Source: Candidatus Bathyarchaeota archaeon (GTDB lineage: Archaea > Thermoproteota > CALKCG01 > B24 > DRYS01). From it: a stretch of DNA of 64,000 nucleotides. Positions 1 through 64,000 of the stretch are shown here, in pieces. A program made the position numbers and the translations under genes. Under the pieces are notes generated by a model that made no database searches, was not told the origin of the DNA, and was given only the letters and a program-made list of their open reading frames with translations. The stretch spans positions 1 through 64,000 of the forward strand of contig JAGTQC010000006.1 of the NCBI GenBank assembly GCA_018396535.1, in the 5' to 3' direction. Every line of letters begins with the position of its first letter. The stretch's first letter is position 1.

Positions 1-2
1 TG

Positions 3-290
3 AAAAGCGTTAGGGGTGCCTCAAACCTAAGCACATCTCTAGGCTTAATGCTGGCTTTTATGACGGGCATATGGTTCCCAAGGGAGTGGTTCCCAGAGTG
101 GATGCGCATATTAGCCGATTATAGTCCGGCGACATGGGCTGTGGATGCCATAAGAGATGTGATTATTTTTGAGGCTAGACTCATGGAAGTCATGCATTAT
201 GTTATTGGAGCCGTTTTAGCAGCGCTCGCAGTCCTAGCCGTTGGAGTGATGATTCATAGGAGGATGCTGAGGAAATATCTTGAAAGATAA
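3..290 (+). CDS. ABC-2 type transporter permease, C-terminal part (truncated by window edge)
   Basis: Frame is open to the window start; ABC-2 signature 'GIWFPREWFPEWMRILADYSPATWAVDAIR' plus a terminal TM helix. Confidence 0.85.
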   Translation, partial: KSVRGASNLSTSLGLMLAFMTGIWFPREWFPEWMRILADYSPATWAVDAIRDVIIFEARLMEVMHYVIGAVLAALAVLAVGVMIHRRMLRKYLER

Positions 291-479
291 TAGACTTCAT
301 CAAATAGTAAATCTTACCGTAAATGTGCATAGCATAGGTTGATACCTTCTATCTTCAGAAATAGCCTCTCCCTACCCAATTATATTAGAAGCAGCAAGAG
401 AGTCGAAGGAATATGTTATATGTGTGTTGGGAGAACGATATACTTATATGCTTGGTACTCTTTGAAACTGCATAAATGT

Positions 480-1289
480 ATGGGAATACGTAGGGTGAGG
501 GTTGGTCTTCTTAAAGCTACTCCTAAAAGATGGGATAAAGAGGCTAACTGGCTTACTATGGAGAGGCTTATTCGAGATGTAGCTCATCTTAAAATCGATA
601 TAGCCGTTACCCCCGAATGTTTTCTTGATGGATATGCTGTCGCAGAATGCCATGAAAGAAGCGGGATTGGTGAAGTAGATTGGGTTAAGAAGTTCATCGA
701 TATCGCTGAGGATGGGGAGAATGGAGCATATATACGTAAGTTAAGCTATCTTGCTCAAGAATTGGGAATTTACATTATCGTAGGGTTTACCGAGAAACTG
801 GATGGTAAACTCTTTAACGCTGCTTACCTATTTAGTAGAGATGGCGCTGTTATAGGAAGGTATCGTAAGGTCAATATTTCTTCGCATGAAAGATTGGTAT
901 ATTGCTCCGGGGATTCCTTACCAGTTTTCGATACTGTTTTCGGTAGGATCGGTATCCTCATATGTGCTGACCGTCGGTGGCCGGAGAATGTTCGAATTCT
1001 TGCACTTCAGGGAGCAGAAGTCATCTTTATACCTGCTTATGGTATGTGGCATGAGGCGAATACTATGTGGATGAGGACGCGATCTTATGAGAATGGTGTC
1101 TATATATGTTTCGCACATCCTAACATCGCTTTGATCACAAATCCTAAAGGGGACATCTCAGCAGAGCTAATATCTAATGTCGAAGATGTACTAGTTCACG
1201 ATATAGATCTAGATCTTATAGATAGAACGCACATTAAGGAAAGGAGGCCTGACCTCTACAGTATCCTATGTAGAAATTTGAAATTTTGA
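480..1289 (+). CDS. Carbon-nitrogen hydrolase (nitrilase superfamily)
   Basis: E-K-C triad motifs TPECF, YRKVN, ICADR; C-terminal RRPDLY; start moved from 339 to ATG 480, where the family N-terminus begins. Confidence 0.88.
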   Translation: MGIRRVRVGLLKATPKRWDKEANWLTMERLIRDVAHLKIDIAVTPECFLDGYAVAECHERSGIGEVDWVKKFIDIAEDGENGAYIRKLSYLAQELGIYIIVGFTEKLDGKLFNAAYLFSRDGAVIGRYRKVNISSHERLVYCSGDSLPVFDTVFGRIGILICADRRWPENVRILALQGAEVIFIPAYGMWHEANTMWMRTRSYENGVYICFAHPNIALITNPKGDISAELISNVEDVLVHDIDLDLIDRTHIKERRPDLYSILCRNLKF

Positions 1290-1439
1290 TTATCGAATTT
1301 TTACATATCGATAAAAGAGAAGATGGAATATTCTCTCAATATAATAATGTTATTTTTTCTATTATAATGAACAGGACTTAAGAATAAATATCTCCTCGAT
1401 CAAAAGATTCTTAGAAGCTATAGATTGGAGGTGAGTGGA

Positions 1440-1685
1440 ATGGAGCTCTTTAGCATATACATATTAAATCTTATCGTAACGATCGGTATGTTCATAGTTT
1501 TAATCTTTAGAGCATGGATAGAGTTGAAGCATTATAGGATTATGTGGGATGAATTGGAATGGAGGAGAACACGGCAGGTTGTAGGACGTATACTTAAGGT
1601 GGAGAAGGAGCTATTCTCGAAGGTGGAGGGTGGTGATGAGCTATATCGTCTCCTATGTAAGATTTTCGATATAGATGAGGAATAA
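1440..1685 (+). CDS. Small membrane protein, unknown function
   Basis: GGAGGTGA SD-like motif before ATG 1440; one N-terminal TM helix. Confidence 0.65.
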   Translation: MELFSIYILNLIVTIGMFIVLIFRAWIELKHYRIMWDELEWRRTRQVVGRILKVEKELFSKVEGGDELYRLLCKIFDIDEE

Positions 1686-1728
1686 TATTAGAATGCAATG
1701 CTTAAATATCGTATACTGCTAATCTGCT

Positions 1729-2871
1729 TTGGTGTCCATATTGAAGATAGTGGATGTTAAGGTACGTGAATTTATCCTTCCTAAACCTAAAGCTCCATCT
1801 AAACCGTATTTTAATGCGATAATTATGCGTAGACCTAGTATGGATAGGGTGATCCGTATAACTCAGATAGAAACAGATGAGGGTATAACAGGTTTCTGGT
1901 TTGGAGGTAACCGTGAGATTATCGAGAAACGTATCAAACCTAAGCTATTGGGTGAGAATCCTCTCATGATTGAACGTATATGGCAGAAGATGTATATGGG
2001 TGGTGATAGGAAGCCTATACCTAAGGGTGATTATATAGTTGCTATGAGTTGTGTCGATAATGCTCTATGGGATCTAGCTGGTAAGATTCTCGGTCAGCCT
2101 GTATATAGACTTCTAGGTGGTTATAGTAATCGTGTTAGAGCTTATGCAGCTGGAGGGTACTATATCGAGGGAGGATCTATAGAGGATCTTATCGAGGAGA
2201 TGTCTAGATACGTAGATGAAGGCTTTACAGCTGTTAAGATGAAGGTTGGCGGTTGGAGATTTGGAGTAGATATGAAAACTGATGTAGAGAGGGTTAAAGC
2301 TGTTAGAGAGGCTTTAGGAGATGGTATAGATATAATGGTGGATGCTAATAATGCTTGGAATGCTTATGAAGCTAAACGTTTCGCTAAGCTAGTAGAGACA
2401 TATAATCCATATTGGTTTGAGGAGCCTGTACACCCAGATGATATAGATGGAAGTATAGAGGTAAAGATGTCGACTACGATCCCTATAGCTTCAGGCGAGA
2501 ATGAGTTTACTAGATACGGTTTTAGGGATCTTATAGCTAGAAGAGCTGTGGATATAATACAGGCTGATCCTAACATAGCTGGAGGACTTACAGAAGTGCG
2601 GAAGATAGCTGCGATAGCTGCAGCATATCATATAGACTTCGCTCCGCATGGAAACTATGTAATAGGTAGTCATGCTGTAGCAGCATTTCCAAACGGTTTA
2701 ATAGTAGAATGCTTCCCGAAGTCAAGTCCATATAGAGATTCGGATGTGCATGGACTTTATAAGGATCCGATAGAGATAAGGAATGGATGGATAGAAATAC
2801 CGGATAAACCTGGTTTTGGTATAGAGATCGATGAACAGGTAGCTGAAAGATACGAGGTTAGAAAGAAGTAG
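1729..2871 (+). CDS. Mandelate racemase/muconate lactonizing enzyme family (enolase superfamily)
   Basis: DNALWDLAGK, KMKVG, MVDAN, WFEEP, GENE, PH motifs. Confidence 0.93.
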   Translation: MVSILKIVDVKVREFILPKPKAPSKPYFNAIIMRRPSMDRVIRITQIETDEGITGFWFGGNREIIEKRIKPKLLGENPLMIERIWQKMYMGGDRKPIPKGDYIVAMSCVDNALWDLAGKILGQPVYRLLGGYSNRVRAYAAGGYYIEGGSIEDLIEEMSRYVDEGFTAVKMKVGGWRFGVDMKTDVERVKAVREALGDGIDIMVDANNAWNAYEAKRFAKLVETYNPYWFEEPVHPDDIDGSIEVKMSTTIPIASGENEFTRYGFRDLIARRAVDIIQADPNIAGGLTEVRKIAAIAAAYHIDFAPHGNYVIGSHAVAAFPNGLIVECFPKSSPYRDSDVHGLYKDPIEIRNGWIEIPDKPGFGIEIDEQVAERYEVRKK

Positions 2872-4282
2872 GTTTAGCTATACGCTTCCTCTTTATCACA
2901 GCTTTAGTCCATCTACCATACTTTATCCATGCTAGAGAGAGGATCCCACCTATAAAGTTGCTTATAGCTAAGGATAGCCATGCTCCAAATGAACCCATAC
3001 CCATACTGAATGCTAGTATATAGCCTAGTAGAACCCTTAGAATCCATAATCTAAATACCCCTATAAGCGTAGGTATTAACGTATGCCCAGAACCCCTACC
3101 GACGGATAAGGCTACCTGGAATAAACCGAAGAATGCTATAGATGGTAGTACCATCTGGAGGAATAACGCTGCTTCATTTATGATATCTACATCATCTGCA
3201 AATACATCTGCTAGAGTCCATCTAATAGGATATAGTATGATGGCACCTACATAGACACCTAGGAATACTACTAACGCTGATTTTAATGCTATCTCCCTAG
3301 CCCTCCCCTCCTTCTCAGCACCTAGATTCTGCCCTACCATAACGGCTGTCGCTCCTGTTAAACCCCATAGAGCAGCATCCGCTATATCCATTATTATAAA
3401 TCCTATAGCGTATGCAGCAGATGCTATAACTCCAAGCATATTGATGATCCTCAACTGAAGTAGGAATGCAAACCCATTCATAGATCCCGTAGCTAGTATA
3501 GGTAGTCCTATACGCATAACTAGGCGTATCCATTCGATATCTATATTCCTCGTAAGCCTTATCTTAAATTCTGGATAATTCTTCATGAATATGTAGGCCA
3601 TAGCCGATATAGAAATAATCTTACCCATGACATCCGTTGCAGCTGCACCTATAACACCGAGTCTAGGGAAGGGGCCTATACCTAGAACTAGGAATGGATC
3701 AAGTATAATGTTTACGGTTACGGCTACTATATTTATGAATGCAGGTCTTCTAGTATCACCTAGAGCCTGGAGGAGTGTAGTATAGGTTAATACTATATAG
3801 TTTAGGAATACATCTATCGATATAACGGCGGAGTAATCGAGGACATAGTTTAGCATCTCCTCAGGTGTGGATAGTATCGTGGTGAATATGTATCTTCTAA
3901 GACTGAATAGTAGCATACATAGGGATAGACCTGAAGCTACCGCTACAGTCATAAAGCGTGAAGCCTCATATGTAGCCTCTTTGAAGGATTTACTACCTAT
4001 ATACTGGGATACCATGCTTAGGTTAGCTGCATTCAAAGCGTTTAGGAGAGCTTGAAATAGCATAAGGATCGGCCGTGTCTGTCTCGGCGCGACTATACTA
4101 AGTTCGCTATAACTACTAAGCCAGTATGCATCCGCGACGTTATAGGCTATCGTAACAAGCTGATTGAGCATAGGAGGTATACCGAGCCATATAAGCGTAC
4201 GTAGTATAGGTCCTTCAACTATCCTATCCCTATATCTACTTATCGTACGATACTCGCTATCGTCATCAGGGTTATCCGCCAT
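2858..4282 (-). CDS. MATE family efflux transporter
   Basis: About 12 TM helices; GDTRRP, NIILDPFLV..LGVIGAAAT and VGQNLGA motifs. Confidence 0.93.
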   Translation of the reverse strand: MADNPDDDSEYRTISRYRDRIVEGPILRTLIWLGIPPMLNQLVTIAYNVADAYWLSSYSELSIVAPRQTRPILMLFQALLNALNAANLSMVSQYIGSKSFKEATYEASRFMTVAVASGLSLCMLLFSLRRYIFTTILSTPEEMLNYVLDYSAVISIDVFLNYIVLTYTTLLQALGDTRRPAFINIVAVTVNIILDPFLVLGIGPFPRLGVIGAAATDVMGKIISISAMAYIFMKNYPEFKIRLTRNIDIEWIRLVMRIGLPILATGSMNGFAFLLQLRIINMLGVIASAAYAIGFIIMDIADAALWGLTGATAVMVGQNLGAEKEGRAREIALKSALVVFLGVYVGAIILYPIRWTLADVFADDVDIINEAALFLQMVLPSIAFFGLFQVALSVGRGSGHTLIPTLIGVFRLWILRVLLGYILAFSMGMGSFGAWLSLAISNFIGGILSLAWIKYGRWTKAVIKRKRIAKPTSF

Positions 4283-4369
4283 ACCTCTCCTTCTGCTCTA
4301 AGGGGTGTACTCCGGCTTATAAGAATTTATCGACTAAGCTTTAGTAATTCTATACGGTTCTCGGAGGGT

Positions 4370-4822
4370 TTATAGTCTCTTACCTAGTATTTCATCAAGT
4401 TTAAGATTCATCGTAAGATAGCTTACCGTAAAACCTAGAGACCTATATAGCGATAAAGCTGCTTTATTCCTCGGATCCACCTCAAGATATATTTCAGTTA
4501 CTCCCTTAGCTTTGAGTCTATCTATAAGATCTAATAAGAGACACCTACCTATACCTCTACCTCTATAGTTTTCATCTACAACTAGGAACTCTATGAATCC
4601 ATATCTCTCACACTCTATATTCTCCATAGACCCTATGACGTATCCTCCTCCAGCTCCGACTATCCTTCCATCAACTTCAGCTACCAGTATGATACCGCTT
4701 CTAGATATCTTTTTAAGGAAACGCTTAATTAACCTAGGCTTACTAGGCTTCCCCTCGAGGAATACTAGCTGTTTAAGAAGATCCACAACGGCATCGGCAT
4801 CTCTATGCCTATATCTCCTTAT
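4370..4822 (-). CDS. GNAT family N-acetyltransferase (start uncertain)
   Basis: VVDENYRGRGIG acetyl-CoA motif and NKAALSLYRSLGF; GNAT-like N-terminus TIRRYRHRDADAVVDLL lies upstream of the called GTG 4786. Confidence 0.8.
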   Translation of the reverse strand: MRRYRHRDADAVVDLLKQLVFLEGKPSKPRLIKRFLKKISRSGIILVAEVDGRIVGAGGGYVIGSMENIECERYGFIEFLVVDENYRGRGIGRCLLLDLIDRLKAKGVTEIYLEVDPRNKAALSLYRSLGFTVSYLTMNLKLDEILGKRL

Positions 4823-5018
4823 GGTAAAGTTTAAGACTCAATTGCTCTCAACCATCATGATCTATCTATCCCACCTAGATCCTGTTAGAAATGGAAGCAG
4901 GGCTATATAAGGTTTTACACATCATAGGTAGCAACACCCCCATATACCCAGAATACTAATTAGGTTTAGGTTAGAAATATATAGCCGGAGCGTATAGACC
5001 ATATCCTCGGGTGTAGGA

Positions 5019-5801
5019 GTGATGAAGATAGGCTGTACAGCATACTCCTATCGTAAACCTATCACAGACGGTAGGATGAAGCTTGAAGATTTCATAAAGA
5101 TCTGTGGAAGCTATATGCTCGATGGTGTAGAACTTACAGGCTACTACTTCGAATCTACAGATAAAAGCTATCTTAAGAGGATTAAGAGGTTATGCCTAGA
5201 TTATGGCTTAGATATATATGGCACAGCTACTAGGAGCGATTTCTGTAAGCCTTCTAGAGATGATAGGTTGAAGGAAGTGGAGCATGTTAAGCGTTGGGTA
5301 GATGTAGCATACATACTAGGAGCACCTACTCTGAGAGTATTCGCAGGTAGTATACCTCAAGGCTACAGCTTTGAAGAAGCTCTTGAATGGGTTGTGGAAG
5401 CTTTAAAGCTATGTGGATCTTATGGTGAGGAGTATGGTGTGGTAATAGCTATGGAGAATCATGGTGGAATAACATCCACCGTAGAACAGGTATCTAGAAT
5501 ACTCGATTCAGTAGGTTCTGAATGGGTTAGATTAACACTAGATCTAGGAAACTATAGAATAGATCCGTATAGAGAGATAGCTGAAAGCTTAAAGTATACT
5601 GTGAATATACATGCAAAATGCCATAAGCCTAGCCCTATAAGAGTGGACGAAGCAATAGATTATCCTAGGATAATACCGTTATTAAGGGAGCATGGATATA
5701 ACGGGTATCTATCCATAGAGTATGAGGGTATTGCACCAGCTGAGGAAGCTGTACCGATAGTCGTAAATGGTTTAAGAAGACTTCTAGGTAGAGTAGAGTG
5801 A
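5019..5801 (+). CDS. Sugar phosphate isomerase/epimerase (xylose isomerase-like TIM barrel)
   Basis: MENHGG, LDLGN, HAK, GYLSIEYE motifs. Confidence 0.9.
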   Translation: MMKIGCTAYSYRKPITDGRMKLEDFIKICGSYMLDGVELTGYYFESTDKSYLKRIKRLCLDYGLDIYGTATRSDFCKPSRDDRLKEVEHVKRWVDVAYILGAPTLRVFAGSIPQGYSFEEALEWVVEALKLCGSYGEEYGVVIAMENHGGITSTVEQVSRILDSVGSEWVRLTLDLGNYRIDPYREIAESLKYTVNIHAKCHKPSPIRVDEAIDYPRIIPLLREHGYNGYLSIEYEGIAPAEEAVPIVVNGLRRLLGRVE

Positions 5802-5913
5802 AAGTGAGGCATATAGTCGATTCCTAGCTTATTTTTCCTAGATAAAACATATTGTTAAGCACGATTTTCATCGCATATACTTAAGTATAGTATCTAGGTG
5901 GATTAGATAGGGT

Positions 5914-7185
5914 GTGAGTGTAAAGATAGATGTTTCTAACTCTTGGAGAATAGAGGTAGGTGTAGGACCGGCTGAGCATGGAGTCTACGTGGATGGATAC
6001 CTATATCTCGCCCCTACCTTTAAGAGCGAATTTTGGAAGGTTGATCCTGAAACCGGAACTATACTCTACAAGTATAGTATGCCTGGCTATGTCTGGGGGG
6101 CCCCGTTAGTAGATAGATCTGGGCTTTATGGTGCATCGATGGGAGGCGATGTAGTAAAATTCGGATCTAACTATGATATCGTATGGAAGGTGAATACAGG
6201 TCTAGGTGATTTTATAGCTGAAGCCGTTATTGAAGCTTGGGGTAGATGCTTAGCAGTACAATATCCTAGAGGTATAGCCATCATAGATAAGGGTAGTGGG
6301 GAGATATTATGGATCGATGAATGGGTACCTGAAGTACCTAGAGGGCAGGAGCCGACGTTCGATTATGAAACAGGAATTCTATGGGTTTGCCGACCGACGT
6401 TAGAAAGTAACCTCGTAGCTTACGATATAGATGGTAGGAAGATTCATGTAATCGATCTACCCTCTCCACCGACTACCTATGCATGTCCACAGATATGGGC
6501 TGGCTACATCATGATAACGTGTAGGAGACATATAGTGGTTCTAGATAGAGGTTCTGGGAAGATTCTATGGGTGAGAGAATTTCCTAAGGTTATTTATGGA
6601 GGTAGAGAGCAGGATCCATTAGATGGTGGGCCTAGAACTCTAACGCATGATGGTAGAGCAGTTATATGGACGACTGACGGTGTCTTCATATGCTTCGATA
6701 TAGTTGATGGTGAGGAAATTTGGCAGATCGATTTTAAACAACTCGGTTACACTTCCAGCGAATGTAGTGATCCATGGGGGTATGCTGGAGGAGTAGCTAT
6801 CGATGGAGTCTTCATAATCCTTGGAAGAAATAATCTCCCAGAGGGTTCAGGGCCATTCTCCATCGATAGAAACCGGTTATTCATAATAGACTATAGATCA
6901 GGTGAGATATTGTATGCTTCTGAACCAGTTTATCAAATGGCATGTTGTTGTAAACCGATAGTAGCGAAGGGTAGAGTTATAATCGGGAGTTGGTATAAGG
7001 ATTCAAAGGGTAGGACTTACCAGAACTTCTATAACTGCTGGAGGATTAAGCTATCGGATAATAGAAGGGAAAGAATCGTGCTAGATAGAGATTATACCTG
7101 GCTTGGAGGATCACATCATGGAGGATACTCAAAGGGCTGTCTACTAGGTATTGAAAGAAAATCTAGAAATAGTATTAATAGCTAG
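5914..7185 (+). CDS. PQQ-like beta-propeller repeat protein
   Basis: Repeated D..tGeilW-type blade motifs (DPETGTILY, DKGSGEILW, DRGSGKILW, DIVDGEEIW, DYRSGEILY). Confidence 0.75.
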   Translation: MSVKIDVSNSWRIEVGVGPAEHGVYVDGYLYLAPTFKSEFWKVDPETGTILYKYSMPGYVWGAPLVDRSGLYGASMGGDVVKFGSNYDIVWKVNTGLGDFIAEAVIEAWGRCLAVQYPRGIAIIDKGSGEILWIDEWVPEVPRGQEPTFDYETGILWVCRPTLESNLVAYDIDGRKIHVIDLPSPPTTYACPQIWAGYIMITCRRHIVVLDRGSGKILWVREFPKVIYGGREQDPLDGGPRTLTHDGRAVIWTTDGVFICFDIVDGEEIWQIDFKQLGYTSSECSDPWGYAGGVAIDGVFIILGRNNLPEGSGPFSIDRNRLFIIDYRSGEILYASEPVYQMACCCKPIVAKGRVIIGSWYKDSKGRTYQNFYNCWRIKLSDNRRERIVLDRDYTWLGGSHHGGYSKGCLLGIERKSRNSINS

Positions 7186-7245
7186 GAGATTTAACCCCCT
7201 CACCACTTAAATTTGATAAAGGAGATCGAAGAGGAATAGTTAGAT

Positions 7246-8187
7246 ATGGCGTTGGATAGATTGTATAGGAGAGAGTTTACGTTAGCCTTCATCCTATCAG
7301 CTTTACTTACGCTCGCCCTCTTCTATTCGACTTTTGAAATACCGGTAATTCTAGATAAGATACTCGTAGAGTACTTTCCTGAAGTCTTCTTTGATGTTGA
7401 AGCGATCGAGAAGGTACTTAGCATCTTAAGACCTATAGGATATACAGCTTTCACAGTAGTGGTTATTCTAATAATCTTAGGCTTTATCGTTAAGAAGATA
7501 TCCCTGGCTTTCCTAGGCTCTATAGCTCTTTATATCCCTATATTTAGCTACTTCGCATTCGCAATGTTCTTCCTTACCGGCTTAGGAGTCTTAAGGTCTC
7601 TCTGGCTACCGATAATCGAGCTCTCCCCATCGATCCTAAAGTTAGGTAGCATAGTATATCTACCATTTAGCATTGTTCCATACGCACCTACAGTAGGGAT
7701 GGTGATAGTATTCATAGGCCTCTCCATATTCTCCTTTAGTACGACTACATGGCTCTACGGAAGGTTTAGAAGCTATGAGCTAATGGACTTCTGGATATAC
7801 AGGTATAGTAGACATCCACAGTATCTCGGATACATACTTTGGAGTTATGGTCTTCTAGTATTTGTAAGCTATAAAACCTATGTGAGAGGGGCATTTACAA
7901 CCCCTCCAGCACTCCTATGGCTCATAATAACGATGATAGTGATAGGGGTAGCCTTATTAGAAGAGCTGAAGATGATTAAAAAGTATGGAGAAAGGTATGA
8001 AGAGTACCGTAGAAGAACCCCCTTCATGATCCCCCTACCTAAACCCCTAACCAAAATAATCACCTTACCAATGAAAATTGTTGGAGAATGCTTGAAAAAT
8101 ACGAAGGAAATAGTAGCTGTGATAATACTCTACACAACTATAATCATCGCTATATCATACATTACTACGTTAATCTTAGAGATCTAG
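7246..8187 (+). CDS. Integral-membrane methyltransferase-like protein (ICMT/PEMT/DUF1295 family)
   Basis: Multiple TM helices; IYRYSRHPQYLG and EE..M.KKYGERYEEYRRRTPFMIP motifs. Confidence 0.82.
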   Translation: MALDRLYRREFTLAFILSALLTLALFYSTFEIPVILDKILVEYFPEVFFDVEAIEKVLSILRPIGYTAFTVVVILIILGFIVKKISLAFLGSIALYIPIFSYFAFAMFFLTGLGVLRSLWLPIIELSPSILKLGSIVYLPFSIVPYAPTVGMVIVFIGLSIFSFSTTTWLYGRFRSYELMDFWIYRYSRHPQYLGYILWSYGLLVFVSYKTYVRGAFTTPPALLWLIITMIVIGVALLEELKMIKKYGERYEEYRRRTPFMIPLPKPLTKIITLPMKIVGECLKNTKEIVAVIILYTTIIIAISYITTLILEI

Positions 8188-8229
8188 TATAATTACCTAA
8201 AAACTGGTGAAATCGAAGTTTATATAACA

Positions 8230-9000
8230 TAACTAGAAAATGAATTGAATGAGGGGCTCACATATTCTTCATTCGTATACGCAAAAATTATCCTGTCGGA
8301 TTCATCAGAAGTTATAATTCCTATACTTTGCTTCTGTACTTATTCCATCTAATATTCTGCAGTTGGCGGAGCTGATACAAATATTTTTCCAAATACCTGT
8401 TTGACTCGTACATATACCTGCACATTTGTGAAATACCATGAGATTCCTCGATTATCCTTTCTTGAGCCTCATCCTCAATTGTACAAGCCTAGGTTCTGTT
8501 CCATCATTTTCAGCTCTCACTAAACAGGTAATTCCTCTTTCTAAATTTAACTCCAGTAAGATAGGATAGTAGAAATACTTCGACTTCGTATCCTTAATCG
8601 ATTTCCCCATCAATTACTAGCACACTTAGAGGATCTTTATTTTTCTTCAGAAGTTTTAAAACTAATATCGAATCTACTTTCGGCAAAGTATCGATATCAA
8701 GGCCTTCCTATCTCAAACGTCTTATTGGAATAAGAGTAATCCAGAGCAAGTCATGTTCATGTAGCGTAATTTACTAACTCCTTATCTTTATAAAGATAAA
8801 ATACGCACGTGCATCCGTAAACGCCTGGCAAGTAAGCTTCTTTTACTGAAGTTTTCAGATCAAGGATATTACTTAAATCTGAATATGGCTCCTTAAAATA
8901 TCCTGTATTTCTTTTAAACTGTCTTTTCGATTCCGCCCACATCGCTTTTCTTAATATGAATACACTAAAACGTTATTCTCATAGACCTAAATATTGTGCT
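8230..9000 (-). pseudogene. Decayed AT-rich coding remnants of unknown family
   Basis: Minus-strand protein-like stretches broken by stops (e.g. EGLDIDTLPKVDSILVLKLLKKNKDPLSVLVIDGEID*); composition differs from flanks; lies 3' of tRNA-Arg. Confidence 0.4.
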
Positions 9001-9125
9001 CATTGAGCTGGACTAGTAATTTTTCATCCTTTAAGATACTATTCGAAATACCTGTGATCTTTCATAGCAAACGTCTTTACTAGTTAAACATAAATTGTTA
9101 ACAAACAAAATTCATAGAAGCAAAG

Positions 9126-9200
9126 CGGACCCGGCGGGATTTGAACCCGCGACCACCGGCTCCGAAGGCCGGTACGCTATCCTGGCTGCGCTACGGGTCC
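9126..9200 (-). tRNA. tRNA-Arg(UCG)
   Basis: Cloverleaf GGACCCG...CGGGTCC-G; anticodon arm CCGGC-CTTCGGA-GCCGG; T-loop GGTTCAAATCC. Confidence 0.97.
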
Positions 9201-9306
9201 TTAATCTATCAGTTACTATGGGTTTCGTCTATATATTGCTTTATATTCGTGGTGTTATAGCTTTATCCTGCTTTACCTAGTCTATATTTTTGAGGGTTAT
9301 CTTGGA

Positions 9307-10248
9307 ATGCCGTATGTACTGAGGTTATTCGATCCATGGCGTAACCCTATGTGTACGTGTCCTCCTAAGTATAGTTTATCACCCTATACTGGATGCGGTC
9401 ATATGTGTCGATATTGCTATATAACTTCTTATATAAGGGATGGGTTTAAACCTAGGGTTAAGGAGAACTTCATTTCTAAGCTTCTAATCGATCTCAGAAA
9501 GATCGATAGATCTATACCTATATCTATTTCTAATAGCTCTGATCCTTATACTCCTCAAGAGTATGGTTTGAAGATTACACGTGAAACTCTAAGAATACTA
9601 GCTTCTAGAGGTTTTAAGGTTATAGTTTTAACGAAATCGGATATGGTTGTTAGAGATATTGATATCCTACGTAGGGGTATGTTTACCGTTAGTATGACTG
9701 TAACGACTATAGATGATAGAATCGCTAGCGTTTTAGAACCGTATGCTCCACCACCGCTATCTAGGATTAAGGCTTTAGAGATGCTTACAAGTATGGGTAT
9801 ACCATGCTCTGCTAGGATAGATCCTATTATACCAGGGGTTAACGATGATCCTAGGAGTTTAGCTAAGCTCATCAGTAGGCTTGCAGAGATAGGTGTTAGA
9901 CATATAGCCTCCTCGACGTACAAAGCTAAACCAGACAATTTTAGACGTATGATCGAAGCTCTACCTGAAAAATCGACGTTACTGAGGAGACTCTACTATG
10001 ATGAAGGATATATAATTCATGGTGTACGATACCTTCCATCGAAGCTTAGATTAGACTATATGCGTATGGTTAAAGAGATCGTCGAATCATACGGGATGAC
10101 ATTCTCATCATGCCGTGAAGGATTTCGTGAGCTACAGAGTTCACCTACATGCGATGGAACACATCTTATACCATCAGAAAATCCTAGTAGATCGAGGATT
10201 AGCTTAGACGATTATGATGTAGATGGAATAGGATATGTTTCACCGTAG
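9307..10248 (+). CDS. Radical SAM protein, spore-photoproduct-lyase-like family
   Basis: PYTGCGHMCRYCY, SSDPY, LTKS, RIDPIIPGVND motifs. Confidence 0.88.
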   Translation: MPYVLRLFDPWRNPMCTCPPKYSLSPYTGCGHMCRYCYITSYIRDGFKPRVKENFISKLLIDLRKIDRSIPISISNSSDPYTPQEYGLKITRETLRILASRGFKVIVLTKSDMVVRDIDILRRGMFTVSMTVTTIDDRIASVLEPYAPPPLSRIKALEMLTSMGIPCSARIDPIIPGVNDDPRSLAKLISRLAEIGVRHIASSTYKAKPDNFRRMIEALPEKSTLLRRLYYDEGYIIHGVRYLPSKLRLDYMRMVKEIVESYGMTFSSCREGFRELQSSPTCDGTHLIPSENPSRSRISLDDYDVDGIGYVSP

Positions 10249-11795
10249 ACTCTCTTAGCCCCACTCCTATATGCTTTAACCATAGCTTTAATATCCCCAC
10301 CATACACTCTACGGCATTCATCTATGAGCTTAAGAGTTTTTCTAATACCATACTTTATGATTATACTCATAAGATTGCAGAGAATTCTATTCCTAGCTGA
10401 GAGTTTGAAGTATTCGTTCATAAGTATAGGCGTCCATCTTAAGTTATGCTCCCAGCATTCCAATATAAGCTCTGAATGTTTAAGGGTTAAATCTTCAAGT
10501 TTAAAAGACCTAACCTTATCCTCTAGAGATCCAGCTGCTACGAAGAATAATGGTACTATAATACTTTTGAAGGATCTAAGATTCCTTACAAGCTCTATAC
10601 TATAATCTACATCTCTAGGCTCCTCGCCTGGAAGACCTATTATCATAGTGCCGCATGGAACCCAATTGTTATCTGAGAGTATCTGGAAAGCCTCTATGAC
10701 GACATCAGGCCAATCCTCAGGTCTAAACGGTTTACACTTCCCCCTCATATGTATGGACATAATTCTAGGACTACCAGTTTCTATACCGGTCTGCCCGCTT
10801 ATCCATTTATCCCTAGATAGGCCTAGAAGTGATGATAAATTCTCTATAAGTCTAGGTGTAGCTACCACTGTAGAGAGTGTGAAATGACTTATACTTACAC
10901 TAGTAACACCAGGTTCAGAGAGTACTGATTTAAAGAGTTTCATAACGGCTTCAGGATTAGCTTCTATACCTTTAGCACCATACCTTAGAACATCCTCGCC
11001 ATGTAGAAGCGGATTCCTACCACCCTTAACGGTAACCCTAACCTCTGCAAGTATATCCTCTATAGGTCTACACCTAAACTTTAGCATAGTAGGTACGCAG
11101 AAAGCGCATCCTCTACCACATCCTCTAGATATCTCGACTAAACCGCATACAGCTGGTCTTCTGATTATAGGCATCTCATCTACATCAACTACATCACCAT
11201 ACACGACGCTAGGGATATCATCTCCTTTAACAGCTTTCTCGAATAAAGGACCTACAACCTTCTCCCCCTCACCTATGACGACGCAATCGATACCAAACTT
11301 ACTACGAATAGCTTCATCTTCAAGCTGCCATGCACCTGGCCCACCGACGATAACCTTAATGTTCCTTCGATACTTAACTAGAGTTTGATTCGCTAGAAGC
11401 TCCCTAAACTTTATAGCCATATAGGCTTCTCCACCTAGTATCTCCGTGAACGTAGTCGTAGCAGGACCTATACCTAAAGGATCGTTTTCAGATAAACCTA
11501 CAACCCTAGTTGAATCCCCTATAAACCTATCTATATAATCTGGGTGAGCTACAGCTACCTCTTCCTCGCTGAAGCCGTAATCTAGAAGAGCAGCTTCTAT
11601 CTTTCTTAAACCATAGCTAGTATAGAGTGGGGAGCCATTCTTATCTACCTTAACAGAATGACAGAATATGTTAAAATAAGCCCAATCAGGTATGACACCC
11701 TTAGGTATACATGCACTAAAACCCATAAATATGGCTCCACCATACTCACTCATTAGAGTCCTATCAGATGTAAGTATAATTTTATATCCTCCCAA
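10212..11795 (-). CDS. Radical SAM protein with B12-binding-like N-terminal domain
   Basis: VGGPGAWQL, IGEGE, EISRGCGRGCAFC, GIETGS, IIGLPGE. Confidence 0.88.
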   Translation of the reverse strand: MGGYKIILTSDRTLMSEYGGAIFMGFSACIPKGVIPDWAYFNIFCHSVKVDKNGSPLYTSYGLRKIEAALLDYGFSEEEVAVAHPDYIDRFIGDSTRVVGLSENDPLGIGPATTTFTEILGGEAYMAIKFRELLANQTLVKYRRNIKVIVGGPGAWQLEDEAIRSKFGIDCVVIGEGEKVVGPLFEKAVKGDDIPSVVYGDVVDVDEMPIIRRPAVCGLVEISRGCGRGCAFCVPTMLKFRCRPIEDILAEVRVTVKGGRNPLLHGEDVLRYGAKGIEANPEAVMKLFKSVLSEPGVTSVSISHFTLSTVVATPRLIENLSSLLGLSRDKWISGQTGIETGSPRIMSIHMRGKCKPFRPEDWPDVVIEAFQILSDNNWVPCGTMIIGLPGEEPRDVDYSIELVRNLRSFKSIIVPLFFVAAGSLEDKVRSFKLEDLTLKHSELILECWEHNLRWTPILMNEYFKLSARNRILCNLMSIIIKYGIRKTLKLIDECRRVYGGDIKAMVKAYRSGAKRVYGETYPIPSTS

Positions 11796-11899
11796 GGATC
11801 ATCACCATAGATTTAAGTAGAGTAAAGTTTAATCTCCTCCAAAACTATATATGAGAGGAATATTAATGTCTTTCGCTTCATTAAATCGGTCTATTAGAG

Positions 11900-12265
11900 T
11901 TGAGAAATCTTAAGCCTGAAATATTTAGGAAAAGAGTCGTAGTAGAGGGTTTCTACGAAGTAGAGGTTGACGAAGAATTCATAGAGAGTTTCCTTATAGA
12001 GCTTAGTAGAAACCTAGGTATGGAGATCATAGTTGGCCCTATAGTATTCTCACCCGATAGATACTCTAAGCTTCACCATGGTGTAGGCGGATACATGGCT
12101 TGGGTTGGATCGGGTGTTTCGATATACACTTGGAGAGAGCATAGATTCTTCACATTGGATGTATATAGCTGTATAGATTTCGATGTAGCTAGACTAGTAT
12201 CCTATGTATCTTCTAAGCTTAGATGCAGCGATATCGTATGGTGTGAGGTAGGCTACGAAGATTAG
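11900..12265 (+). CDS. S-adenosylmethionine decarboxylase (SpeD)-like protein, divergent
   Basis: SpeD-like C-terminal pattern SIYTWREHRFFTLDVYSC; self-cleavage motif altered (GSG in place of ESH). Confidence 0.7.
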   Translation: MRNLKPEIFRKRVVVEGFYEVEVDEEFIESFLIELSRNLGMEIIVGPIVFSPDRYSKLHHGVGGYMAWVGSGVSIYTWREHRFFTLDVYSCIDFDVARLVSYVSSKLRCSDIVWCEVGYED

Positions 12266-12975
12266 ATCTCATATCCACTACTCCATAGATTCTCAGCGTA
12301 AACCGCTGCTTCAGAGCCATATATACTCGAAGCTATCATAACACTATACTCATGATCTCTGTTTAAAGAATCTTCGGTCCAATCATGACTGCCTAGTAGT
12401 ACATAGAATCTATCCACGACTAGTAGTCTACTATGCATAGCTCCGTCCGCATCAAGATGTATCCTCACAGGTATACCATACGATTTAAGCCTAGCTATAG
12501 TCTCAGGATATCTTAGACTCGTCTCTTTATCGAATAGGATTTTTACATCGACACCTTTAAGATATACGTATACTACCATATCTATTAGCTTATTGATACG
12601 GCAGCTTTCATCACTAGGTTTGTATTCAGCTAAATACATCAGGAGGTATACACTATTCTTCGCACTACATATCAATCTATATGCTTCCTCAAAATAGATT
12701 CTATCAGGTATGAATATAACTGATACGTTTATAGAATTTACCAGTTTACCATACTCGCTGTTAATGATATCTAAGGTTTTCTCTAGTTCTGAAATTCTTC
12801 TAGTTAACTCCAACCTAGCTTCCTCCATATAGGAGAGTTCCTCAGCCATATCCTCTAGGATCGATGCTAGCTTCATAATCTCGGGTTGAAGCTGGATGTA
12901 TGAAAATATATACCCTAGGATTAGACCTAGTATCAGCATCAAAATAGATAGGGTTACATAGCCGTATCTATGCAT
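12262..12975 (-). CDS. Membrane-anchored phospholipase D-like (HKD) domain protein
   Basis: N-terminal TM, coiled coil, then SAKNSV, GVDVKIL, HSRLLVVD...GSHDW. Confidence 0.8.
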   Translation of the reverse strand: MHRYGYVTLSILMLILGLILGYIFSYIQLQPEIMKLASILEDMAEELSYMEEARLELTRRISELEKTLDIINSEYGKLVNSINVSVIFIPDRIYFEEAYRLICSAKNSVYLLMYLAEYKPSDESCRINKLIDMVVYVYLKGVDVKILFDKETSLRYPETIARLKSYGIPVRIHLDADGAMHSRLLVVDRFYVLLGSHDWTEDSLNRDHEYSVMIASSIYGSEAAVYAENLWSSGYEI

Positions 12976-12981
12976 AATGTT

Positions 12982-13518
12982 TCACCCTTCTATAAGCTTT
13001 AAAATCTTCTTCCCCCTTTCCTGAGGTATAATCTTTAGTTTAGCAGATGTAAATTCTTTATAGAATTCTCTACCCTCGAATAATCTATCTAGGAATACTG
13101 CTAGAGCCGATACCTCTGAATGAGGCTGAGATGTTACTGCTACGTTTAAATCTGCAAGCTTATAAACTATACCAGGAACCTTCTCAGATCCTACTATCAC
13201 AAGTTTATCAGACGGATCCATCCTGATAGACTCGATAACATCTGGTAATGGAATACCATACATGGTTAAGTGTATTATTTTCCAACCACTTCTTTTATAA
13301 TCCTCGATAACTCTACGCCAATCTCTCTCATACCTAATAGTGAAGGGTCCACCCCAAACCTCTACGATCTTAGATAGGGTACTTAAAACGTTTTGATCCA
13401 TATCGCCTGATATTATGATTCCGTCAGCTCCGAAGGCTCTAGCAGCTAATCCTACATGGGTCGTTATCCTCTTATCCCTACTAATCCTGTGACCCATTCT
13501 CAGTACGTAAACCTTCAA
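12982..13518 (-). CDS. trm56: tRNA (cytidine(56)-2'-O)-methyltransferase
   Basis: LRMGHR..RDKRITTHVGLAARAFGA, HLTMYG, VGSEKVP, QPHSEVSALAVFLD. Confidence 0.96.
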   Translation of the reverse strand: MKVYVLRMGHRISRDKRITTHVGLAARAFGADGIIISGDMDQNVLSTLSKIVEVWGGPFTIRYERDWRRVIEDYKRSGWKIIHLTMYGIPLPDVIESIRMDPSDKLVIVGSEKVPGIVYKLADLNVAVTSQPHSEVSALAVFLDRLFEGREFYKEFTSAKLKIIPQERGKKILKLIEG

Positions 13519-14026
13519 CTTTACGTTTAACCCCGCTTTCGGATACTCCTAATACATCAGCTACGGTTAAGTTGAACTCAGATTCACCTATTAACCTAGA
13601 AGCATATGCTCTAGGTGGGGTTGCCTCGAATAGACTTATCTTTAAAACCTTCTCAAGTCTCCTAGCTAAATCTGAATCTGGTTTAAGCTTTCCAGCTTCT
13701 ATCCTCTGTATAACAGACGATTTCTCACCTATGATACGTGCTAGATCCTCTATCCTTAACCCCTGCTTCTCTCTAGCCTCCTTGATAACTCTACCATAAT
13801 CTTGTCTCAATACCCTTGATTCAAGCTCCACAGATATATCATCCCTCCTTATATTAGAACTTGTACTCGGCTTAGATTTAGCCGTAGTATAATTCTTCTT
13901 AATTTCACGTAATACTCTAGCTTTAGCCTTAGAGGCGCATTCACTACAAACATCGATTAAAGCCCCCTCAATCTCTATCTTTACAGTTCTAGACGCTTTC
14001 CTACCACATAACTCACAGATAGGCAT
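13481..14026 (-). CDS. mbf1: Multiprotein bridging factor aMBF1
   Basis: N-terminal Zn ribbon CELCG...VCSEC and a Cro-like HTH (IKEAREKQGL...IEAGKLKP). Confidence 0.93.
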   Translation of the reverse strand: MPICELCGRKASRTVKIEIEGALIDVCSECASKAKARVLREIKKNYTTAKSKPSTSSNIRRDDISVELESRVLRQDYGRVIKEAREKQGLRIEDLARIIGEKSSVIQRIEAGKLKPDSDLARRLEKVLKISLFEATPPRAYASRLIGESEFNLTVADVLGVSESGVKRKVEGLRTENGSQD

Positions 14027-14095
14027 GCCAGTATAATACTCCCCAAACAGACAGATTTATCTTTTAGTATACGCGATGGTAAATAATATTTCGGT

Positions 14096-14449
14096 ATGAG
14101 AACGTTATCGAGTAGAGATGCACGTAGATTGATGAAGCAGATGGGGTTGAAGGTTAGTGAACTCGCAGGGGTAAAGGAGGTAGTAATAAAGATGGAGGAT
14201 AAGGAGATAATCATAGAGAATCCATCGGTATCTGTATTAGAGGTTTCAGGGCAGAGGGTATTCCAGATTCTAGGTTCAGCTAAGGAGAGGGTTATCGAGA
14301 GAACCTGTATAAAGATATCGGAGGAAGATGCGCAACTAATCGCTGCTCAGTTAAATGTGCCTTTAGAGGAGGCTATAGCAGCGTTAAAGGAGACTTCCGG
14401 AGATATAGCTGAAGCTATAATGCTTATACAATCACGTAGAAGAATATAG
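14096..14449 (+). CDS. nac: Nascent polypeptide-associated complex protein
   Basis: RRLMKQMGL..ELAGVKEVVI, IIIENPSV, C-terminal UBA-like EDAQLIAAQ...GDIAEAI. Confidence 0.95.
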   Translation: MRTLSSRDARRLMKQMGLKVSELAGVKEVVIKMEDKEIIIENPSVSVLEVSGQRVFQILGSAKERVIERTCIKISEEDAQLIAAQLNVPLEEAIAALKETSGDIAEAIMLIQSRRRI

Positions 14450-14549
14450 ATCGCATATAGCTGTATACCATACCTGGTACTGGGTTAGGATAAGCATGCT
14501 ACTCAGGATATAGACTAATATGTCGAGTAGATAATAGTCTATCCTCGGT

Positions 14550-15533
14550 ATGGGTAGGATACGTGTAGCTACTATATGTCTAGCATCTAAGGGATACCCC
14601 ACCGTCGAAGAGAATCGTAGGTATGTGTTGAAACTCGTAGATAGAATCTTGAAGGTTAAACCTGATTTAGTATGTCTTCCAGAAGCATTCACGACATTCA
14701 CTATTAAAGGGTATAGATCTCTAGAAGAGCTTGCTGAAGAACTCGATGGGCCTACTATTAAGGTCTTCTCTAATAAAGCTATCGAGGGGGGCTGTTATAT
14801 CATCTGCCCCATAATAACTATGCATGATGGTGCTCTCTGGAATTCAGCTGTGGTAATAGATAGATCTGGGGATGTCGTCGGTGTATACGATAAAGTTCAC
14901 CCTGTAACTAGTACATACGATTACACCATCTTCGAAGATGGTGTAACACCGGGTAGAGATTACCCTGTATTCAATCTAGATTTCGGATGTATCGGTATAC
15001 AGATATGCTTCGATATATGCTTCCCCGAAGGTTGGATTGAGCTAGCGCGTAAAGGAGCTAGGATGGTATTTTGGGTCTCAGCCTATAATGGGGGATTCCC
15101 TCTACAAGCCTATGCCTGTCTTAACAGGTATTATGTAGTATCATCTGTTCGTACAGATCGATCTATGATAATAGATCCGTGCGGACGCATACTAGCAGAG
15201 ACGGACTCCATGATGAATATAGCATACTACGATTTAAGCTTAGATTATATGGTATGCCATTACGACTTCAACTATAGTATCCCAGACCTTATACTAGAGA
15301 AGTATAGCGATAGAATTAGGGTTAGATCGTATAGAGACGATGCTCTATTTATAGTCGAGTGTATGGATGAAGGATTAAGGATAGAGGATATCCAGAAGGA
15401 ATTTAACTTCGAAAGCTTTCAACAGTATATCGATAGGCATAGATACGCGTATAGATGCATCCATGAGGGTATAACCCCTCAACCTCAGAAAGCAGCTCAC
15501 GGATTCAGACCTCAGTATCAGAAATGGCTTTAA
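14550..15533 (+). CDS. Carbon-nitrogen hydrolase family protein
   Basis: LPEAF, YDKVHP, QICFD catalytic triad motifs. Confidence 0.9.
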   Translation: MGRIRVATICLASKGYPTVEENRRYVLKLVDRILKVKPDLVCLPEAFTTFTIKGYRSLEELAEELDGPTIKVFSNKAIEGGCYIICPIITMHDGALWNSAVVIDRSGDVVGVYDKVHPVTSTYDYTIFEDGVTPGRDYPVFNLDFGCIGIQICFDICFPEGWIELARKGARMVFWVSAYNGGFPLQAYACLNRYYVVSSVRTDRSMIIDPCGRILAETDSMMNIAYYDLSLDYMVCHYDFNYSIPDLILEKYSDRIRVRSYRDDALFIVECMDEGLRIEDIQKEFNFESFQQYIDRHRYAYRCIHEGITPQPQKAAHGFRPQYQKWL

Positions 15534-15581
15534 TAGAGCGAAAAATTGATAACCACCCCTTCACGTAGTAGAATATCGAGA

Positions 15582-15656
15582 GCGGTGGTGGTCTAGTCTG
15601 GTTAGGATAGGGGCCCCCCAAGCCCCTGATCGCGGGTTCAAATCCCGCCCACCGCA
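15582..15656 (+). tRNA. tRNA-Gly(CCC)
   Basis: GCGGTGG/CCACCGC-A acceptor; anticodon arm GGGGC-CCCCCAA-GCCCC; T-loop GGTTCAAATCC; has C at position 33. Confidence 0.93.
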
Positions 15657-15668
15657 TCAGATTTTAGG

Positions 15669-16814
15669 GTGATCTATATAGAGATGAAGCATAATTCTAG
15701 CTTCCCTATCTCGTCGGTTCTAGTTAAACCAGTCTCAGCTGATTGTAATCTTTCATGTACCTACTGCTTCTACCTATCTAAAGCTAGCCTATACCCCGAA
15801 GTTGAGGTTCATAGGATGGATGATGAAGTTTTAATGAAGCTTATGGCTCAAATCTTCTCTATACCTAGTGAGACTATATCATTCTGTTGGCAGGGTGGTG
15901 AACCAACTCTAGCTGGTATAGATTTCTATAGGAGAGCTCTGCGATACCAGCATATGTTTAAGTCATCATTCCAAATCGTAGAGAATAGTCTGCAAACGAA
16001 TGGTACACTCATAGATGATGATTGGGCTAGATTCCTATCTAGATATGATTTTCTAGTAGGTATAAGTCTCGATGGACCTAGAGAGGTGCATGATCGTTAT
16101 CGTAGGAATCGTGGAGGGTTAGGCTCCTATGAATCCGTTATTAGATGTATAGATACATTGCGTAGATACTCTGTGAAATTCAATATACTGACTGTAGTGA
16201 ATAATCTGAATGTTAGGGATCCTAAGGGGCTATACAGATTTATGGTGGATATGGGTTTCAAGTATCTTCAATTCATACCGTGTGTGGAGAAGGATCATGA
16301 TGGAAGGATAGCAGATTACTCGATAACACCGGAGGATTACGGTAGATTCCTATGCGAGTTATTCGATGAATGGTTTAACGATGGTAATCCTGAAACCTAT
16401 GTTAGGGATTTCGAAGATCTGCTTATATCCTATGTACTAGGTGATACACCCAGCTGTGTATTCGGGCATAGATGTGGTAGATACATTGTAGTAGAGTATA
16501 ATGGAGATGTATATCCATGCGATTTCTACGTCGATCGTAGATGGTTATTAGGGAATATAATGGAGGATAATCTAGAAGATATAGTTACAAGTGAGAAATT
16601 CATCGAATTTGCATCTATGAAAGATAAGCTTAGAGAACTGTGCAAAGACTGCATATGGTTAAGGTATTGTAATACTGGGTGTCCTAGACATTGGGAGGTT
16701 AGAAACTATTCTGAAAACTATCTTTGTAAATCCTATAGAATGTTTTTTGAGCATTCTCATGATAAATTTGTTTTACTCAAGAATTCTATCGAATCTAGTG
16801 GAAGTATAAGGTAA
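15669..16814 (+). CDS. Anaerobic sulfatase-maturating enzyme (radical SAM/SPASM)
   Basis: KPVSADCNLSCTYCFY, WQGGEPTL, QTNG, ISLDGP, GDVYPCDFYV and SPASM cysteines. Confidence 0.94.
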   Translation: MIYIEMKHNSSFPISSVLVKPVSADCNLSCTYCFYLSKASLYPEVEVHRMDDEVLMKLMAQIFSIPSETISFCWQGGEPTLAGIDFYRRALRYQHMFKSSFQIVENSLQTNGTLIDDDWARFLSRYDFLVGISLDGPREVHDRYRRNRGGLGSYESVIRCIDTLRRYSVKFNILTVVNNLNVRDPKGLYRFMVDMGFKYLQFIPCVEKDHDGRIADYSITPEDYGRFLCELFDEWFNDGNPETYVRDFEDLLISYVLGDTPSCVFGHRCGRYIVVEYNGDVYPCDFYVDRRWLLGNIMEDNLEDIVTSEKFIEFASMKDKLRELCKDCIWLRYCNTGCPRHWEVRNYSENYLCKSYRMFFEHSHDKFVLLKNSIESSGSIR

Positions 16815-16820
16815 TTTAGG

Positions 16821-18116
16821 CTATATAGGGAACGGGTCCATTTCATGCGGCTCATATGATCTAGGTGGGGTAACCTTAGCATCTAATGGAGGTGGGATAT
16901 AGCCTTGAATTAATAGTTGATCACATGTCTCCTTCATCCAGTTATGAAGCTTAGAACGTAGATACCTCAATATATCGCTATAATCTGGATCATTAGCTAA
17001 GTTAAGCCTCTCTATTGGATCTTTATCTAAGTCGAACAGCATCTCGATAGGCCGTATCCTATCGAAATATCCATATTTACGAGCAACTTCCTTAGATGGG
17101 CTTGGATCTACGTTAGGTGGAAACAAGTATGGCCGCCATTCGAAGCTCCTTATATACTTATATCGATCTGTTCTAACACCTCTAATGGGATCATAAGCTG
17201 CATGATATGTAAGCTCTAAGTAGACTTCGCTATGTATCCTATCAGTTTCACCTTTTATTATTGGGAGTATACTCCTGCCATGAATATCTGATGGTATAGG
17301 TATACCGCATACATCTAATATCGTAGGCATTATATCTATATTCGATAGGAGAGCATCGATTCTCCTACCCCCACAGAATGGTTCAGGTCCACGTATTATC
17401 AGAGCTACTTCTATTCCAGGATCGAAGAGTGTTGCTTTAGCTCCTGGGAAAGCTATACCATGATCCGTGGTATATACGAGTATCGTATCTTCGCATAATC
17501 CTGTATTCTCTAAAGTATCAAGTATACAACCTATACTTTCATCCATCCTACTGACGAGTAGGTTTAACCCACCGATATCTCTCCTAACATCAGGCTCATC
17601 AGGCAGATAGGGTAAAGGCTCTATGCTATCTATAGGCCCATCATATCCGGGGAATGGTCTATGGGTTTCAGAGAATCCTACCATAGCGAAGAACGGCTTT
17701 TCAGGCTTAGATTTCAGAAATTCAAGTAATAGAGGTGTGACATCGATGCACGAGTAGCTCTTACCCTTCACTATATTCTTATATCCTAGAAGACGTGGAT
17801 CTGGGGATTCGTGTTGGAAGCCGAACAGGTATGTTTGATAACCATTCTCAGCGAGTATAGTTGGTAGAAGTTTACATGTGCTAAGTTTAAAGCCTCTATG
17901 CGTCAAACCTATTAATCCATGGTTATGCGGATACAGCCCTGTCAATATAGATGCACGACTAGGACTACACTGTGGGGCTGTACAGTATACGTTAGTGAAG
18001 AGCACCCCATCCCTCGCCATCCTATCAAAGTTTGGTGTATCGACACGTACTCCATAACATCCTAGATGCCTACCAGTATCATGGGATACAATCATCAATA
18101 TATTCGGTCTACCCAT
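16821..18116 (-). CDS. Sulfatase (Cys-type, formylglycine-dependent)
   Basis: PNILMIVSHD, CSPSRASILTG (CxPxR), TTDHG, DIMPTILD. Confidence 0.95.
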   Translation of the reverse strand: MGRPNILMIVSHDTGRHLGCYGVRVDTPNFDRMARDGVLFTNVYCTAPQCSPSRASILTGLYPHNHGLIGLTHRGFKLSTCKLLPTILAENGYQTYLFGFQHESPDPRLLGYKNIVKGKSYSCIDVTPLLLEFLKSKPEKPFFAMVGFSETHRPFPGYDGPIDSIEPLPYLPDEPDVRRDIGGLNLLVSRMDESIGCILDTLENTGLCEDTILVYTTDHGIAFPGAKATLFDPGIEVALIIRGPEPFCGGRRIDALLSNIDIMPTILDVCGIPIPSDIHGRSILPIIKGETDRIHSEVYLELTYHAAYDPIRGVRTDRYKYIRSFEWRPYLFPPNVDPSPSKEVARKYGYFDRIRPIEMLFDLDKDPIERLNLANDPDYSDILRYLRSKLHNWMKETCDQLLIQGYIPPPLDAKVTPPRSYEPHEMDPFPI

Positions 18117-18372
18117 ATCAAACGGTACTTTTTAATAAATCGTAGCAAATTAAGCATTACTTCCCTACCACAAATACCGTCATCTACATTTCAGCATTGA
18201 TAGTTTACCATAACCATTTATCTTAAATCAAAATAACATACGAATAGGCTTAATCGAAAGATTGAAAGTTCAAACATGATTAGGAGGTATAGCTGCTGGA
18301 TTGAATACAATCCATTACTTTCTACACATAGGTTAGTAAAATCTATGAACTACGTAATCTTCCAATCTAAAC

Positions 18373-18540
18373 CTAGGATCCACCAGAATCTTCTGCAACT
18401 TCAAGTATCGTCGGAACCATATTTATGTGTGATACAGGATGGTAGAATATGCTATTCCTAGACATACTGTCAAACAATCTTACGATTAATAGTATCCTCT
18501 TAATCCTCTCATACATTGCCTGCCTTAGGGATAAATCCAT
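18373..18540 (-). pseudogene. Fragment of a degraded sulfatase-like gene
   Basis: Translates to ...AMYERIKRILLIVRL...HPVSHINMVPTILEVA, resembling the sulfatase 'MYE...PLIvR...vShiDl.PTiLe.A' segment. Confidence 0.5.
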
Positions 18541-18697
18541 GAGCTCAACCTTTCCCCACCATCCTCGTATTTACGCTTATAGATGATAGGTATCATGCAA
18601 CCTATTTTATGGTATATCAACCTGTCATATCATGATTGAAATAAAAGATAGGAGGTACTGTTGTATAGTCTCAGCTAGTATCGAACTACTATATCCA

Positions 18698-20614
18698 TCA
18701 TACATCTAGTGTAGCTACTTCGTTTAGGTTACTCAAACTATTCATTTTAATTCTTCCATCAGATATCGTATATAATAGATCGTCTATGTATATAGCTCTG
18801 TTTATGAAGAACTCACTATACATCCATAACCCCCCATCCTTCTTGCCGTCAGGTTTAACGTTATCGATATGTGTTACCTTGCCTATACAGTCTATACCTT
18901 TATCAGATATCTTCAACACGTATACACCCTGCCATACAGGCTCCCCATATGCATATGGTGGAGGAACCCCACCGTATAGTTCTAGATTTATCTTCGCTTC
19001 TAAGATAGGCAGTACTATCATGCTATTCCTATAGTCTACGAGTAGAGCTTTATGATCCCTCAATACTGGCGTATCCGTCCCTCTATCACCTATTACATAC
19101 TTACCAGCCTCCATAGGATTTGATACATTCCTAACATCGAATAGCGATATCTTAACACCTTGATACCAAGCGAAATCCCCCTCCTCAGCTTCTACCGTCT
19201 CCTTACCTATACCGATCAGATAGCCTTCACCATATGGGTGTAGGTAATCTGAGTAGCCCGGTATCTTTAGGTATCCTAGAACTCTAGGATTAGCTGGATC
19301 TGATAGATCTATCACGAATAGAGGGTCGACCTTCTTGAAGGTTACTAGATAGCATCTATCTTCTATAAATCTAGCTGAATGCATATTCTCACCTGGAGCT
19401 AAACCTTCCAGTCTCCCTACGATACTCATATCTTCTACCTTGGCTACATATACGTTAGTGGAGAGTTCGATCCTACCTATACTCGGCCGTGCCATGATCC
19501 TAACGATGCTCTGAGTGGATGTAGCTACTCTAAAATAGCCGTTATATTCATCCATAGAAAATTGGTTTAAGACTATACCTGGGACTTCTAAGAAGGCTTT
19601 CGCTTCGAGTTTAAGTCCATTCATAGCTATCCTATAGATGGATGAAGAAGCTTCCTCACCCCATTTAGGTATAGCTAGGTATATGTTCTCTCTCGAGACG
19701 TATACAGCTCCAGCATAGCCTACGAGGAGGCTCTTAACGCTATACTCGCCCCTATCTATGTTTACCGCTAATATATTTGTGTAAGAGTATGGACCCATAC
19801 TATCTTCAACATAAATTATATTCCCCGGATCTACCTGAATACATACATTACCTACTTCGAGCTTAGGTATAGCTACCTCATCGTTAGGTCTGTATACCTG
19901 CTGCGTCGTGAATACGTACACATAGTTTCCTATCATCCTCGAAGATACATAGCTCCCATCTATCCTGAAGCTCGATAGAATCTTGATATCCCTTAGATCT
20001 TTCAGATCATATACTGTAACCTCTGTCACGGTCTCCTCCCATATGATCGAATATACATTACCTACCGTCGATCTCCCATAGATACCAGTTTCCTTACTAC
20101 TATTAACTATTCTTTCTATGATCCTAGCATTCGATGATATAACTACTATTCTATTCGGAGCTATGAATAGACCTTGTGGAGATCCGTTCGTTTTAATCTT
20201 AGCTTCGATCCTAGCTTCCTCAGGTGGATAAGCTCTAACTATAACTATACTCCCCTTACATATCGCGTATATATATCTTCCATCAGTCTTAACGATATCT
20301 GCTTCATCCACACCTTCAACTTGGACATTAGTAGTAGAGTATTCGACTGCAGGTTTAAGAGCATAGGCTTTAGCAGTAAAGGCTTCTAGCAAAACTCCGC
20401 CGCGTAGTGTGTAGAAGATTGTTTCGACGCTTCTCTTAGCCCTTATATACTCTTCCAGTTCTCTATACGATCTGAAGCTTCTAAGTATACTAGATATATG
20501 CTCGCTAGTCAGATTCTCCGCGATACTTTCATAGTACATAAATGCATAGATCGTCTGCAAGAGTGTAGCAGCTACTGTTATAGCTACTAGTGTTAAGGCT
20601 AGCTTTCCATTCAT
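18698..20614 (-). CDS. Secreted beta-propeller domain protein (Beta_propel family)
   Basis: Signal/anchor helix; YSTTNVQVEGVDEADIVKTDG, LNQFSMDEY, VTFKKVDPLFVIDL, LKIPGYSDYLHP. Confidence 0.93.
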   Translation of the reverse strand: MNGKLALTLVAITVAATLLQTIYAFMYYESIAENLTSEHISSILRSFRSYRELEEYIRAKRSVETIFYTLRGGVLLEAFTAKAYALKPAVEYSTTNVQVEGVDEADIVKTDGRYIYAICKGSIVIVRAYPPEEARIEAKIKTNGSPQGLFIAPNRIVVISSNARIIERIVNSSKETGIYGRSTVGNVYSIIWEETVTEVTVYDLKDLRDIKILSSFRIDGSYVSSRMIGNYVYVFTTQQVYRPNDEVAIPKLEVGNVCIQVDPGNIIYVEDSMGPYSYTNILAVNIDRGEYSVKSLLVGYAGAVYVSRENIYLAIPKWGEEASSSIYRIAMNGLKLEAKAFLEVPGIVLNQFSMDEYNGYFRVATSTQSIVRIMARPSIGRIELSTNVYVAKVEDMSIVGRLEGLAPGENMHSARFIEDRCYLVTFKKVDPLFVIDLSDPANPRVLGYLKIPGYSDYLHPYGEGYLIGIGKETVEAEEGDFAWYQGVKISLFDVRNVSNPMEAGKYVIGDRGTDTPVLRDHKALLVDYRNSMIVLPILEAKINLELYGGVPPPYAYGEPVWQGVYVLKISDKGIDCIGKVTHIDNVKPDGKKDGGLWMYSEFFINRAIYIDDLLYTISDGRIKMNSLSNLNEVATLDV

Positions 20615-20712
20615 AGCGCTCGATACTATAGTATGGGTGTCCTAGTATATCGCTCTAACTTTTCGATTTATATTTCTATAAGTTTGAATTAGTATACTAG
20701 GGTGTTTATGAG

Positions 20713-21453
20713 TTGCTGATAATAGATGCTCATATGCATATAGAGTATGAGGATCCAGACCTGATATATACTATGGAGATCGAAGCTGGTGTGGATAGAG
20801 CTATAATATGGTCTATATGGAATCCATCTAGAGAATCGAACGATCTAACGTTAAAAGCCTACGAAAAGCATCCTGGATTCTTTATCCCATTCGGTCATGT
20901 GAGACCTTCAGATCCATATTGGAGAATGGAGCTTAAAAGGATAGTCGAGGATCTAGGATGGAGGGGGTTGAAGCTGCATCTAGGCGAGTTTACAGTCGGT
21001 CATGTTCAGAGGATTAGCGATCTATCCTATAGATACTTTAGAGGTGTAGATGTAGAAGCTTTATTCGAAGTAGTAGGTGAAGCTCAAGACTACGGTCTAG
21101 TAGTAGTCGTAGATGTATCTGGTAGGTATGATATAGCTGAGGAGTTAGTTAAACAGTTTAAGAAGAGGCCTATAATAATACCTCATCTCGGTGGGGATTC
21201 ACGATTATTGGAGAGCTTCTGTAAACTTGCTAGATCCTATGAGCATGTATATCTAGATACATCTTTTATACATGTATATAGGATTCTATCTGAAGCTGTA
21301 GTCTTAGCTGGAGCGGATAAGCTTATATGGGGTTCAGATGGTTATTGGATGCATCCGCTAGTAGAATTTACGAAGATACGAGTGTTGAAGCTTAAGAAGG
21401 AGGATGAAGAAAAGATATTAGGAGGGAATATATCGAAGATTCTCGAAGGCTAG
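20713..21453 (+). CDS. Amidohydrolase family protein (Amidohydro_2)
   Basis: IIDAHMH, GLKLH, PHLGG, VYLDTS, WGSD, ILGGN. Confidence 0.9.
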   Translation: MLIIDAHMHIEYEDPDLIYTMEIEAGVDRAIIWSIWNPSRESNDLTLKAYEKHPGFFIPFGHVRPSDPYWRMELKRIVEDLGWRGLKLHLGEFTVGHVQRISDLSYRYFRGVDVEALFEVVGEAQDYGLVVVVDVSGRYDIAEELVKQFKKRPIIIPHLGGDSRLLESFCKLARSYEHVYLDTSFIHVYRILSEAVVLAGADKLIWGSDGYWMHPLVEFTKIRVLKLKKEDEEKILGGNISKILEG

Positions 21454-23204
21454 ACTACGTATCTCACGATAATGTTTAACAACTCTCCTCTATCTACATC
21501 ATATATCCCTTTATCTGTTATTCTAGCGTGAGGTATAACTGGTAGGGCTAGTAGCGATATCATCGGTATCGGGTATGGATCTATTATACCTAAGCTATAT
21601 TCAGCTTCCCTGAATTTACGTAGCTCGTTAGCTACTATGGATAGAGGCTCATCCGACATGAGTCCTGCTATAGGTAGTCTAACCATAGCTAAAATCTCTC
21701 CATCTCTAACGGCTATATATCCACCCTGGATCTCTCTAAGCTTATCTACCGCGAATACTATATCATCTAGCTTCCTTCCTGCAACCACTATATTATGAGA
21801 ATCGTGTGCTACGGTAGATGCTATTGCCCCCTCTCTTAAACCTAGTCCATCTACAAACCCTACGGTTAACCCCCCACTCCTTCCATGTCTCTCCACTACG
21901 GCTATATACGCATATCTTCCAGGATCGACTACCCCATACTCAACCCTGAGCTTATCTATGAATATCTCTGTCTCCAATCCTTTAACTCTTAATATCCTAG
22001 CTTCTGCATAGCCATCTATAATCGGAGCTTTAATCTTAAAGTCGTCGATAGTGAGTTTACCGATCTTAACAGTGTTCAATGCATCGCTAGGCAACGACCT
22101 AGACTCTATAGGTACTATAAGTCTTCCATCATCTACTATAAGTCTTCCATCGGTATAAACCATCTTAACCTTAAACTTCTCTAAATCCTCTAATACAACT
22201 ATATCTGCTATCCTACCTGGAGCGATAGCTCCTAGATCTTCTAATCTAAGATGGGATGCAGGTCTAATCGTAGCAGCTTGTATAGCTTCTACAGGATCTA
22301 GACCTAGCTCTATAGCTCTACGTATGAGAGCATCCATATGCCCTTCAAATTCAAGTATATCCGGCGGCGTATCATCTGTAGCTAGTAGTAGCCTACTCCT
22401 ATCTGGTATACGTTTGAATCCTTCTACGAACCCCCTAGATTCTAGTAGGTATCGTCGAATCTTAACGTATAACCCTCGTCTAACCTTCTCTAATGCCTCC
22501 TCGAACGAGAATACTTCGTGATCGGCGCTTATACCCGTAGATATGTATCCATCTAGTAGTCTACCGGATAGTAGAGGTGCATGTCCATCTATAACTTTAC
22601 CATACGCTCTCCCAACCTTAACTATATCTACAATCCTTCTATCTAGCTTTAGTAAGCCTAGGTAATCCATAACCTCCCCTAATCCTATAGCATAACCTTC
22701 ACGTAGCATGGAAGCTATATCTCCAGCATATACTTCAGCACCAGCCGTCTCTACACCTATAACCGATGGTATACATGTAGGTATCCAGAGGTATACCTTT
22801 AAGGGTAGGCTACGACTGAGTTCAGCCATAATCTCTACTCCACGAGTACCTAGGACGTTAGCTATCTCGTGTGGATCAGCCGCTATACATGTAACACCCC
22901 TAGGTAGGATAGCTTCAGCTAGCCTTCTAGGTGTAACCATGCTACTCTCTACATGTATATGGGAGTCTATGAAGCCTGGCGATACATACCTCCCTTTAAG
23001 ATCTATACGCTCTACAGCTCTAACATCCTCTACGATCTTCTCCGCTATGTATGCTATCCTATCCTTGTAGACTCCTATAGAAGCTTCATGAATCTCGCCT
23101 GTCAATACGTTGATTAAACGACAGTTTTCCAGTAGTAGCGTAGCATTCCTCTCACCTCTACATACCTCTATAAGTTCTTCTATGGTAGCCTTCCAGTAGC
23201 TCAT
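21450..23204 (-). CDS. ade: Adenine deaminase
   Basis: PGFIDSHIHVESS, DPHEIANVLG, GLGEVMD, DGHAP, DHE, TDD, AHDSHN. Confidence 0.93.
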   Translation of the reverse strand: MSYWKATIEELIEVCRGERNATLLLENCRLINVLTGEIHEASIGVYKDRIAYIAEKIVEDVRAVERIDLKGRYVSPGFIDSHIHVESSMVTPRRLAEAILPRGVTCIAADPHEIANVLGTRGVEIMAELSRSLPLKVYLWIPTCIPSVIGVETAGAEVYAGDIASMLREGYAIGLGEVMDYLGLLKLDRRIVDIVKVGRAYGKVIDGHAPLLSGRLLDGYISTGISADHEVFSFEEALEKVRRGLYVKIRRYLLESRGFVEGFKRIPDRSRLLLATDDTPPDILEFEGHMDALIRRAIELGLDPVEAIQAATIRPASHLRLEDLGAIAPGRIADIVVLEDLEKFKVKMVYTDGRLIVDDGRLIVPIESRSLPSDALNTVKIGKLTIDDFKIKAPIIDGYAEARILRVKGLETEIFIDKLRVEYGVVDPGRYAYIAVVERHGRSGGLTVGFVDGLGLREGAIASTVAHDSHNIVVAGRKLDDIVFAVDKLREIQGGYIAVRDGEILAMVRLPIAGLMSDEPLSIVANELRKFREAEYSLGIIDPYPIPMISLLALPVIPHARITDKGIYDVDRGELLNIIVRYVV

Positions 23205-23231
23205 GTAAACCGCCTCTGGGATTGTCTAACC

Positions 23232-23798
23232 CTATAATCCTAACTCTCCAGCTATATTTTTCATAGATTGAAGCGATATATCAATAAATTCTTCGAGCTT
23301 TAATCCTAGTTTTTCACAGAAGAGTATACGGCTCCTATCAACCCCACGAGCAAAATCCTTAGATTTAAACTTACTCATAACACTATTAACTTTAACTTCC
23401 TCTAACTTTTTATGCGGCATAACTAAGGCTACAGCTACTATCAAACCTGATATAGCGTCTGCAGCTATGAGAGCTTTACTAAGCCTACTATCTGGATTTA
23501 CACCTGTATGCTCATAGTTATGTGCTTTTATAGCTTCTAGAGCTTCCTGTGGAAGTATACCTTCAAGAATCCTAGAAGATTCCAATCCATGTCTATCCAA
23601 GTCTCCTCTAACGATCGTATAGTCTATATCGTGTAGGAGTCCTGTTAACCCCCATAAATCCTCATCTTCACCTAGACGGCTAGCTAACCCCCTCATAACA
23701 GCTTCGACAGCTATCATATGCTTAATGTATCGCTCATCAGATACGTAGCGTCTTAGTAGACTGATAGCTTCTCCTCTACTTATTATAGGCTTGCTCAC
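23232..23798 (-). CDS. HD-domain (HDIG) metal-dependent hydrolase
   Basis: KHMIAVEAVM, GLLHDID, AIKAHN, K.KDFARGVDR; GTG start overlaps the upstream TGA (GTGA). Confidence 0.9.
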   Translation of the reverse strand: MSKPIISRGEAISLLRRYVSDERYIKHMIAVEAVMRGLASRLGEDEDLWGLTGLLHDIDYTIVRGDLDRHGLESSRILEGILPQEALEAIKAHNYEHTGVNPDSRLSKALIAADAISGLIVAVALVMPHKKLEEVKVNSVMSKFKSKDFARGVDRSRILFCEKLGLKLEEFIDISLQSMKNIAGELGL

Positions 23799-24217
23799 TC
23801 CACAGGTATCCTCCATCTGGTAGTAGGTTTAGCTTTACGTATGGTTATAGAGAGTATCCCATCACAGTACGATGCTTTAACACCCTCTGCTACTATATCC
23901 GATGGTACCTCTATCCTCCTGTAGAACCCCCTTCCACCCCTTTCCCTCACTATGTATTTACGCTTCCCCTCTTCAGAAGGGTATTCAGCTTTAACTTCTA
24001 CTATTCTCCCCTCGACTCGAATATCTATCTTATCCTTGGGTATGCCAGGCATTTCTAATCTAATTACGTATCCCTCATCCGTATCCTCTATGTCGGTTAA
24101 AGCTCTGCGATAACCCTCCTCTGTATATAGGAATCTATCTGCTACATTCCTAAAGGCTCTCTCGATCTCCTTTCTAACCTCTTCGCTTATCCGGCTTATC
24201 TCATCGAATATGGACAT
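23795..24217 (-). CDS. Small heat shock protein (Hsp20)
   Basis: Alpha-crystallin motifs EMPGIPKDKIDI, FYRRIEVP, ASYCDGILSITIRK. Confidence 0.92.
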   Translation of the reverse strand: MSIFDEISRISEEVRKEIERAFRNVADRFLYTEEGYRRALTDIEDTDEGYVIRLEMPGIPKDKIDIRVEGRIVEVKAEYPSEEGKRKYIVRERGGRGFYRRIEVPSDIVAEGVKASYCDGILSITIRKAKPTTRWRIPVE

Positions 24218-24384
24218 AGCTGGAGACGCCTCAGAGTATTTCAGTCATAGCTAGTGATACATAAAGATTGATATGCCAAGGAGTCTGCACTCTAGTTTCT
24301 GATAATCTATATATATCTATGTATCGAATTTTCATCTATATAGATAATCTTATCTTTCAGTCTATTATCCTAAATTTACTTTCC

Positions 24385-25107
24385 GTGAAGAATAGATCTC
24401 TAAAGATTATGGCGGTAGCCGTAAACGCTTCACTCTACGCAGTTCTAGGCTATTTCACATACTTTGGCATATTCGTTGGAGGTGTTAGATTCTGGCCTGC
24501 AGTGATAGTTCCAGGCGTATTCTCTTTAGTATTCGATTGTGTAGTCGGAGGTTTAGGTGCTGCTATAGGTATATTCGTAAGTGATGTTATAATCCATGGG
24601 GATCCGTTTCTAAGCTTAACCGTGGGTGTACCAGCTAACTTTATAGGATTTTATATAATCGGGAGATTTGCATCTTCAAGATCTAGGAGTGGTATACTTC
24701 TAGGTGTGATAGCATTCCCTATAGCTCTATCTATACTGATGATCTCGCTCTACGTATACGGGTTAACCGATATTTCATCCTCGATTACTGGTATAGCGTT
24801 GAGTTTAGCCTGCCCAGCTACATATTTCCTAGCTTCTAGATATCTTAGGGGATGGGAGAACTATATACTAGCGGCTATAGCAGGTTTGGGTGTAGGTAGT
24901 TTAATTATAGGGTTAGGTGTATGGGGGTATAGTCAGTTATTCGTTATGCCTAAGATACTAGGTATAAATGCTCCTCTACCACTGTATATGAGTATAGTAA
25001 TAACGGCTTGGACATTCCTATCCGAGATACCATTCCTTATATTTCTAGTTCCTCCTATAGTTAAAGCTGTGGGTAGGGTTTTCCCATGGCTAGGTGTTGC
25101 TAGATGA
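24385..25107 (+). CDS. ECF transporter S-component-like membrane protein (probable pantothenate uptake)
   Basis: A.NASLYAVL, VRFWPAVIVP..FSLVF...GGLGAAIG S-component pattern; overlaps the PanK gene (ATGA); start GTG 24385 inferred. Confidence 0.75.
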   Translation: MKNRSLKIMAVAVNASLYAVLGYFTYFGIFVGGVRFWPAVIVPGVFSLVFDCVVGGLGAAIGIFVSDVIIHGDPFLSLTVGVPANFIGFYIIGRFASSRSRSGILLGVIAFPIALSILMISLYVYGLTDISSSITGIALSLACPATYFLASRYLRGWENYILAAIAGLGVGSLIIGLGVWGYSQLFVMPKILGINAPLPLYMSIVITAWTFLSEIPFLIFLVPPIVKAVGRVFPWLGVAR

Positions 25108-25937
25108 AGCTGTATCTAGGGGTTGATATAGGTAGTAGTATAACTAAGGCTGTAGCAGTAGAGGATGGTGTTATAGTAGGGTTTACATCGATTACTACGA
25201 TGGATCCTATAGCTGCAGCTTCAGGTGCGGTAGGTAAGCTCCTAGCTGAACATAGGTATAGACTTGAGGATATAGTGAGTATAGCTGTTACAGGTGGTGG
25301 AGCTAGATTCTTGAAGGTTAGAGAGTTATTCGGGATACCTTTAGTACTTGTGGATGAGGTGGAGGCTATAGGTCTCGGTGGTATAGCGCTTACAGGTAAG
25401 GGGAGGGCTCTAGTTGTTAGTATGGGTACTGGTACCGCTATGGTTGTAGTAGAGGATTACGGTAGGAGTATAAGGCATATAGGTGGTACAGGTGTAGGTG
25501 GGGGAACCCTCCTAGGTTTGGGTAGGTTACTCTTGAATAAGCATAGTGTGGAAGTATTGGAGAATCTAGCTGAGAGGGGTGATCCGAGTAGAGTCGATCT
25601 TACAGTCTTCGATATAGCTGGGGGACCTGTAGGCGTAGTACCAGGTGAAGCTACGGCTTCGAATTTCGGTAAGATAAGTGATGAAGCTAGGGATGAAGAT
25701 ATAGCTGCAGCTCTATTCAACCTTATAGGGCAGGTTGTAGGTGTTTTAGCAGTATTTGCTTCAAAAGCGTACGGTATGGAGAGGGATATAGTAGCTGTAG
25801 GTAAGCTTGCATCATCTAAGCTTATCGTTAAAGCTATGAAGAGTGTAGCGTCGATATTCGGTGTAGAAATATACTTTCCAGATAATGGAGGGTATTGTAC
25901 AGCATTAGGTGCGGCTTATAAGTTAGCTAGACGGTAG
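25104..25937 (+). CDS. Type II pantothenate kinase (fumble/CoaW-like, ASKHA fold)
   Basis: GVDIGSSITK, TGGGA, E..AIGLG, VSMGTGT, GGTGVGGGTLLGL, GD..RVDLTVFDI, ASNFGK. Confidence 0.87.
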   Translation: MKLYLGVDIGSSITKAVAVEDGVIVGFTSITTMDPIAAASGAVGKLLAEHRYRLEDIVSIAVTGGGARFLKVRELFGIPLVLVDEVEAIGLGGIALTGKGRALVVSMGTGTAMVVVEDYGRSIRHIGGTGVGGGTLLGLGRLLLNKHSVEVLENLAERGDPSRVDLTVFDIAGGPVGVVPGEATASNFGKISDEARDEDIAAALFNLIGQVVGVLAVFASKAYGMERDIVAVGKLASSKLIVKAMKSVASIFGVEIYFPDNGGYCTALGAAYKLARR

Positions 25938-25994
25938 CTTCTATCCGAAATCTTTTTACACACCCCTCGATTCTAGGAGAGTTAGGGATAGAGT

Positions 25995-26156
25995 TTGAGT
26001 AGTGATACTGGGATAATATACGAGTGTGTGAGGTGTGGTCATAGGGTATCATCTGAAGAGCTTAAACTATACGATGATGTAAGGTGTAGTAGATGTGGTT
26101 ATAAGGTTTTGAAGAAGATTAGGCCGCCAATAGTTAAGAGAGTTAAGGCTGAGTAA
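25995..26156 (+). CDS. rpoP: DNA-directed RNA polymerase subunit P (Rpo12)
   Basis: 53 aa, absent from the ORF track: MSSDTGIIYECVRCGHRV...VRCSRCGYKVLKKIRPPIVKRVKAE. Confidence 0.95.
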   Translation: MSSDTGIIYECVRCGHRVSSEELKLYDDVRCSRCGYKVLKKIRPPIVKRVKAE

Positions 26157-26281
26157 TTTAGTCTAGGGCTTCTAGGATGCATCTCTACTATCGGATATTA
26201 GGCTACTAGACGTATAGTCTCTATAATATGGGTGGTAGGCTCTCCATCGGTATAACCATCCGGTTGGGGATGGTGCATCCG

Positions 26282-27268
26282 ATGTCCATCCTAAAGATTG
26301 TTGATTACCGTGGAGGAGTCTTGGTAATGTATAGGTGTTTAGGTATTCTTCTAGATCCGTCAGTCTATCCGAGTTTAGGTAATCGTATCGAGTATTACGC
26401 GTTTATAAGTCATGCTCATACAGACCATTCTAGAGGTTTAAGTATATCATCGTTTAGGAGGTATGCTACTTACGAGACTATCGCTCTATGTAGAGCTAGA
26501 GGTCAGAGTGTAGGTGGGGTTTATAGTTTAAGGTATGGGGATACTGTATCCCTACCATATGGTGTATGTGTAGAAGTACTTAACGCTGGGCATATACTCG
26601 GTTCGGCTATGTTTAGGATCGAGACTCCTGAAGCGACCATACTATATACGGGTGATTTTAATACTGTTAGAAGCTTTACGGTCGAATCTGCTGATAAGGT
26701 TGAATGCGATATAGCTATCGTAGAATCGACTTATGGTTCTCCAAGCTTCATACTTCCACCTAGGGGTAGGGTATACATGGATCTTATATCATGGATAGTT
26801 AGATGTCTACACGACGGGTATACACCGGTAATTCAGACAGATGCATTGGGGAATAGTCAGGAGTTGAATATAGCGATTAATAAGCTTACGAATATCAGGG
26901 TTTATATACATCCACGTATAGCTAGGTATAATCGGGTATATGGGGAGTATGGCTGCCAGTTAGAGTATAGCGTATCTAGAGGCGAGGTTTCTGATGGGGT
27001 ATACATAGTTCCTAAGGATGTATCTCCGGGTAATCCTAGATCTAGGGTTGGCTTCGCATCAGGTTGGGCTTTAAGATTCTCTGATGATAGATACCCTATC
27101 CCGTTCTCCGATCACGCTGATTTCAAATCTATCGTAGAGTATGTAGAGGAGATAAAACCTAGGAGGGTGTATACGTTTCATGGAGGTATATACGATAGAG
27201 TGCTAGCGAAGGAGCTTAGGGATAGGATTAGCGTAGAAGCATCACCCCTACCAGACTATATCGAATAG
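26282..27268 (+). CDS. MBL-fold / beta-CASP ribonuclease-like protein
   Basis: SHAHTDH, AGHILGSA, YTGDF, ESTYG, FSDHADF, TFHG. Confidence 0.88.
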   Translation: MSILKIVDYRGGVLVMYRCLGILLDPSVYPSLGNRIEYYAFISHAHTDHSRGLSISSFRRYATYETIALCRARGQSVGGVYSLRYGDTVSLPYGVCVEVLNAGHILGSAMFRIETPEATILYTGDFNTVRSFTVESADKVECDIAIVESTYGSPSFILPPRGRVYMDLISWIVRCLHDGYTPVIQTDALGNSQELNIAINKLTNIRVYIHPRIARYNRVYGEYGCQLEYSVSRGEVSDGVYIVPKDVSPGNPRSRVGFASGWALRFSDDRYPIPFSDHADFKSIVEYVEEIKPRRVYTFHGGIYDRVLAKELRDRISVEASPLPDYIE

Positions 27269-27328
27269 ATTGCTTGGGAAACATATATCTCCACCACTAG
27301 ATAATCTAACGGTATTCGGTGTCGAGGA

Positions 27329-27733
27329 TTGAAGATATATCAGGAGATCGCTACATTCAAGACTAGAGGTGAAGGCGACTTCGTAGATATAACCGGTATA
27401 ATCGAATCCATCGTATCACGTTCTGGTATAAGGAATGGGTTGATAAACGTGTTTGCACCACATGCTACAGGTGTTATAGGAGTTACAGAGTATGATCCAA
27501 GCCTTCTAAAGGATATATGGGATATACTGAATACTTTGATACCTAAGAGTAGGGGTTATAGACACCCGGAGAATGCTCATTCGCATATAAGATCCCTACT
27601 CCTCTCGCCTTCGAAAACCTTTCCACTTATAGATGGGAGGATAGCGTTAGGAACTTGGCAAACGATATTCTTTATAGAAGTCGATACTACACCTAGGACT
27701 AGGAAGATAATAGTACAGGTGATAGGGGAATAG
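27329..27733 (+). CDS. yjbQ: YjbQ/UPF0047 family protein
   Basis: VDIT, GLINVFAPHAT, NAHSHIRS, LGTWQTIFFIE. Confidence 0.92.
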   Translation: MKIYQEIATFKTRGEGDFVDITGIIESIVSRSGIRNGLINVFAPHATGVIGVTEYDPSLLKDIWDILNTLIPKSRGYRHPENAHSHIRSLLLSPSKTFPLIDGRIALGTWQTIFFIEVDTTPRTRKIIVQVIGE

Positions 27734-27859
27734 GAGGATAGGCTAGGTTAAGCATATCCTCTAGTCGAAGGTATTCTTTAGCTTACTGGTTTAACCTAGG
27801 ATTTTCCCAGTATCACCGTCGGATAATATCAGTTCTAAAGGTAGATGCTTTAATGAATA

Positions 27860-28080
27860 CTTCTACCTAACCTCAGCAGATCGTTAAGCATGGAAGAATG
27901 CATGATAATACTACCCACCCTCTAGAAGTATCCTAGCATATTCTAGATCCTCCTCAGCTTCTCTAAGCCAATCCTCAACCCTACCCATAAGCTTTTTAAA
28001 AAACTCCGATTTCCCACCAGTATATAGCTAACCTCTGGAAAAATATTCAATCCTAGTAAGCCCCCTATCTACTATACCAG
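27860..28080 (-). pseudogene. Degenerate HEPN gene, preceded by a possible nucleotidyltransferase (MNT) remnant
   Basis: From ATG 27988: MGRVEDWLREAEEDLEYARILLEGG*YYHAFFHA*RSAEVR*, a HEPN N-terminus with three stops; upstream remnant ends ...LYTGGKSEFFKKL. Confidence 0.72.
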
Positions 28081-28212
28081 CTATAATCCAACCCTAAACA
28101 ATGATATTTATTCTACTAGAAGCTTAGAGAGATAATCGCTACTAGAACAGCATATCTATACCCCAAACTGATAGAATACATACAGGCTATATACTAGTAC
28201 AACTGGAAATCC

Positions 28213-28225
28213 TAAAAACTTAAAT
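28213..28225 (+). promoter_or_regulatory. Putative BRE/TATA promoter of tRNA-Phe
   Basis: TAAAAAC-TTAAAT about 40 nt upstream of the mature tRNA 5' end. Confidence 0.45.
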
Positions 28226-28262
28226 CCCCCTATCCACCATAAAGACAACCGTAGACTACTAA

Positions 28263-28339
28263 GCCCGGGTAGCTCAGCCTGGGAGAGCGCCCGGCTGAAG
28301 ACCGGGTTGTCGCCGGTTCAAATCCGGCCCCGGGCACCA
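28263..28339 (+). tRNA. tRNA-Phe(GAA), CCA encoded
   Basis: GCCCGGG...CCCGGGC-ACCA; anticodon arm CCCGG-CTGAAGA-CCGGG. Confidence 0.97.
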
Positions 28340-28399
28340 ATACCTCTAGTTCTAGTGTCTTACACATAGCCTCTCCTTTTAAGTCTTCGAGTACAGAGT

Positions 28400-28765
28400 T
28401 TATTGTGGCTGCAGATATACATGACGTGATAAGAGGCTTGAGGCTGCCAGGACTGTTAGGCATGAGTGCCTAAAAAGGTATGGCTAGACATCCCTCCTCA
28501 ATCTGGCTCTTTCAGCAAGTCTCTTCATAAGCTTCCTGAAATAGTGGTAGATCATCGCCTCGCTTTTAGAGTTGCTGCTTAGCGTCATCCACGACGACGC
28601 GTCTAGATGATGCCTCCTAGAATGCTTCATCAGCCAGTCTAGTAGGAGCCTATGGCTTGCTACTAGCGGAATCCCTTTTGACACCAGTCTTGCCGTATAC
28701 AGATATTAGGCAGTAGCTGCCTCGAATAGGACTGATATCAGCGTCCTATCACACTCATTCTCAGC
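28400..28765 (-). pseudogene. Tyrosine recombinase/integrase relic
   Basis: Pieces AENECDRTLISVLFEA, ISVYGKTGVKR/(frameshift)IPLVAS...WLMKH...YHYFRKLMKRLAERA and DV*PYLFRHSCLT (RHS at 28463-28471); internal deletion, frameshift and stop. Confidence 0.82.
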
Positions 28766-28833
28766 AGTATACGATAGGTTTCGACTAGCTAGATAATGGA
28801 ATATGTTATAAAACTGGTAACAGTATAGGTAAC

Positions 28834-29901
28834 TTATAGATACCTATATTCTCGAATATAATCAAACCATCTCCTAATAAACGGCCACGCCCCATCCTTA
28901 TAGTATCTATGCCCCCCTTCGCCTATGTAGAGTTCGCATCTATCCGATGCCCCCGCTACCTCGTATATCTTCCTAAGCTTCTCGAATGCTTCTAATACAG
29001 ATTCCAACGGGAAGATCGGATCCCTTCTACCAGCTATAGCTCTGAACGGTCTAGGAGCTATGAGTCCTGCTACCTCATACATTTCTCCAAGCCTTAGTAT
29101 CCCTGGGATATAGTTGCAATCGCAATGCTTTATCCTACCTATACTATCTACGAAAGTGCAGAAGTAGCAGCTTGGGACTGCTATAGATATACGTTCATCA
29201 CATGCAGCTGAGAATAGCGATATAGTTCCACCTCCAGAATTACCTGTTATAGCTATAAGCCTAGAATCTATGTAATCCTGTGTCTGAGCCCAATCTATTA
29301 TACGCGATATATCCCATACGCGTTCGCCTATAGGTGTACGACCGAGTAGTAGACAGTGTTTAAGCTGAGATCTACATGAGCTTACAGCTCCCTCCTCATA
29401 TTCAACCCTATCCATAGTCTCACCGAAACCTCTAGCTGTAGGTGCTATAGCGATATACCCCTCCATAACCGCTTGTACAGCTATATCCCTCTCCCCCTCT
29501 ACGATAGCCCTCCTCTCCTCCTCGCTACGAGCTATCCCTACATATATATCTGGATGATTATGACCGTGAGGTGTCAGAACTAGGGGTAGCGGTCTATCTA
29601 TCCTCTTAGGTTTTAGAAGCCAGAATGGTAGCGGTACGGTTGGCTCAACCCATATATACCATTTCTCACGGATATAGCTATCAAGCTCTGTAGAATCAAC
29701 CCTCACAGCCCTAGATATGTATCCTCCATAATCCTCCTCCATACTATTCAACCCTAGAGTATTCTTCAAAGCATATCTAAATTCTTCCCTCCACTTCTCA
29801 AACTCCTCCTTTGATCTTGCATGAAACTCGAATCTACGATGGATGGATCTATATAGCTCATCCAGATGCTTCCTATAATCGAATACGGGCTGCTCGATCA
29901 A
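28834..29901 (-). CDS. Alpha/beta hydrolase (acetyl esterase / dienelactone hydrolase-like)
   Basis: PHGH, nucleophile elbow GNSGGG, HCDCNYIPG, LIAPRP, GGH. Confidence 0.88.
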   Translation of the reverse strand: MIEQPVFDYRKHLDELYRSIHRRFEFHARSKEEFEKWREEFRYALKNTLGLNSMEEDYGGYISRAVRVDSTELDSYIREKWYIWVEPTVPLPFWLLKPKRIDRPLPLVLTPHGHNHPDIYVGIARSEEERRAIVEGERDIAVQAVMEGYIAIAPTARGFGETMDRVEYEEGAVSSCRSQLKHCLLLGRTPIGERVWDISRIIDWAQTQDYIDSRLIAITGNSGGGTISLFSAACDERISIAVPSCYFCTFVDSIGRIKHCDCNYIPGILRLGEMYEVAGLIAPRPFRAIAGRRDPIFPLESVLEAFEKLRKIYEVAGASDRCELYIGEGGHRYYKDGAWPFIRRWFDYIREYRYL

Positions 29902-30030
29902 ACCCCGGTAGGAATCTGTAGATAGGTTTAAGCCTATAAGGATTCTAGATGTAATCGTCGTTGTATGGGTATACTAGCAGATAGGTATATATAGCTATCC
30001 CATCTATCCTAGCCATTGGGGGGTTAATAT

Positions 30031-30882
30031 TTGAAGATAGGTTTTCTAGCTAGTGGTCAGCTTGGTGGGCTTGAGGAAACTCTTAGATGGGCTAGTAGCA
30101 ATAGCTTCGAAGCAGTCGAGGTTTTAGCCGGTCCTGGAAGCATACTATTAGATCCTGCTAGAATTCTATCTGAAGGTGCTACCAACGTGAAGAGGATAGT
30201 AGAGGATTCGGGTGTTATAATATCTTCTCTCGGATGGTATGTGAACCATATAGATCTAGATGTGGAGAAGCGTAGGAGGAATAACGAGCATCTTATGAGA
30301 ATGATAGAGGTTGCAAACCTACTAGATATACCTGTAGTATCCACCTGGGTTGGACGTATACCAGGCTCTATAGAGGATAATGTTAGAGCTTTCTCAGAAG
30401 TTTTCTCTAAGCTTGTAGATTATGCTGAGAAGCATGATGTGAAGATAGCTATAGAGAACTGTATGGCGAATATAGCTTATAGACCGGATGTATGGGAGGC
30501 TATGTTCGAAGCGGTAGATTCCAAGTATATAGGTTTAGAGTATGATCCATCGCATCTAGTATTCCAGTTCATAGACTATATAGATGCTATCAGAAGCTTT
30601 GGTTCAAAAATATACCATACCCATTGTAAGGATACAGAGATACTGTGGGATAGATTATCCTATGTAGGATATACGGGGGATAGATGGTGGAGGTTTAGGA
30701 TACCAGGTCTAGGTGATATAGATTGGAAGAGTCTGATAACAGCTCTTATGGAGGTAGGCTACGACTACGTATTATGCATAGAGCATGAGGATCCATTCTA
30801 TAGGTATGAGCCTGGTAGGAGGGAGGGGTTTGAGAAAGGCTTAAAGATAGCTTGGAAGAATCTCTCGATATACCTACCATAA
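30031..30882 (+). CDS. Sugar phosphate isomerase/epimerase (TIM barrel)
   Basis: IAIEN, YDPSHL, HTHCKD, PGLGDIDW, IEHED. Confidence 0.92.
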   Translation: MKIGFLASGQLGGLEETLRWASSNSFEAVEVLAGPGSILLDPARILSEGATNVKRIVEDSGVIISSLGWYVNHIDLDVEKRRRNNEHLMRMIEVANLLDIPVVSTWVGRIPGSIEDNVRAFSEVFSKLVDYAEKHDVKIAIENCMANIAYRPDVWEAMFEAVDSKYIGLEYDPSHLVFQFIDYIDAIRSFGSKIYHTHCKDTEILWDRLSYVGYTGDRWWRFRIPGLGDIDWKSLITALMEVGYDYVLCIEHEDPFYRYEPGRREGFEKGLKIAWKNLSIYLP

Positions 30883-30883
30883 T

Positions 30884-31915
30884 CTATTCAAGCTTCAACC
30901 TACTAGGTATGGGAATCCCTACATCTGCGTAAGCCATATCCTCAAACTTTGTAGCCCATACGCCATACTTAGCCGGTACTAGGCACTCCTCCTTACCGAG
31001 TATAGCTCTAACGAAATTTATATCTGGGTTCGAAGCTATCCTAGGAAGCCTACCCCTATCGATTATAGTAGTATCTCCACTCCTATCCTGTACATAGACT
31101 CTACCACCTAATACGAATATAGCTCCCTTAGAGCACCACAGCCTAAACTCCTCATCTACGGAAGCAGTCATACCGGGGGCGGCTCCAGATATAGCTATAG
31201 ATGCTAATACACCTCCAGATAGCTCTGCAGCTATCGCTATGTATAGATCGACATCGGTACCACACCTATCCATTAAGGCTTTAACCCTTACAGGCTCCCT
31301 CTCGGTTATCCATAGGATTAGATCTACGAGATGTGTTCCAGAAGCTTTAAGCTGTCCTCCACCTGATAGTTTAGGATCTAGATACCATCTACCAGCTGCT
31401 ATAAGATTCTGGTATAGCGTAGCTACTATGAAATGTGGATTGCCAAACTTCCCACTTAGAACGGTATTCCTTACATAGGTATACACTGGATCGAAATGTC
31501 TCTGATAACCTATAGCGAGTATAAGCCCCCTCCTGGAAGCTTCAGAAGCCATCTCCTCCGCTTCCCTAAGCGATACAGCCATAGGCTTCTCAACGAGTAC
31601 ATGAAGACCTCTTTTCAAAGACTCCATAACATGCTCGTAATGTAGGGTATGCGGTGTACAGACTATGACAGCATCTAATTCTATAGAATCGAGCATCTCA
31701 CGATAATCCGTGAATATATTCTCCTTAGGTATCGGATCTAGCGTTATATTACGAAATCTATTCGCGTAAATCCTAAGCTTCTCAGCATTCTCCAACTTCA
31801 CATCGCATAGAGCTCTTATACAAGCCTCCCCCTCATCTAGTATACTAAGCCTCCTAATATGCTCGTAGCTTATAGAACCGCATCCGATTAAGCCTAATCT
31901 AAGCATGAGTAGCAC
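30884..31915 (-). CDS. Gfo/Idh/MocA family oxidoreductase
   Basis: GLIGCGSI, TPHTLH, HVLVEKPMA, GYQRHF, SGGG. Confidence 0.93.
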   Translation of the reverse strand: MLLMLRLGLIGCGSISYEHIRRLSILDEGEACIRALCDVKLENAEKLRIYANRFRNITLDPIPKENIFTDYREMLDSIELDAVIVCTPHTLHYEHVMESLKRGLHVLVEKPMAVSLREAEEMASEASRRGLILAIGYQRHFDPVYTYVRNTVLSGKFGNPHFIVATLYQNLIAAGRWYLDPKLSGGGQLKASGTHLVDLILWITEREPVRVKALMDRCGTDVDLYIAIAAELSGGVLASIAISGAAPGMTASVDEEFRLWCSKGAIFVLGGRVYVQDRSGDTTIIDRGRLPRIASNPDINFVRAILGKEECLVPAKYGVWATKFEDMAYADVGIPIPSRLKLE

Positions 31916-32014
31916 CTACCACATAGATCTTGAAGGATGTAATTAAAGTCTCTTTTAGATTTTTGAAATTAAGGTTTATCTATAGGTTTATGCAAGATTG
32001 AATGAAGATTCGCT

Positions 32015-32314
32015 ATGAGTGAAGATAGAGAGTGGCTAATAGGCTTAACGCTTACATGTATAGGCGTATTCCTTCTACTATTCGTATTTTATCTAGGATA
32101 TGGAGAATTCGTTAAATACTCATCTACACCTACACAGCCTATCGATTTCACGAATATAATATCCAGATTGTTCCATGTATCGATAGAGATTATGCTACTC
32201 GCGGTTATGTGCTGGGTAGCATCCATATTATTGGCTAGAGGCTTAGATTTCGTTAGGATAGGTAGATCTGCTAGGAGGGAGATTAGAGAAGGTGAATCCA
32301 CTCAGACTAGCTGA
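32015..32314 (+). CDS. Small membrane protein
   Basis: Two TM helices; first of three overlapping co-oriented ORFs. Confidence 0.7.
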   Translation: MSEDREWLIGLTLTCIGVFLLLFVFYLGYGEFVKYSSTPTQPIDFTNIISRLFHVSIEIMLLAVMCWVASILLARGLDFVRIGRSARREIREGESTQTS

Positions 32315-32744
32315 GCTAGCTTTAATCATAGCGATCTCCGCTCTTATCCTAAGTCTCGCCTACTCGTCATATATTCTCGTAAACTCGTTAGCCAGTATAG
32401 AATCGGTTAAACCTAGTATACGTAACGATTACTACATAGTGTTAGAAGGTTTCAAACTTAGAAACGATGGGCTATATAGCGCTTCCATAACTATATCCAT
32501 AGATATAATACAGGATCGTGTAATATTAGCTAGGTATACAGGAAGTGTTAGATTAAAGCCGGGTGAAGAAATAGGGAACTTAACTCTAAGATTGGAGGAT
32601 AGTACTCCTATACACCCCTATCTCATCGATGGATACGCACAGCTTAGGAAGGCTATGATTAAAACTATATTCAAGATAGTATTAGAACCCTTAATATCTA
32701 TCAAACTAGAGATAAACGAAACTTTAGGGAGGCTTACCCCATGA
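32292..32744 (+). CDS. Membrane-anchored hypothetical protein
   Basis: N-terminal TM followed by a beta-rich domain; overlaps both neighbours. Confidence 0.7.
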   Translation: MNPLRLAELALIIAISALILSLAYSSYILVNSLASIESVKPSIRNDYYIVLEGFKLRNDGLYSASITISIDIIQDRVILARYTGSVRLKPGEEIGNLTLRLEDSTPIHPYLIDGYAQLRKAMIKTIFKIVLEPLISIKLEINETLGRLTP

Positions 32745-33163
32745 ACATGAAGCTTCTATCTAGAGCGATTAAAGCATCATTCTACTCGATCATATTCATC
32801 ATACTAGCTATGCTACCGAATATAGTATTGAATAGACTTATCCCTAGAGAATTATATAGATTAATCCTAGATCATATTGAATACGAGAGTTTTCTAGCAC
32901 CGATAATCGTTATAGCAGTACTTATATGGTTTAGTATAATGCTAGAAGATCATATACTAGGAGTAATCCCACTTATACTATCCTACGCAGTATTCACGTA
33001 TCTAATACTATCAGCTACACATTATGGATTACATATTATATATTATGAAAATCTATCGATAGAAATAGATTTCAAACTTATTCTCTCAGTGATAATCGCA
33101 TCTATGATGCTCACCTTATCTATCAAGATATTGAATAGGCTATCTAAGTTTAAAAATGAATAA
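32741..33163 (+). CDS. Membrane protein, unknown function
   Basis: About 4 TM helices; ATGA overlap with the previous gene. Confidence 0.7.
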   Translation: MNMKLLSRAIKASFYSIIFIILAMLPNIVLNRLIPRELYRLILDHIEYESFLAPIIVIAVLIWFSIMLEDHILGVIPLILSYAVFTYLILSATHYGLHIIYYENLSIEIDFKLILSVIIASMMLTLSIKILNRLSKFKNE

Positions 33164-33407
33164 AAGCAGTCTTCCACCATAAGATGTAGCTTTTTGAATA
33201 ATCCATCATCTTAGACTACTATAGCATCCATGTTTAGATAACTCGACTTAATACTCTCCGTTCTTCAACCTATGTATCGGGTATGTTGCCATAGTGGTTC
33301 AACCAGTTTGTATAGGTGTAAGTGGACTTACGACTGTAGAAGGTATAAACTATACTTACAACTGTTAATTGCATTTATAAGTCTTAGATTATTTCGTCTG
33401 CAGATCG

Positions 33408-34016
33408 ATGAAAGCTATAGGCTATGTAAGAGTATCTACACGTGAACAGGATGAAGAGGTGCAGCTTAAAGCTATAAAGGAATTTCTGGAAACTAAGGGG
33501 TTTGAACTCGTGAAAATCTACGTGGATAAAGGGGAACCCGGAGCTAAACCATTCATAGATAGGCCTTCAGCTTCACAGCTCGTAAAGGAGATAGATATAC
33601 TAAAGCCTGATTTTGTAGTTGCATGGAGCCTTGATAGACTTGGTAGAACAATGCTAGATACAATGAATACTGTTCTAATGTTAGAAGAAAGAAATGTTAA
33701 AGTTTTGACTATCAAAGAGGAATTTTTACAAACTCTTGATCCAAATATAAGGAAGCTTATACTATCCATACTAGCATGGGTAGCTGAGTATGAACGTAGA
33801 CGTATTAGAGAGAGACAGGAAGAGGCATGGAAGCAGGGAAAGATTAAAGGTAGACCTAAAAAGATTAACGATGAGATTATACTTCAATATTATCAAAAAT
33901 ACAGAAGATATGGTAATAAGAAGTATATATGGTTAAGATTATGTGAAGATTATAAACAATCTGTTATAAGCTATGATAGATTTCTAAAAAGACTTAAACA
34001 ACTCCTAAGAAATTAG
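33408..34016 (+). CDS. Serine recombinase (resolvase/invertase family)
   Basis: YVRVSTREQ catalytic Ser motif, SLDRLGR, AEYERRRIRER, GRPKK; sits in an AT-rich island. Confidence 0.93.
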   Translation: MKAIGYVRVSTREQDEEVQLKAIKEFLETKGFELVKIYVDKGEPGAKPFIDRPSASQLVKEIDILKPDFVVAWSLDRLGRTMLDTMNTVLMLEERNVKVLTIKEEFLQTLDPNIRKLILSILAWVAEYERRRIRERQEEAWKQGKIKGRPKKINDEIILQYYQKYRRYGNKKYIWLRLCEDYKQSVISYDRFLKRLKQLLRN

Positions 34017-34234
34017 TAAATGGTGAGAACGTATCGTTACATTATGTATATTTCTCTAAATTTTCATAATATTAAGCTATCTATATTAGCTGATTTAATA
34101 CGAATTAAAATTTCAAATTTAATAAACTGTAATTAATCGTACCGATGTTAAATACAGTAAATAGTATTAAGTTATTTAATAAGCACATAATCAGCTGAAT
34201 AACAAACACTGGAATAAAAGAAGACTCGAAGTGA

Positions 34235-34309
34235 CGGGCCTGCCGGGATTTGAACCCGGGATCTCCGGCTCCGGAGGCCGGTGCTCTATCCATGCTGAGC
34301 TACAGGCCC
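34235..34309 (-). tRNA. tRNA-Arg(CCG)
   Basis: GGGCCTG...CAGGCCC-G; anticodon arm CCGGC-CTCCGGA-GCCGG; T-loop GGTTCAAATCC. Confidence 0.97.
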
Positions 34310-34598
34310 TATAAATAAAGTATTATAGGATTTCAACTACTTATATCTTCTAATCGATACCTATTTCTCATATCTATGAGGTTCAGGGGTTGGTTGGATA
34401 TTTATGTACTGGTTTATTCCATTATTCGATAGTAGGTTACCGTTTTTCATGCATTGCATGGAATAAGGTTTATTTAACCCCCCCGAACTTTTGTAATAGA
34501 GTGGAGGCTGATAAATCCAAAGATGTTTAGGCTTCCAATTGATAGCTACTCGCCAACTGTATGTAGCATCCATACCCTACCCCTAGGGGGTATTAGCT

Positions 34599-35135
34599 AT
34601 GAGGAGGTTAGCGTTCATGGTTACATTGAATACTCTGTGCTCCCTAGGGGTGGGTCTAATCGGGCCGATCTACCCTATCTTCATTCTTAATCGTTTTTCA
34701 GCTTCTATAATAGATGTGGGTCTACTTCTAACGATCTTCGGTTTTGTTTCAGCTTTATTTAAAGCTCCGGCTGGTAAGATGATAGATGTTTATGGTAGAG
34801 AGAAGGTCTTCTTCACCGGAGCTATACTTGGATCGTTATGTTCTGTAGCATATATATTCACTTCAGATATACTACACTTATATATACTAGAATTTCTTTC
34901 AGGTATTTCTTATGCTCTTCAGAATCCTGCACGTTTAACTTTAATCGTAGAATTAACTAGTAAGGAGGATAAGGGTCTTCTCATAGGTATATCGGAATCT
35001 ATATATGATATAGCTGGCTCTATAGCTACATTGATCGCAGTAGCTATGGTTAGTAATCTAGGATTTGAATCTATATTCTTCGTATGCTCTGGATGCCAGA
35101 TTATTACTGGTCTACTTGTAATAAGGTATGGTTAA
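34599..35135 (+). CDS. MFS-like transporter, half length (6 TM)
   Basis: MFS motif A GKMIDVYGRE; only 178 aa. Confidence 0.72.
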   Translation: MRRLAFMVTLNTLCSLGVGLIGPIYPIFILNRFSASIIDVGLLLTIFGFVSALFKAPAGKMIDVYGREKVFFTGAILGSLCSVAYIFTSDILHLYILEFLSGISYALQNPARLTLIVELTSKEDKGLLIGISESIYDIAGSIATLIAVAMVSNLGFESIFFVCSGCQIITGLLVIRYG

Positions 35136-35175
35136 AGTATGTGGGGGTGTAGCTCTAACTTAATGCTTCTACGAA

Positions 35176-36021
35176 TTAAGAAACTCCTTTAAGAAATCTT
35201 TCCAGATTTCTCTTCATGATCTTCTCTATAGAATCTTCTGTAAGACCTAGCTCTTCTTTAAGTATAGCTAGATCGGATAGTATGACTTTCTTAAATCTCT
35301 CTGGATCCTCTGGATTCCCGTTATCTGATCCAAATATTAGTAGATCCGAGCCGAGATATACTATAGCTTTACGTAAAGCTTCGCTGCGCCATAATCTAGG
35401 TGTACCTGGGGTTATATCTATGAACATCTGGGTTTTATCGATGTTATCCCATCCTACGGCTGCTAGAAATCTACCAGCGGTAGCTAGGCACTCATCAACC
35501 CACGGCCATCCTATGTGAGCTAGAGCAAATCTTATCTTAGGGTAGAACATGAGGAACTCGTAGTATACTGGTCTACAAAATCTAGATGAATCTGGAAACC
35601 CCCATGATATACCGCTATGGAATATTATAGGGGCACGGAGGGATTCTATCTTCTCGAATAGAAGTCTGAATCGCTCTTCATATGGGTACCAGCCTGCAGG
35701 TATCATTTTAAATCCTTTCAATTCTAGATCGCATACGACTCTTTCAGCTTCGTAGACAGCCCCCTCCATCCTAGGATCTATAAACGCGAAGCATATAATC
35801 CTATCAGGATCATAGCGTTGTATATCGGAAGCAAATTTAACGCATTCCCTAAACTTCTCTCTAGAAATTATACTTGTATCCATGGTCATGAGTCCTGGAT
35901 GTGGTGAGAATAATACTATCTTCTCTACGTTAGCAGCATCCATAGCCTTGACTATTCTTTCAGCTTTCTCGACTCCCTTAGAGTGTACATGGCAATCTGA
36001 AACCGAGTATACCAGGTACAT
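35176..36021 (-). CDS. Amidohydrolase family protein
   Basis: DCHVH, GFKM, FHSG, LAHIGWPW, FGSD. Confidence 0.9.
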   Translation of the reverse strand: MYLVYSVSDCHVHSKGVEKAERIVKAMDAANVEKIVLFSPHPGLMTMDTSIISREKFRECVKFASDIQRYDPDRIICFAFIDPRMEGAVYEAERVVCDLELKGFKMIPAGWYPYEERFRLLFEKIESLRAPIIFHSGISWGFPDSSRFCRPVYYEFLMFYPKIRFALAHIGWPWVDECLATAGRFLAAVGWDNIDKTQMFIDITPGTPRLWRSEALRKAIVYLGSDLLIFGSDNGNPEDPERFKKVILSDLAILKEELGLTEDSIEKIMKRNLERFLKGVS

Positions 36022-36191
36022 AATATATCAGAAGATAGTCAGCGAATGTTAGATTTAAACATCACAATCATATTGTTATGATACTAAGTTATAGTATGAT
36101 TGGAGTATGGTAGATACCCTATCTTGTAGATTGATGGTTATGTCTGGATAAATACTTTTATCTCGAGAAGATCTATGTTTCAATAGATAGT

Positions 36192-36614
36192 TTGCCACGA
36201 TCCTATACATGGCTTATGAAGGTATTGGAGGATGAGGAACTAGAATTAGTTATAGCTAAGGATAATAATATAATCTACCGTGGTAGAGGTGAAGGTATAA
36301 GGCCTTTGATAGATGCTATAGATACAATCGGGTTAAACGATCTGAGAGGAGCAATCTTAGCTGATAGGGTTGTAGGATTAGCTGCAAGTTATCTAGTTAC
36401 CTATGCAGGATTTTCAGAAGTCCATGGCTTAATCGTTAGTAGATCCGCTGCCAGCTTCCTCGAATCTAGGGGGATAACTCTGTATTGGATGGAGATGGTT
36501 GATGCTATACTCGATCGTAGTAGATCATCTCTATGTCCGTTCGAAAAACTTGCTTTAAAAGCTAGGAGTCCTAGAGAATTCTATCTTACTTTGAGAAAAC
36601 AGAGTATACGGTAG
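36192..36614 (+). CDS. DUF1893 family protein
   Basis: GIRPL, ADRVVGLAA, I.DR....CPFEK. Confidence 0.85.
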   Translation: MPRSYTWLMKVLEDEELELVIAKDNNIIYRGRGEGIRPLIDAIDTIGLNDLRGAILADRVVGLAASYLVTYAGFSEVHGLIVSRSAASFLESRGITLYWMEMVDAILDRSRSSLCPFEKLALKARSPREFYLTLRKQSIR

Positions 36615-36892
36615 TCATGCTAGGTAGGTTTGTATTATCAGAAGTAGTATTGCTAAAGACTAATATAAGCTGAGGAAGCGGTATTATAGAATGATGTTTA
36701 ATCCTCCCTATTCTTACTACGATTAGTATATGCTACTCTATCTATTAATACAGCTAGCAGAGCTGAAGCTAATATTAATCCTACAATTATCTTATCAGTA
36801 TCGGCTCTACATATTATCCATATGCTCTTATCTATCTATCGATAATTCATCTTTGAAATATAGATTTAGCAAAGAGGTGACGATAATATATT

Positions 36893-38680
36893 TTATGTAT
36901 TAGTTAAATTTAGCTTTCTAAGATTCTCTACAAGTATATCTTCGTTATTGTATGCTTTTATGAATGATGGTACATTCCTCTGCTTCGTAGCTTTAAAGGA
37001 TACGAATAGCCATTCCCCAGTATCCAGTTCTGTAACTTTATCTAGGAGTTCGTAGCTGAGTGAGAATGCATCTGCTACAACCATACGATCGTAATACCTT
37101 GGTAGAGTGCTTACGAAGTAGCTGTGTAGTTGTTGCAACGCGTTTACATTCATATGAGCTAGCCTCTGGGATGCTATCCAACCGTAGACTCTATATTTTC
37201 GACCCTGCCTAAGTAGGGCTTCTACACTTCTATTAGAATCCATTGTTCCATCTTCTTTACTAGCTCTATCAGGTATATATTCTTGAGCTTCATCTAATAC
37301 TACCAACACCTTACGCTTAACACCTACGGTTTTCTTAATCGTTAATAGGTGATCGAGAAATGATGTTACAGTACGCCTAGCTGATAGGGGATCTGGTATA
37401 TAAACTACGGATATTTTGAAATTAGGCTTCAAAGCTTCTTCTACTAGGATTTGAGGTGTGAGTACCTCATACTCTTCTTCTTTAGGACTTCTAAGTTCTC
37501 CTAATATGAATTCGACCATGGTCCTTACACCTGATTTTTCATGTACACTACGCGCGAGTTCTATAAGCGTATGCTCTACAAAGGCTTTAACTTCGGGATC
37601 TAGATCCGTTATCCTATACTCCTTTAGATCTGCTTCTGTAAACTTCTTAATTTTAAGCAGGAAATCGCTAAGCTTTTTTAAAGCATACCTTACTTGTAGG
37701 CTACTAGTCTCTGTCTTAGATGCTCTCTCTTCTAGATACTCGAATAGATCGTGTAGAGTTACACCCTTATACTCCATATAACTTGAAGTTTGTATATGTA
37801 GGATTCTACCAGATTCTATCATCAATCTTAAGCCATTCTCTAAAGGCTTATAGCCTATCCTCTCTTCTAGAGATTCTGGTATAGCTTGGGAATCTAGTAT
37901 GGATTGGTAAGATTCATAGCGTTCGCTAGACACTATATACCCTCTAGAGGTTATCAGAGTATCGAGTAGATGTATAGCATATTCTCCAGCTATATCGAAT
38001 ACTACTACAGATAGATCTGGTATATACTCTATAGCCTTACGTATTATCAGCGATGTAAGATTAGATTTGCCGCATCCTGTGAAGCCGAATACTCCTGTAT
38101 GATACTTTATCAGCGATTCTATATTTATGGTTAATGGTATATCGAAACCTATAAGCCTACCTATATCAGCTCCACCCTCCACGCATAATAGGTATCTTAG
38201 AGCATAGGCTGAGAGAAGTTTAGCTTCAAACCCTGGTAGAGGTGTTAGATTGGAGCGTCGGAATACAGGTATACCATCATGTATATCCATACGGTAGCCT
38301 GTGAATACTGCTTCTACATCTATCCATGTTTCATCACTACCCCACCCCTCCTTTACACGATCTAGGAACTCCTGTCTTACAAGTATTGGTAGAGATACCT
38401 CCATACCGAGCATCTGGTAATGCTCTGCCTTCAACGCTGTAGCTTCGTATATAAGATAGGTTTTACCATCAGATACAGGTCTCTCGATAGCTAGGAAGCA
38501 TGGTTCATGTAGCTTATCCAACACAAGCTGGTTGAACTTTACGTCGAGCCTTACTAGATGGCTTTTAATCGATACCTCAGATCCACCTATCCTAGATGTC
38601 CTTGTAACTAGACGGTATTCTCTGAGTCTAGCTTGAAAGAATCCTCCTACATCATCGAATACCCTAATCTGCTCTCCCAC
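36893..38680 (-). CDS. herA: HerA-like ATPase/helicase (DUF87)
   Basis: HTGVFGFTGCGKS Walker A, FDIAGEY, VLDEAQ Walker B, RQGRKY, SQR; likely GTG start at 38680. Confidence 0.85.
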   Translation of the reverse strand: MGEQIRVFDDVGGFFQARLREYRLVTRTSRIGGSEVSIKSHLVRLDVKFNQLVLDKLHEPCFLAIERPVSDGKTYLIYEATALKAEHYQMLGMEVSLPILVRQEFLDRVKEGWGSDETWIDVEAVFTGYRMDIHDGIPVFRRSNLTPLPGFEAKLLSAYALRYLLCVEGGADIGRLIGFDIPLTINIESLIKYHTGVFGFTGCGKSNLTSLIIRKAIEYIPDLSVVVFDIAGEYAIHLLDTLITSRGYIVSSERYESYQSILDSQAIPESLEERIGYKPLENGLRLMIESGRILHIQTSSYMEYKGVTLHDLFEYLEERASKTETSSLQVRYALKKLSDFLLKIKKFTEADLKEYRITDLDPEVKAFVEHTLIELARSVHEKSGVRTMVEFILGELRSPKEEEYEVLTPQILVEEALKPNFKISVVYIPDPLSARRTVTSFLDHLLTIKKTVGVKRKVLVVLDEAQEYIPDRASKEDGTMDSNRSVEALLRQGRKYRVYGWIASQRLAHMNVNALQQLHSYFVSTLPRYYDRMVVADAFSLSYELLDKVTELDTGEWLFVSFKATKQRNVPSFIKAYNNEDILVENLRKLNLTNT

Positions 38681-40463
38681 TCGAAACCAGCCTCCTCGCA
38701 TACTCAGATTCACGTCTATACTCTCTAAAACTTCTGGATAGATAGAATGTTTTCATCTTACGAGAGAAGGATTCTAAGTGTAGATCAGCTATACCTTTAA
38801 GTAAGCCTATAGCTAGATTTGCTTCAGTTTTAACAGCTTTATCCGCTATATATAACAGCTTATTATGTCCAGCGGCTTCTAGGATCTGTGGTTCATCCAT
38901 CATAGATAACATATATAGTATCAAGTTATCTATAGGGCTTAAGTTATCTATACCCTCGTAGAATGGTTCTATATAGGTTCTTCCACCAGCTTCTTCGATC
39001 TCTATACGTCTAACTAAGCTTAGATCTTCTGGGTATATCGGTCTATCATATAGGAATACTAGGGTTCTAATCCTAGGATCTGATGAGAATTCTCTAAGCT
39101 GGAAATATGATTTTACGAAAAGCTTTTCACGACCAACCCTTTTACGAGCTGCTCTCATAACGTTAAACCCTGATGGATGAAATAGTGTTGAAAAACATGC
39201 ATCATAGGCTATGGTACGCCAAGGAGTCTTAATATCTCTATACCTCTCAGCACTTAGGATTGATAGAAGAGCTCTATCGCTTTTAAGGTTAGGTATAGGT
39301 GTTGATGGATCCAACTCCCTATTCAGCTTCATATAGGGTATAGTAGATCTAGTTAGATCGGTTGCAGTCGTATCCTTAGCTATACCTACTAGAAGTTTAC
39401 GATTCTTTACGCAGAGACCTATCAAAGCCTGTAATATTATGAATGTTACAGCTTCCCAATCTAGGAGTCTAATCCATCTACCTTCCATAGTTAGAGGATA
39501 ATCCCCACCTTCTAGAAGTCTAGATGCTACACTTAACGCGGCTTCCACCGATCTAAGCCAGTAGCTTCTAGAATTTTCCGATGGATAGAATAAACCGTTA
39601 TCTTCTATGAATAATCCTCCTCTACACTTCTCGTTTAGTATACGAAGTTTTCTTAGAATCTGATCTTCGATCGATGATGGGATGTTCAGCTTCTCCTTTA
39701 ATGAGAGCCATGATATCGGGCCTTCACTCATTATGAGTTTAAGTATATGGAATTGAAAGTAGGATCGTCTACGTGGTATATGGATATCTCCTGAACCGAA
39801 CATGAAGGATAGTATTAGATCGGCTATAGTGAATCTACCGTACCTAGTTTCTAAACCTTCGAGTGAGGATCTACCTATACCTATTAGTTTTTTAACTCGA
39901 ACTGAGAGATAGCTATAGGTTGAGTATATGGATTTATCGAGTAGTATCATCCTTATATCTTGTCTATCAGGTAAAGCTGCTCTGTAAGCTGTATATATCT
40001 CGGCTAGGGTCATGAATGTGTTAGGTATCCTATCTATAAACCTATCTATATCGATCTCAGCATCCGTAAGCTCCTCTATAGTAGCTATACTCGAAATATC
40101 TTCAAACCATAAAGGTATAGCAGTCGAAAACGATAGAGATTCATCCCGTATTATGTTATCTATATGGAATTCGATATGAGAATCGTATAGATCGAAGCTA
40201 CACGAGTATCCTGCAGCGCATACATAGAATAGGAGCATCTCTAATCGCTCCTCAGATCTCATAGATCCATCGATCCCTATAGCTCTAAACGTTCCTTCAC
40301 CGAGGAATCTTCTAGCGAAACTCGCAGCTTCTGATGGATCTAGGTTTTTAGCAATCTTAACTAGATCATATGCTTCTCTAAGCTTCTCAACTCTAATTCT
40401 GTATATGTCTAGTAGGTATAATGTATGATCTTTAAGCTTTCTAGCCGTATCTGATGCGAACAT
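38664..40463 (-). CDS. nurA: NurA-like 5'-3' nuclease (long form)
   Basis: GIDGS, AE, LLDKS, GIAKD and LLYIAD motifs; directly upstream of herA. Confidence 0.78.
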   Translation of the reverse strand: MFASDTARKLKDHTLYLLDIYRIRVEKLREAYDLVKIAKNLDPSEAASFARRFLGEGTFRAIGIDGSMRSEERLEMLLFYVCAAGYSCSFDLYDSHIEFHIDNIIRDESLSFSTAIPLWFEDISSIATIEELTDAEIDIDRFIDRIPNTFMTLAEIYTAYRAALPDRQDIRMILLDKSIYSTYSYLSVRVKKLIGIGRSSLEGLETRYGRFTIADLILSFMFGSGDIHIPRRRSYFQFHILKLIMSEGPISWLSLKEKLNIPSSIEDQILRKLRILNEKCRGGLFIEDNGLFYPSENSRSYWLRSVEAALSVASRLLEGGDYPLTMEGRWIRLLDWEAVTFIILQALIGLCVKNRKLLVGIAKDTTATDLTRSTIPYMKLNRELDPSTPIPNLKSDRALLSILSAERYRDIKTPWRTIAYDACFSTLFHPSGFNVMRAARKRVGREKLFVKSYFQLREFSSDPRIRTLVFLYDRPIYPEDLSLVRRIEIEEAGGRTYIEPFYEGIDNLSPIDNLILYMLSMMDEPQILEAAGHNKLLYIADKAVKTEANLAIGLLKGIADLHLESFSRKMKTFYLSRSFREYRRESEYARRLVSSGRAD

Positions 40464-40493
40464 AAACCTCGGTCTAAACTTAATCTAACCCAT

Positions 40494-41204
40494 CTATGAT
40501 CCGGATAAATCTTTATCTACCCTACCCTCCTGTTGTATAGAAAGCCTTCTAGCAACCCCCTCCCAATCTACGACGGCTATCATAATCGTAAATCCTACTA
40601 CTAGGATTACCGCTAGGGATAGCGATACCCATACAGGTAGTTCTGAAGTTATAGTACCGATGAATCTGCCGAATAAGCCTATGGTGTAGAGCATAGATAC
40701 CTTACCAGCTATACTAAAGGGTAGAGCTTTAACTAGACTATAACCCGCAGCTCCTAGTAGTAGGAATAGGAATTTATCTGGTAGAGGCGTATAAGCGAAT
40801 AGGAATATAGCTACAGGTACTATCCATCTATATCTACGCATATTCACTATAGCTGAGAAAGCCTCCATCCTACCACTATACCTGGAATCCTTTAAAGCTC
40901 CACCTAGATAGTAGCCTATTAGCCAACCTATAGTTTCACCTAAACCAGATCCTATCCCACCCCATACAGCTACCTCCAATATGTTAAGCTGAGGCATAGC
41001 TGCTGCTAGGGAGAGAACGACAGCGGTATAGGGTACGAAAGGTGTTATAGATCCTAGGAGACACAGGATCAGCATAGCTAACCCTACATGGTATGGGTTC
41101 ACCTCTAATAGTATGTGATGTATCTGATCGTAGTATAGATATATCGGTATACTGAATAATATTAAACCTACTATAGTCGCTATAAGCTTCTCTAGATTCT
41201 TCAA
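40494..41204 (-). CDS. VTT/DedA-like (SNARE-associated) membrane protein
   Basis: GSGLGETIGWLIG, FAYTPLPD, GK pattern. Confidence 0.8.
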   Translation of the reverse strand: MKNLEKLIATIVGLILFSIPIYLYYDQIHHILLEVNPYHVGLAMLILCLLGSITPFVPYTAVVLSLAAAMPQLNILEVAVWGGIGSGLGETIGWLIGYYLGGALKDSRYSGRMEAFSAIVNMRRYRWIVPVAIFLFAYTPLPDKFLFLLLGAAGYSLVKALPFSIAGKVSMLYTIGLFGRFIGTITSELPVWVSLSLAVILVVGFTIMIAVVDWEGVARRLSIQQEGRVDKDLSGS

Positions 41205-41271
41205 AGCCTAACTATAGTCTATCATCGATGAAGTTTATCTATTTTTCACCAGCTTTATAGTAATCTATAGG

Positions 41272-42336
41272 ATGACTCTGCTAGAGCTACCGGTTGTTAG
41301 GAAAGCTAAGCTTCAAGAAGCGTTAGGCGATGGTAGAGTTAAATGTATGCTTTGCGAGAGAAAATGCATAATCCATGACGGTGGTAGAGGCTTCTGTAAA
41401 ACCAGGATTAACATAGCTGGTGAACTCTATACGATAGTCTATGGGGATATAAACGCTATATCAGAGAATCCTATCGAGAAAGGGGGTTAACCCCCCTCGA
41501 TAAAACCCTTCTACCACTATTGGCCTGGTACTATAGCTTTAACATTCTCTACTTGGAGCTGTAACTTTCCATGTCCATGGTGCCAGAATTGGCATTTATC
41601 CAAACTAGAGCCTAACCCATATAGAGCGAACTATATATCGGTCGATAGGATGGTGGATCTAGCTGTTAAATCTAGATGTAGAGGTTTATCTGTATCGTTT
41701 ACAGAACCCACACTCCTCTTCGAATACTGTCTAGACCTATTCCCTCTAGCTAGATCTAGAGGATTATACTGCAATTTTGTTTCAAACGGTTATATGACTC
41801 TAGAAGCTTTACGTATGCTGGTAGAAGCTGGTATGGATGGGCTTAAGATAGATGTGAAGGGGTGTAGCAACTCTGTTCGTAGATACTGTTTAGCTGATAT
41901 CGATGTATGTTGGAGGAATGCCTCTAAAGCTTTAGAGATGGGTGTACATGTAGAGATAGTGAATCTAGTAATACCTGGCGTAAACGATTCAGAAGAGTGT
42001 ATAGAGGAGGTTTGTAAAAAGCATATAGAGAGTGTAGGTGATGAAACACCCCTACACTTCACAGCCTACTATCCAGCTTATAGATTCACCAATCCTCCTA
42101 CACCAGTATCCAAGTTGGAGGAGGCTTATAGGATAGCTAAAGGTTATGGGTTGAAATACGTGTATATAGGTAACGTACCTGGGCATCCATACGAGAATAC
42201 ATACTGCCCTGAATGTGGTGAACTACTTATAAAACGCTACGGTTTAACATTGATATCTGTAAAACTTACGAAGGATAAGAAATGTCCTAGATGTGGTTGT
42301 AGCATACCTATAAGAGGAGATATACACACTATCTAG
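41272..42336 (+). CDS. amrS: AmmeMemoRadiSam-system radical SAM enzyme, interrupted by a 21-nt intron candidate (join 41272..41480,41502..42336; 347 aa)
   Basis: N-terminal C..C.R.C...G.C..R.N..G.L, PIEK|KPFYHYWPG, CNFPCPWCQNW, FTEP, VSNGY, IPGVND, PLHF.AYYP, YVYIGNVPG..ENTYCP.CG; the two listed ORFs share one frame and are separated only by TAA inside the insert. Confidence 0.92.
41481..41501 (+). other. Putative archaeal (BHB/HBh'-type) mRNA intron, 21 nt
   Basis: CGAG-AA^A-GGGGG-TTAA-CCCCC-CTCG-AT^A: a 4-bp helix with two 3-nt bulges and a 5-bp GC hairpin; excision restores PIEKKP and the reading frame. Confidence 0.8.
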
Positions 42337-42345
42337 GAGTGGTAG

Positions 42346-43203
42346 ATGTCTAAGCGATTCAGGGATAAGCTTATAGATAGGTTAGGTTTATCGAAAGCTA
42401 ACGCTATATCATCTAGCTATGATGTTATAGGTGATATAGCTGTTATAAGGGTTCTTAAACCTGGGGTTCTAAGCGATGAAGATTATTATACCATAGCTAA
42501 TATAATATTCGATTCTAATCCTAGGGTTAAGACTATACTACGCCAGGATAGCCCTGTAGAGTCTCCTCTAAGGATTAGACGTCTAACATTCATAGCTGGT
42601 GAGAAGCGTACTCTAACTATACATAGGGAGTATAGATGTAGTTTTAAAGTAGATCTATCTAAAGTATTCTTCTCACCTAGGCTATCCTATGAAAGAGTTA
42701 GGCTAGCTAGCTTAGTGAGAGAGGGCGAGTATATAGTTAATATGTTCTCAGGGGTAGGCTGCTTCTCCATATCGATAGCTAGATTAGCGAAGCCTAGAGC
42801 GGTATATTCGATAGATATCAGTAAGGATGCGTATGTACTAATGAAGGAGAATGTATATATAAATAATGTAGAGTATACGGTTATACCTATCCTAGGTGAT
42901 GCTCGTCAAACGATCGAATCGAGGTTGAGATACATAGCTGATCGTGTAATAGAACCTCTACCAGATTTAGCGTATGCATACCTAGATGTAGCTTTAAAAG
43001 CTTTAAAACCTGAAGGCGGATGGATACACTACTACAGTTTTATACATGTGAAGAGTATGAGCCTAGACTACGAGGTTTGTAGAATTAAAAAGAGGATAGG
43101 AAGGTATGGGTGGATTGCTAAGTATGCTAAAGCTAGGATTGTTAGAAGCGTCGGTCCTAACTGGGTTCAATCAGTCGTAGATCTATACGTATCTAAGATC
43201 TAA
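42346..43203 (+). CDS. Trm5/Taw2-family tRNA methyltransferase (Met-10+ class I SAM MTase)
   Basis: YDVIGDIAV, GEKRTLTIHREY.CSFKVDLSKVFFSPRLSYER, NMFSGVG, GWIHYY. Confidence 0.9.
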   Translation: MSKRFRDKLIDRLGLSKANAISSSYDVIGDIAVIRVLKPGVLSDEDYYTIANIIFDSNPRVKTILRQDSPVESPLRIRRLTFIAGEKRTLTIHREYRCSFKVDLSKVFFSPRLSYERVRLASLVREGEYIVNMFSGVGCFSISIARLAKPRAVYSIDISKDAYVLMKENVYINNVEYTVIPILGDARQTIESRLRYIADRVIEPLPDLAYAYLDVALKALKPEGGWIHYYSFIHVKSMSLDYEVCRIKKRIGRYGWIAKYAKARIVRSVGPNWVQSVVDLYVSKI

Positions 43204-43274
43204 CCATCCACGATGACCTAGATAGCTAATAGTTAAATACAGCTCCGAGTATAAGATTATAGTGGTGGGTAGGG

Positions 43275-43850
43275 TTGGGTGAGGAATGGTTCCCGTTTAG
43301 AAGGAGAAGGATATGGAGCTTCTTCGATGAGATGATGAGAGAGATGGAGGAATTCTTCGAAAGAGAATTCGAGGATATAGAGAAGATGGTAAGCGAAATG
43401 TCTGAGAGATATGTGAGAGAGCGTACCCTACCTGATGGTAGTAAGGTTAGAGAGTACGGCCCCTTCGTTTACGGATACTCTATAACCATAGGCCCAGATG
43501 GCAAGCCTATAATAAGAGAGTTTGGTAATGTTAAACCTCAACCGTATGGTAGGCCGCGTATATCTATAAAGGAGGAGAGGGAGCCTTTAGTAGATGTTAT
43601 GACAACAGATGATGAAGTAAAGGTTATAGCTGAGATACCTGGGGTAGAGAAGGAGGATATAAAGCTTGAGGGTACGGAGGATACGCTAATAATATCCGTA
43701 GATACACCTGAGAGGAAATACTATAAGGAGGTTAAGCTACCGGTACCAGTAGACCCTGAGAGAGCTAAGAGTAACTATAAGAATGGTGTTTTAGAAGTAA
43801 TACTTCCACGTAAAGGTAGACCTAGAGGATACCAGATAAAGGTAGAATAG
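43275..43850 (+). CDS. hsp20: Archaeal small heat shock protein Hsp20
   Basis: GPFVYGYSITIGPDGKPIIREFGNV, REPLVDV, YKNGVLEV. Confidence 0.95.
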   Translation: MGEEWFPFRRRRIWSFFDEMMREMEEFFEREFEDIEKMVSEMSERYVRERTLPDGSKVREYGPFVYGYSITIGPDGKPIIREFGNVKPQPYGRPRISIKEEREPLVDVMTTDDEVKVIAEIPGVEKEDIKLEGTEDTLIISVDTPERKYYKEVKLPVPVDPERAKSNYKNGVLEVILPRKGRPRGYQIKVE

Positions 43851-43875
43851 AGACCACCCCATCCTAACCTCTAAT

Positions 43876-44412
43876 CTAGAGTCTTATCCTAGATAAAGCT
43901 AGCTTCCTAAGTATACCGGTATCATATACCTCAGAAAAGTATTTCTCTATTATATCCATGTATATCTCCACTTCTTCATCACTCATATACTGGAACATGT
44001 ATGGGCCTGTATACGGTGATGGAGCCCCATCCCTAGTTATAAATTCTATATGCATAAACGGATCTCCACGCGTAATGGTTATAGGACTACGATCGTTACT
44101 CAGATTAACCACCTCTAAAGCTAACCTACCTATGAAGCCTGAGTGTACCTTAGCCGCGTTGAGGAATGATAAACCCATACGCCCATACCTACTCTTAGCT
44201 GTTAGATGTGCAACCATATCGGGTGGAGTAAATACGACTTCATAGGATACTAGATTCTTATGCTCCAGGTATTGTAGAGTTACATCCTCCATAACCGTTA
44301 ATACATATCCATCCCCATCGAATAGCGATGGTGAAGCTGGATATATACACTTATACTTCTCAACCAGCTTCTCCAATCTATCCCTACCTATTACACACAT
44401 ACCCCATCCCAC
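43876..44412 (-). CDS. dCTP deaminase/dUTPase-like protein
   Basis: KSRYGRMGL, VHSGFIGRLALEVVN, PYTGPY. Confidence 0.82.
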   Translation of the reverse strand: MGWGMCVIGRDRLEKLVEKYKCIYPASPSLFDGDGYVLTVMEDVTLQYLEHKNLVSYEVVFTPPDMVAHLTAKSRYGRMGLSFLNAAKVHSGFIGRLALEVVNLSNDRSPITITRGDPFMHIEFITRDGAPSPYTGPYMFQYMSDEEVEIYMDIIEKYFSEVYDTGILRKLALSRIRL

Positions 44413-44535
44413 AATTATCTAGAAATATACCTAATGAATATTTCATCATAAACCCTATGCATAAACCTATACCAGCCTATCGATTCGATAAGCATACATA
44501 TGTGAAATTCCTACCCTAAACCCTCGTTAATAGGT

Positions 44536-44793
44536 CTAGGTAGATTGCTTCGCACCACTCATACTCTCCATAACTATGAGCGTGGTAGTCGATATAACTC
44601 CTTTAATACGTCTAATACTACCTAGTACCACATCCCTAAGCTTCCGCATATCATCAGTCTCTACTATAGCTACAGCATCGTATGTACCGTAGACTAGGAA
44701 TACCTGAGATACCGATGGTATATCCTTAATCTTAGATATAACCTCCTCCTCTAAACCTGAAGCTATATTTATAAGAACTATACCCTGTATCAA
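44536..44793 (-). CDS. Lrp/AsnC ligand-binding domain protein
   Basis: VYGTYDAVAIVE, IRRIKGVISTTTLIV; stand-alone RAM domain. Confidence 0.9.
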   Translation of the reverse strand: MIQGIVLINIASGLEEEVISKIKDIPSVSQVFLVYGTYDAVAIVETDDMRKLRDVVLGSIRRIKGVISTTTLIVMESMSGAKQST

Positions 44794-44854
44794 GGCTCTA
44801 TACTATAGTATCGGATTATCCTAGATAAATATATTGGATAGGATAGGAGACCTA

Positions 44855-45817
44855 TCAGGATAGACCAAGCGATCTAGATAGAATCTCCAAATTCACCCTA
44901 CCAGATGTATGAATCCTTCCAGTCCTTATATTGAATACAGTTATCGATGCAGGTGCGAATAGATGAGGATCTATCTTATAGAAATCGTATCCAGCCTCCT
45001 TGAATATCTGATGGAACGGCCTACCATAATCCCTACTAGCCGAGCTAGGAGTCTCAGATACAAACCTACTCAATAACTCATCATCCTCGAAATCTACACC
45101 GTAGAATGTTACCCCCCCATAAAGGATTACGTCGTTACTCCTACCCATAGCTCTACCGAAATCCGGATGGGGGAATCCTATAGGTGCATAACCGAATCCA
45201 TAAACTATCCTATTTATATCAAAGCCTATCTCGTTAAGCTTATGTATACCTGTCTCAACTATCCTCCCAGATATCTGAACCATAGCGGATAGGCTTGTAG
45301 TAGGTGTGAGGATTATGTATAAGCTACTAGGTTTAACACCACACTTACCAGCTACATACTCTACGACAGACTCATCTGGTTTAGATGAAGTTTCAAAAAC
45401 TATAACAGCTTCATCAGCTTCATCCCTATAACCTATCTTCTCGTATAAAGCTTTAGGTTCTAGACTTAAAGCTCTAGCAGGACCAGAACCTAAAGCGAAG
45501 AATTTACCTACCTTAACCCTCCAACCCGCATACTGGCTAGCCATAGTAGCTATCACAGGATGATCTGTATAGACGTTTACAGCAGGTAGAATCCTCCCAT
45601 CGAAGTATCCGAATACTATCGAAGCTCTACCAAGACCACCCATACAGATCTCGGTTATAATTCTACCAGCTTCAAACCCACCCCTAGCTTCTATACCAGC
45701 ATCCACTATGGTAGATCCAGACGGCCCGCTTAGAACCTTAACCTGATAGTACTCTTGATTATCTATAAGCTCCTTAACAAGGTTTAGAGCTATCCTATTA
45801 ACAGATAGTCTACTCAT
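44855..45817 (-). CDS. mch: Methenyltetrahydromethanopterin cyclohydrolase
   Basis: SVN, ICMGGLG, SQYAGW, GSGPARAL, RIVETGIHKL, MGRSND.ILYGG, DFYKIDP.LFAPA. Confidence 0.97.
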   Translation of the reverse strand: MSRLSVNRIALNLVKELIDNQEYYQVKVLSGPSGSTIVDAGIEARGGFEAGRIITEICMGGLGRASIVFGYFDGRILPAVNVYTDHPVIATMASQYAGWRVKVGKFFALGSGPARALSLEPKALYEKIGYRDEADEAVIVFETSSKPDESVVEYVAGKCGVKPSSLYIILTPTTSLSAMVQISGRIVETGIHKLNEIGFDINRIVYGFGYAPIGFPHPDFGRAMGRSNDVILYGGVTFYGVDFEDDELLSRFVSETPSSASRDYGRPFHQIFKEAGYDFYKIDPHLFAPASITVFNIRTGRIHTSGRVNLEILSRSLGLS

Positions 45818-45886
45818 ACCCGTTCAGAAAGGTTTAGATAATACGTTAAACCCTATATACTTTACCCTAGCTAGGATTGTAGAGAG

Positions 45887-46324
45887 GTGTATACGATGCC
45901 GGGTAAACATGAAGTTAAACCTGAAACCTGGAGGAAATGGATTAGACTTATCCTAGAAAATATAAGGGAGCCTATATCTAGCGAGGAGCTATATTCTAGA
46001 CTTAAGGAGAAGGGTGTCGCTCAGAAGAGAGTGGATAGTATCCTAGCAGTACTCGAAGAAGCTGGCTTAGTTAAGATCGAGGATGGAAAAATATACTTTA
46101 AGATCGAGAAAACTAGCGAAGCTAGCATAGTTAGCGAGGTTAAACATGAAGAGTATCCTAAGAGTATAGAATTCATCGATTGCATACACCTATCTAAACT
46201 AGGTATAGAGAGTAGAAGCGGCTCTAAACTATACTTCTGCTCTAAATACGAGATAACTATAGGCGAGGAAGCTGAGATATGCTTCGTATGTAAGTATAGA
46301 ACCCCCCGTAGTGGAGGGGTATAG
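45887..46324 (+). CDS. Hypothetical protein (N-terminal winged-HTH-like, C-terminal Cys cluster)
   Basis: LEEAGLV wHTH-like segment; C.H...C...C..C tail. Confidence 0.65.
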   Translation: MYTMPGKHEVKPETWRKWIRLILENIREPISSEELYSRLKEKGVAQKRVDSILAVLEEAGLVKIEDGKIYFKIEKTSEASIVSEVKHEEYPKSIEFIDCIHLSKLGIESRSGSKLYFCSKYEITIGEEAEICFVCKYRTPRSGGV

Positions 46325-46326
46325 AT

Positions 46327-46770
46327 ATAGCGTTAACTATATGGACTATAGGCTACTCAGAGTCTAGTATAGATAGGCTTATAGATACTCTAGAAAGGTA
46401 TGGTATACAGCTAGTTATCGATATTCGACGATGGCCTACATCTAGGATAGAGGGATATAGTAGGGATGATCTAGAATGTAGATTAAGATCAAAGGGTATA
46501 GGATACCTATGGATGGGATCTGAACTAGGAGGATATAGGAGAGGAGGGTATGAGGAGTATATGAAGACTATAGATTTCGAGATAGCTCTATCAAAGCTTA
46601 TAGAGATAGCATCTTCAACTAGGGTATGCCTACTATGCCTCGAATCCAACCCTAAGGGATGTCATAGAAGGTTCATAGCTGAAGCTTTAGTCGAAAAAGG
46701 TGTTGAAGTCGTACACATAATACTTAAACGTAGAGTACTATATGAAGAGAAGCATAGGGTATACAGATGA
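46327..46770 (+). CDS. DUF488 family protein (no canonical start codon; ATA inferred)
   Basis: Frame open from 46312: IWTIGYS, LVIDIRRWP.SR, YLWMGSELGG, LLCLE..P..CHR..IA, VVHI. Confidence 0.82.
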   Translation: MALTIWTIGYSESSIDRLIDTLERYGIQLVIDIRRWPTSRIEGYSRDDLECRLRSKGIGYLWMGSELGGYRRGGYEEYMKTIDFEIALSKLIEIASSTRVCLLCLESNPKGCHRRFIAEALVEKGVEVVHIILKRRVLYEEKHRVYR

Positions 46771-46772
46771 TT

Positions 46773-47591
46773 CTAGAGAAACTTCTCGAAAATCTCCAAC
46801 TCAGGGTTCGAAGGCTTCGATATGAAGAGCCTCCCCCGCCCATCCTCAGATAGATCTCCCTGGAATACGTAGAATGGGCCATCCAGTCTCTCACGTACAC
46901 CTCTAACCGATGGACGTACCTCCTCTATTTGGAAGGATGGGAGAACCGATCCTACTCTCCCTAGTATTATCACCCTACCATCCCTCATCCTAGCTCCAGC
47001 CCTTCCCATACAATCCCCATAGACTACTATAGTCCCTCCAAGCATCCTTAACCCTGGGAATAGGCCTACACTACCCCTAACTTCTATACTACCATCACGC
47101 ATATACGCTCCTATACACTCACCTACATCACCATCAACCACTATAGATCCTCCACGCATACCTTTAGAAGAACCTTTAGGCGGAGCACCTATATAACTTC
47201 CAGCCGATCCCTTAACATATATAGATCCTCCACGCATAGCCATACCAAGCCAGTGATCTACATCACCCTCCACCACTATCCTACCACCACGCATATACTC
47301 CCCAACCCTAACCCCACCAGAACCCTTCACAGTTATACTACCCCTACTCATCTTAGAACCTATACCCCTAGCTCTACTGAAATCCCCCATGAAAACTATA
47401 TCTATCTCCTCCCCACCCTCATCAGCTACCTCTATCGAGAATACCTCATCCACCCTCCTACGTTTAGAACCCACCATCACCTGTAGAGATCTAACCTCGC
47501 TAATATCCATACCATCTATATTATCAGGAGTTATAGGTGATAAATCTACAGGTATCTTAAACGGTGTTATAGGTTTGAATAGGATCCTCAT
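46773..47591 (-). CDS. fwdC: Formylmethanofuran dehydrogenase subunit C
   Basis: GXGXG beta-helix repeats (G..M.GG.I.V.G), FQGDL..GRG.L. Confidence 0.95.
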   Translation of the reverse strand: MRILFKPITPFKIPVDLSPITPDNIDGMDISEVRSLQVMVGSKRRRVDEVFSIEVADEGGEEIDIVFMGDFSRARGIGSKMSRGSITVKGSGGVRVGEYMRGGRIVVEGDVDHWLGMAMRGGSIYVKGSAGSYIGAPPKGSSKGMRGGSIVVDGDVGECIGAYMRDGSIEVRGSVGLFPGLRMLGGTIVVYGDCMGRAGARMRDGRVIILGRVGSVLPSFQIEEVRPSVRGVRERLDGPFYVFQGDLSEDGRGRLFISKPSNPELEIFEKFL

Positions 47592-47604
47592 AACCCAACA
47601 CCCC

Positions 47605-49311
47605 TCATATAGATGGGTTAACCCTTATAGGCGTAGATTCTATAAGCATATCCTCAGGTACAGGATAGTTGCTAAGCTTAATAGTATAGAATTCTTCGAA
47701 TCTAGGTTTAACCTCCTTTAGAAGCTCACCGATCTTATCATCAGGAACCCCTACATCAACCCATATACTACGCCCAGATATATCCTCTACAACCTCACCC
47801 TTAACAACTACTATACATCCACCCTTAATAGTGTAGGCAGCCCTTCTCAAAGCTCTCCTAACGATACGATAATCACTAGATGGATCCACCTTCCTAGGAT
47901 CCAGATCGTATATAGCTATATCAGCATCAGCCCCCACACCTAGATGACCCTTCCTCCTCAAACCTAGAAGCTTAGCTGGTGCAGCTCTAGTAACTATAGC
48001 TATATCGGTAAACGTATACTCTCTATCTATAGATGGGAGGACTGTATATTTTAAAGCTCTACGATTAGCCTTCTCCATAACCCTACTCCTAGCTTTAGAA
48101 CTCATAAGCCAAGATACGACTCTAGGATAAGCTGTGAACGGTCCACCATTCGGATGATCTGTAGTAAGACATACCTTCCAAGGATCCCTTACTAACAGAG
48201 CTAACTCTAAACCTACAGCCCACTGTATCGTACCGACATAACTCCTACGACTATATCTAACCGGGACGACGCCAGCACCAGTTTCAACCTCTACATCAGC
48301 ATTAGCCCACTTACCCGCTAGCGATTGGAATAACCTGAATTCTAACGGTCCATCACCGGTCATAGTAGTCGTATCCGTGAAGACAACCTGCCCTATATCT
48401 AGCGTTACATGATCGACAGAATTCACGTATTTAGCTATATACTCAGCTCCGGATCTAAGCGTAGTCCACGTAGATCCAGCATAACCTGAGAACTGGCAGT
48501 GGGTTATATGGATTAGAAATCTACCTCCACCGAAAGCCCTTCGTATCGTATGAGCAGTTCTAAGGGTAACCCAGCAATTGTTAGGCATACCCAGCCTATT
48601 AACATGTACATGTATCGTATGGGGGAGGTTCAATATAGAATTCACTCTACATAAACCTTCCACGATCTCCCTAGGAGTTATACCGAAGTAAGGGACCTGC
48701 TCATCTAGATCGAATACATTCCCACCCCAACCCCATGCCTCTACACCCCCAGGATTCACTATCTTAATACCATAACCTTTCGTAGCTTTCAGAAGCCATG
48801 CAGCATAGACTGCAGCATCCTCTATACGATCCTGACTTATGAAATCCATGATAAACCAGTTATTACCCATAACAGTTAAAGCTGCTTTATCGATTATAGG
48901 TATATCATTAAGCTCCTCCCATGTATGCTTCTGTTTAAGTGGAGGTGAAGCTGCTTCGAAAACCGTAGTATAACCCATCCTAGCATATCTATAACCTGTA
49001 ACCTTAGTAGAAGGTACACTATGACCTACACCAGAATACGTAGTAGCAGTCCTAGGTTCATAACTCCTCCTATGATCCTCAGGTCTCAGTAATCTACCTA
49101 TATTGGATTTAGATCCAGCTATATGGCTATGGATATCCACGCCTCCAGGCATCACTAGCATACCTGATGCATCTATAATCTTAGCCCCCCTCTCATCGAT
49201 ATCCTCGACTATAACACCATCCTTAACAGCTATATCCATAACCTCCCCTTCGATATTGTTCATAGGGTCATAAACTATACCGTTACGTATAAGTATAGGC
49301 TTACCCATCAC
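47605..49311 (-). CDS. fwdA: Formylmethanofuran dehydrogenase subunit A
   Basis: GGVDIHSHIAG, KIVNPGG, HVH.N.LG, THCQF, TTDHPNGGPF. Confidence 0.97.
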   Translation of the reverse strand: MMGKPILIRNGIVYDPMNNIEGEVMDIAVKDGVIVEDIDERGAKIIDASGMLVMPGGVDIHSHIAGSKSNIGRLLRPEDHRRSYEPRTATTYSGVGHSVPSTKVTGYRYARMGYTTVFEAASPPLKQKHTWEELNDIPIIDKAALTVMGNNWFIMDFISQDRIEDAAVYAAWLLKATKGYGIKIVNPGGVEAWGWGGNVFDLDEQVPYFGITPREIVEGLCRVNSILNLPHTIHVHVNRLGMPNNCWVTLRTAHTIRRAFGGGRFLIHITHCQFSGYAGSTWTTLRSGAEYIAKYVNSVDHVTLDIGQVVFTDTTTMTGDGPLEFRLFQSLAGKWANADVEVETGAGVVPVRYSRRSYVGTIQWAVGLELALLVRDPWKVCLTTDHPNGGPFTAYPRVVSWLMSSKARSRVMEKANRRALKYTVLPSIDREYTFTDIAIVTRAAPAKLLGLRRKGHLGVGADADIAIYDLDPRKVDPSSDYRIVRRALRRAAYTIKGGCIVVVKGEVVEDISGRSIWVDVGVPDDKIGELLKEVKPRFEEFYTIKLSNYPVPEDMLIESTPIRVNPSI

Positions 49312-50636
49312 ATCCTACCCCCCACCCTCTCGAGTATCATTTTCAAAACATCTACATCTGATAGTATACCTTGAGGTGGATCCACTATCTTTTTCGCTCT
49401 AAGCGGTACAGTATCCATACGGTATACAGACCCCTCAACCTCTATACCAGTATATGCCACGGGTATAGCTACATCAGATATGTATACGGTAGGAGTTATC
49501 TTAGGATCTAAAGCTACTACAGGTATATTATTCAAATGCTCGACAGCACGTCTAGGTAGATGCGAAACAGGGTCGGATGCTACGACGAAGAATAGATCAC
49601 ACTCACCTCTACGAAGTATATCCACAGCAGTAGTCTCACCTGGAAGATACCTTGGATAGCCCTGACTAAAATCTACACTTACAGGATAACCAGTCCTCCA
49701 TGTGAAAACCTCGTTAGCTCCTGTAACATTGAAGTGTCCACGCATAGGTATCAAGACAAACTTCGTCTTGAAATTAAGATACCTAACTAGCTCTATAGCA
49801 GCTTCCACATTCTTATCCTTACCCCTACTCATAGTTAAACCAGTACCGAAGAATAGTACACCGAATCTAGCTTCCACCATCATATCCGCTAACTCCTCAA
49901 GCTTAGAGACAGCTACCCCTCCCACTTCGTCAACCTCTAGATCTAGATCTCTAACAAGCATCTTCAACGCAGATAATACCTCATAATCATAGCCTGGCTT
50001 TATCTCTATGAATAAATCCGCTACCCTAGCTGTCGGAGTCCTTCTAACATCTACTACGACAACCTTACGCATCCTCCTACCCTCTATAAACCTACCCCTA
50101 GCATATACACTATACCTAGCCATATGTCTAGGATGAGCCTCAACAGGGTTACATCCCCAATAGATTATCAAGTCAGCTCTATTCTTAATCTGACCTAGGG
50201 TCGCTGTTATCAACCCCAACTCCTGACCTGCGAGTATGGTAGGCCCATGGCAGACTATACTCGTATTATCCACAGCTCCTCCAAGAGCTTCAGCTAAATC
50301 TAAACCTAGGAGTATAGCTTCACAGGATGTGCAAGCCCAGCCGTAGAATAGAGGATAACAACTATTCTTCAACAGATCTACTACAACATCTACAGCTTCA
50401 CTAAGCGAAACATCCTTAGCCGAGGTAGATCTACCTATTTTAGGCTTTAGAAGCCTATTCTCATTCATATGTAGAAATTTCGATAAACCTAGAGCACAGG
50501 CATTCCTAACATCGACTATCCTATTACCTTTAACAGATACGATAAGATCATCACAACAACATCCACAGAACGTACAGACAACATCCTCAACCGTACGCTC
50601 GACAGCTTCCTCCTCTATAATCGAAGATGCGATCAT
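49308..50636 (-). CDS. fwdB: Formylmethanofuran dehydrogenase subunit B (Cys-type)
   Basis: CTFCGCCCDD, VCHGP, KNRAD, HPRH, MRGHFNV, YRMD. Confidence 0.97.
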   Translation of the reverse strand: MIASSIIEEEAVERTVEDVVCTFCGCCCDDLIVSVKGNRIVDVRNACALGLSKFLHMNENRLLKPKIGRSTSAKDVSLSEAVDVVVDLLKNSCYPLFYGWACTSCEAILLGLDLAEALGGAVDNTSIVCHGPTILAGQELGLITATLGQIKNRADLIIYWGCNPVEAHPRHMARYSVYARGRFIEGRRMRKVVVVDVRRTPTARVADLFIEIKPGYDYEVLSALKMLVRDLDLEVDEVGGVAVSKLEELADMMVEARFGVLFFGTGLTMSRGKDKNVEAAIELVRYLNFKTKFVLIPMRGHFNVTGANEVFTWRTGYPVSVDFSQGYPRYLPGETTAVDILRRGECDLFFVVASDPVSHLPRRAVEHLNNIPVVALDPKITPTVYISDVAIPVAYTGIEVEGSVYRMDTVPLRAKKIVDPPQGILSDVDVLKMILERVGGRM

Positions 50637-50639
50637 AAC

Positions 50640-51041
50640 CTATCGCACACCTCCTATAGATTCGATTAAAGATCTAACATCCGATACACGTTTATTCGAA
50701 GGGGTGACGAACACCTCTAACCCCTTAGATCTAGGAATACCAGTACCCTCCGTATCCGGAGGTATAAGTGTATTAACAGCTATACCATACGGTATGAAGA
50801 GAACACCTCTAGGAATATCCGATGATGATTTAACTTGAACAGTTATAGATCCATACGGTGATACGATATCTATGTAACCGCCGTTAGGTACACCTATAAC
50901 CTCTATATCAGCGGGGTTCATCTCACAAGTAGTTATAGCTTCACTATACTCGTCGAAGAATTTACTAACATCCTTAGATACCCCCTGCTTAACACTCCTA
51001 CCAGTTATCAATACAACCTTCAACCTACCCTTACCACTCAT
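50640..51041 (-). CDS. fwdD: Formylmethanofuran dehydrogenase subunit D
   Basis: LITGRSVKQG, FIPYG..N, T.GTGIP..KG. Confidence 0.93.
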   Translation of the reverse strand: MSGKGRLKVVLITGRSVKQGVSKDVSKFFDEYSEAITTCEMNPADIEVIGVPNGGYIDIVSPYGSITVQVKSSSDIPRGVLFIPYGIAVNTLIPPDTEGTGIPRSKGLEVFVTPSNKRVSDVRSLIESIGGVR

Positions 51042-51109
51042 ATTATTCTAACCCCTCGACGGTGAATTACATACTAATAACAGCATATATTTAGGTTTCC
51101 TCGCTAAAT

Positions 51110-51634
51110 CTATAGAAGGTTTATCATAGAGTTATCCACATGCATATACACTATTTCCCCGAGATATAGTGTATGGAAGTCATCTGAAGGATAGGCTATA
51201 ACCATAACATCCCTAGGAATTTTATCTCTATCAAGCTTGAATCTATAACGTACTATACACTCATATACTATAGGACAGCCGTGAATCACAGGTGCATCAA
51301 CCTTAACACCTCTAGAAGCTTTAATCTTAAGCTCACTTAGCTTATCATGCTCTCTACCAGAAACCGAGCCACAATATGAAGCTATATGCTCCATACCCTT
51401 AGGAAGAACGTTCACCGTAAATACGTTCGTCTCCTCTATAAGTCTATGCGTATACCTACTAGGTCTAACAGCTACTATAAAGCATGGCTTACGCCATATA
51501 ATACCTAGAAACCCCCATCCTATCGTCATAAGATTGTATGCTCCACCCTTAGATACGGATCCTAGGAGCAAACCCTCACCATATAGATGATTATACACTT
51601 TATCCGTATATCTGAATACATCCTCTAGGATCAT
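51110..51634 (-). CDS. Flavin reductase-like protein
   Basis: NLMTIGWG, VRPSRYT, CGSVSGREHDK, HTLYLGEI. Confidence 0.9.
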   Translation of the reverse strand: MILEDVFRYTDKVYNHLYGEGLLLGSVSKGGAYNLMTIGWGFLGIIWRKPCFIVAVRPSRYTHRLIEETNVFTVNVLPKGMEHIASYCGSVSGREHDKLSELKIKASRGVKVDAPVIHGCPIVYECIVRYRFKLDRDKIPRDVMVIAYPSDDFHTLYLGEIVYMHVDNSMINLL

Positions 51635-51666
51635 CGAAAATGAGGTATAATAGAAGATATTTAAGC

Positions 51667-52551
51667 TTAAACTACGAATAACTTCGCAATATTAGATTTA
51701 ATCGGTACACCCAGTATACGAGCGATAGGTGTACACTTAGCTTGTAGTAGACATACTATAGGTTTACCATAAACTTTCACATCATCTAGAGTCTCCAAGT
51801 TAGCCATACCCTTCATGAATATGATATCAGACTCCTCGATCCTTTTTAAAACATCCATCGGCAATTCACTAATTATCAATCCGGATGTACCAGGTATAGC
51901 TGGTATAACATCGGATGCTACCTCATGTATACCAGCTTCTAATGCATCACTAAGCATAGCATCATTCTGATAAGGCTCGCTTTTAACTAGAACCACAGTT
52001 CTCCAACCCATATTCTCTAACATCTCGATCAATATCCGATCGAAAACTATCTCACCCGCATTATCACATACATAGAGTACTCTACCCCTACGCTTACATA
52101 GTAGATCGAATACAGTATACGTATCGTCTACAGTCAGCTCAGATTCAGATATAGACTCCACAAGATTATCTAGAGAAAATCTATGTTCAGCCGCCCCCAC
52201 ATCGATCGTATTACCTATCACGGTAGCTATGCAAGCTCTACGAAAGCGTTGATGCATATCATCCACTGAGTAGATCCAATCCTCAACTATAGGTCTAAGC
52301 TTAGAAGCTACCTTATCGGCAAGCTTCTTCTCTAACGCATACGGATCATCTACACCTGTAAGCCTACGAACTAGACGGAATAGCTTAGTAGCTATAACCG
52401 GGACACTCTCATTGCTAGATAAAAGTCTAGATAACTCATCCAATAAACGCTCTAAGCTTATACGCTTCCCGTCTAGGCTTAGGTTAGATGATAGTACCTC
52501 CCTACCCCTAACGCTTATCAAGCAGAGTATACACTCTGGATGAGGCTTCAA
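51667..52551 (-). CDS. DUF89/ARMT1-like damage-control phosphatase
   Basis: ECILC, DPY..K, GN.ID, DNAGEIVFD, NDA, KGMANLE, AKC. Confidence 0.92.
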   Translation of the reverse strand: MKPHPECILCLISVRGREVLSSNLSLDGKRISLERLLDELSRLLSSNESVPVIATKLFRLVRRLTGVDDPYALEKKLADKVASKLRPIVEDWIYSVDDMHQRFRRACIATVIGNTIDVGAAEHRFSLDNLVESISESELTVDDTYTVFDLLCKRRGRVLYVCDNAGEIVFDRILIEMLENMGWRTVVLVKSEPYQNDAMLSDALEAGIHEVASDVIPAIPGTSGLIISELPMDVLKRIEESDIIFMKGMANLETLDDVKVYGKPIVCLLQAKCTPIARILGVPIKSNIAKLFVV

Positions 52552-52613
52552 CCCAGCTAGCCCAGATAGGGCTTAACCTCTTACTAATAAATGTTATATG
52601 GCTGAACAAGAGG

Positions 52614-53291
52614 TTACCATACATATATCATCCATGGTGCATAAACATTAGCTATCAAAAGTATGATTAGTGATACTAGAGGTATCGATACATTATCATC
52701 TATGAATTTAAACTCGAAATGCTCTACGATAGAGGCTGCAACCCCAGCTATAGCTCCAGCTAACCCTAGTATAGCACCTAACGGTATAGATAGAATAGCC
52801 ATAGCTAGATTACCCCACCAGGATTTAGTCCTCCTACCATATAGCTTATTCCTAACTATACCAGTGACAGCATCCCCGATAGACATGAATAGAACAGGTA
52901 GGATACCTATCCAGAAGTTTCCATTCGAAAGAAGCCAGCCTACAGATATCACTACACCCCACATTATACAGAAGGATGTTTCATAGGAGTTTTCCTCAAC
53001 CTGAAACCAGTACATGAGTCTGCCAACCCTATGCGGTATATATGTTAGGAGAGCTAACGCTAAAGCAAATATGAAAGGTATTAGAGGGGTCCTGAATAGT
53101 ATCGGTACAGATATAGCGCATAACCCTCCAGCTAGAATATGTATAATCTTACGGTTATAGTATATAGCCACGTTATGCTCCAAACCCCTAGAACGCATAT
53201 AGACGTATAACCTTCTCGTAATGAATAAGACTAGGATTAAAACCCATAGGAAAAGTATAGAGGCAGATAGAATCTCACTTAACTCTATCAT
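52614..53291 (-). CDS. Polyprenol/dolichol-kinase-like membrane protein (CTP-dependent)
   Basis: RKIIHIL, GDAVTGIVR, KSWWG, DDNVSIP. Confidence 0.8.
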   Translation of the reverse strand: MIELSEILSASILFLWVLILVLFITRRLYVYMRSRGLEHNVAIYYNRKIIHILAGGLCAISVPILFRTPLIPFIFALALALLTYIPHRVGRLMYWFQVEENSYETSFCIMWGVVISVGWLLSNGNFWIGILPVLFMSIGDAVTGIVRNKLYGRRTKSWWGNLAMAILSIPLGAILGLAGAIAGVAASIVEHFEFKFIDDNVSIPLVSLIILLIANVYAPWMIYVW

Positions 53292-53432
53292 ACTTGAGAT
53301 AATGGTAGACCTGTAGGAATATAAATCTTACCATAGGCTATTGAAATCGCTACCTCATTACATAAATTACTACACTATGCTATATATTAAGTCGAAGAGC
53401 TATTCATAGATGTATAGAGGCTCGATCAGCGT

Positions 53433-53846
53433 ATGCCTGCTAGGATAAGGTTAGCTCATCCAGAACGATGTATAGGATGTATGAATTGTATATTCGCATG
53501 CTCTAGAGAACTCTACGGCGGGGCTATATCGTTATCTAAATCAGCTTTAAAAATATCGTATGACACCCCATCCAGGAAGTTTATAGTATCTATATGCCCT
53601 GGCTGCGTAGATGCTCCATGTGTAAACGCATGCCCATACAAAGCTCTAGCTGAACAACCTGGAGGAGGACCTATACTAGTCAATCCAGAGAAATGCCGTT
53701 CATGTGAAACTAGGGATTGCATAAATGCATGCATATTAGCCGTATTATTCTGGGATGATGAGCGTAAAACTCCTATAATATGCACCCAATGTGGTGAATG
53801 CGCTAAATACTGCCCCCACGAGGTTATAGTATATAGGGAGGTTTAA
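53433..53846 (+). CDS. 4Fe-4S dicluster protein (AOR-associated ferredoxin subunit)
   Basis: CIGCMNC..AC, CPGC..APCV.ACP, CTQCGECAKYCP. Confidence 0.9.
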   Translation: MPARIRLAHPERCIGCMNCIFACSRELYGGAISLSKSALKISYDTPSRKFIVSICPGCVDAPCVNACPYKALAEQPGGGPILVNPEKCRSCETRDCINACILAVLFWDDERKTPIICTQCGECAKYCPHEVIVYREV

Positions 53847-53850
53847 CCAT

Positions 53851-55599
53851 ATGGAGGAGTATCTATCGAGGATCCTATACATAGATCTATCCTCGAAGAG
53901 AAGCTGGGTTGAAGATAGGAGTGAGCTCTTCGAGGATAGGATAGGGGGGCTCGGTGTAGCTGTTAAACTCTATTCCGAGATATGTAAACTAAACTCGGAT
54001 CCCTTCGATCCTGAAAATCCACTAGTATTCACGGTAGGTCCGCTCAACGGTCTATATCCATGCATATCTAAGACTGTAGCCGTCTTTAAATCACCCGTAA
54101 CTGGTACTTATGGTGAGAGTCATGCTGGTGGGAGACTTTCTATGGCGATTAGGATGGCTGGATATGGAGCTATAGTGATACTAGGATACTCTGATAAACT
54201 TTTACTCATAGATATAGAAGATTCTAAGGTATGCTTTAGAGAGGCTAAATCCCTCCAGGGTCTTAGTAGCTTAGAAGTCGAGGAGAGGCTTAGAACCCAT
54301 ACTAGGGTTATGGAAAGCATAGTTAGTATAGGTTTAGCCGGGGAGAGGCTATGCTTCTACGCTTCGGCTAACGTCGATAGATACAACTATTTCGGTAGAC
54401 TAGGTCTCGGAGCCATACTAGGATCCAAGAATATAAAGGCTTTAAGGATAAGGGGTAGCGGCTCGATTAAACCTAAAGACGCTGAGAGTTATAAGAAGCT
54501 ATTCGAGAAGATATATAGAAGGATCGTAGAGACGGATGCTATGGCTAAATACCACTATACCGGGACACCAGCTAATATAATGGTTCTAAACGAGATAGGC
54601 GCCCTCCCGACTAGGAATTTTAGAGAATCTAGGTTTGAGCATGCAGAAGATATCTCAGGAGAGAGGGTGGGTGAGTTTCTACTCGAGAGGAAGGTTTCAT
54701 GCCCTCTATGCCCTATAGGATGTATGCATATAGCTAAGCTTAGACTAGAATTCGCTAAAGGATACGAGTATGAGCCCATAGATATATACTACAACTACGA
54801 GTCTATGTATGCTCTAGGTACAAACCTAGGCTTAAAGAAGCCTGAAGATATACTGAAGCTAATATACACTGCTAACTTCTATGGATTCGATACGATGCTT
54901 TTAGGGAATATACTTGCATGGATGACGGAGGCGTACGAATCTGGGTTGATAAGCGACAGTGATACGAATGGTTTAAAACTTAGCTGGGGGGATATAGATT
55001 CGTATATAGAGGCTGTTAGACGTATCGCATATGGTGAAGGCAGCCTATACGTATACGCTGCTCAAGGTCTAAAACAGCTAGTAGATATATATGGTGGGAG
55101 GGATTATGCTATGCAGATAGCTGGTAACGGTATACCAGGCTATCATACAGGATACGCTTCTATACTAGGCTTCCTAGTTGCTTCACGCCACTCCCACAAT
55201 AGTAACGCAGGATACGATATAGATCAGCAGGCTTTGAAGAGGAAGCTTAACGATGAAGAGCTTATCGATAGGATCATAGAAGAGGAGGATTGGCGTAATA
55301 TACTCGTAAGTCTAGTTGCATGTATGTTCGCTAGGAGGATATATAGCCCAGATGTAGTCGTAGATGCTCTTAGAACAGTAGGCTTCGAGTATAATCTAGA
55401 TGATCTTATGGATGTAGGTAGGGATGTATATATCGAGATATACCGTATTAAGTCTATCGAAGGATTTGATCCTAGGAAAATCTATATACCTAAAAGGCTA
55501 TTCGAAACACCATCAGCTTCTGGGATACTATCCGAGGAAAGGTTTAGAAAGCTCCTAGACATGTATATGGAGAGGAGGTTCAAATCTTCCAGTATTTAG
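53851..55599 (+). CDS. aor: Aldehyde:ferredoxin oxidoreductase (tungstopterin AOR family)
   Basis: KSPVTG.YGES.AGG, GRLGLGA.LGSKN.KA, LPTRNF, CPLCPIGC, YE, GFDT. Confidence 0.93.
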   Translation: MEEYLSRILYIDLSSKRSWVEDRSELFEDRIGGLGVAVKLYSEICKLNSDPFDPENPLVFTVGPLNGLYPCISKTVAVFKSPVTGTYGESHAGGRLSMAIRMAGYGAIVILGYSDKLLLIDIEDSKVCFREAKSLQGLSSLEVEERLRTHTRVMESIVSIGLAGERLCFYASANVDRYNYFGRLGLGAILGSKNIKALRIRGSGSIKPKDAESYKKLFEKIYRRIVETDAMAKYHYTGTPANIMVLNEIGALPTRNFRESRFEHAEDISGERVGEFLLERKVSCPLCPIGCMHIAKLRLEFAKGYEYEPIDIYYNYESMYALGTNLGLKKPEDILKLIYTANFYGFDTMLLGNILAWMTEAYESGLISDSDTNGLKLSWGDIDSYIEAVRRIAYGEGSLYVYAAQGLKQLVDIYGGRDYAMQIAGNGIPGYHTGYASILGFLVASRHSHNSNAGYDIDQQALKRKLNDEELIDRIIEEEDWRNILVSLVACMFARRIYSPDVVVDALRTVGFEYNLDDLMDVGRDVYIEIYRIKSIEGFDPRKIYIPKRLFETPSASGILSEERFRKLLDMYMERRFKSSSI

Positions 55600-56989
55600 C
55601 TAGGAATGCTGGTATATCAGATGAATCCCTAGGCCCTACTAGCACCTCCCATCCTGTTAGATCTTCTAACTCCCCCTTAAGCCTAGCAGCTAAACCTGGT
55701 ATGATTATCTTACGATGTGAAACCTTCTCTGAAACCCTATATTCCTTCATAGCCGAAGCAATCTTCTCAGCTGTAAGCTTACGTCCAGCTACGGATGATT
55801 CTACAGATAGCCCCTCGGTATCTACGACGAGGAGGTAGCAGTTAAGCCTAGCAGATTCTATATCCGATGCTACTGTGAAGTATGTTAAAGCGAAATTCGT
55901 AGTTACTAGTAGAGGCGATTTATCATTTGGGGAACCAAACTCTCTAAGCCCAGGTTCTACACTTACAGGTTTAACAGGATCGGTATACAAGTTCTCTCTA
56001 AGTATTAGATTTGGAAGAAGCTGCCATACATCGACTCCATGAATTATAACGATATCCGCATACCTTGTTATCATCATAGCTGTCAATACAGCCTCCATCC
56101 ACTTAGCTTCTTCAGGCTTATCTTTAAACTCTTCATCAACCCATACAACGGCAGGTATAGCTAAGATCGGGTAGCCAGATAACCTATCACCCTGCCTACA
56201 TGCAAGCCATCTCAGGATGGTGAAGCTGTTCACGGTATAAGCTAAACCATCACCTATAAACGTACCTGGATCTAACACTATATCGTCTAAACCCTCGCTA
56301 TTGAGAGCTTTAACTAAACCTCTAAGCTTAGATAAATCCCCAGGAGCTGATGCAACTACAGGACATCTATACATCTTAGCTAATTCAGCTATATCACGCC
56401 AGTTACCCTCTGTAGCAGCGTAGATTAGAGGCCTCCTATCTCTTATCCTTAGTAGCGCGGCTTCTAAAACCTCTGGATCAAGGCTACAAAGCACTATAGG
56501 TAGATCTGTAAGCTTAGATATCTTAGAAGCTAGGTCCTGGAACCTAGATGGATCGCCAGATCTACATCTTAAAGCTAACGCGTTAAGCTTAAGCTCCCGC
56601 CCTATGTAAGTATACTTGAAATTTTCGATAAACCTCACCCTAGACTCTAGCTCTGCTTCACCGATATCATCCCAAACATCGATTGCTAGGATAGTCGGAT
56701 TCATATACCTAAGCTCATGCCTGTGTAGTACGAGTTTACCCCCGACTACAGCCTCCCTACCTGGAGGACCAAACCTCACTTCTATAACCGGAGGTCTTAG
56801 AATCTCCCTAAGCTGAGCTAAACTATCCCTATACTTCTCCTCCTCGAATAGAGGTCTACACTCTTCGAGCTTAGCCGTCCTCTCTACCAATTTAGCTGCG
56901 AAACCTAGACAGGTAGATATCCCGCATTTACCACAATTAAGTCTAGGTAGAAGTTTATATATATCCATAGGGCTTATCTTCTTAGCCAT
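55580..56989 (-). CDS. cdhE: ACDS complex gamma subunit (corrinoid Fe-S protein, large)
   Basis: LPRLNCGKCG..TCLGFA, LDPG, YTDP.KPV.VEPG, TTNFALTYFTV.SD, VGPRDSS. Confidence 0.97.
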   Translation of the reverse strand: MAKKISPMDIYKLLPRLNCGKCGISTCLGFAAKLVERTAKLEECRPLFEEEKYRDSLAQLREILRPPVIEVRFGPPGREAVVGGKLVLHRHELRYMNPTILAIDVWDDIGEAELESRVRFIENFKYTYIGRELKLNALALRCRSGDPSRFQDLASKISKLTDLPIVLCSLDPEVLEAALLRIRDRRPLIYAATEGNWRDIAELAKMYRCPVVASAPGDLSKLRGLVKALNSEGLDDIVLDPGTFIGDGLAYTVNSFTILRWLACRQGDRLSGYPILAIPAVVWVDEEFKDKPEEAKWMEAVLTAMMITRYADIVIIHGVDVWQLLPNLILRENLYTDPVKPVSVEPGLREFGSPNDKSPLLVTTNFALTYFTVASDIESARLNCYLLVVDTEGLSVESSVAGRKLTAEKIASAMKEYRVSEKVSHRKIIIPGLAARLKGELEDLTGWEVLVGPRDSSDIPAFLAKYWKI

Positions 56990-58186
56990 CTATATACCTC
57001 CCAGCCAGTCTGGTATTCCCCCAACCGGCTTATCCCATCTACCGTAGAGCCATGATATAACCTGTTTGACAGTCTTTATCGCTAATGGATGCATCATTAT
57101 GAATAGATCGCATCCAGCTAGGAGGAGTGTTAAAGCTGTAACAGTCTCCCATAGAGGACCTCTGACCTCCCTAGGTCCGAGTTCAGGTATCTTAAGCCAT
57201 GCTTCACGTGCACCCCAAGCATTACTCGTACCAGATAGGATGGGTAGAGCTAATTCACTATCACCCATAAGACCTGCTATACGTATACGCTCCATAACGG
57301 AGAATGCATACTCTATACCATAGCCTAATGGAGCTGATGTTGGATCGATAACTATACGTTCAGGTGGGAGTATCTGTAGTATAGCTCTATCTAGATCTCT
57401 CTGAAGGTTTAGATCTAGAGATGCCCATGCTACTACGTTGTGGCCGTAACGTTTAGCTGCCTCAGCTATAGGCTTAAACCTATCCTCAGGTGAGGGTATG
57501 GAGCTTAGGAGGAGCCTCTCACCTTCGAAGGTAGCTGCAATCTCTACTAGAAGCTCTACATCCTTAACAGGATCCCCTGACCCCCCGACCATGATAGGGG
57601 AATCGACGGCTTGAAGGATATTCTCAACAGTCTTCACAGCCTCTCTAATAGGTGTATCCTTTATCGATGGATCAGTACTAGTTAACTCTATGGTAACCAT
57701 ATCCGCGGCGAACTTATCTACATATAGCTTAGCCCATTCAGCAGGATCATCCATAGCGTCACCGAACGCATCTCTTAAAGGCTTAGGTAGGGGTAGCTTC
57801 CAATCGAATACATCCCCGGAAACCACGGGTGGATTAGGATTTACGGCTGAGAAACTATAGAAGGGCATGGTAACCTCTCCACCTATAACTATAACCCTAC
57901 TCCTAGATCCACCTTCAGATTTGGTAGCGCCTATCCTAACCTCAGATATACGATTTGTAAAAGCCACCTCCGGTTTAGGAAGCTCCTCTACAAGTTCTAC
58001 AACCCTAGCTTCCGGCTTAACCGCCTCCATTATAGGTCTAATTATCGGAGTAACACCCGTCACATCTAGTTGAAGCTCCGAAGCCTCTAGACTAAAATCT
58101 TCGAATTCTATCTCCTCAGATTCTGATAGAAGCTTTAAAAGCCATTCTAGAAAAGACTCTCCTATATCCCTCCTACGCATACTCAA
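56990..58186 (-). CDS. cdhD: ACDS complex delta subunit (corrinoid Fe-S protein, small)
   Basis: EVRIGATKSEGGSR, GGSGDPVKD, DPT.APLGYGIEY, NAWGAREAW, GPLWE, MMHP. Confidence 0.97.
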   Translation of the reverse strand: MSMRRRDIGESFLEWLLKLLSESEEIEFEDFSLEASELQLDVTGVTPIIRPIMEAVKPEARVVELVEELPKPEVAFTNRISEVRIGATKSEGGSRSRVIVIGGEVTMPFYSFSAVNPNPPVVSGDVFDWKLPLPKPLRDAFGDAMDDPAEWAKLYVDKFAADMVTIELTSTDPSIKDTPIREAVKTVENILQAVDSPIMVGGSGDPVKDVELLVEIAATFEGERLLLSSIPSPEDRFKPIAEAAKRYGHNVVAWASLDLNLQRDLDRAILQILPPERIVIDPTSAPLGYGIEYAFSVMERIRIAGLMGDSELALPILSGTSNAWGAREAWLKIPELGPREVRGPLWETVTALTLLLAGCDLFIMMHPLAIKTVKQVISWLYGRWDKPVGGIPDWLGGI

Positions 58187-59607
58187 CTCTGCTCACCAGT
58201 CTTAATCTTCCTAACGATAACCTTCCTAGCATATATCCTAGCATCCTTGAATGTTATCCTTAAGGATACCCCTGGTCTAGTCGTAGGTATCACAGCTTCA
58301 ACTGTAGGTGCTGAAACTACCGGTACCTCAGGTTTAGCCTCGGCAATCTTAGCCTCCTCAGCTTTAGCTTCGACTACAGGCACTGGTTTAGTCCAGCGTT
58401 TAACTACTGGATGACCCTTATCCTCTAGCCACTTCTTAAGTTCATCTACATTAGAAACATCCTTCTCCGTAGCTATCTTATCCAGTAGTTCATCTGGTAC
58501 GAAGCCCTTTACCCTCTCCTTAATAGCTGATGGAATCCATACAACCCTCTCCCATCCGCCATCAGCCTGAAGGAATTTAGGAGATCTAAGATACTCTATG
58601 GAAACACCATGGAACCCATCAACTTGTCTACCACCAGCTGTAGCATCTGCTAAAGCTGCGAATGTAAGACCATTCACCGTCGGACCTTTAAAGTCTCTAT
58701 GAACAATACCTATACCATCGACTTCCGGTATATAGAATGCTACACCCTCAAAGCATCCACAGCTAGTATGAGGGTAGCCGAACATAGTGTAGAGCTGTAC
58801 ACGTTCTATAGCTCCTAATGAGCGGGCTTTCGTAGCCTCGTTCACACCTATATACTCACCCCTCACTGGATCTAGTAGCTCACCCTTAGGTATGGGGAAT
58901 ATAGGGCCTTTAGGATCTATACGCGCAGCAGCTCCACAGTCAAACCAGCTCATAGCTCCACAGTTAGAGTATCTTTGAGGAGTTATCACGCATACATGTG
59001 TAGGTGCGAAGCTTTGACATAGGACGCATCCGTAGAATGTATCAACTTCCTCATCCCTCAGCCCCCTAGCCCTAGCATCCCTCTTCTCATATACTCTTAT
59101 AGCTTCCTCCCATATCTCAGCAACTTTATCGGGATCCGTTATGAAGGTAACCTGCATCTTCTCTATTATCGGAAACTCTGATTTAAATAGACGTATAAGT
59201 ACGAGGCCTAGATACTTGAAGCTATTAAGCCCCTTATTGTAGCTAGCTTTACTAAGCCTACACCATATATCATACCTCTGATTTAAATGCATAAACCCCT
59301 GTATATAGTTTAGATACTCATGTATACGTCTCTCGAAGACACCTTCCAGATCCTCTGAAAGCTGACTTCCAGCAACTTCTACATATATACCAAGCCTATA
59401 GCTACCCCCCTCCTTAAGCTGATGTATATCCGGGCCTATAACGGAGATCCTTCCATCCTCGATCTCCTCTAACGATTTAACTCTAAGAAGCTCAAACTTT
59501 TTATCAACCCTAGGTCCTCCAAACTCTACGTACATATCTTCTCTACGAATACGCTCCCCCTCATAGGCTATACCTACATCTACAGGTATATCCTGAAACA
59601 TAGACAT
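58183..59607 (-). CDS. cdhC: ACDS complex beta subunit (acetyl-CoA synthase)
   Basis: YEGERIR, ERRIH, FYGCVLCQSFAPTHVC, HTSCGCFE, SPKFLQADGG. Confidence 0.98.
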   Translation of the reverse strand: MSMFQDIPVDVGIAYEGERIRREDMYVEFGGPRVDKKFELLRVKSLEEIEDGRISVIGPDIHQLKEGGSYRLGIYVEVAGSQLSEDLEGVFERRIHEYLNYIQGFMHLNQRYDIWCRLSKASYNKGLNSFKYLGLVLIRLFKSEFPIIEKMQVTFITDPDKVAEIWEEAIRVYEKRDARARGLRDEEVDTFYGCVLCQSFAPTHVCVITPQRYSNCGAMSWFDCGAAARIDPKGPIFPIPKGELLDPVRGEYIGVNEATKARSLGAIERVQLYTMFGYPHTSCGCFEGVAFYIPEVDGIGIVHRDFKGPTVNGLTFAALADATAGGRQVDGFHGVSIEYLRSPKFLQADGGWERVVWIPSAIKERVKGFVPDELLDKIATEKDVSNVDELKKWLEDKGHPVVKRWTKPVPVVEAKAEEAKIAEAKPEVPVVSAPTVEAVIPTTRPGVSLRITFKDARIYARKVIVRKIKTGEQS

Positions 59608-59610
59608 AGA

Positions 59611-60159
59611 CTACATCACCCCAAAACTATCTGCAACCTTCTTAATAAAGGAATACCATTCACTACCTTTGACATTGGGTAGAGACCAGTATGCATGAGG
59701 ATGATAGTATGGATCTAAACTAATAGTGGAGATCTTCGGAGCAAAGTGCTTAAGGCCTGATAGTACGAGCCATAGAGTTATGTATGGGAATCCTATGAAG
59801 CCGACTAGATCATATCCTCCAACTCCATCAAAGCCAGTCCAGCTAGAATCCCTCAACCTATCACCAAGTTCATACACAGATATAGAGGCTACGGTAGGTA
59901 TACCAACTTCCTCAAGTCTGTAAGCCGTATTTCTAGAAGCTACTATAGTGAATAACTTTGTGGAATGGAGGAGACGAATAAGCTCTACAGTATCGACTCC
60001 TTCAATCCTATCTAGAGCTTTAGATCCTGCGACTAGGAGTCTACGATTAGCCCTCCTCAATATAGCTACCAGGGATTCAGGTCTAGGTATGATAGCGGCT
60101 TTCCTAGGTCCAGGTATCTCGGCTGTAGCCCAAGGCTCGGGGAATCTATACGTAGACAC
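59611..60159 (-). CDS. cdhB: ACDS complex epsilon subunit
   Basis: PW.TAEIPGP.KA, W.GFDG.G.YDLV, LSGLKHFAP, YHPHA.WS; AGGTGA SD before GTG 60159. Confidence 0.93.
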   Translation of the reverse strand: MSTYRFPEPWATAEIPGPRKAAIIPRPESLVAILRRANRRLLVAGSKALDRIEGVDTVELIRLLHSTKLFTIVASRNTAYRLEEVGIPTVASISVYELGDRLRDSSWTGFDGVGGYDLVGFIGFPYITLWLVLSGLKHFAPKISTISLDPYYHPHAYWSLPNVKGSEWYSFIKKVADSFGVM

Positions 60160-60166
60160 CGTAGCG

Positions 60167-62503
60167 TCACCTCTTCCTGACAAGCCTAGGTAGAAGTGTT
60201 GGATCTGGTATAGGCTTCTCACTCCACCCCTTACTCTTGAGAAACTCTAAAACCTCGGATTTCAGGGTTAAGGGTATATCAGCCTCCTTCCTCACATATA
60301 GGTGTAGATCATCTGGTAGACAGCCGAGATACTTCTTACTCAGATCTATATAGTGTGAAAGCTTTATAGCTCTCCCTTTACTCGTATCATTAGGTCTCAT
60401 ACATAGCTTAGCTATCATAACTATAGCCTCTTCCTTACTCTCAGCAGCTACGAATAAATGCTCCGGAGCTGGACCAGAATAGACTCTATCACCAGTCCTC
60501 GCATCGTATACATACCATGAATTCTCATCATCCCTACGACCTAGTAGGAGTCTCCTATACTTAGCCCCATGAGGGCCTACGATAACTGGTACACCTAGAC
60601 GCCAGAATCCTGCAGCTATAGCTGCAGCCTTCTGACTCATAGCGCCCCAGGCTATACCTACAGCTCCAACCCTATTCAATATATAGTCGGCTATTTCCTC
60701 ATAGTTAGCTCTAAGATTCCTCTTAGCGAATATAGCTGCAATCTTTATAGCTGCACCAGCTATATGGCTATTCGATATGCATGAACCTACATTCACTAAT
60801 CCACCTGCATCGAATGTTCCAGTATACTTCTCATATAGAGATCTACCCTCATCATCCTTAGCCATAGCTAACGTCATAGCAGCGCATCCAGAAGCGACCA
60901 CTATATAGTTTCTCTTCAAGAATTCCTCAGCTATCTCCACTATCTCTCGCCCACCATTATAGTAGTTAGAGCATCCTACAAAGGCTATAACACCAGGTAT
61001 TTCACCGAAAACTATAGGTCTACCGACATTCCTTATCTCTACATCCTGTATAGGACCTCTACCAACCCTAATTTTAAACCTCTCATTTCTCCATATCTTT
61101 CTAGCACCTTGAATTATAACGCTATGTACAGGTATTCTCTGAGGGCAAGTCTCCTCGCATTTACCACACCCTATACAAATTTCGTATAGATATGCGAGGG
61201 CATTGAAATCTCCTTTAGAAGCTGCATTAATAGCTTCAGCGATGGGTAGATTATTAGGGCATGCTCTCTCACAGAATCTGCAACCTCTACACTTAGAAGC
61301 TAGAGTTTTCAAATCCTCATCTGATGGCAGGGATCTAATCTTCTGTCTATACGGGAATATCTTCAAAGCAGTCTTAACAGCTAGCTCACCCACTCTATCA
61401 GGATCTAGGAATAGTATACCCGGCATAGACCCGCTTACAAGCTTCTCTACTATAGAATCTATAGGTTCACTAGTAGCATCTGGTAGACCCATACACTTCT
61501 CTATAGAAGTAGCGATAACAGGAGCCTTTACTCTAGCAGCTTCTAGTAGTATATCTGCTCTTATACACTGCTCATCGACTACTACTACATCTGGTAGACC
61601 ACTTCTAACGAATCTAAGCTGCCACGATAAGGGTCCTACTATCTTAGCCATAGGATTATATCTGGATACATCATGTGCTGTACAACATATACCCGCAACC
61701 TCTACGGCTCCATACATCCTATTCCTAACTAGATAGTCTACTATAGATGCAGCCGATGGAACGTTATGACCTACGACGAGTATAACAGGTTTACTCTGAT
61801 CTATAGCAGCTAGACCTATCTCTACAAGAGGGGCTTCAGGATCACCCTTCGGGTATCCTAAAGCTACTATCTGAGCTAGATCTGCTATCTCTAAAGCTAC
61901 ATGATCCAGCATACCAGCATGGAATACTTTAGATTCAAAATCGATCCAGCTATCTTCTTGACCAGTATGCGTAGCAGCTAGTAGAGAGATTATCTGTTCC
62001 TCTACATAGCTTAAAGCATCCTCAAGATCACCTAAGATCCTAGGTTTTATACCGCATACAAGCCTGATTATAGGCGCCTCCACATATATGTTACCGCCTA
62101 GATCTATAGGATGATCCCTACCATACTTTGATACAAGGTATTCGAGTAGGTGTCTAGCGTGAGCTGCATGAGTCGCTGCGCCTATACAAGCTGCTAGTAG
62201 GACTATACGGGATTGCTGTGCAGGCATATCTATACCGCATGCTCCCCTCTTACCTGATGTTAGATCACATTTACCCATCGTGCATAGGCAGCATAGATCG
62301 CAGAATGGCATATAGAATGGCTTATACCTCTCTAATAGTATATGATCCCACCGTCTTAGATCGGTTATCGATGGGAAGGGTGTAGGTCCAAGAGGCTCCT
62401 CCCACTCCTCTAGTATCCTTCCGAAAGATATTTCAAGCCCTTCAGCTTGAAATATATCTGATACCAGCTTCTTAATTCTAAGATTAAAATCCCTTCTAGA
62501 CAT
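60167..62503 (-). CDS. cdhA: ACDS complex alpha subunit (CO dehydrogenase)
   Basis: CDLCCLCTMGKCDL..KRGACG, H..H.RH, GHN, GICCTAHD, DEQC, two 4Fe-4S motifs, GSC.SN.H, SQKA. Confidence 0.98.
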   Translation of the reverse strand: MSRRDFNLRIKKLVSDIFQAEGLEISFGRILEEWEEPLGPTPFPSITDLRRWDHILLERYKPFYMPFCDLCCLCTMGKCDLTSGKRGACGIDMPAQQSRIVLLAACIGAATHAAHARHLLEYLVSKYGRDHPIDLGGNIYVEAPIIRLVCGIKPRILGDLEDALSYVEEQIISLLAATHTGQEDSWIDFESKVFHAGMLDHVALEIADLAQIVALGYPKGDPEAPLVEIGLAAIDQSKPVILVVGHNVPSAASIVDYLVRNRMYGAVEVAGICCTAHDVSRYNPMAKIVGPLSWQLRFVRSGLPDVVVVDEQCIRADILLEAARVKAPVIATSIEKCMGLPDATSEPIDSIVEKLVSGSMPGILFLDPDRVGELAVKTALKIFPYRQKIRSLPSDEDLKTLASKCRGCRFCERACPNNLPIAEAINAASKGDFNALAYLYEICIGCGKCEETCPQRIPVHSVIIQGARKIWRNERFKIRVGRGPIQDVEIRNVGRPIVFGEIPGVIAFVGCSNYYNGGREIVEIAEEFLKRNYIVVASGCAAMTLAMAKDDEGRSLYEKYTGTFDAGGLVNVGSCISNSHIAGAAIKIAAIFAKRNLRANYEEIADYILNRVGAVGIAWGAMSQKAAAIAAGFWRLGVPVIVGPHGAKYRRLLLGRRDDENSWYVYDARTGDRVYSGPAPEHLFVAAESKEEAIVMIAKLCMRPNDTSKGRAIKLSHYIDLSKKYLGCLPDDLHLYVRKEADIPLTLKSEVLEFLKSKGWSEKPIPDPTLLPRLVRKR

Positions 62504-62554
62504 AACTTTTTCATCTAGATGATATTCTATACAGATTGTTATGAGTTAAGAGTT

Positions 62555-62566
62555 CATTACGTAATG
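62555..62566. promoter_or_regulatory. Perfect 12-bp palindrome in the divergent cdhA/cooC promoter region (candidate operator)
   Basis: CATTACGTAATG; a second perfect palindrome TCATCTAGATGA lies at 62511-62522. Confidence 0.3.
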
Positions 62567-62620
62567 TTAATAGTATAGCTTCTACAGAATATCGTATGAG
62601 CATATTCGGAGGATACGAGC

Positions 62621-63394
62621 TTGAAGCGTAAAGGATTCGTCATATCTGTATCAGGTAAGGGTGGCGTAGGTAAAACACTCCTATCAGCCCTACTCCTTAG
62701 AACATATCTAGATGAAACAGATAAGACTATACTCATGGTTGACGGTGATCCAGCTACTAATCTACCTGAAGTATTAGGAGTAGAGATTAAGGGTACTGTA
62801 GCATATATAGCTGCTAAACTCAAAGATGATATACAGATGGGTAGGATAAGCTACGATGCTAGTAAGAGAGAGATGCTGGAGGGATGGATATATGAGATAC
62901 TAGTGGAGAATCCTAGATTCGATCTGCTAGCTATGGGTAGAGGTGAAGGTGAGGGCTGCTACTGTAGCGTTAACTATATGCTTACACTAATACTAACTAA
63001 CCTCATAGCTAACTACGATGTAACGATAATGGATATGGAGGCAGGGTTGGAGCATATAAGTAGGAGAGTTGATAGCGATGTGGATTTGATGCTCATAGTT
63101 ACTGATAGATCACGTATGGGTTTGAAGACGGCTGCTAGGATAAAGGAAGTAGCTGAGGAGGTTCACGTAGATATTAAACGTATGGTACTCATAGGTAACC
63201 TACTAGAGGAGGAGGATGAACATATAATTAGAGATTACGCGAATAGCATAGGCTTAGAGTATGGCGGATACATACCGTACGATGAGAATGTATCCCTATA
63301 TAATATGAAGGGTATACCTATACTTAAGCTACCAAACAATAGCCCCTCTCTCCTAGCTGTTAAATCTATAGCTAGAAGGTTATCCATACTTTAG
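62621..63394 (+). CDS. cooC: CO dehydrogenase maturation factor / Ni-insertion ATPase
   Basis: GKGGVGKT, DGDP.TNL, GEGCYC, DMEAGLEH.SR. Confidence 0.94.
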   Translation: MKRKGFVISVSGKGGVGKTLLSALLLRTYLDETDKTILMVDGDPATNLPEVLGVEIKGTVAYIAAKLKDDIQMGRISYDASKREMLEGWIYEILVENPRFDLLAMGRGEGEGCYCSVNYMLTLILTNLIANYDVTIMDMEAGLEHISRRVDSDVDLMLIVTDRSRMGLKTAARIKEVAEEVHVDIKRMVLIGNLLEEEDEHIIRDYANSIGLEYGGYIPYDENVSLYNMKGIPILKLPNNSPSLLAVKSIARRLSIL

Positions 63395-64000
63395 GGATTT
63401 GATTAATATTGGAAGATCTTTAGCTTTAACAGGTCCTACTATAATGTTAAACCCCAGGGTTTCTAATTCAGGTTTTATACTCGAAGCTAAACCTGGGATG
63501 ATTATAGGTACTCTATCTATATCTACTCTATCTCTATAAGCTTGGAGAGCTTCGGCTATCTGTCTAGCTGTAAACTTACCACCACCTATAGCTGAAGCTA
63601 CAGATAATCCGCCAGTATCGATTACTAGAATCCAGCACCCTATACCTGAAGCTTCGAGTATTCTCCTAACTATATCGAAGGTTAAAGCATAATTGGATGT
63701 GACAACTATAGGTGCTGATCGTGAAATCGATCCGATACTATATATCCCTGGATTCACTATCCTAGGTCTCCTAGGATCGGTATAGATAGATTGTTTAAAG
63801 ATCAGTAGGCCCTCGATGAACACCCTACTCATCGACCTGGGCAAGATAACTATCGACGAGTATCTAAGAAGCGATGCGATCGATGCAGCTAAACCTTCAT
63901 AACTATCGGAAATATCCTTTAGATCGACTAGTATAGGATAACTAAATCTTTTATCACCTTCTAAAGCCCTCTTCCTTATACCTAAAGTATACCTTATAAG
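63380..64000 (-). CDS. Second, divergent CdhE (gamma subunit)-like protein, 5' end outside window
   Basis: Frame open to 64000; SYPIL, LRYSSIV, IYTDP.RP.IV.PG.Y, TSNYALT, DTGGLSV.SA..GGKF, IIPGLA, VGP. Confidence 0.85.
   Translation of the reverse strand, partial: LIRYTLGIRKRALEGDKRFSYPILVDLKDISDSYEGLAASIASLLRYSSIVILPRSMSRVFIEGLLIFKQSIYTDPRRPRIVNPGIYSIGSISRSAPIVVTSNYALTFDIVRRILEASGIGCWILVIDTGGLSVASAIGGGKFTARQIAEALQAYRDRVDIDRVPIIIPGLASSIKPELETLGFNIIVGPVKAKDLPILIKSLKYG

What the first reader, a model, noticed from the sequence alone, without database searches (positions are those of the whole stretch)
41465..41512. Candidate bulge-helix-bulge intron inside a protein-coding gene (amrS radical SAM)
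Seen: the two ORFs 41272-41490 and 41650-42336 are in the same frame, and the radical-SAM CxxxCxxC (CNFPCPWC, about 41560-41583) lies between them, in neither. The only break is a 21-nt insert in the conserved PIEKKP motif: ...CCT ATC GAG AA^A GGGGG TTAA CCCCC CTCG AT^A AAA CCC TTC. It folds as central helix CGAG/CTCG (4 bp), 3-nt bulge AAA, stem GGGGG/CCCCC with a TTAA loop holding the in-frame stop, and a second 3-nt segment ATA. The outer helix is relaxed (AGAA/TTCT, 41465-41468/41509-41512). Established: archaeal splicing endonuclease (EndA) cuts after the second nucleotide of each bulge. Here that removes exactly 41481-41501, giving GAG AAA AAA CCC TTC (EKKPF) and an intact 347-aa AmrS. 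The well-established archaeal mRNA intron is the cbf5 one in some Crenarchaeota, and heteromeric TACK EndA enzymes accept relaxed HBh' motifs. Inference: this is a tRNA-type mRNA intron in a new host gene, which annotation pipelines would call a split pseudogene.
Basis: partly seen in the sequence, partly recalled or inferred. Interest (0 to 1): 0.95.

Follow-up and report, generated by a model that had tools for sequence, protein, structure and literature searches.

The report
tRNA-type intron in amrS mRNA
A radical SAM enzyme gene of an uncultured archaeon is interrupted by a 21-base hairpin shaped like a tRNA intron; 13 related species keep that shape at the same codon while its sequence and length drift, so the mRNA is very probably cut and rejoined by the tRNA-splicing enzymes, which the papers I found confirm for the coding region of only one archaeal gene (cbf5).

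Summary
Window 41272-42336 (+) is one AmmeMemoRadiSam-type radical SAM gene, broken only by a 21-nt insert (41481-41501) inside the PIEKKP motif.

Main evidence:
- 13 of the 14 species of the same order whose gene can be read across this site have an insert at the same codon, 20 to 33 nt long.
- Nine of those 13 lengths are not multiples of three.
- One rule (cut after base 2 of the AAA bulge, and 2 nt after the 4-bp helix) restores a full ORF with PIEKKP in all 13.
- The helices covary: 92% of cells are paired, and 9 of 14 pairs change on both sides.
- Both exons are under purifying selection (dN/dS 0.05-0.26).
- The genome has a two-subunit EndA, RtcB, and inserts of the same shape in cbf5, aIF5A and EF-2.
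- A sister genus lacks this intron but has a near-canonical one in the CP|WC codon of the same gene.

I obtained no RNA data, so splicing is inferred.

Verdict: a real intron, a new host gene for a known kind, confidence about 0.88. Earlier notes of this scan report similar mRNA introns in other genes of this genome, and one in a radical SAM gene of another genome.

The parts
41272..41480 (+). Exon 1 of amrS: N-terminal Cys-rich region up to PIE-K(AA|). It ends after the second base of the Lys codon.
   Evidence: dN/dS is 0.05-0.26 between intron-bearing species.
41481..41501 (+). 21-nt intron, relaxed BHB (HBh' type). It runs from the third base of the AAA bulge, through the inner hairpin and the 3' strand of the central helix, to two further bases (AU).
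   Evidence: Removal restores PIEKKP and a 347-aa ORF. Inserts of 20-33 nt sit at the same site in 13 species, plus 4 metagenome contigs.
41475..41478 (+). Central 4-bp helix, 5' strand (CGAG, exon side). It pairs with 41496-41499.
   Evidence: 100% paired in 13 species. The first pair covaries C-G (5 species) with A-U (8 species).
41479..41481 (+). 5' three-base bulge AAA. The predicted cut is between 41480 and 41481.
   Evidence: Invariant in 13 species. The aIF5A and EF-2 introns of this genome have the same AAA bulge.
41482..41495 (+). Intron-side helix h' (GGGGG/CCCCC) with loop UUAA. The in-frame TAA is at 41488-41490.
   Evidence: Fold. Eight of 10 inner pairs change on both sides across species. 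A strain variant has one C fewer.
41496..41499 (+). Central helix, 3' strand (CUCG, intron side).
41500..41502 (+). 3' splice segment A-U-A (A-N-A in relatives). The predicted cut is between 41501 and 41502. No conserved exon-side helix closes it.
   Evidence: A48 and A50 of alignment A1 are invariant and the middle base varies. The outer helix is not conserved.
41502..42336 (+). Exon 2: (A)AAA CCC..., with the CxxxCxxC cluster motif (41560-41583), the radical SAM core and a C-terminal Cys4. The stop is at 42334-42336.
   Evidence: Pfam Radical_SAM at residues 97-241. dN/dS is 0.05-0.10. In 10 of 13 species there is no in-frame ATG/GTG/TTG between the splice site and the cluster motif, including this genome.
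42346..43203 (+). Downstream gene, 9 nt after the amrS stop: a TRM5/TYW2-family methyltransferase. This is context and not part of the intron.
   Evidence: PF25133, PF02475.

Best explanation
The 21 nt at 41481-41501 are an archaeal splicing-endonuclease intron inside the coding region of an AmmeMemoRadiSam-type radical SAM gene. It is of the relaxed bulge-helix-bulge type (HBh').

In the pre-mRNA, exon bases CGAG pair with intron bases CUCG to form the 4-bp central helix. On its 5' strand this helix is followed by the 3-nt bulge AAA and an intron hairpin.

The genome's two-subunit EndA, which looks like the (alpha-beta)2 type, is inferred to cut after the second bulge base (41480|41481). The second cut falls two bases past the helix on the other strand (41501|41502). 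RtcB would then join the exons to give ...GAG AAA AAA CCC... and a 347-aa enzyme with PIEKKP and CxxxCxxC in one chain. Unspliced RNA yields only a 72-aa N-terminal peptide.

Shown here: the structure, its conservation and covariation, ORF restoration, selection on both exons, and the presence of the enzymes. Inferred: the cleavage and ligation themselves.
For: 1. Same-codon inserts occur in 13 of the 14 species of the order (which is also the whole GTDB class, 16 species held) whose gene is readable at this site. Lengths are 20, 21, 23, 29, 30 and 33 nt, and 9 of 13 are not multiples of 3. All are broken by a stop or a frameshift if left unspliced.
2. One fixed cut rule restores a full-length ORF with PIEKKP in 13 of 13, and in 3 further metagenome contigs.
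3. Covariation on alignment A1: 92.2% of cells are paired, against 75.6% in shuffles and 43-55% with slid partners. Nine of 14 pairs change on both sides. The central-helix pair is C-G in 5 species and A-U in 8.
4. dN/dS is 0.05-0.10 for exon 2 and 0.05-0.26 for exon 1, in 8 pairs of intron-bearing species.
5. In 10 of 13 species there is no standard start codon between the 3' splice site and CxxxCxxC, so exon 2 cannot supply the cluster loop by itself.
6. The insert is identical in 4 independent assemblies. A strain whose gene is otherwise 100% identical has a 20-nt version, so an indel is tolerated there.
7. Machinery: two EndA paralogues, one with His at the aligned catalytic-motif position and one with Ala there, plus RtcB.
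8. Inserts of the same design split other genes in this genome. They are cbf5 at the HGGTL-D|P motif, where a BHB-shaped 34-nt insert sits in the gene whose intron is documented, and aIF5A and EF-2, of which only one copy each was found.
9. Genus g2 lacks this intron. Instead it carries a near-canonical 30-nt BHB, with a 3-4 bp exon-side helix, in the CP|WC codon of the same gene. Two metagenome contigs carry it too.
10. More than 170 orthologues outside the order are uninterrupted at this site.
11. Literature: cbf5 introns often have relaxed motifs, and hetero-oligomeric EndA cleaves them (PMC2738675; PMC5829648 abstract).
Against: The 3' splice site does not sit in a closed 3-nt bulge. No exon-side helix is conserved. 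In this genus the central helix can extend to 6-7 bp and absorb the 3' segment, which could hinder cleavage.

The structural shape by itself is common in this genome, with 61,210 hits.

The related species are kin and not independent samples.

An intact paralogue (41% identity, C12:36217-37218) means this copy need not be essential.
Confidence: 0.88

Rival explanations
1. Translational recoding. The ribosome bypasses (hops over) or reads through the hairpin, as in phage T4 gene 60, so no RNA splicing is needed.
For: There is a stable hairpin with a stop codon in its loop just after a Lys AAA codon, and another AAA lies downstream.
Against: Take-off at AAA 41479-81 and landing at AAA 41503-05 would give PIEK-P, one residue short of the PIExKP seen in nearly all of the uninterrupted orthologues read. 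In the same-genus 20-nt version, the first AAA after the insert is out of frame (by inspection). Insert lengths vary from 20 to 33 nt. What is conserved is the geometry of a 4-bp helix plus a 3-nt bulge, the same as in the cbf5 insert of this genome.
Confidence: 0.03
2. A broken or split gene. The insert is a fixed disabling lesion, or the two halves are made as separate polypeptides, and the work is done by the intact paralogue on contig C12.
For: An in-frame stop gives ORFs of 72 aa and 228 aa, which gene callers annotate separately. An intact paralogue exists.
Against: dN/dS is 0.05-0.26 on both exons across three families. The stretch between the insert and the first ATG, which holds CxxxCxxC, is fully conserved, yet in 10 of 13 species it has no start codon from which it could be translated. 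The insert itself evolves under a pairing constraint. A dead gene would not keep one exact restorable junction in 13 species.
Confidence: 0.04
3. A small mobile or palindromic DNA insertion (a MITE-like footprint, or a repeat element) that happens to sit in the gene, or an assembly artefact.
For: The core GGGGGTTAACCCCC is a perfect 14-nt palindrome.
Against: The palindrome has no other exact copy in the window or the genome. The one near-match, with one mismatch, lies inside an intact frame that I read as a UPP-synthase-like gene. The insert is present in independent assemblies and read sets. Relatives have unrelated sequences of different lengths at the identical codon.
Confidence: 0.02

Closest known systems
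cbf5 pre-mRNA intron of Crenarchaeota (Desulfurococcales and Sulfolobales: Watanabe 2002; Yokobori 2009, PMC2738675)
   Same: Both are short introns inside a protein-coding region, in a conserved motif codon. Both have a 4-bp central helix and 3-nt bulge(s), often as a relaxed motif. Both occur in organisms with hetero-oligomeric EndA. This genome's own cbf5 carries a BHB-shaped insert (C1:62867-62900) with the same A-U-A 3' segment.
   Different: The host gene differs: a radical SAM enzyme, not the pseudouridine synthase. The lineage differs: an uncultured MAG-only class of 16 species. No exon-side helix is conserved. Splicing has not been shown experimentally.
Non-canonical archaeal pre-tRNA introns with relaxed HBh' or BHL motifs, cleaved by (alpha-beta)2 or epsilon2 EndA (PMC5829648; PMC12397907)
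   Same: One well-formed bulge plus the 4-bp helix and an intron-side helix. The second cut lies at a fixed distance in a less structured segment. The same enzyme class is present.
   Different: The substrate is an mRNA with no tRNA body, and the exon sequence is constrained by codons (Ile-Glu-Lys).
BHB intron in the 5' UTR of HVO_1309 mRNA, Haloferax volcanii (PMC7714728)
   Same: An EndA substrate within an mRNA.
   Different: That intron lies in the untranslated leader of a euryarchaeon. Here the intron interrupts the reading frame, so splicing is needed to make the protein.
Inteins in conserved catalytic motifs
   Same: An intervening element sits in a catalytic motif of the same gene. The g3 orthologues carry a LAGLIDADG intein at CPW|C.
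   Different: An intein is removed from the protein, is about 1 kb long and is translated. The element here is 21 nt and would be removed at the RNA level.

Membership tests
Archaeal EndA-dependent (BHB-family) intron | A 4-bp central helix with a 3-nt bulge on the 5' strand, followed by an intron-side helix (H, B, h') | tested here: met
   The central helix is 100% paired in 13 species with one covarying pair. The AAA bulge is invariant. The inner helix is 88.6% paired, and 8 of its 10 pairs change on both sides.
Archaeal EndA-dependent (BHB-family) intron | A second 3-nt bulge on the opposite strand, closed by an exon-side helix h (strict hBHBh') | tested here: not met
   The proposed outer helix is 48% paired, shows no covariation and exists only in this genus. 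The 3' segment A-N-A is conserved in position but not closed. The motif therefore fits only the relaxed HBh' class.
Archaeal EndA-dependent (BHB-family) intron | Cuts after base 2 of each 3-nt segment give a functional mature RNA | tested here: met
   the ORF and PIEKKP are restored in 13 of 13 species; also in 3 more metagenome contigs.
Archaeal EndA-dependent (BHB-family) intron | The host encodes a splicing endonuclease able to cut relaxed motifs, and an RtcB ligase | tested here: met
   There are two EndA paralogues (187 and 189 aa) with both Pfam domains. One has His at the aligned catalytic-motif position and the other has Ala. RtcB scores 596 bits. That the enzyme is an (alpha-beta)2 tetramer is inferred from these features.
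Archaeal EndA-dependent (BHB-family) intron | Cleavage and exon ligation observed at the RNA level | not testable with these tools
AmmeMemoRadiSam system radical SAM enzyme (TIGR04337) | Score above the curated cut-off, with a CxxxCxxC cluster motif | tested here: met
   238.2 bits against a cut-off of 220, even with the 7-position insert. CNFPCPWC and Pfam Radical_SAM.
AmmeMemoRadiSam system radical SAM enzyme (TIGR04337) | Genomic association with AMMECR1 and Memo partners | tested here: not met
   AMMECR1 is on another contig (C2:8825-9358). Memo was not found in the 93%-complete assembly. The neighbour is a TRM5/TYW2-family gene. The name is therefore a family name only.

The most novel reading that the evidence does not exclude
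In this MAG-only archaeal class, EndA-type introns are a widespread and still mobile feature of protein-coding genes, and they settle preferentially in the most conserved catalytic-motif codons, as inteins and homing introns do. Across sister genera, amrS has been invaded three separate times within 30 codons:
- a BHB intron at PIEK|KP;
- a second BHB intron at CP|WC;
- a LAGLIDADG intein at CPW|C.

Single-copy genes of the same genome (EF-2, aIF5A, cbf5) also depend on mRNA splicing. Splicing by the tRNA machinery would then be a routine, possibly regulated, step of gene expression in an archaeon.
Probability: 0.35. Interest if true: 0.85.

Novelty: new member of a known kind. Interest (0 to 1): 0.72.

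Why it matters
In the papers I could search, the only archaeal coding-region intron confirmed as spliced by the tRNA machinery is in cbf5 (PMC7714728, PMC2738675). Introns in other genes have only been predicted.

This case adds a metabolic enzyme gene, backed by clean comparative evidence: 13 species, covariation, and selection on both exons. A second, independent intron site lies in the same gene. The same genome also has such inserts in EF-2 and aIF5A.

If spliced reads confirm it, archaeal mRNA splicing is far less exceptional than is now thought. There is also a practical consequence. Annotation pipelines split or discard such genes; here they aa plus 228-291 aa. That distorts metabolic reconstructions and completeness estimates for these lineages.

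The short, well-defined substrate (about 70 nt) makes the specificity of the two-subunit EndA on non-tRNA RNAs directly testable.

Tried and rejected
No reads were laid, so splicing remains untested.

2. Genome-wide screen. I looked for the BHB shape (4-bp helix, 3-nt bulge, inner stem of at least 4 bp) together with restoration of an ORF.
- There were 61,210 shape hits.
- 565 of them passed the ORF filter, against 496-597 when the cut sites were shifted by 1-3 nt.
- The loose filter therefore has no discriminating power, mostly because neighbouring genes fuse. I do not use it as a count of introns.
- It did recover cbf5 and amrS. It missed aIF5A and EF-2 because their first exons are shorter than 40 codons.

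3. Repeat or mobile-element idea. The palindrome GGGGGTTAACCCCC has no second exact copy in the window or the genome. The single near-match, with one mismatch, lies inside an intact frame.

4. Both are rejected: pairs 1-4/57-60 and 9/49 of alignment A1 pair only in this genus.

5. Ribosomal bypass. It is rejected on product length and frame (see the rival explanations).

6. Wider taxon sampling. Searching 'class' returned the same 16 genomes as 'order'. Family f4 (G005, G008) has the orthologue only as contig-end fragments, so its state at the site is unknown.

7. ARAGORN tRNA-intron calls were too unreliable to say anything about the tRNA intron load.

8. Taxon name. I could not confirm that, and a class of only 16 species does not look like GTDB Bathyarchaeia.

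Full report
**1. The observation**

From ATG 41272 one frame runs to TAG 42334-42336, and its only interruption is TAA 41488-41490. Read through that stop, the product matches the AmmeMemoRadiSam radical SAM family TIGR04337 at 238 bits, against a cut-off of 220. It also matches Pfam Radical_SAM.

The cluster motif CNFPCPWC (41560-41583) lies after the stop and before the first downstream ATG (41650), so neither listed ORF contains it. The break is a 21-nt insert at 41481-41501, inside the motif that reads PIE[K/I]KP in nearly all uninterrupted orthologues.

The RNA folds as follows (-20.2 kcal/mol, z = -2.7):
- CGAG (41475-78) pairs with CUCG (41496-99).
- A 3-nt bulge AAA lies at 41479-81.
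- A GGGGG/CCCCC stem carries a UUAA loop.

**2. The shape alone is not evidence**

A scan of the 1.41-Mb genome for "4-bp helix, 3-nt bulge, inner stem of at least 4 bp" gave 61,210 hits. A loose ORF-restoration filter did no better than shifted-cut controls, 565 against 496-597. The case therefore rests on comparative data.

**3. Comparative evidence**

The GTDB order, which is also the whole class, holds 16 species.

In 13 of them, the orthologue has an insert at exactly this codon. They belong to genera g1, g3, g5 and g6, in three families. In the two f4 genomes the orthologue is cut by contig ends.

In G003 (genus g2) the site is intact. Its gene instead carries a 30-nt insert in the CP|WC codon that folds as a near-canonical BHB: central helix GCCC/GGGU, bulges AUA and AAG, and a 3-4-bp exon-side helix around ACAU/GUGU. 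Removing it restores CPWCQNW.

One fixed rule was applied to the 13 inserts: cut after GAGAA, and cut two bases after CUC[G/U]. The results:
- Intron lengths are 20, 21, 23, 29, 30 and 33 nt.
- Nine of the 13 are not multiples of three.
- The four in-frame ones carry a stop codon.
- Every spliced product is a full-length ORF with PIEKKP.

On a 63-column alignment of the 13 sites (A1), the model helices show:
- 92.2% of cells paired, against 75.6% in shuffles and 43-55% with slid partners.
- Nine of 14 pairs changed on both sides.
- A covariation score of 0.408 against 0.138.
- In the central helix, the pair formed by the third base of the Ile codon and an intron base is C-G in five species and A-U in eight.

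A metagenome scan added four more contigs with this intron, two with the CP|WC intron and one with the intein. The other 68 readable orthologues were uninterrupted. All 24 orthologues from other classes of the phylum, and the roughly 70 readable of 80 loci from other lineages, are also uninterrupted at this site.

**4. The gene is alive**

Pairwise dN/dS between intron-bearing species is 0.05-0.10 for exon 2 and 0.05-0.26 for exon 1.

In 10 of 13 species, including this one, there is no in-frame ATG/GTG/TTG between the 3' splice site and CxxxCxxC. The conserved cluster loop can therefore only be translated as a continuation of exon 1.

**5. The insert is not an artefact**

The insert is identical in four independent assemblies: an NCBI MAG, a JGI metagenome and two Logan run assemblies. 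A fifth assembly, whose gene is otherwise 100% identical, has a 20-nt version with one C fewer. That version would shift the frame unless it is removed.

All gene callers split the gene into 72 aa plus 228-291 aa.

**6. Machinery and same-genome controls**

- The genome encodes two EndA paralogues (187 and 189 aa), each with both Pfam endonuclease domains. In their alignment one has His where the other has Ala (DHAPYLV against EAAKYLV). This is the pattern of a catalytic plus a structural subunit. Only (alpha-beta)2 and epsilon2 enzymes cut non-canonical introns (PMC5829648 abstract).
- RtcB is present.
- cbf5, the gene whose intron is documented in Crenarchaeota, is split here at HGGTL-D|P by a 34-nt BHB-shaped insert. 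Its central helix is CCCU/GGGG and its bulges are AGA and AUA.
- I confirmed two leads from earlier notes of this scan. aIF5A is split at the hypusine-site KPGK|HG by a 35-nt insert (CGGA/UCCG, bulges AAA and AAA). EF-2 is split before RNIGIIAHVDHGKT by a 32-nt insert (UCCG/CGGA, bulges AAA and AGA).
- Only one copy each of EF-2 and aIF5A was found, and established knowledge says these translation factors are essential. mRNA splicing of this motif type must therefore work in this organism. By eye, the aIF5A insert also lacks a convincing exon-side helix; I did not check this for EF-2.

**7.

The outer helix AGAA/UUCU pairs only in this genus. It is 48% paired overall and shows no covariation. 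In this genus the central helix can extend to 6-7 bp and absorb the A-U-A segment; elsewhere only one extra U-A pair is possible.

The motif is therefore the relaxed HBh' kind and not hBHBh'. That agrees with the statement that cbf5 introns often carry relaxed motifs cleaved by hetero-oligomeric EndA (PMC2738675).

**8. Rival explanations**

- Ribosomal bypass fails on product length and frame.
- A pseudogene or split gene fails on selection and on the missing start codon.
- A repeat element fails because no other copy exists.

**9. Known or new**

Schwarz et al. 2020 state that only the cbf5 mRNA intron had been reported, besides the 5'-UTR case they describe (PMC7714728). Yokobori et al. 2009 say that introns in other protein genes were predicted but not confirmed. 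My searches found no paper on amrS or on this lineage.

Earlier notes of this scan report similar mRNA introns in other genes of this genome, and a 30-nt intron in a radical SAM gene of another genome. That one is probably the g6 orthologue seen here.

I file this as a new member (a new host gene) of a known kind.

**10. Limits**

- No RNA data could be obtained.
- The related species are kin and not independent samples.
- The taxon name is unresolved.
- The gene's partners AMMECR1 and Memo are unlinked or not found, so "amrS" is only a family label.

Noticed in passing
G000 contig C1:62867-62900 (+), outside the window: The genome's cbf5 gene is split at HGGTL-D|P by a 34-nt BHB-shaped insert (central helix CCCU/GGGG, bulges AGA and AUA, 10-bp inner stem). 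cbf5 is the one archaeal gene with a documented coding-region intron, so this serves as an in-genome comparison case.
   Followed up: yes
G000 C7:48986-49020 (+) and C9:125139-125170 (-), outside the window: aIF5A is split at the hypusine-site KPGK|HG by 35 nt. EF-2 is split before RNIGIIAHVDHGKT by 32 nt. Both inserts have the same design: a 4-bp helix, an AAA 5' bulge and an A-N-A 3' segment. Only one copy of each gene was found in the genome.
   Followed up: partly
L007:1769-1798 (G003, genus g2); also L154 and L158: The sister genus lacks the PIEK|KP intron. It has a 30-nt near-canonical BHB (with an exon-side helix) inside the Trp codon of CPWC in the same gene, identical in two metagenome contigs. 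This is an independent second intron site 29 codons downstream.
   Followed up: yes
L021:2182-3261 (-) and L022 (genus g3); L026 (G021); L173: These orthologues carry an in-frame insert of about 1 kb, starting at the third Cys of CxxxCxxC. It has LAGLIDADG and intein-splicing domain hits, and L173 shows an ...HN|C end. The g3 genes therefore hold both the BHB intron and an intein.
   Followed up: partly
L138 (GCA_038888975.1), equivalent to window 41491-41496: A strain whose 1065-nt gene is otherwise identical has 5 Cs instead of 6 in the intron, giving a 20-nt intron. This is either real variation tolerated in the intron or a homopolymer error.
   Followed up: partly
window 42346-43203 (+): A TRM5/TYW2-family methyltransferase gene starts 9 nt after the amrS stop, probably in the same transcript. 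AMMECR1 is on another contig, and Memo was not found in the 93%-complete assembly.
   Followed up: partly
G000 C12:36217-37218 (+): An intact, intron-free paralogue of the same radical SAM family (41% identity) is present in every genome of the order.
   Followed up: no
whole genome G000: the genome search returns the same 16 species for 'order' and for 'class'. The two do not fit well, and the taxon name is unresolved.
   Followed up: no
L185 (metagenome contig Ga0164310_10173033): An orthologue from another lineage has a shift of reading frame at GT|WSCNF, on a 1.3-kb contig. It is probably a sequencing error or a dead copy, and no BHB was seen.
   Followed up: no
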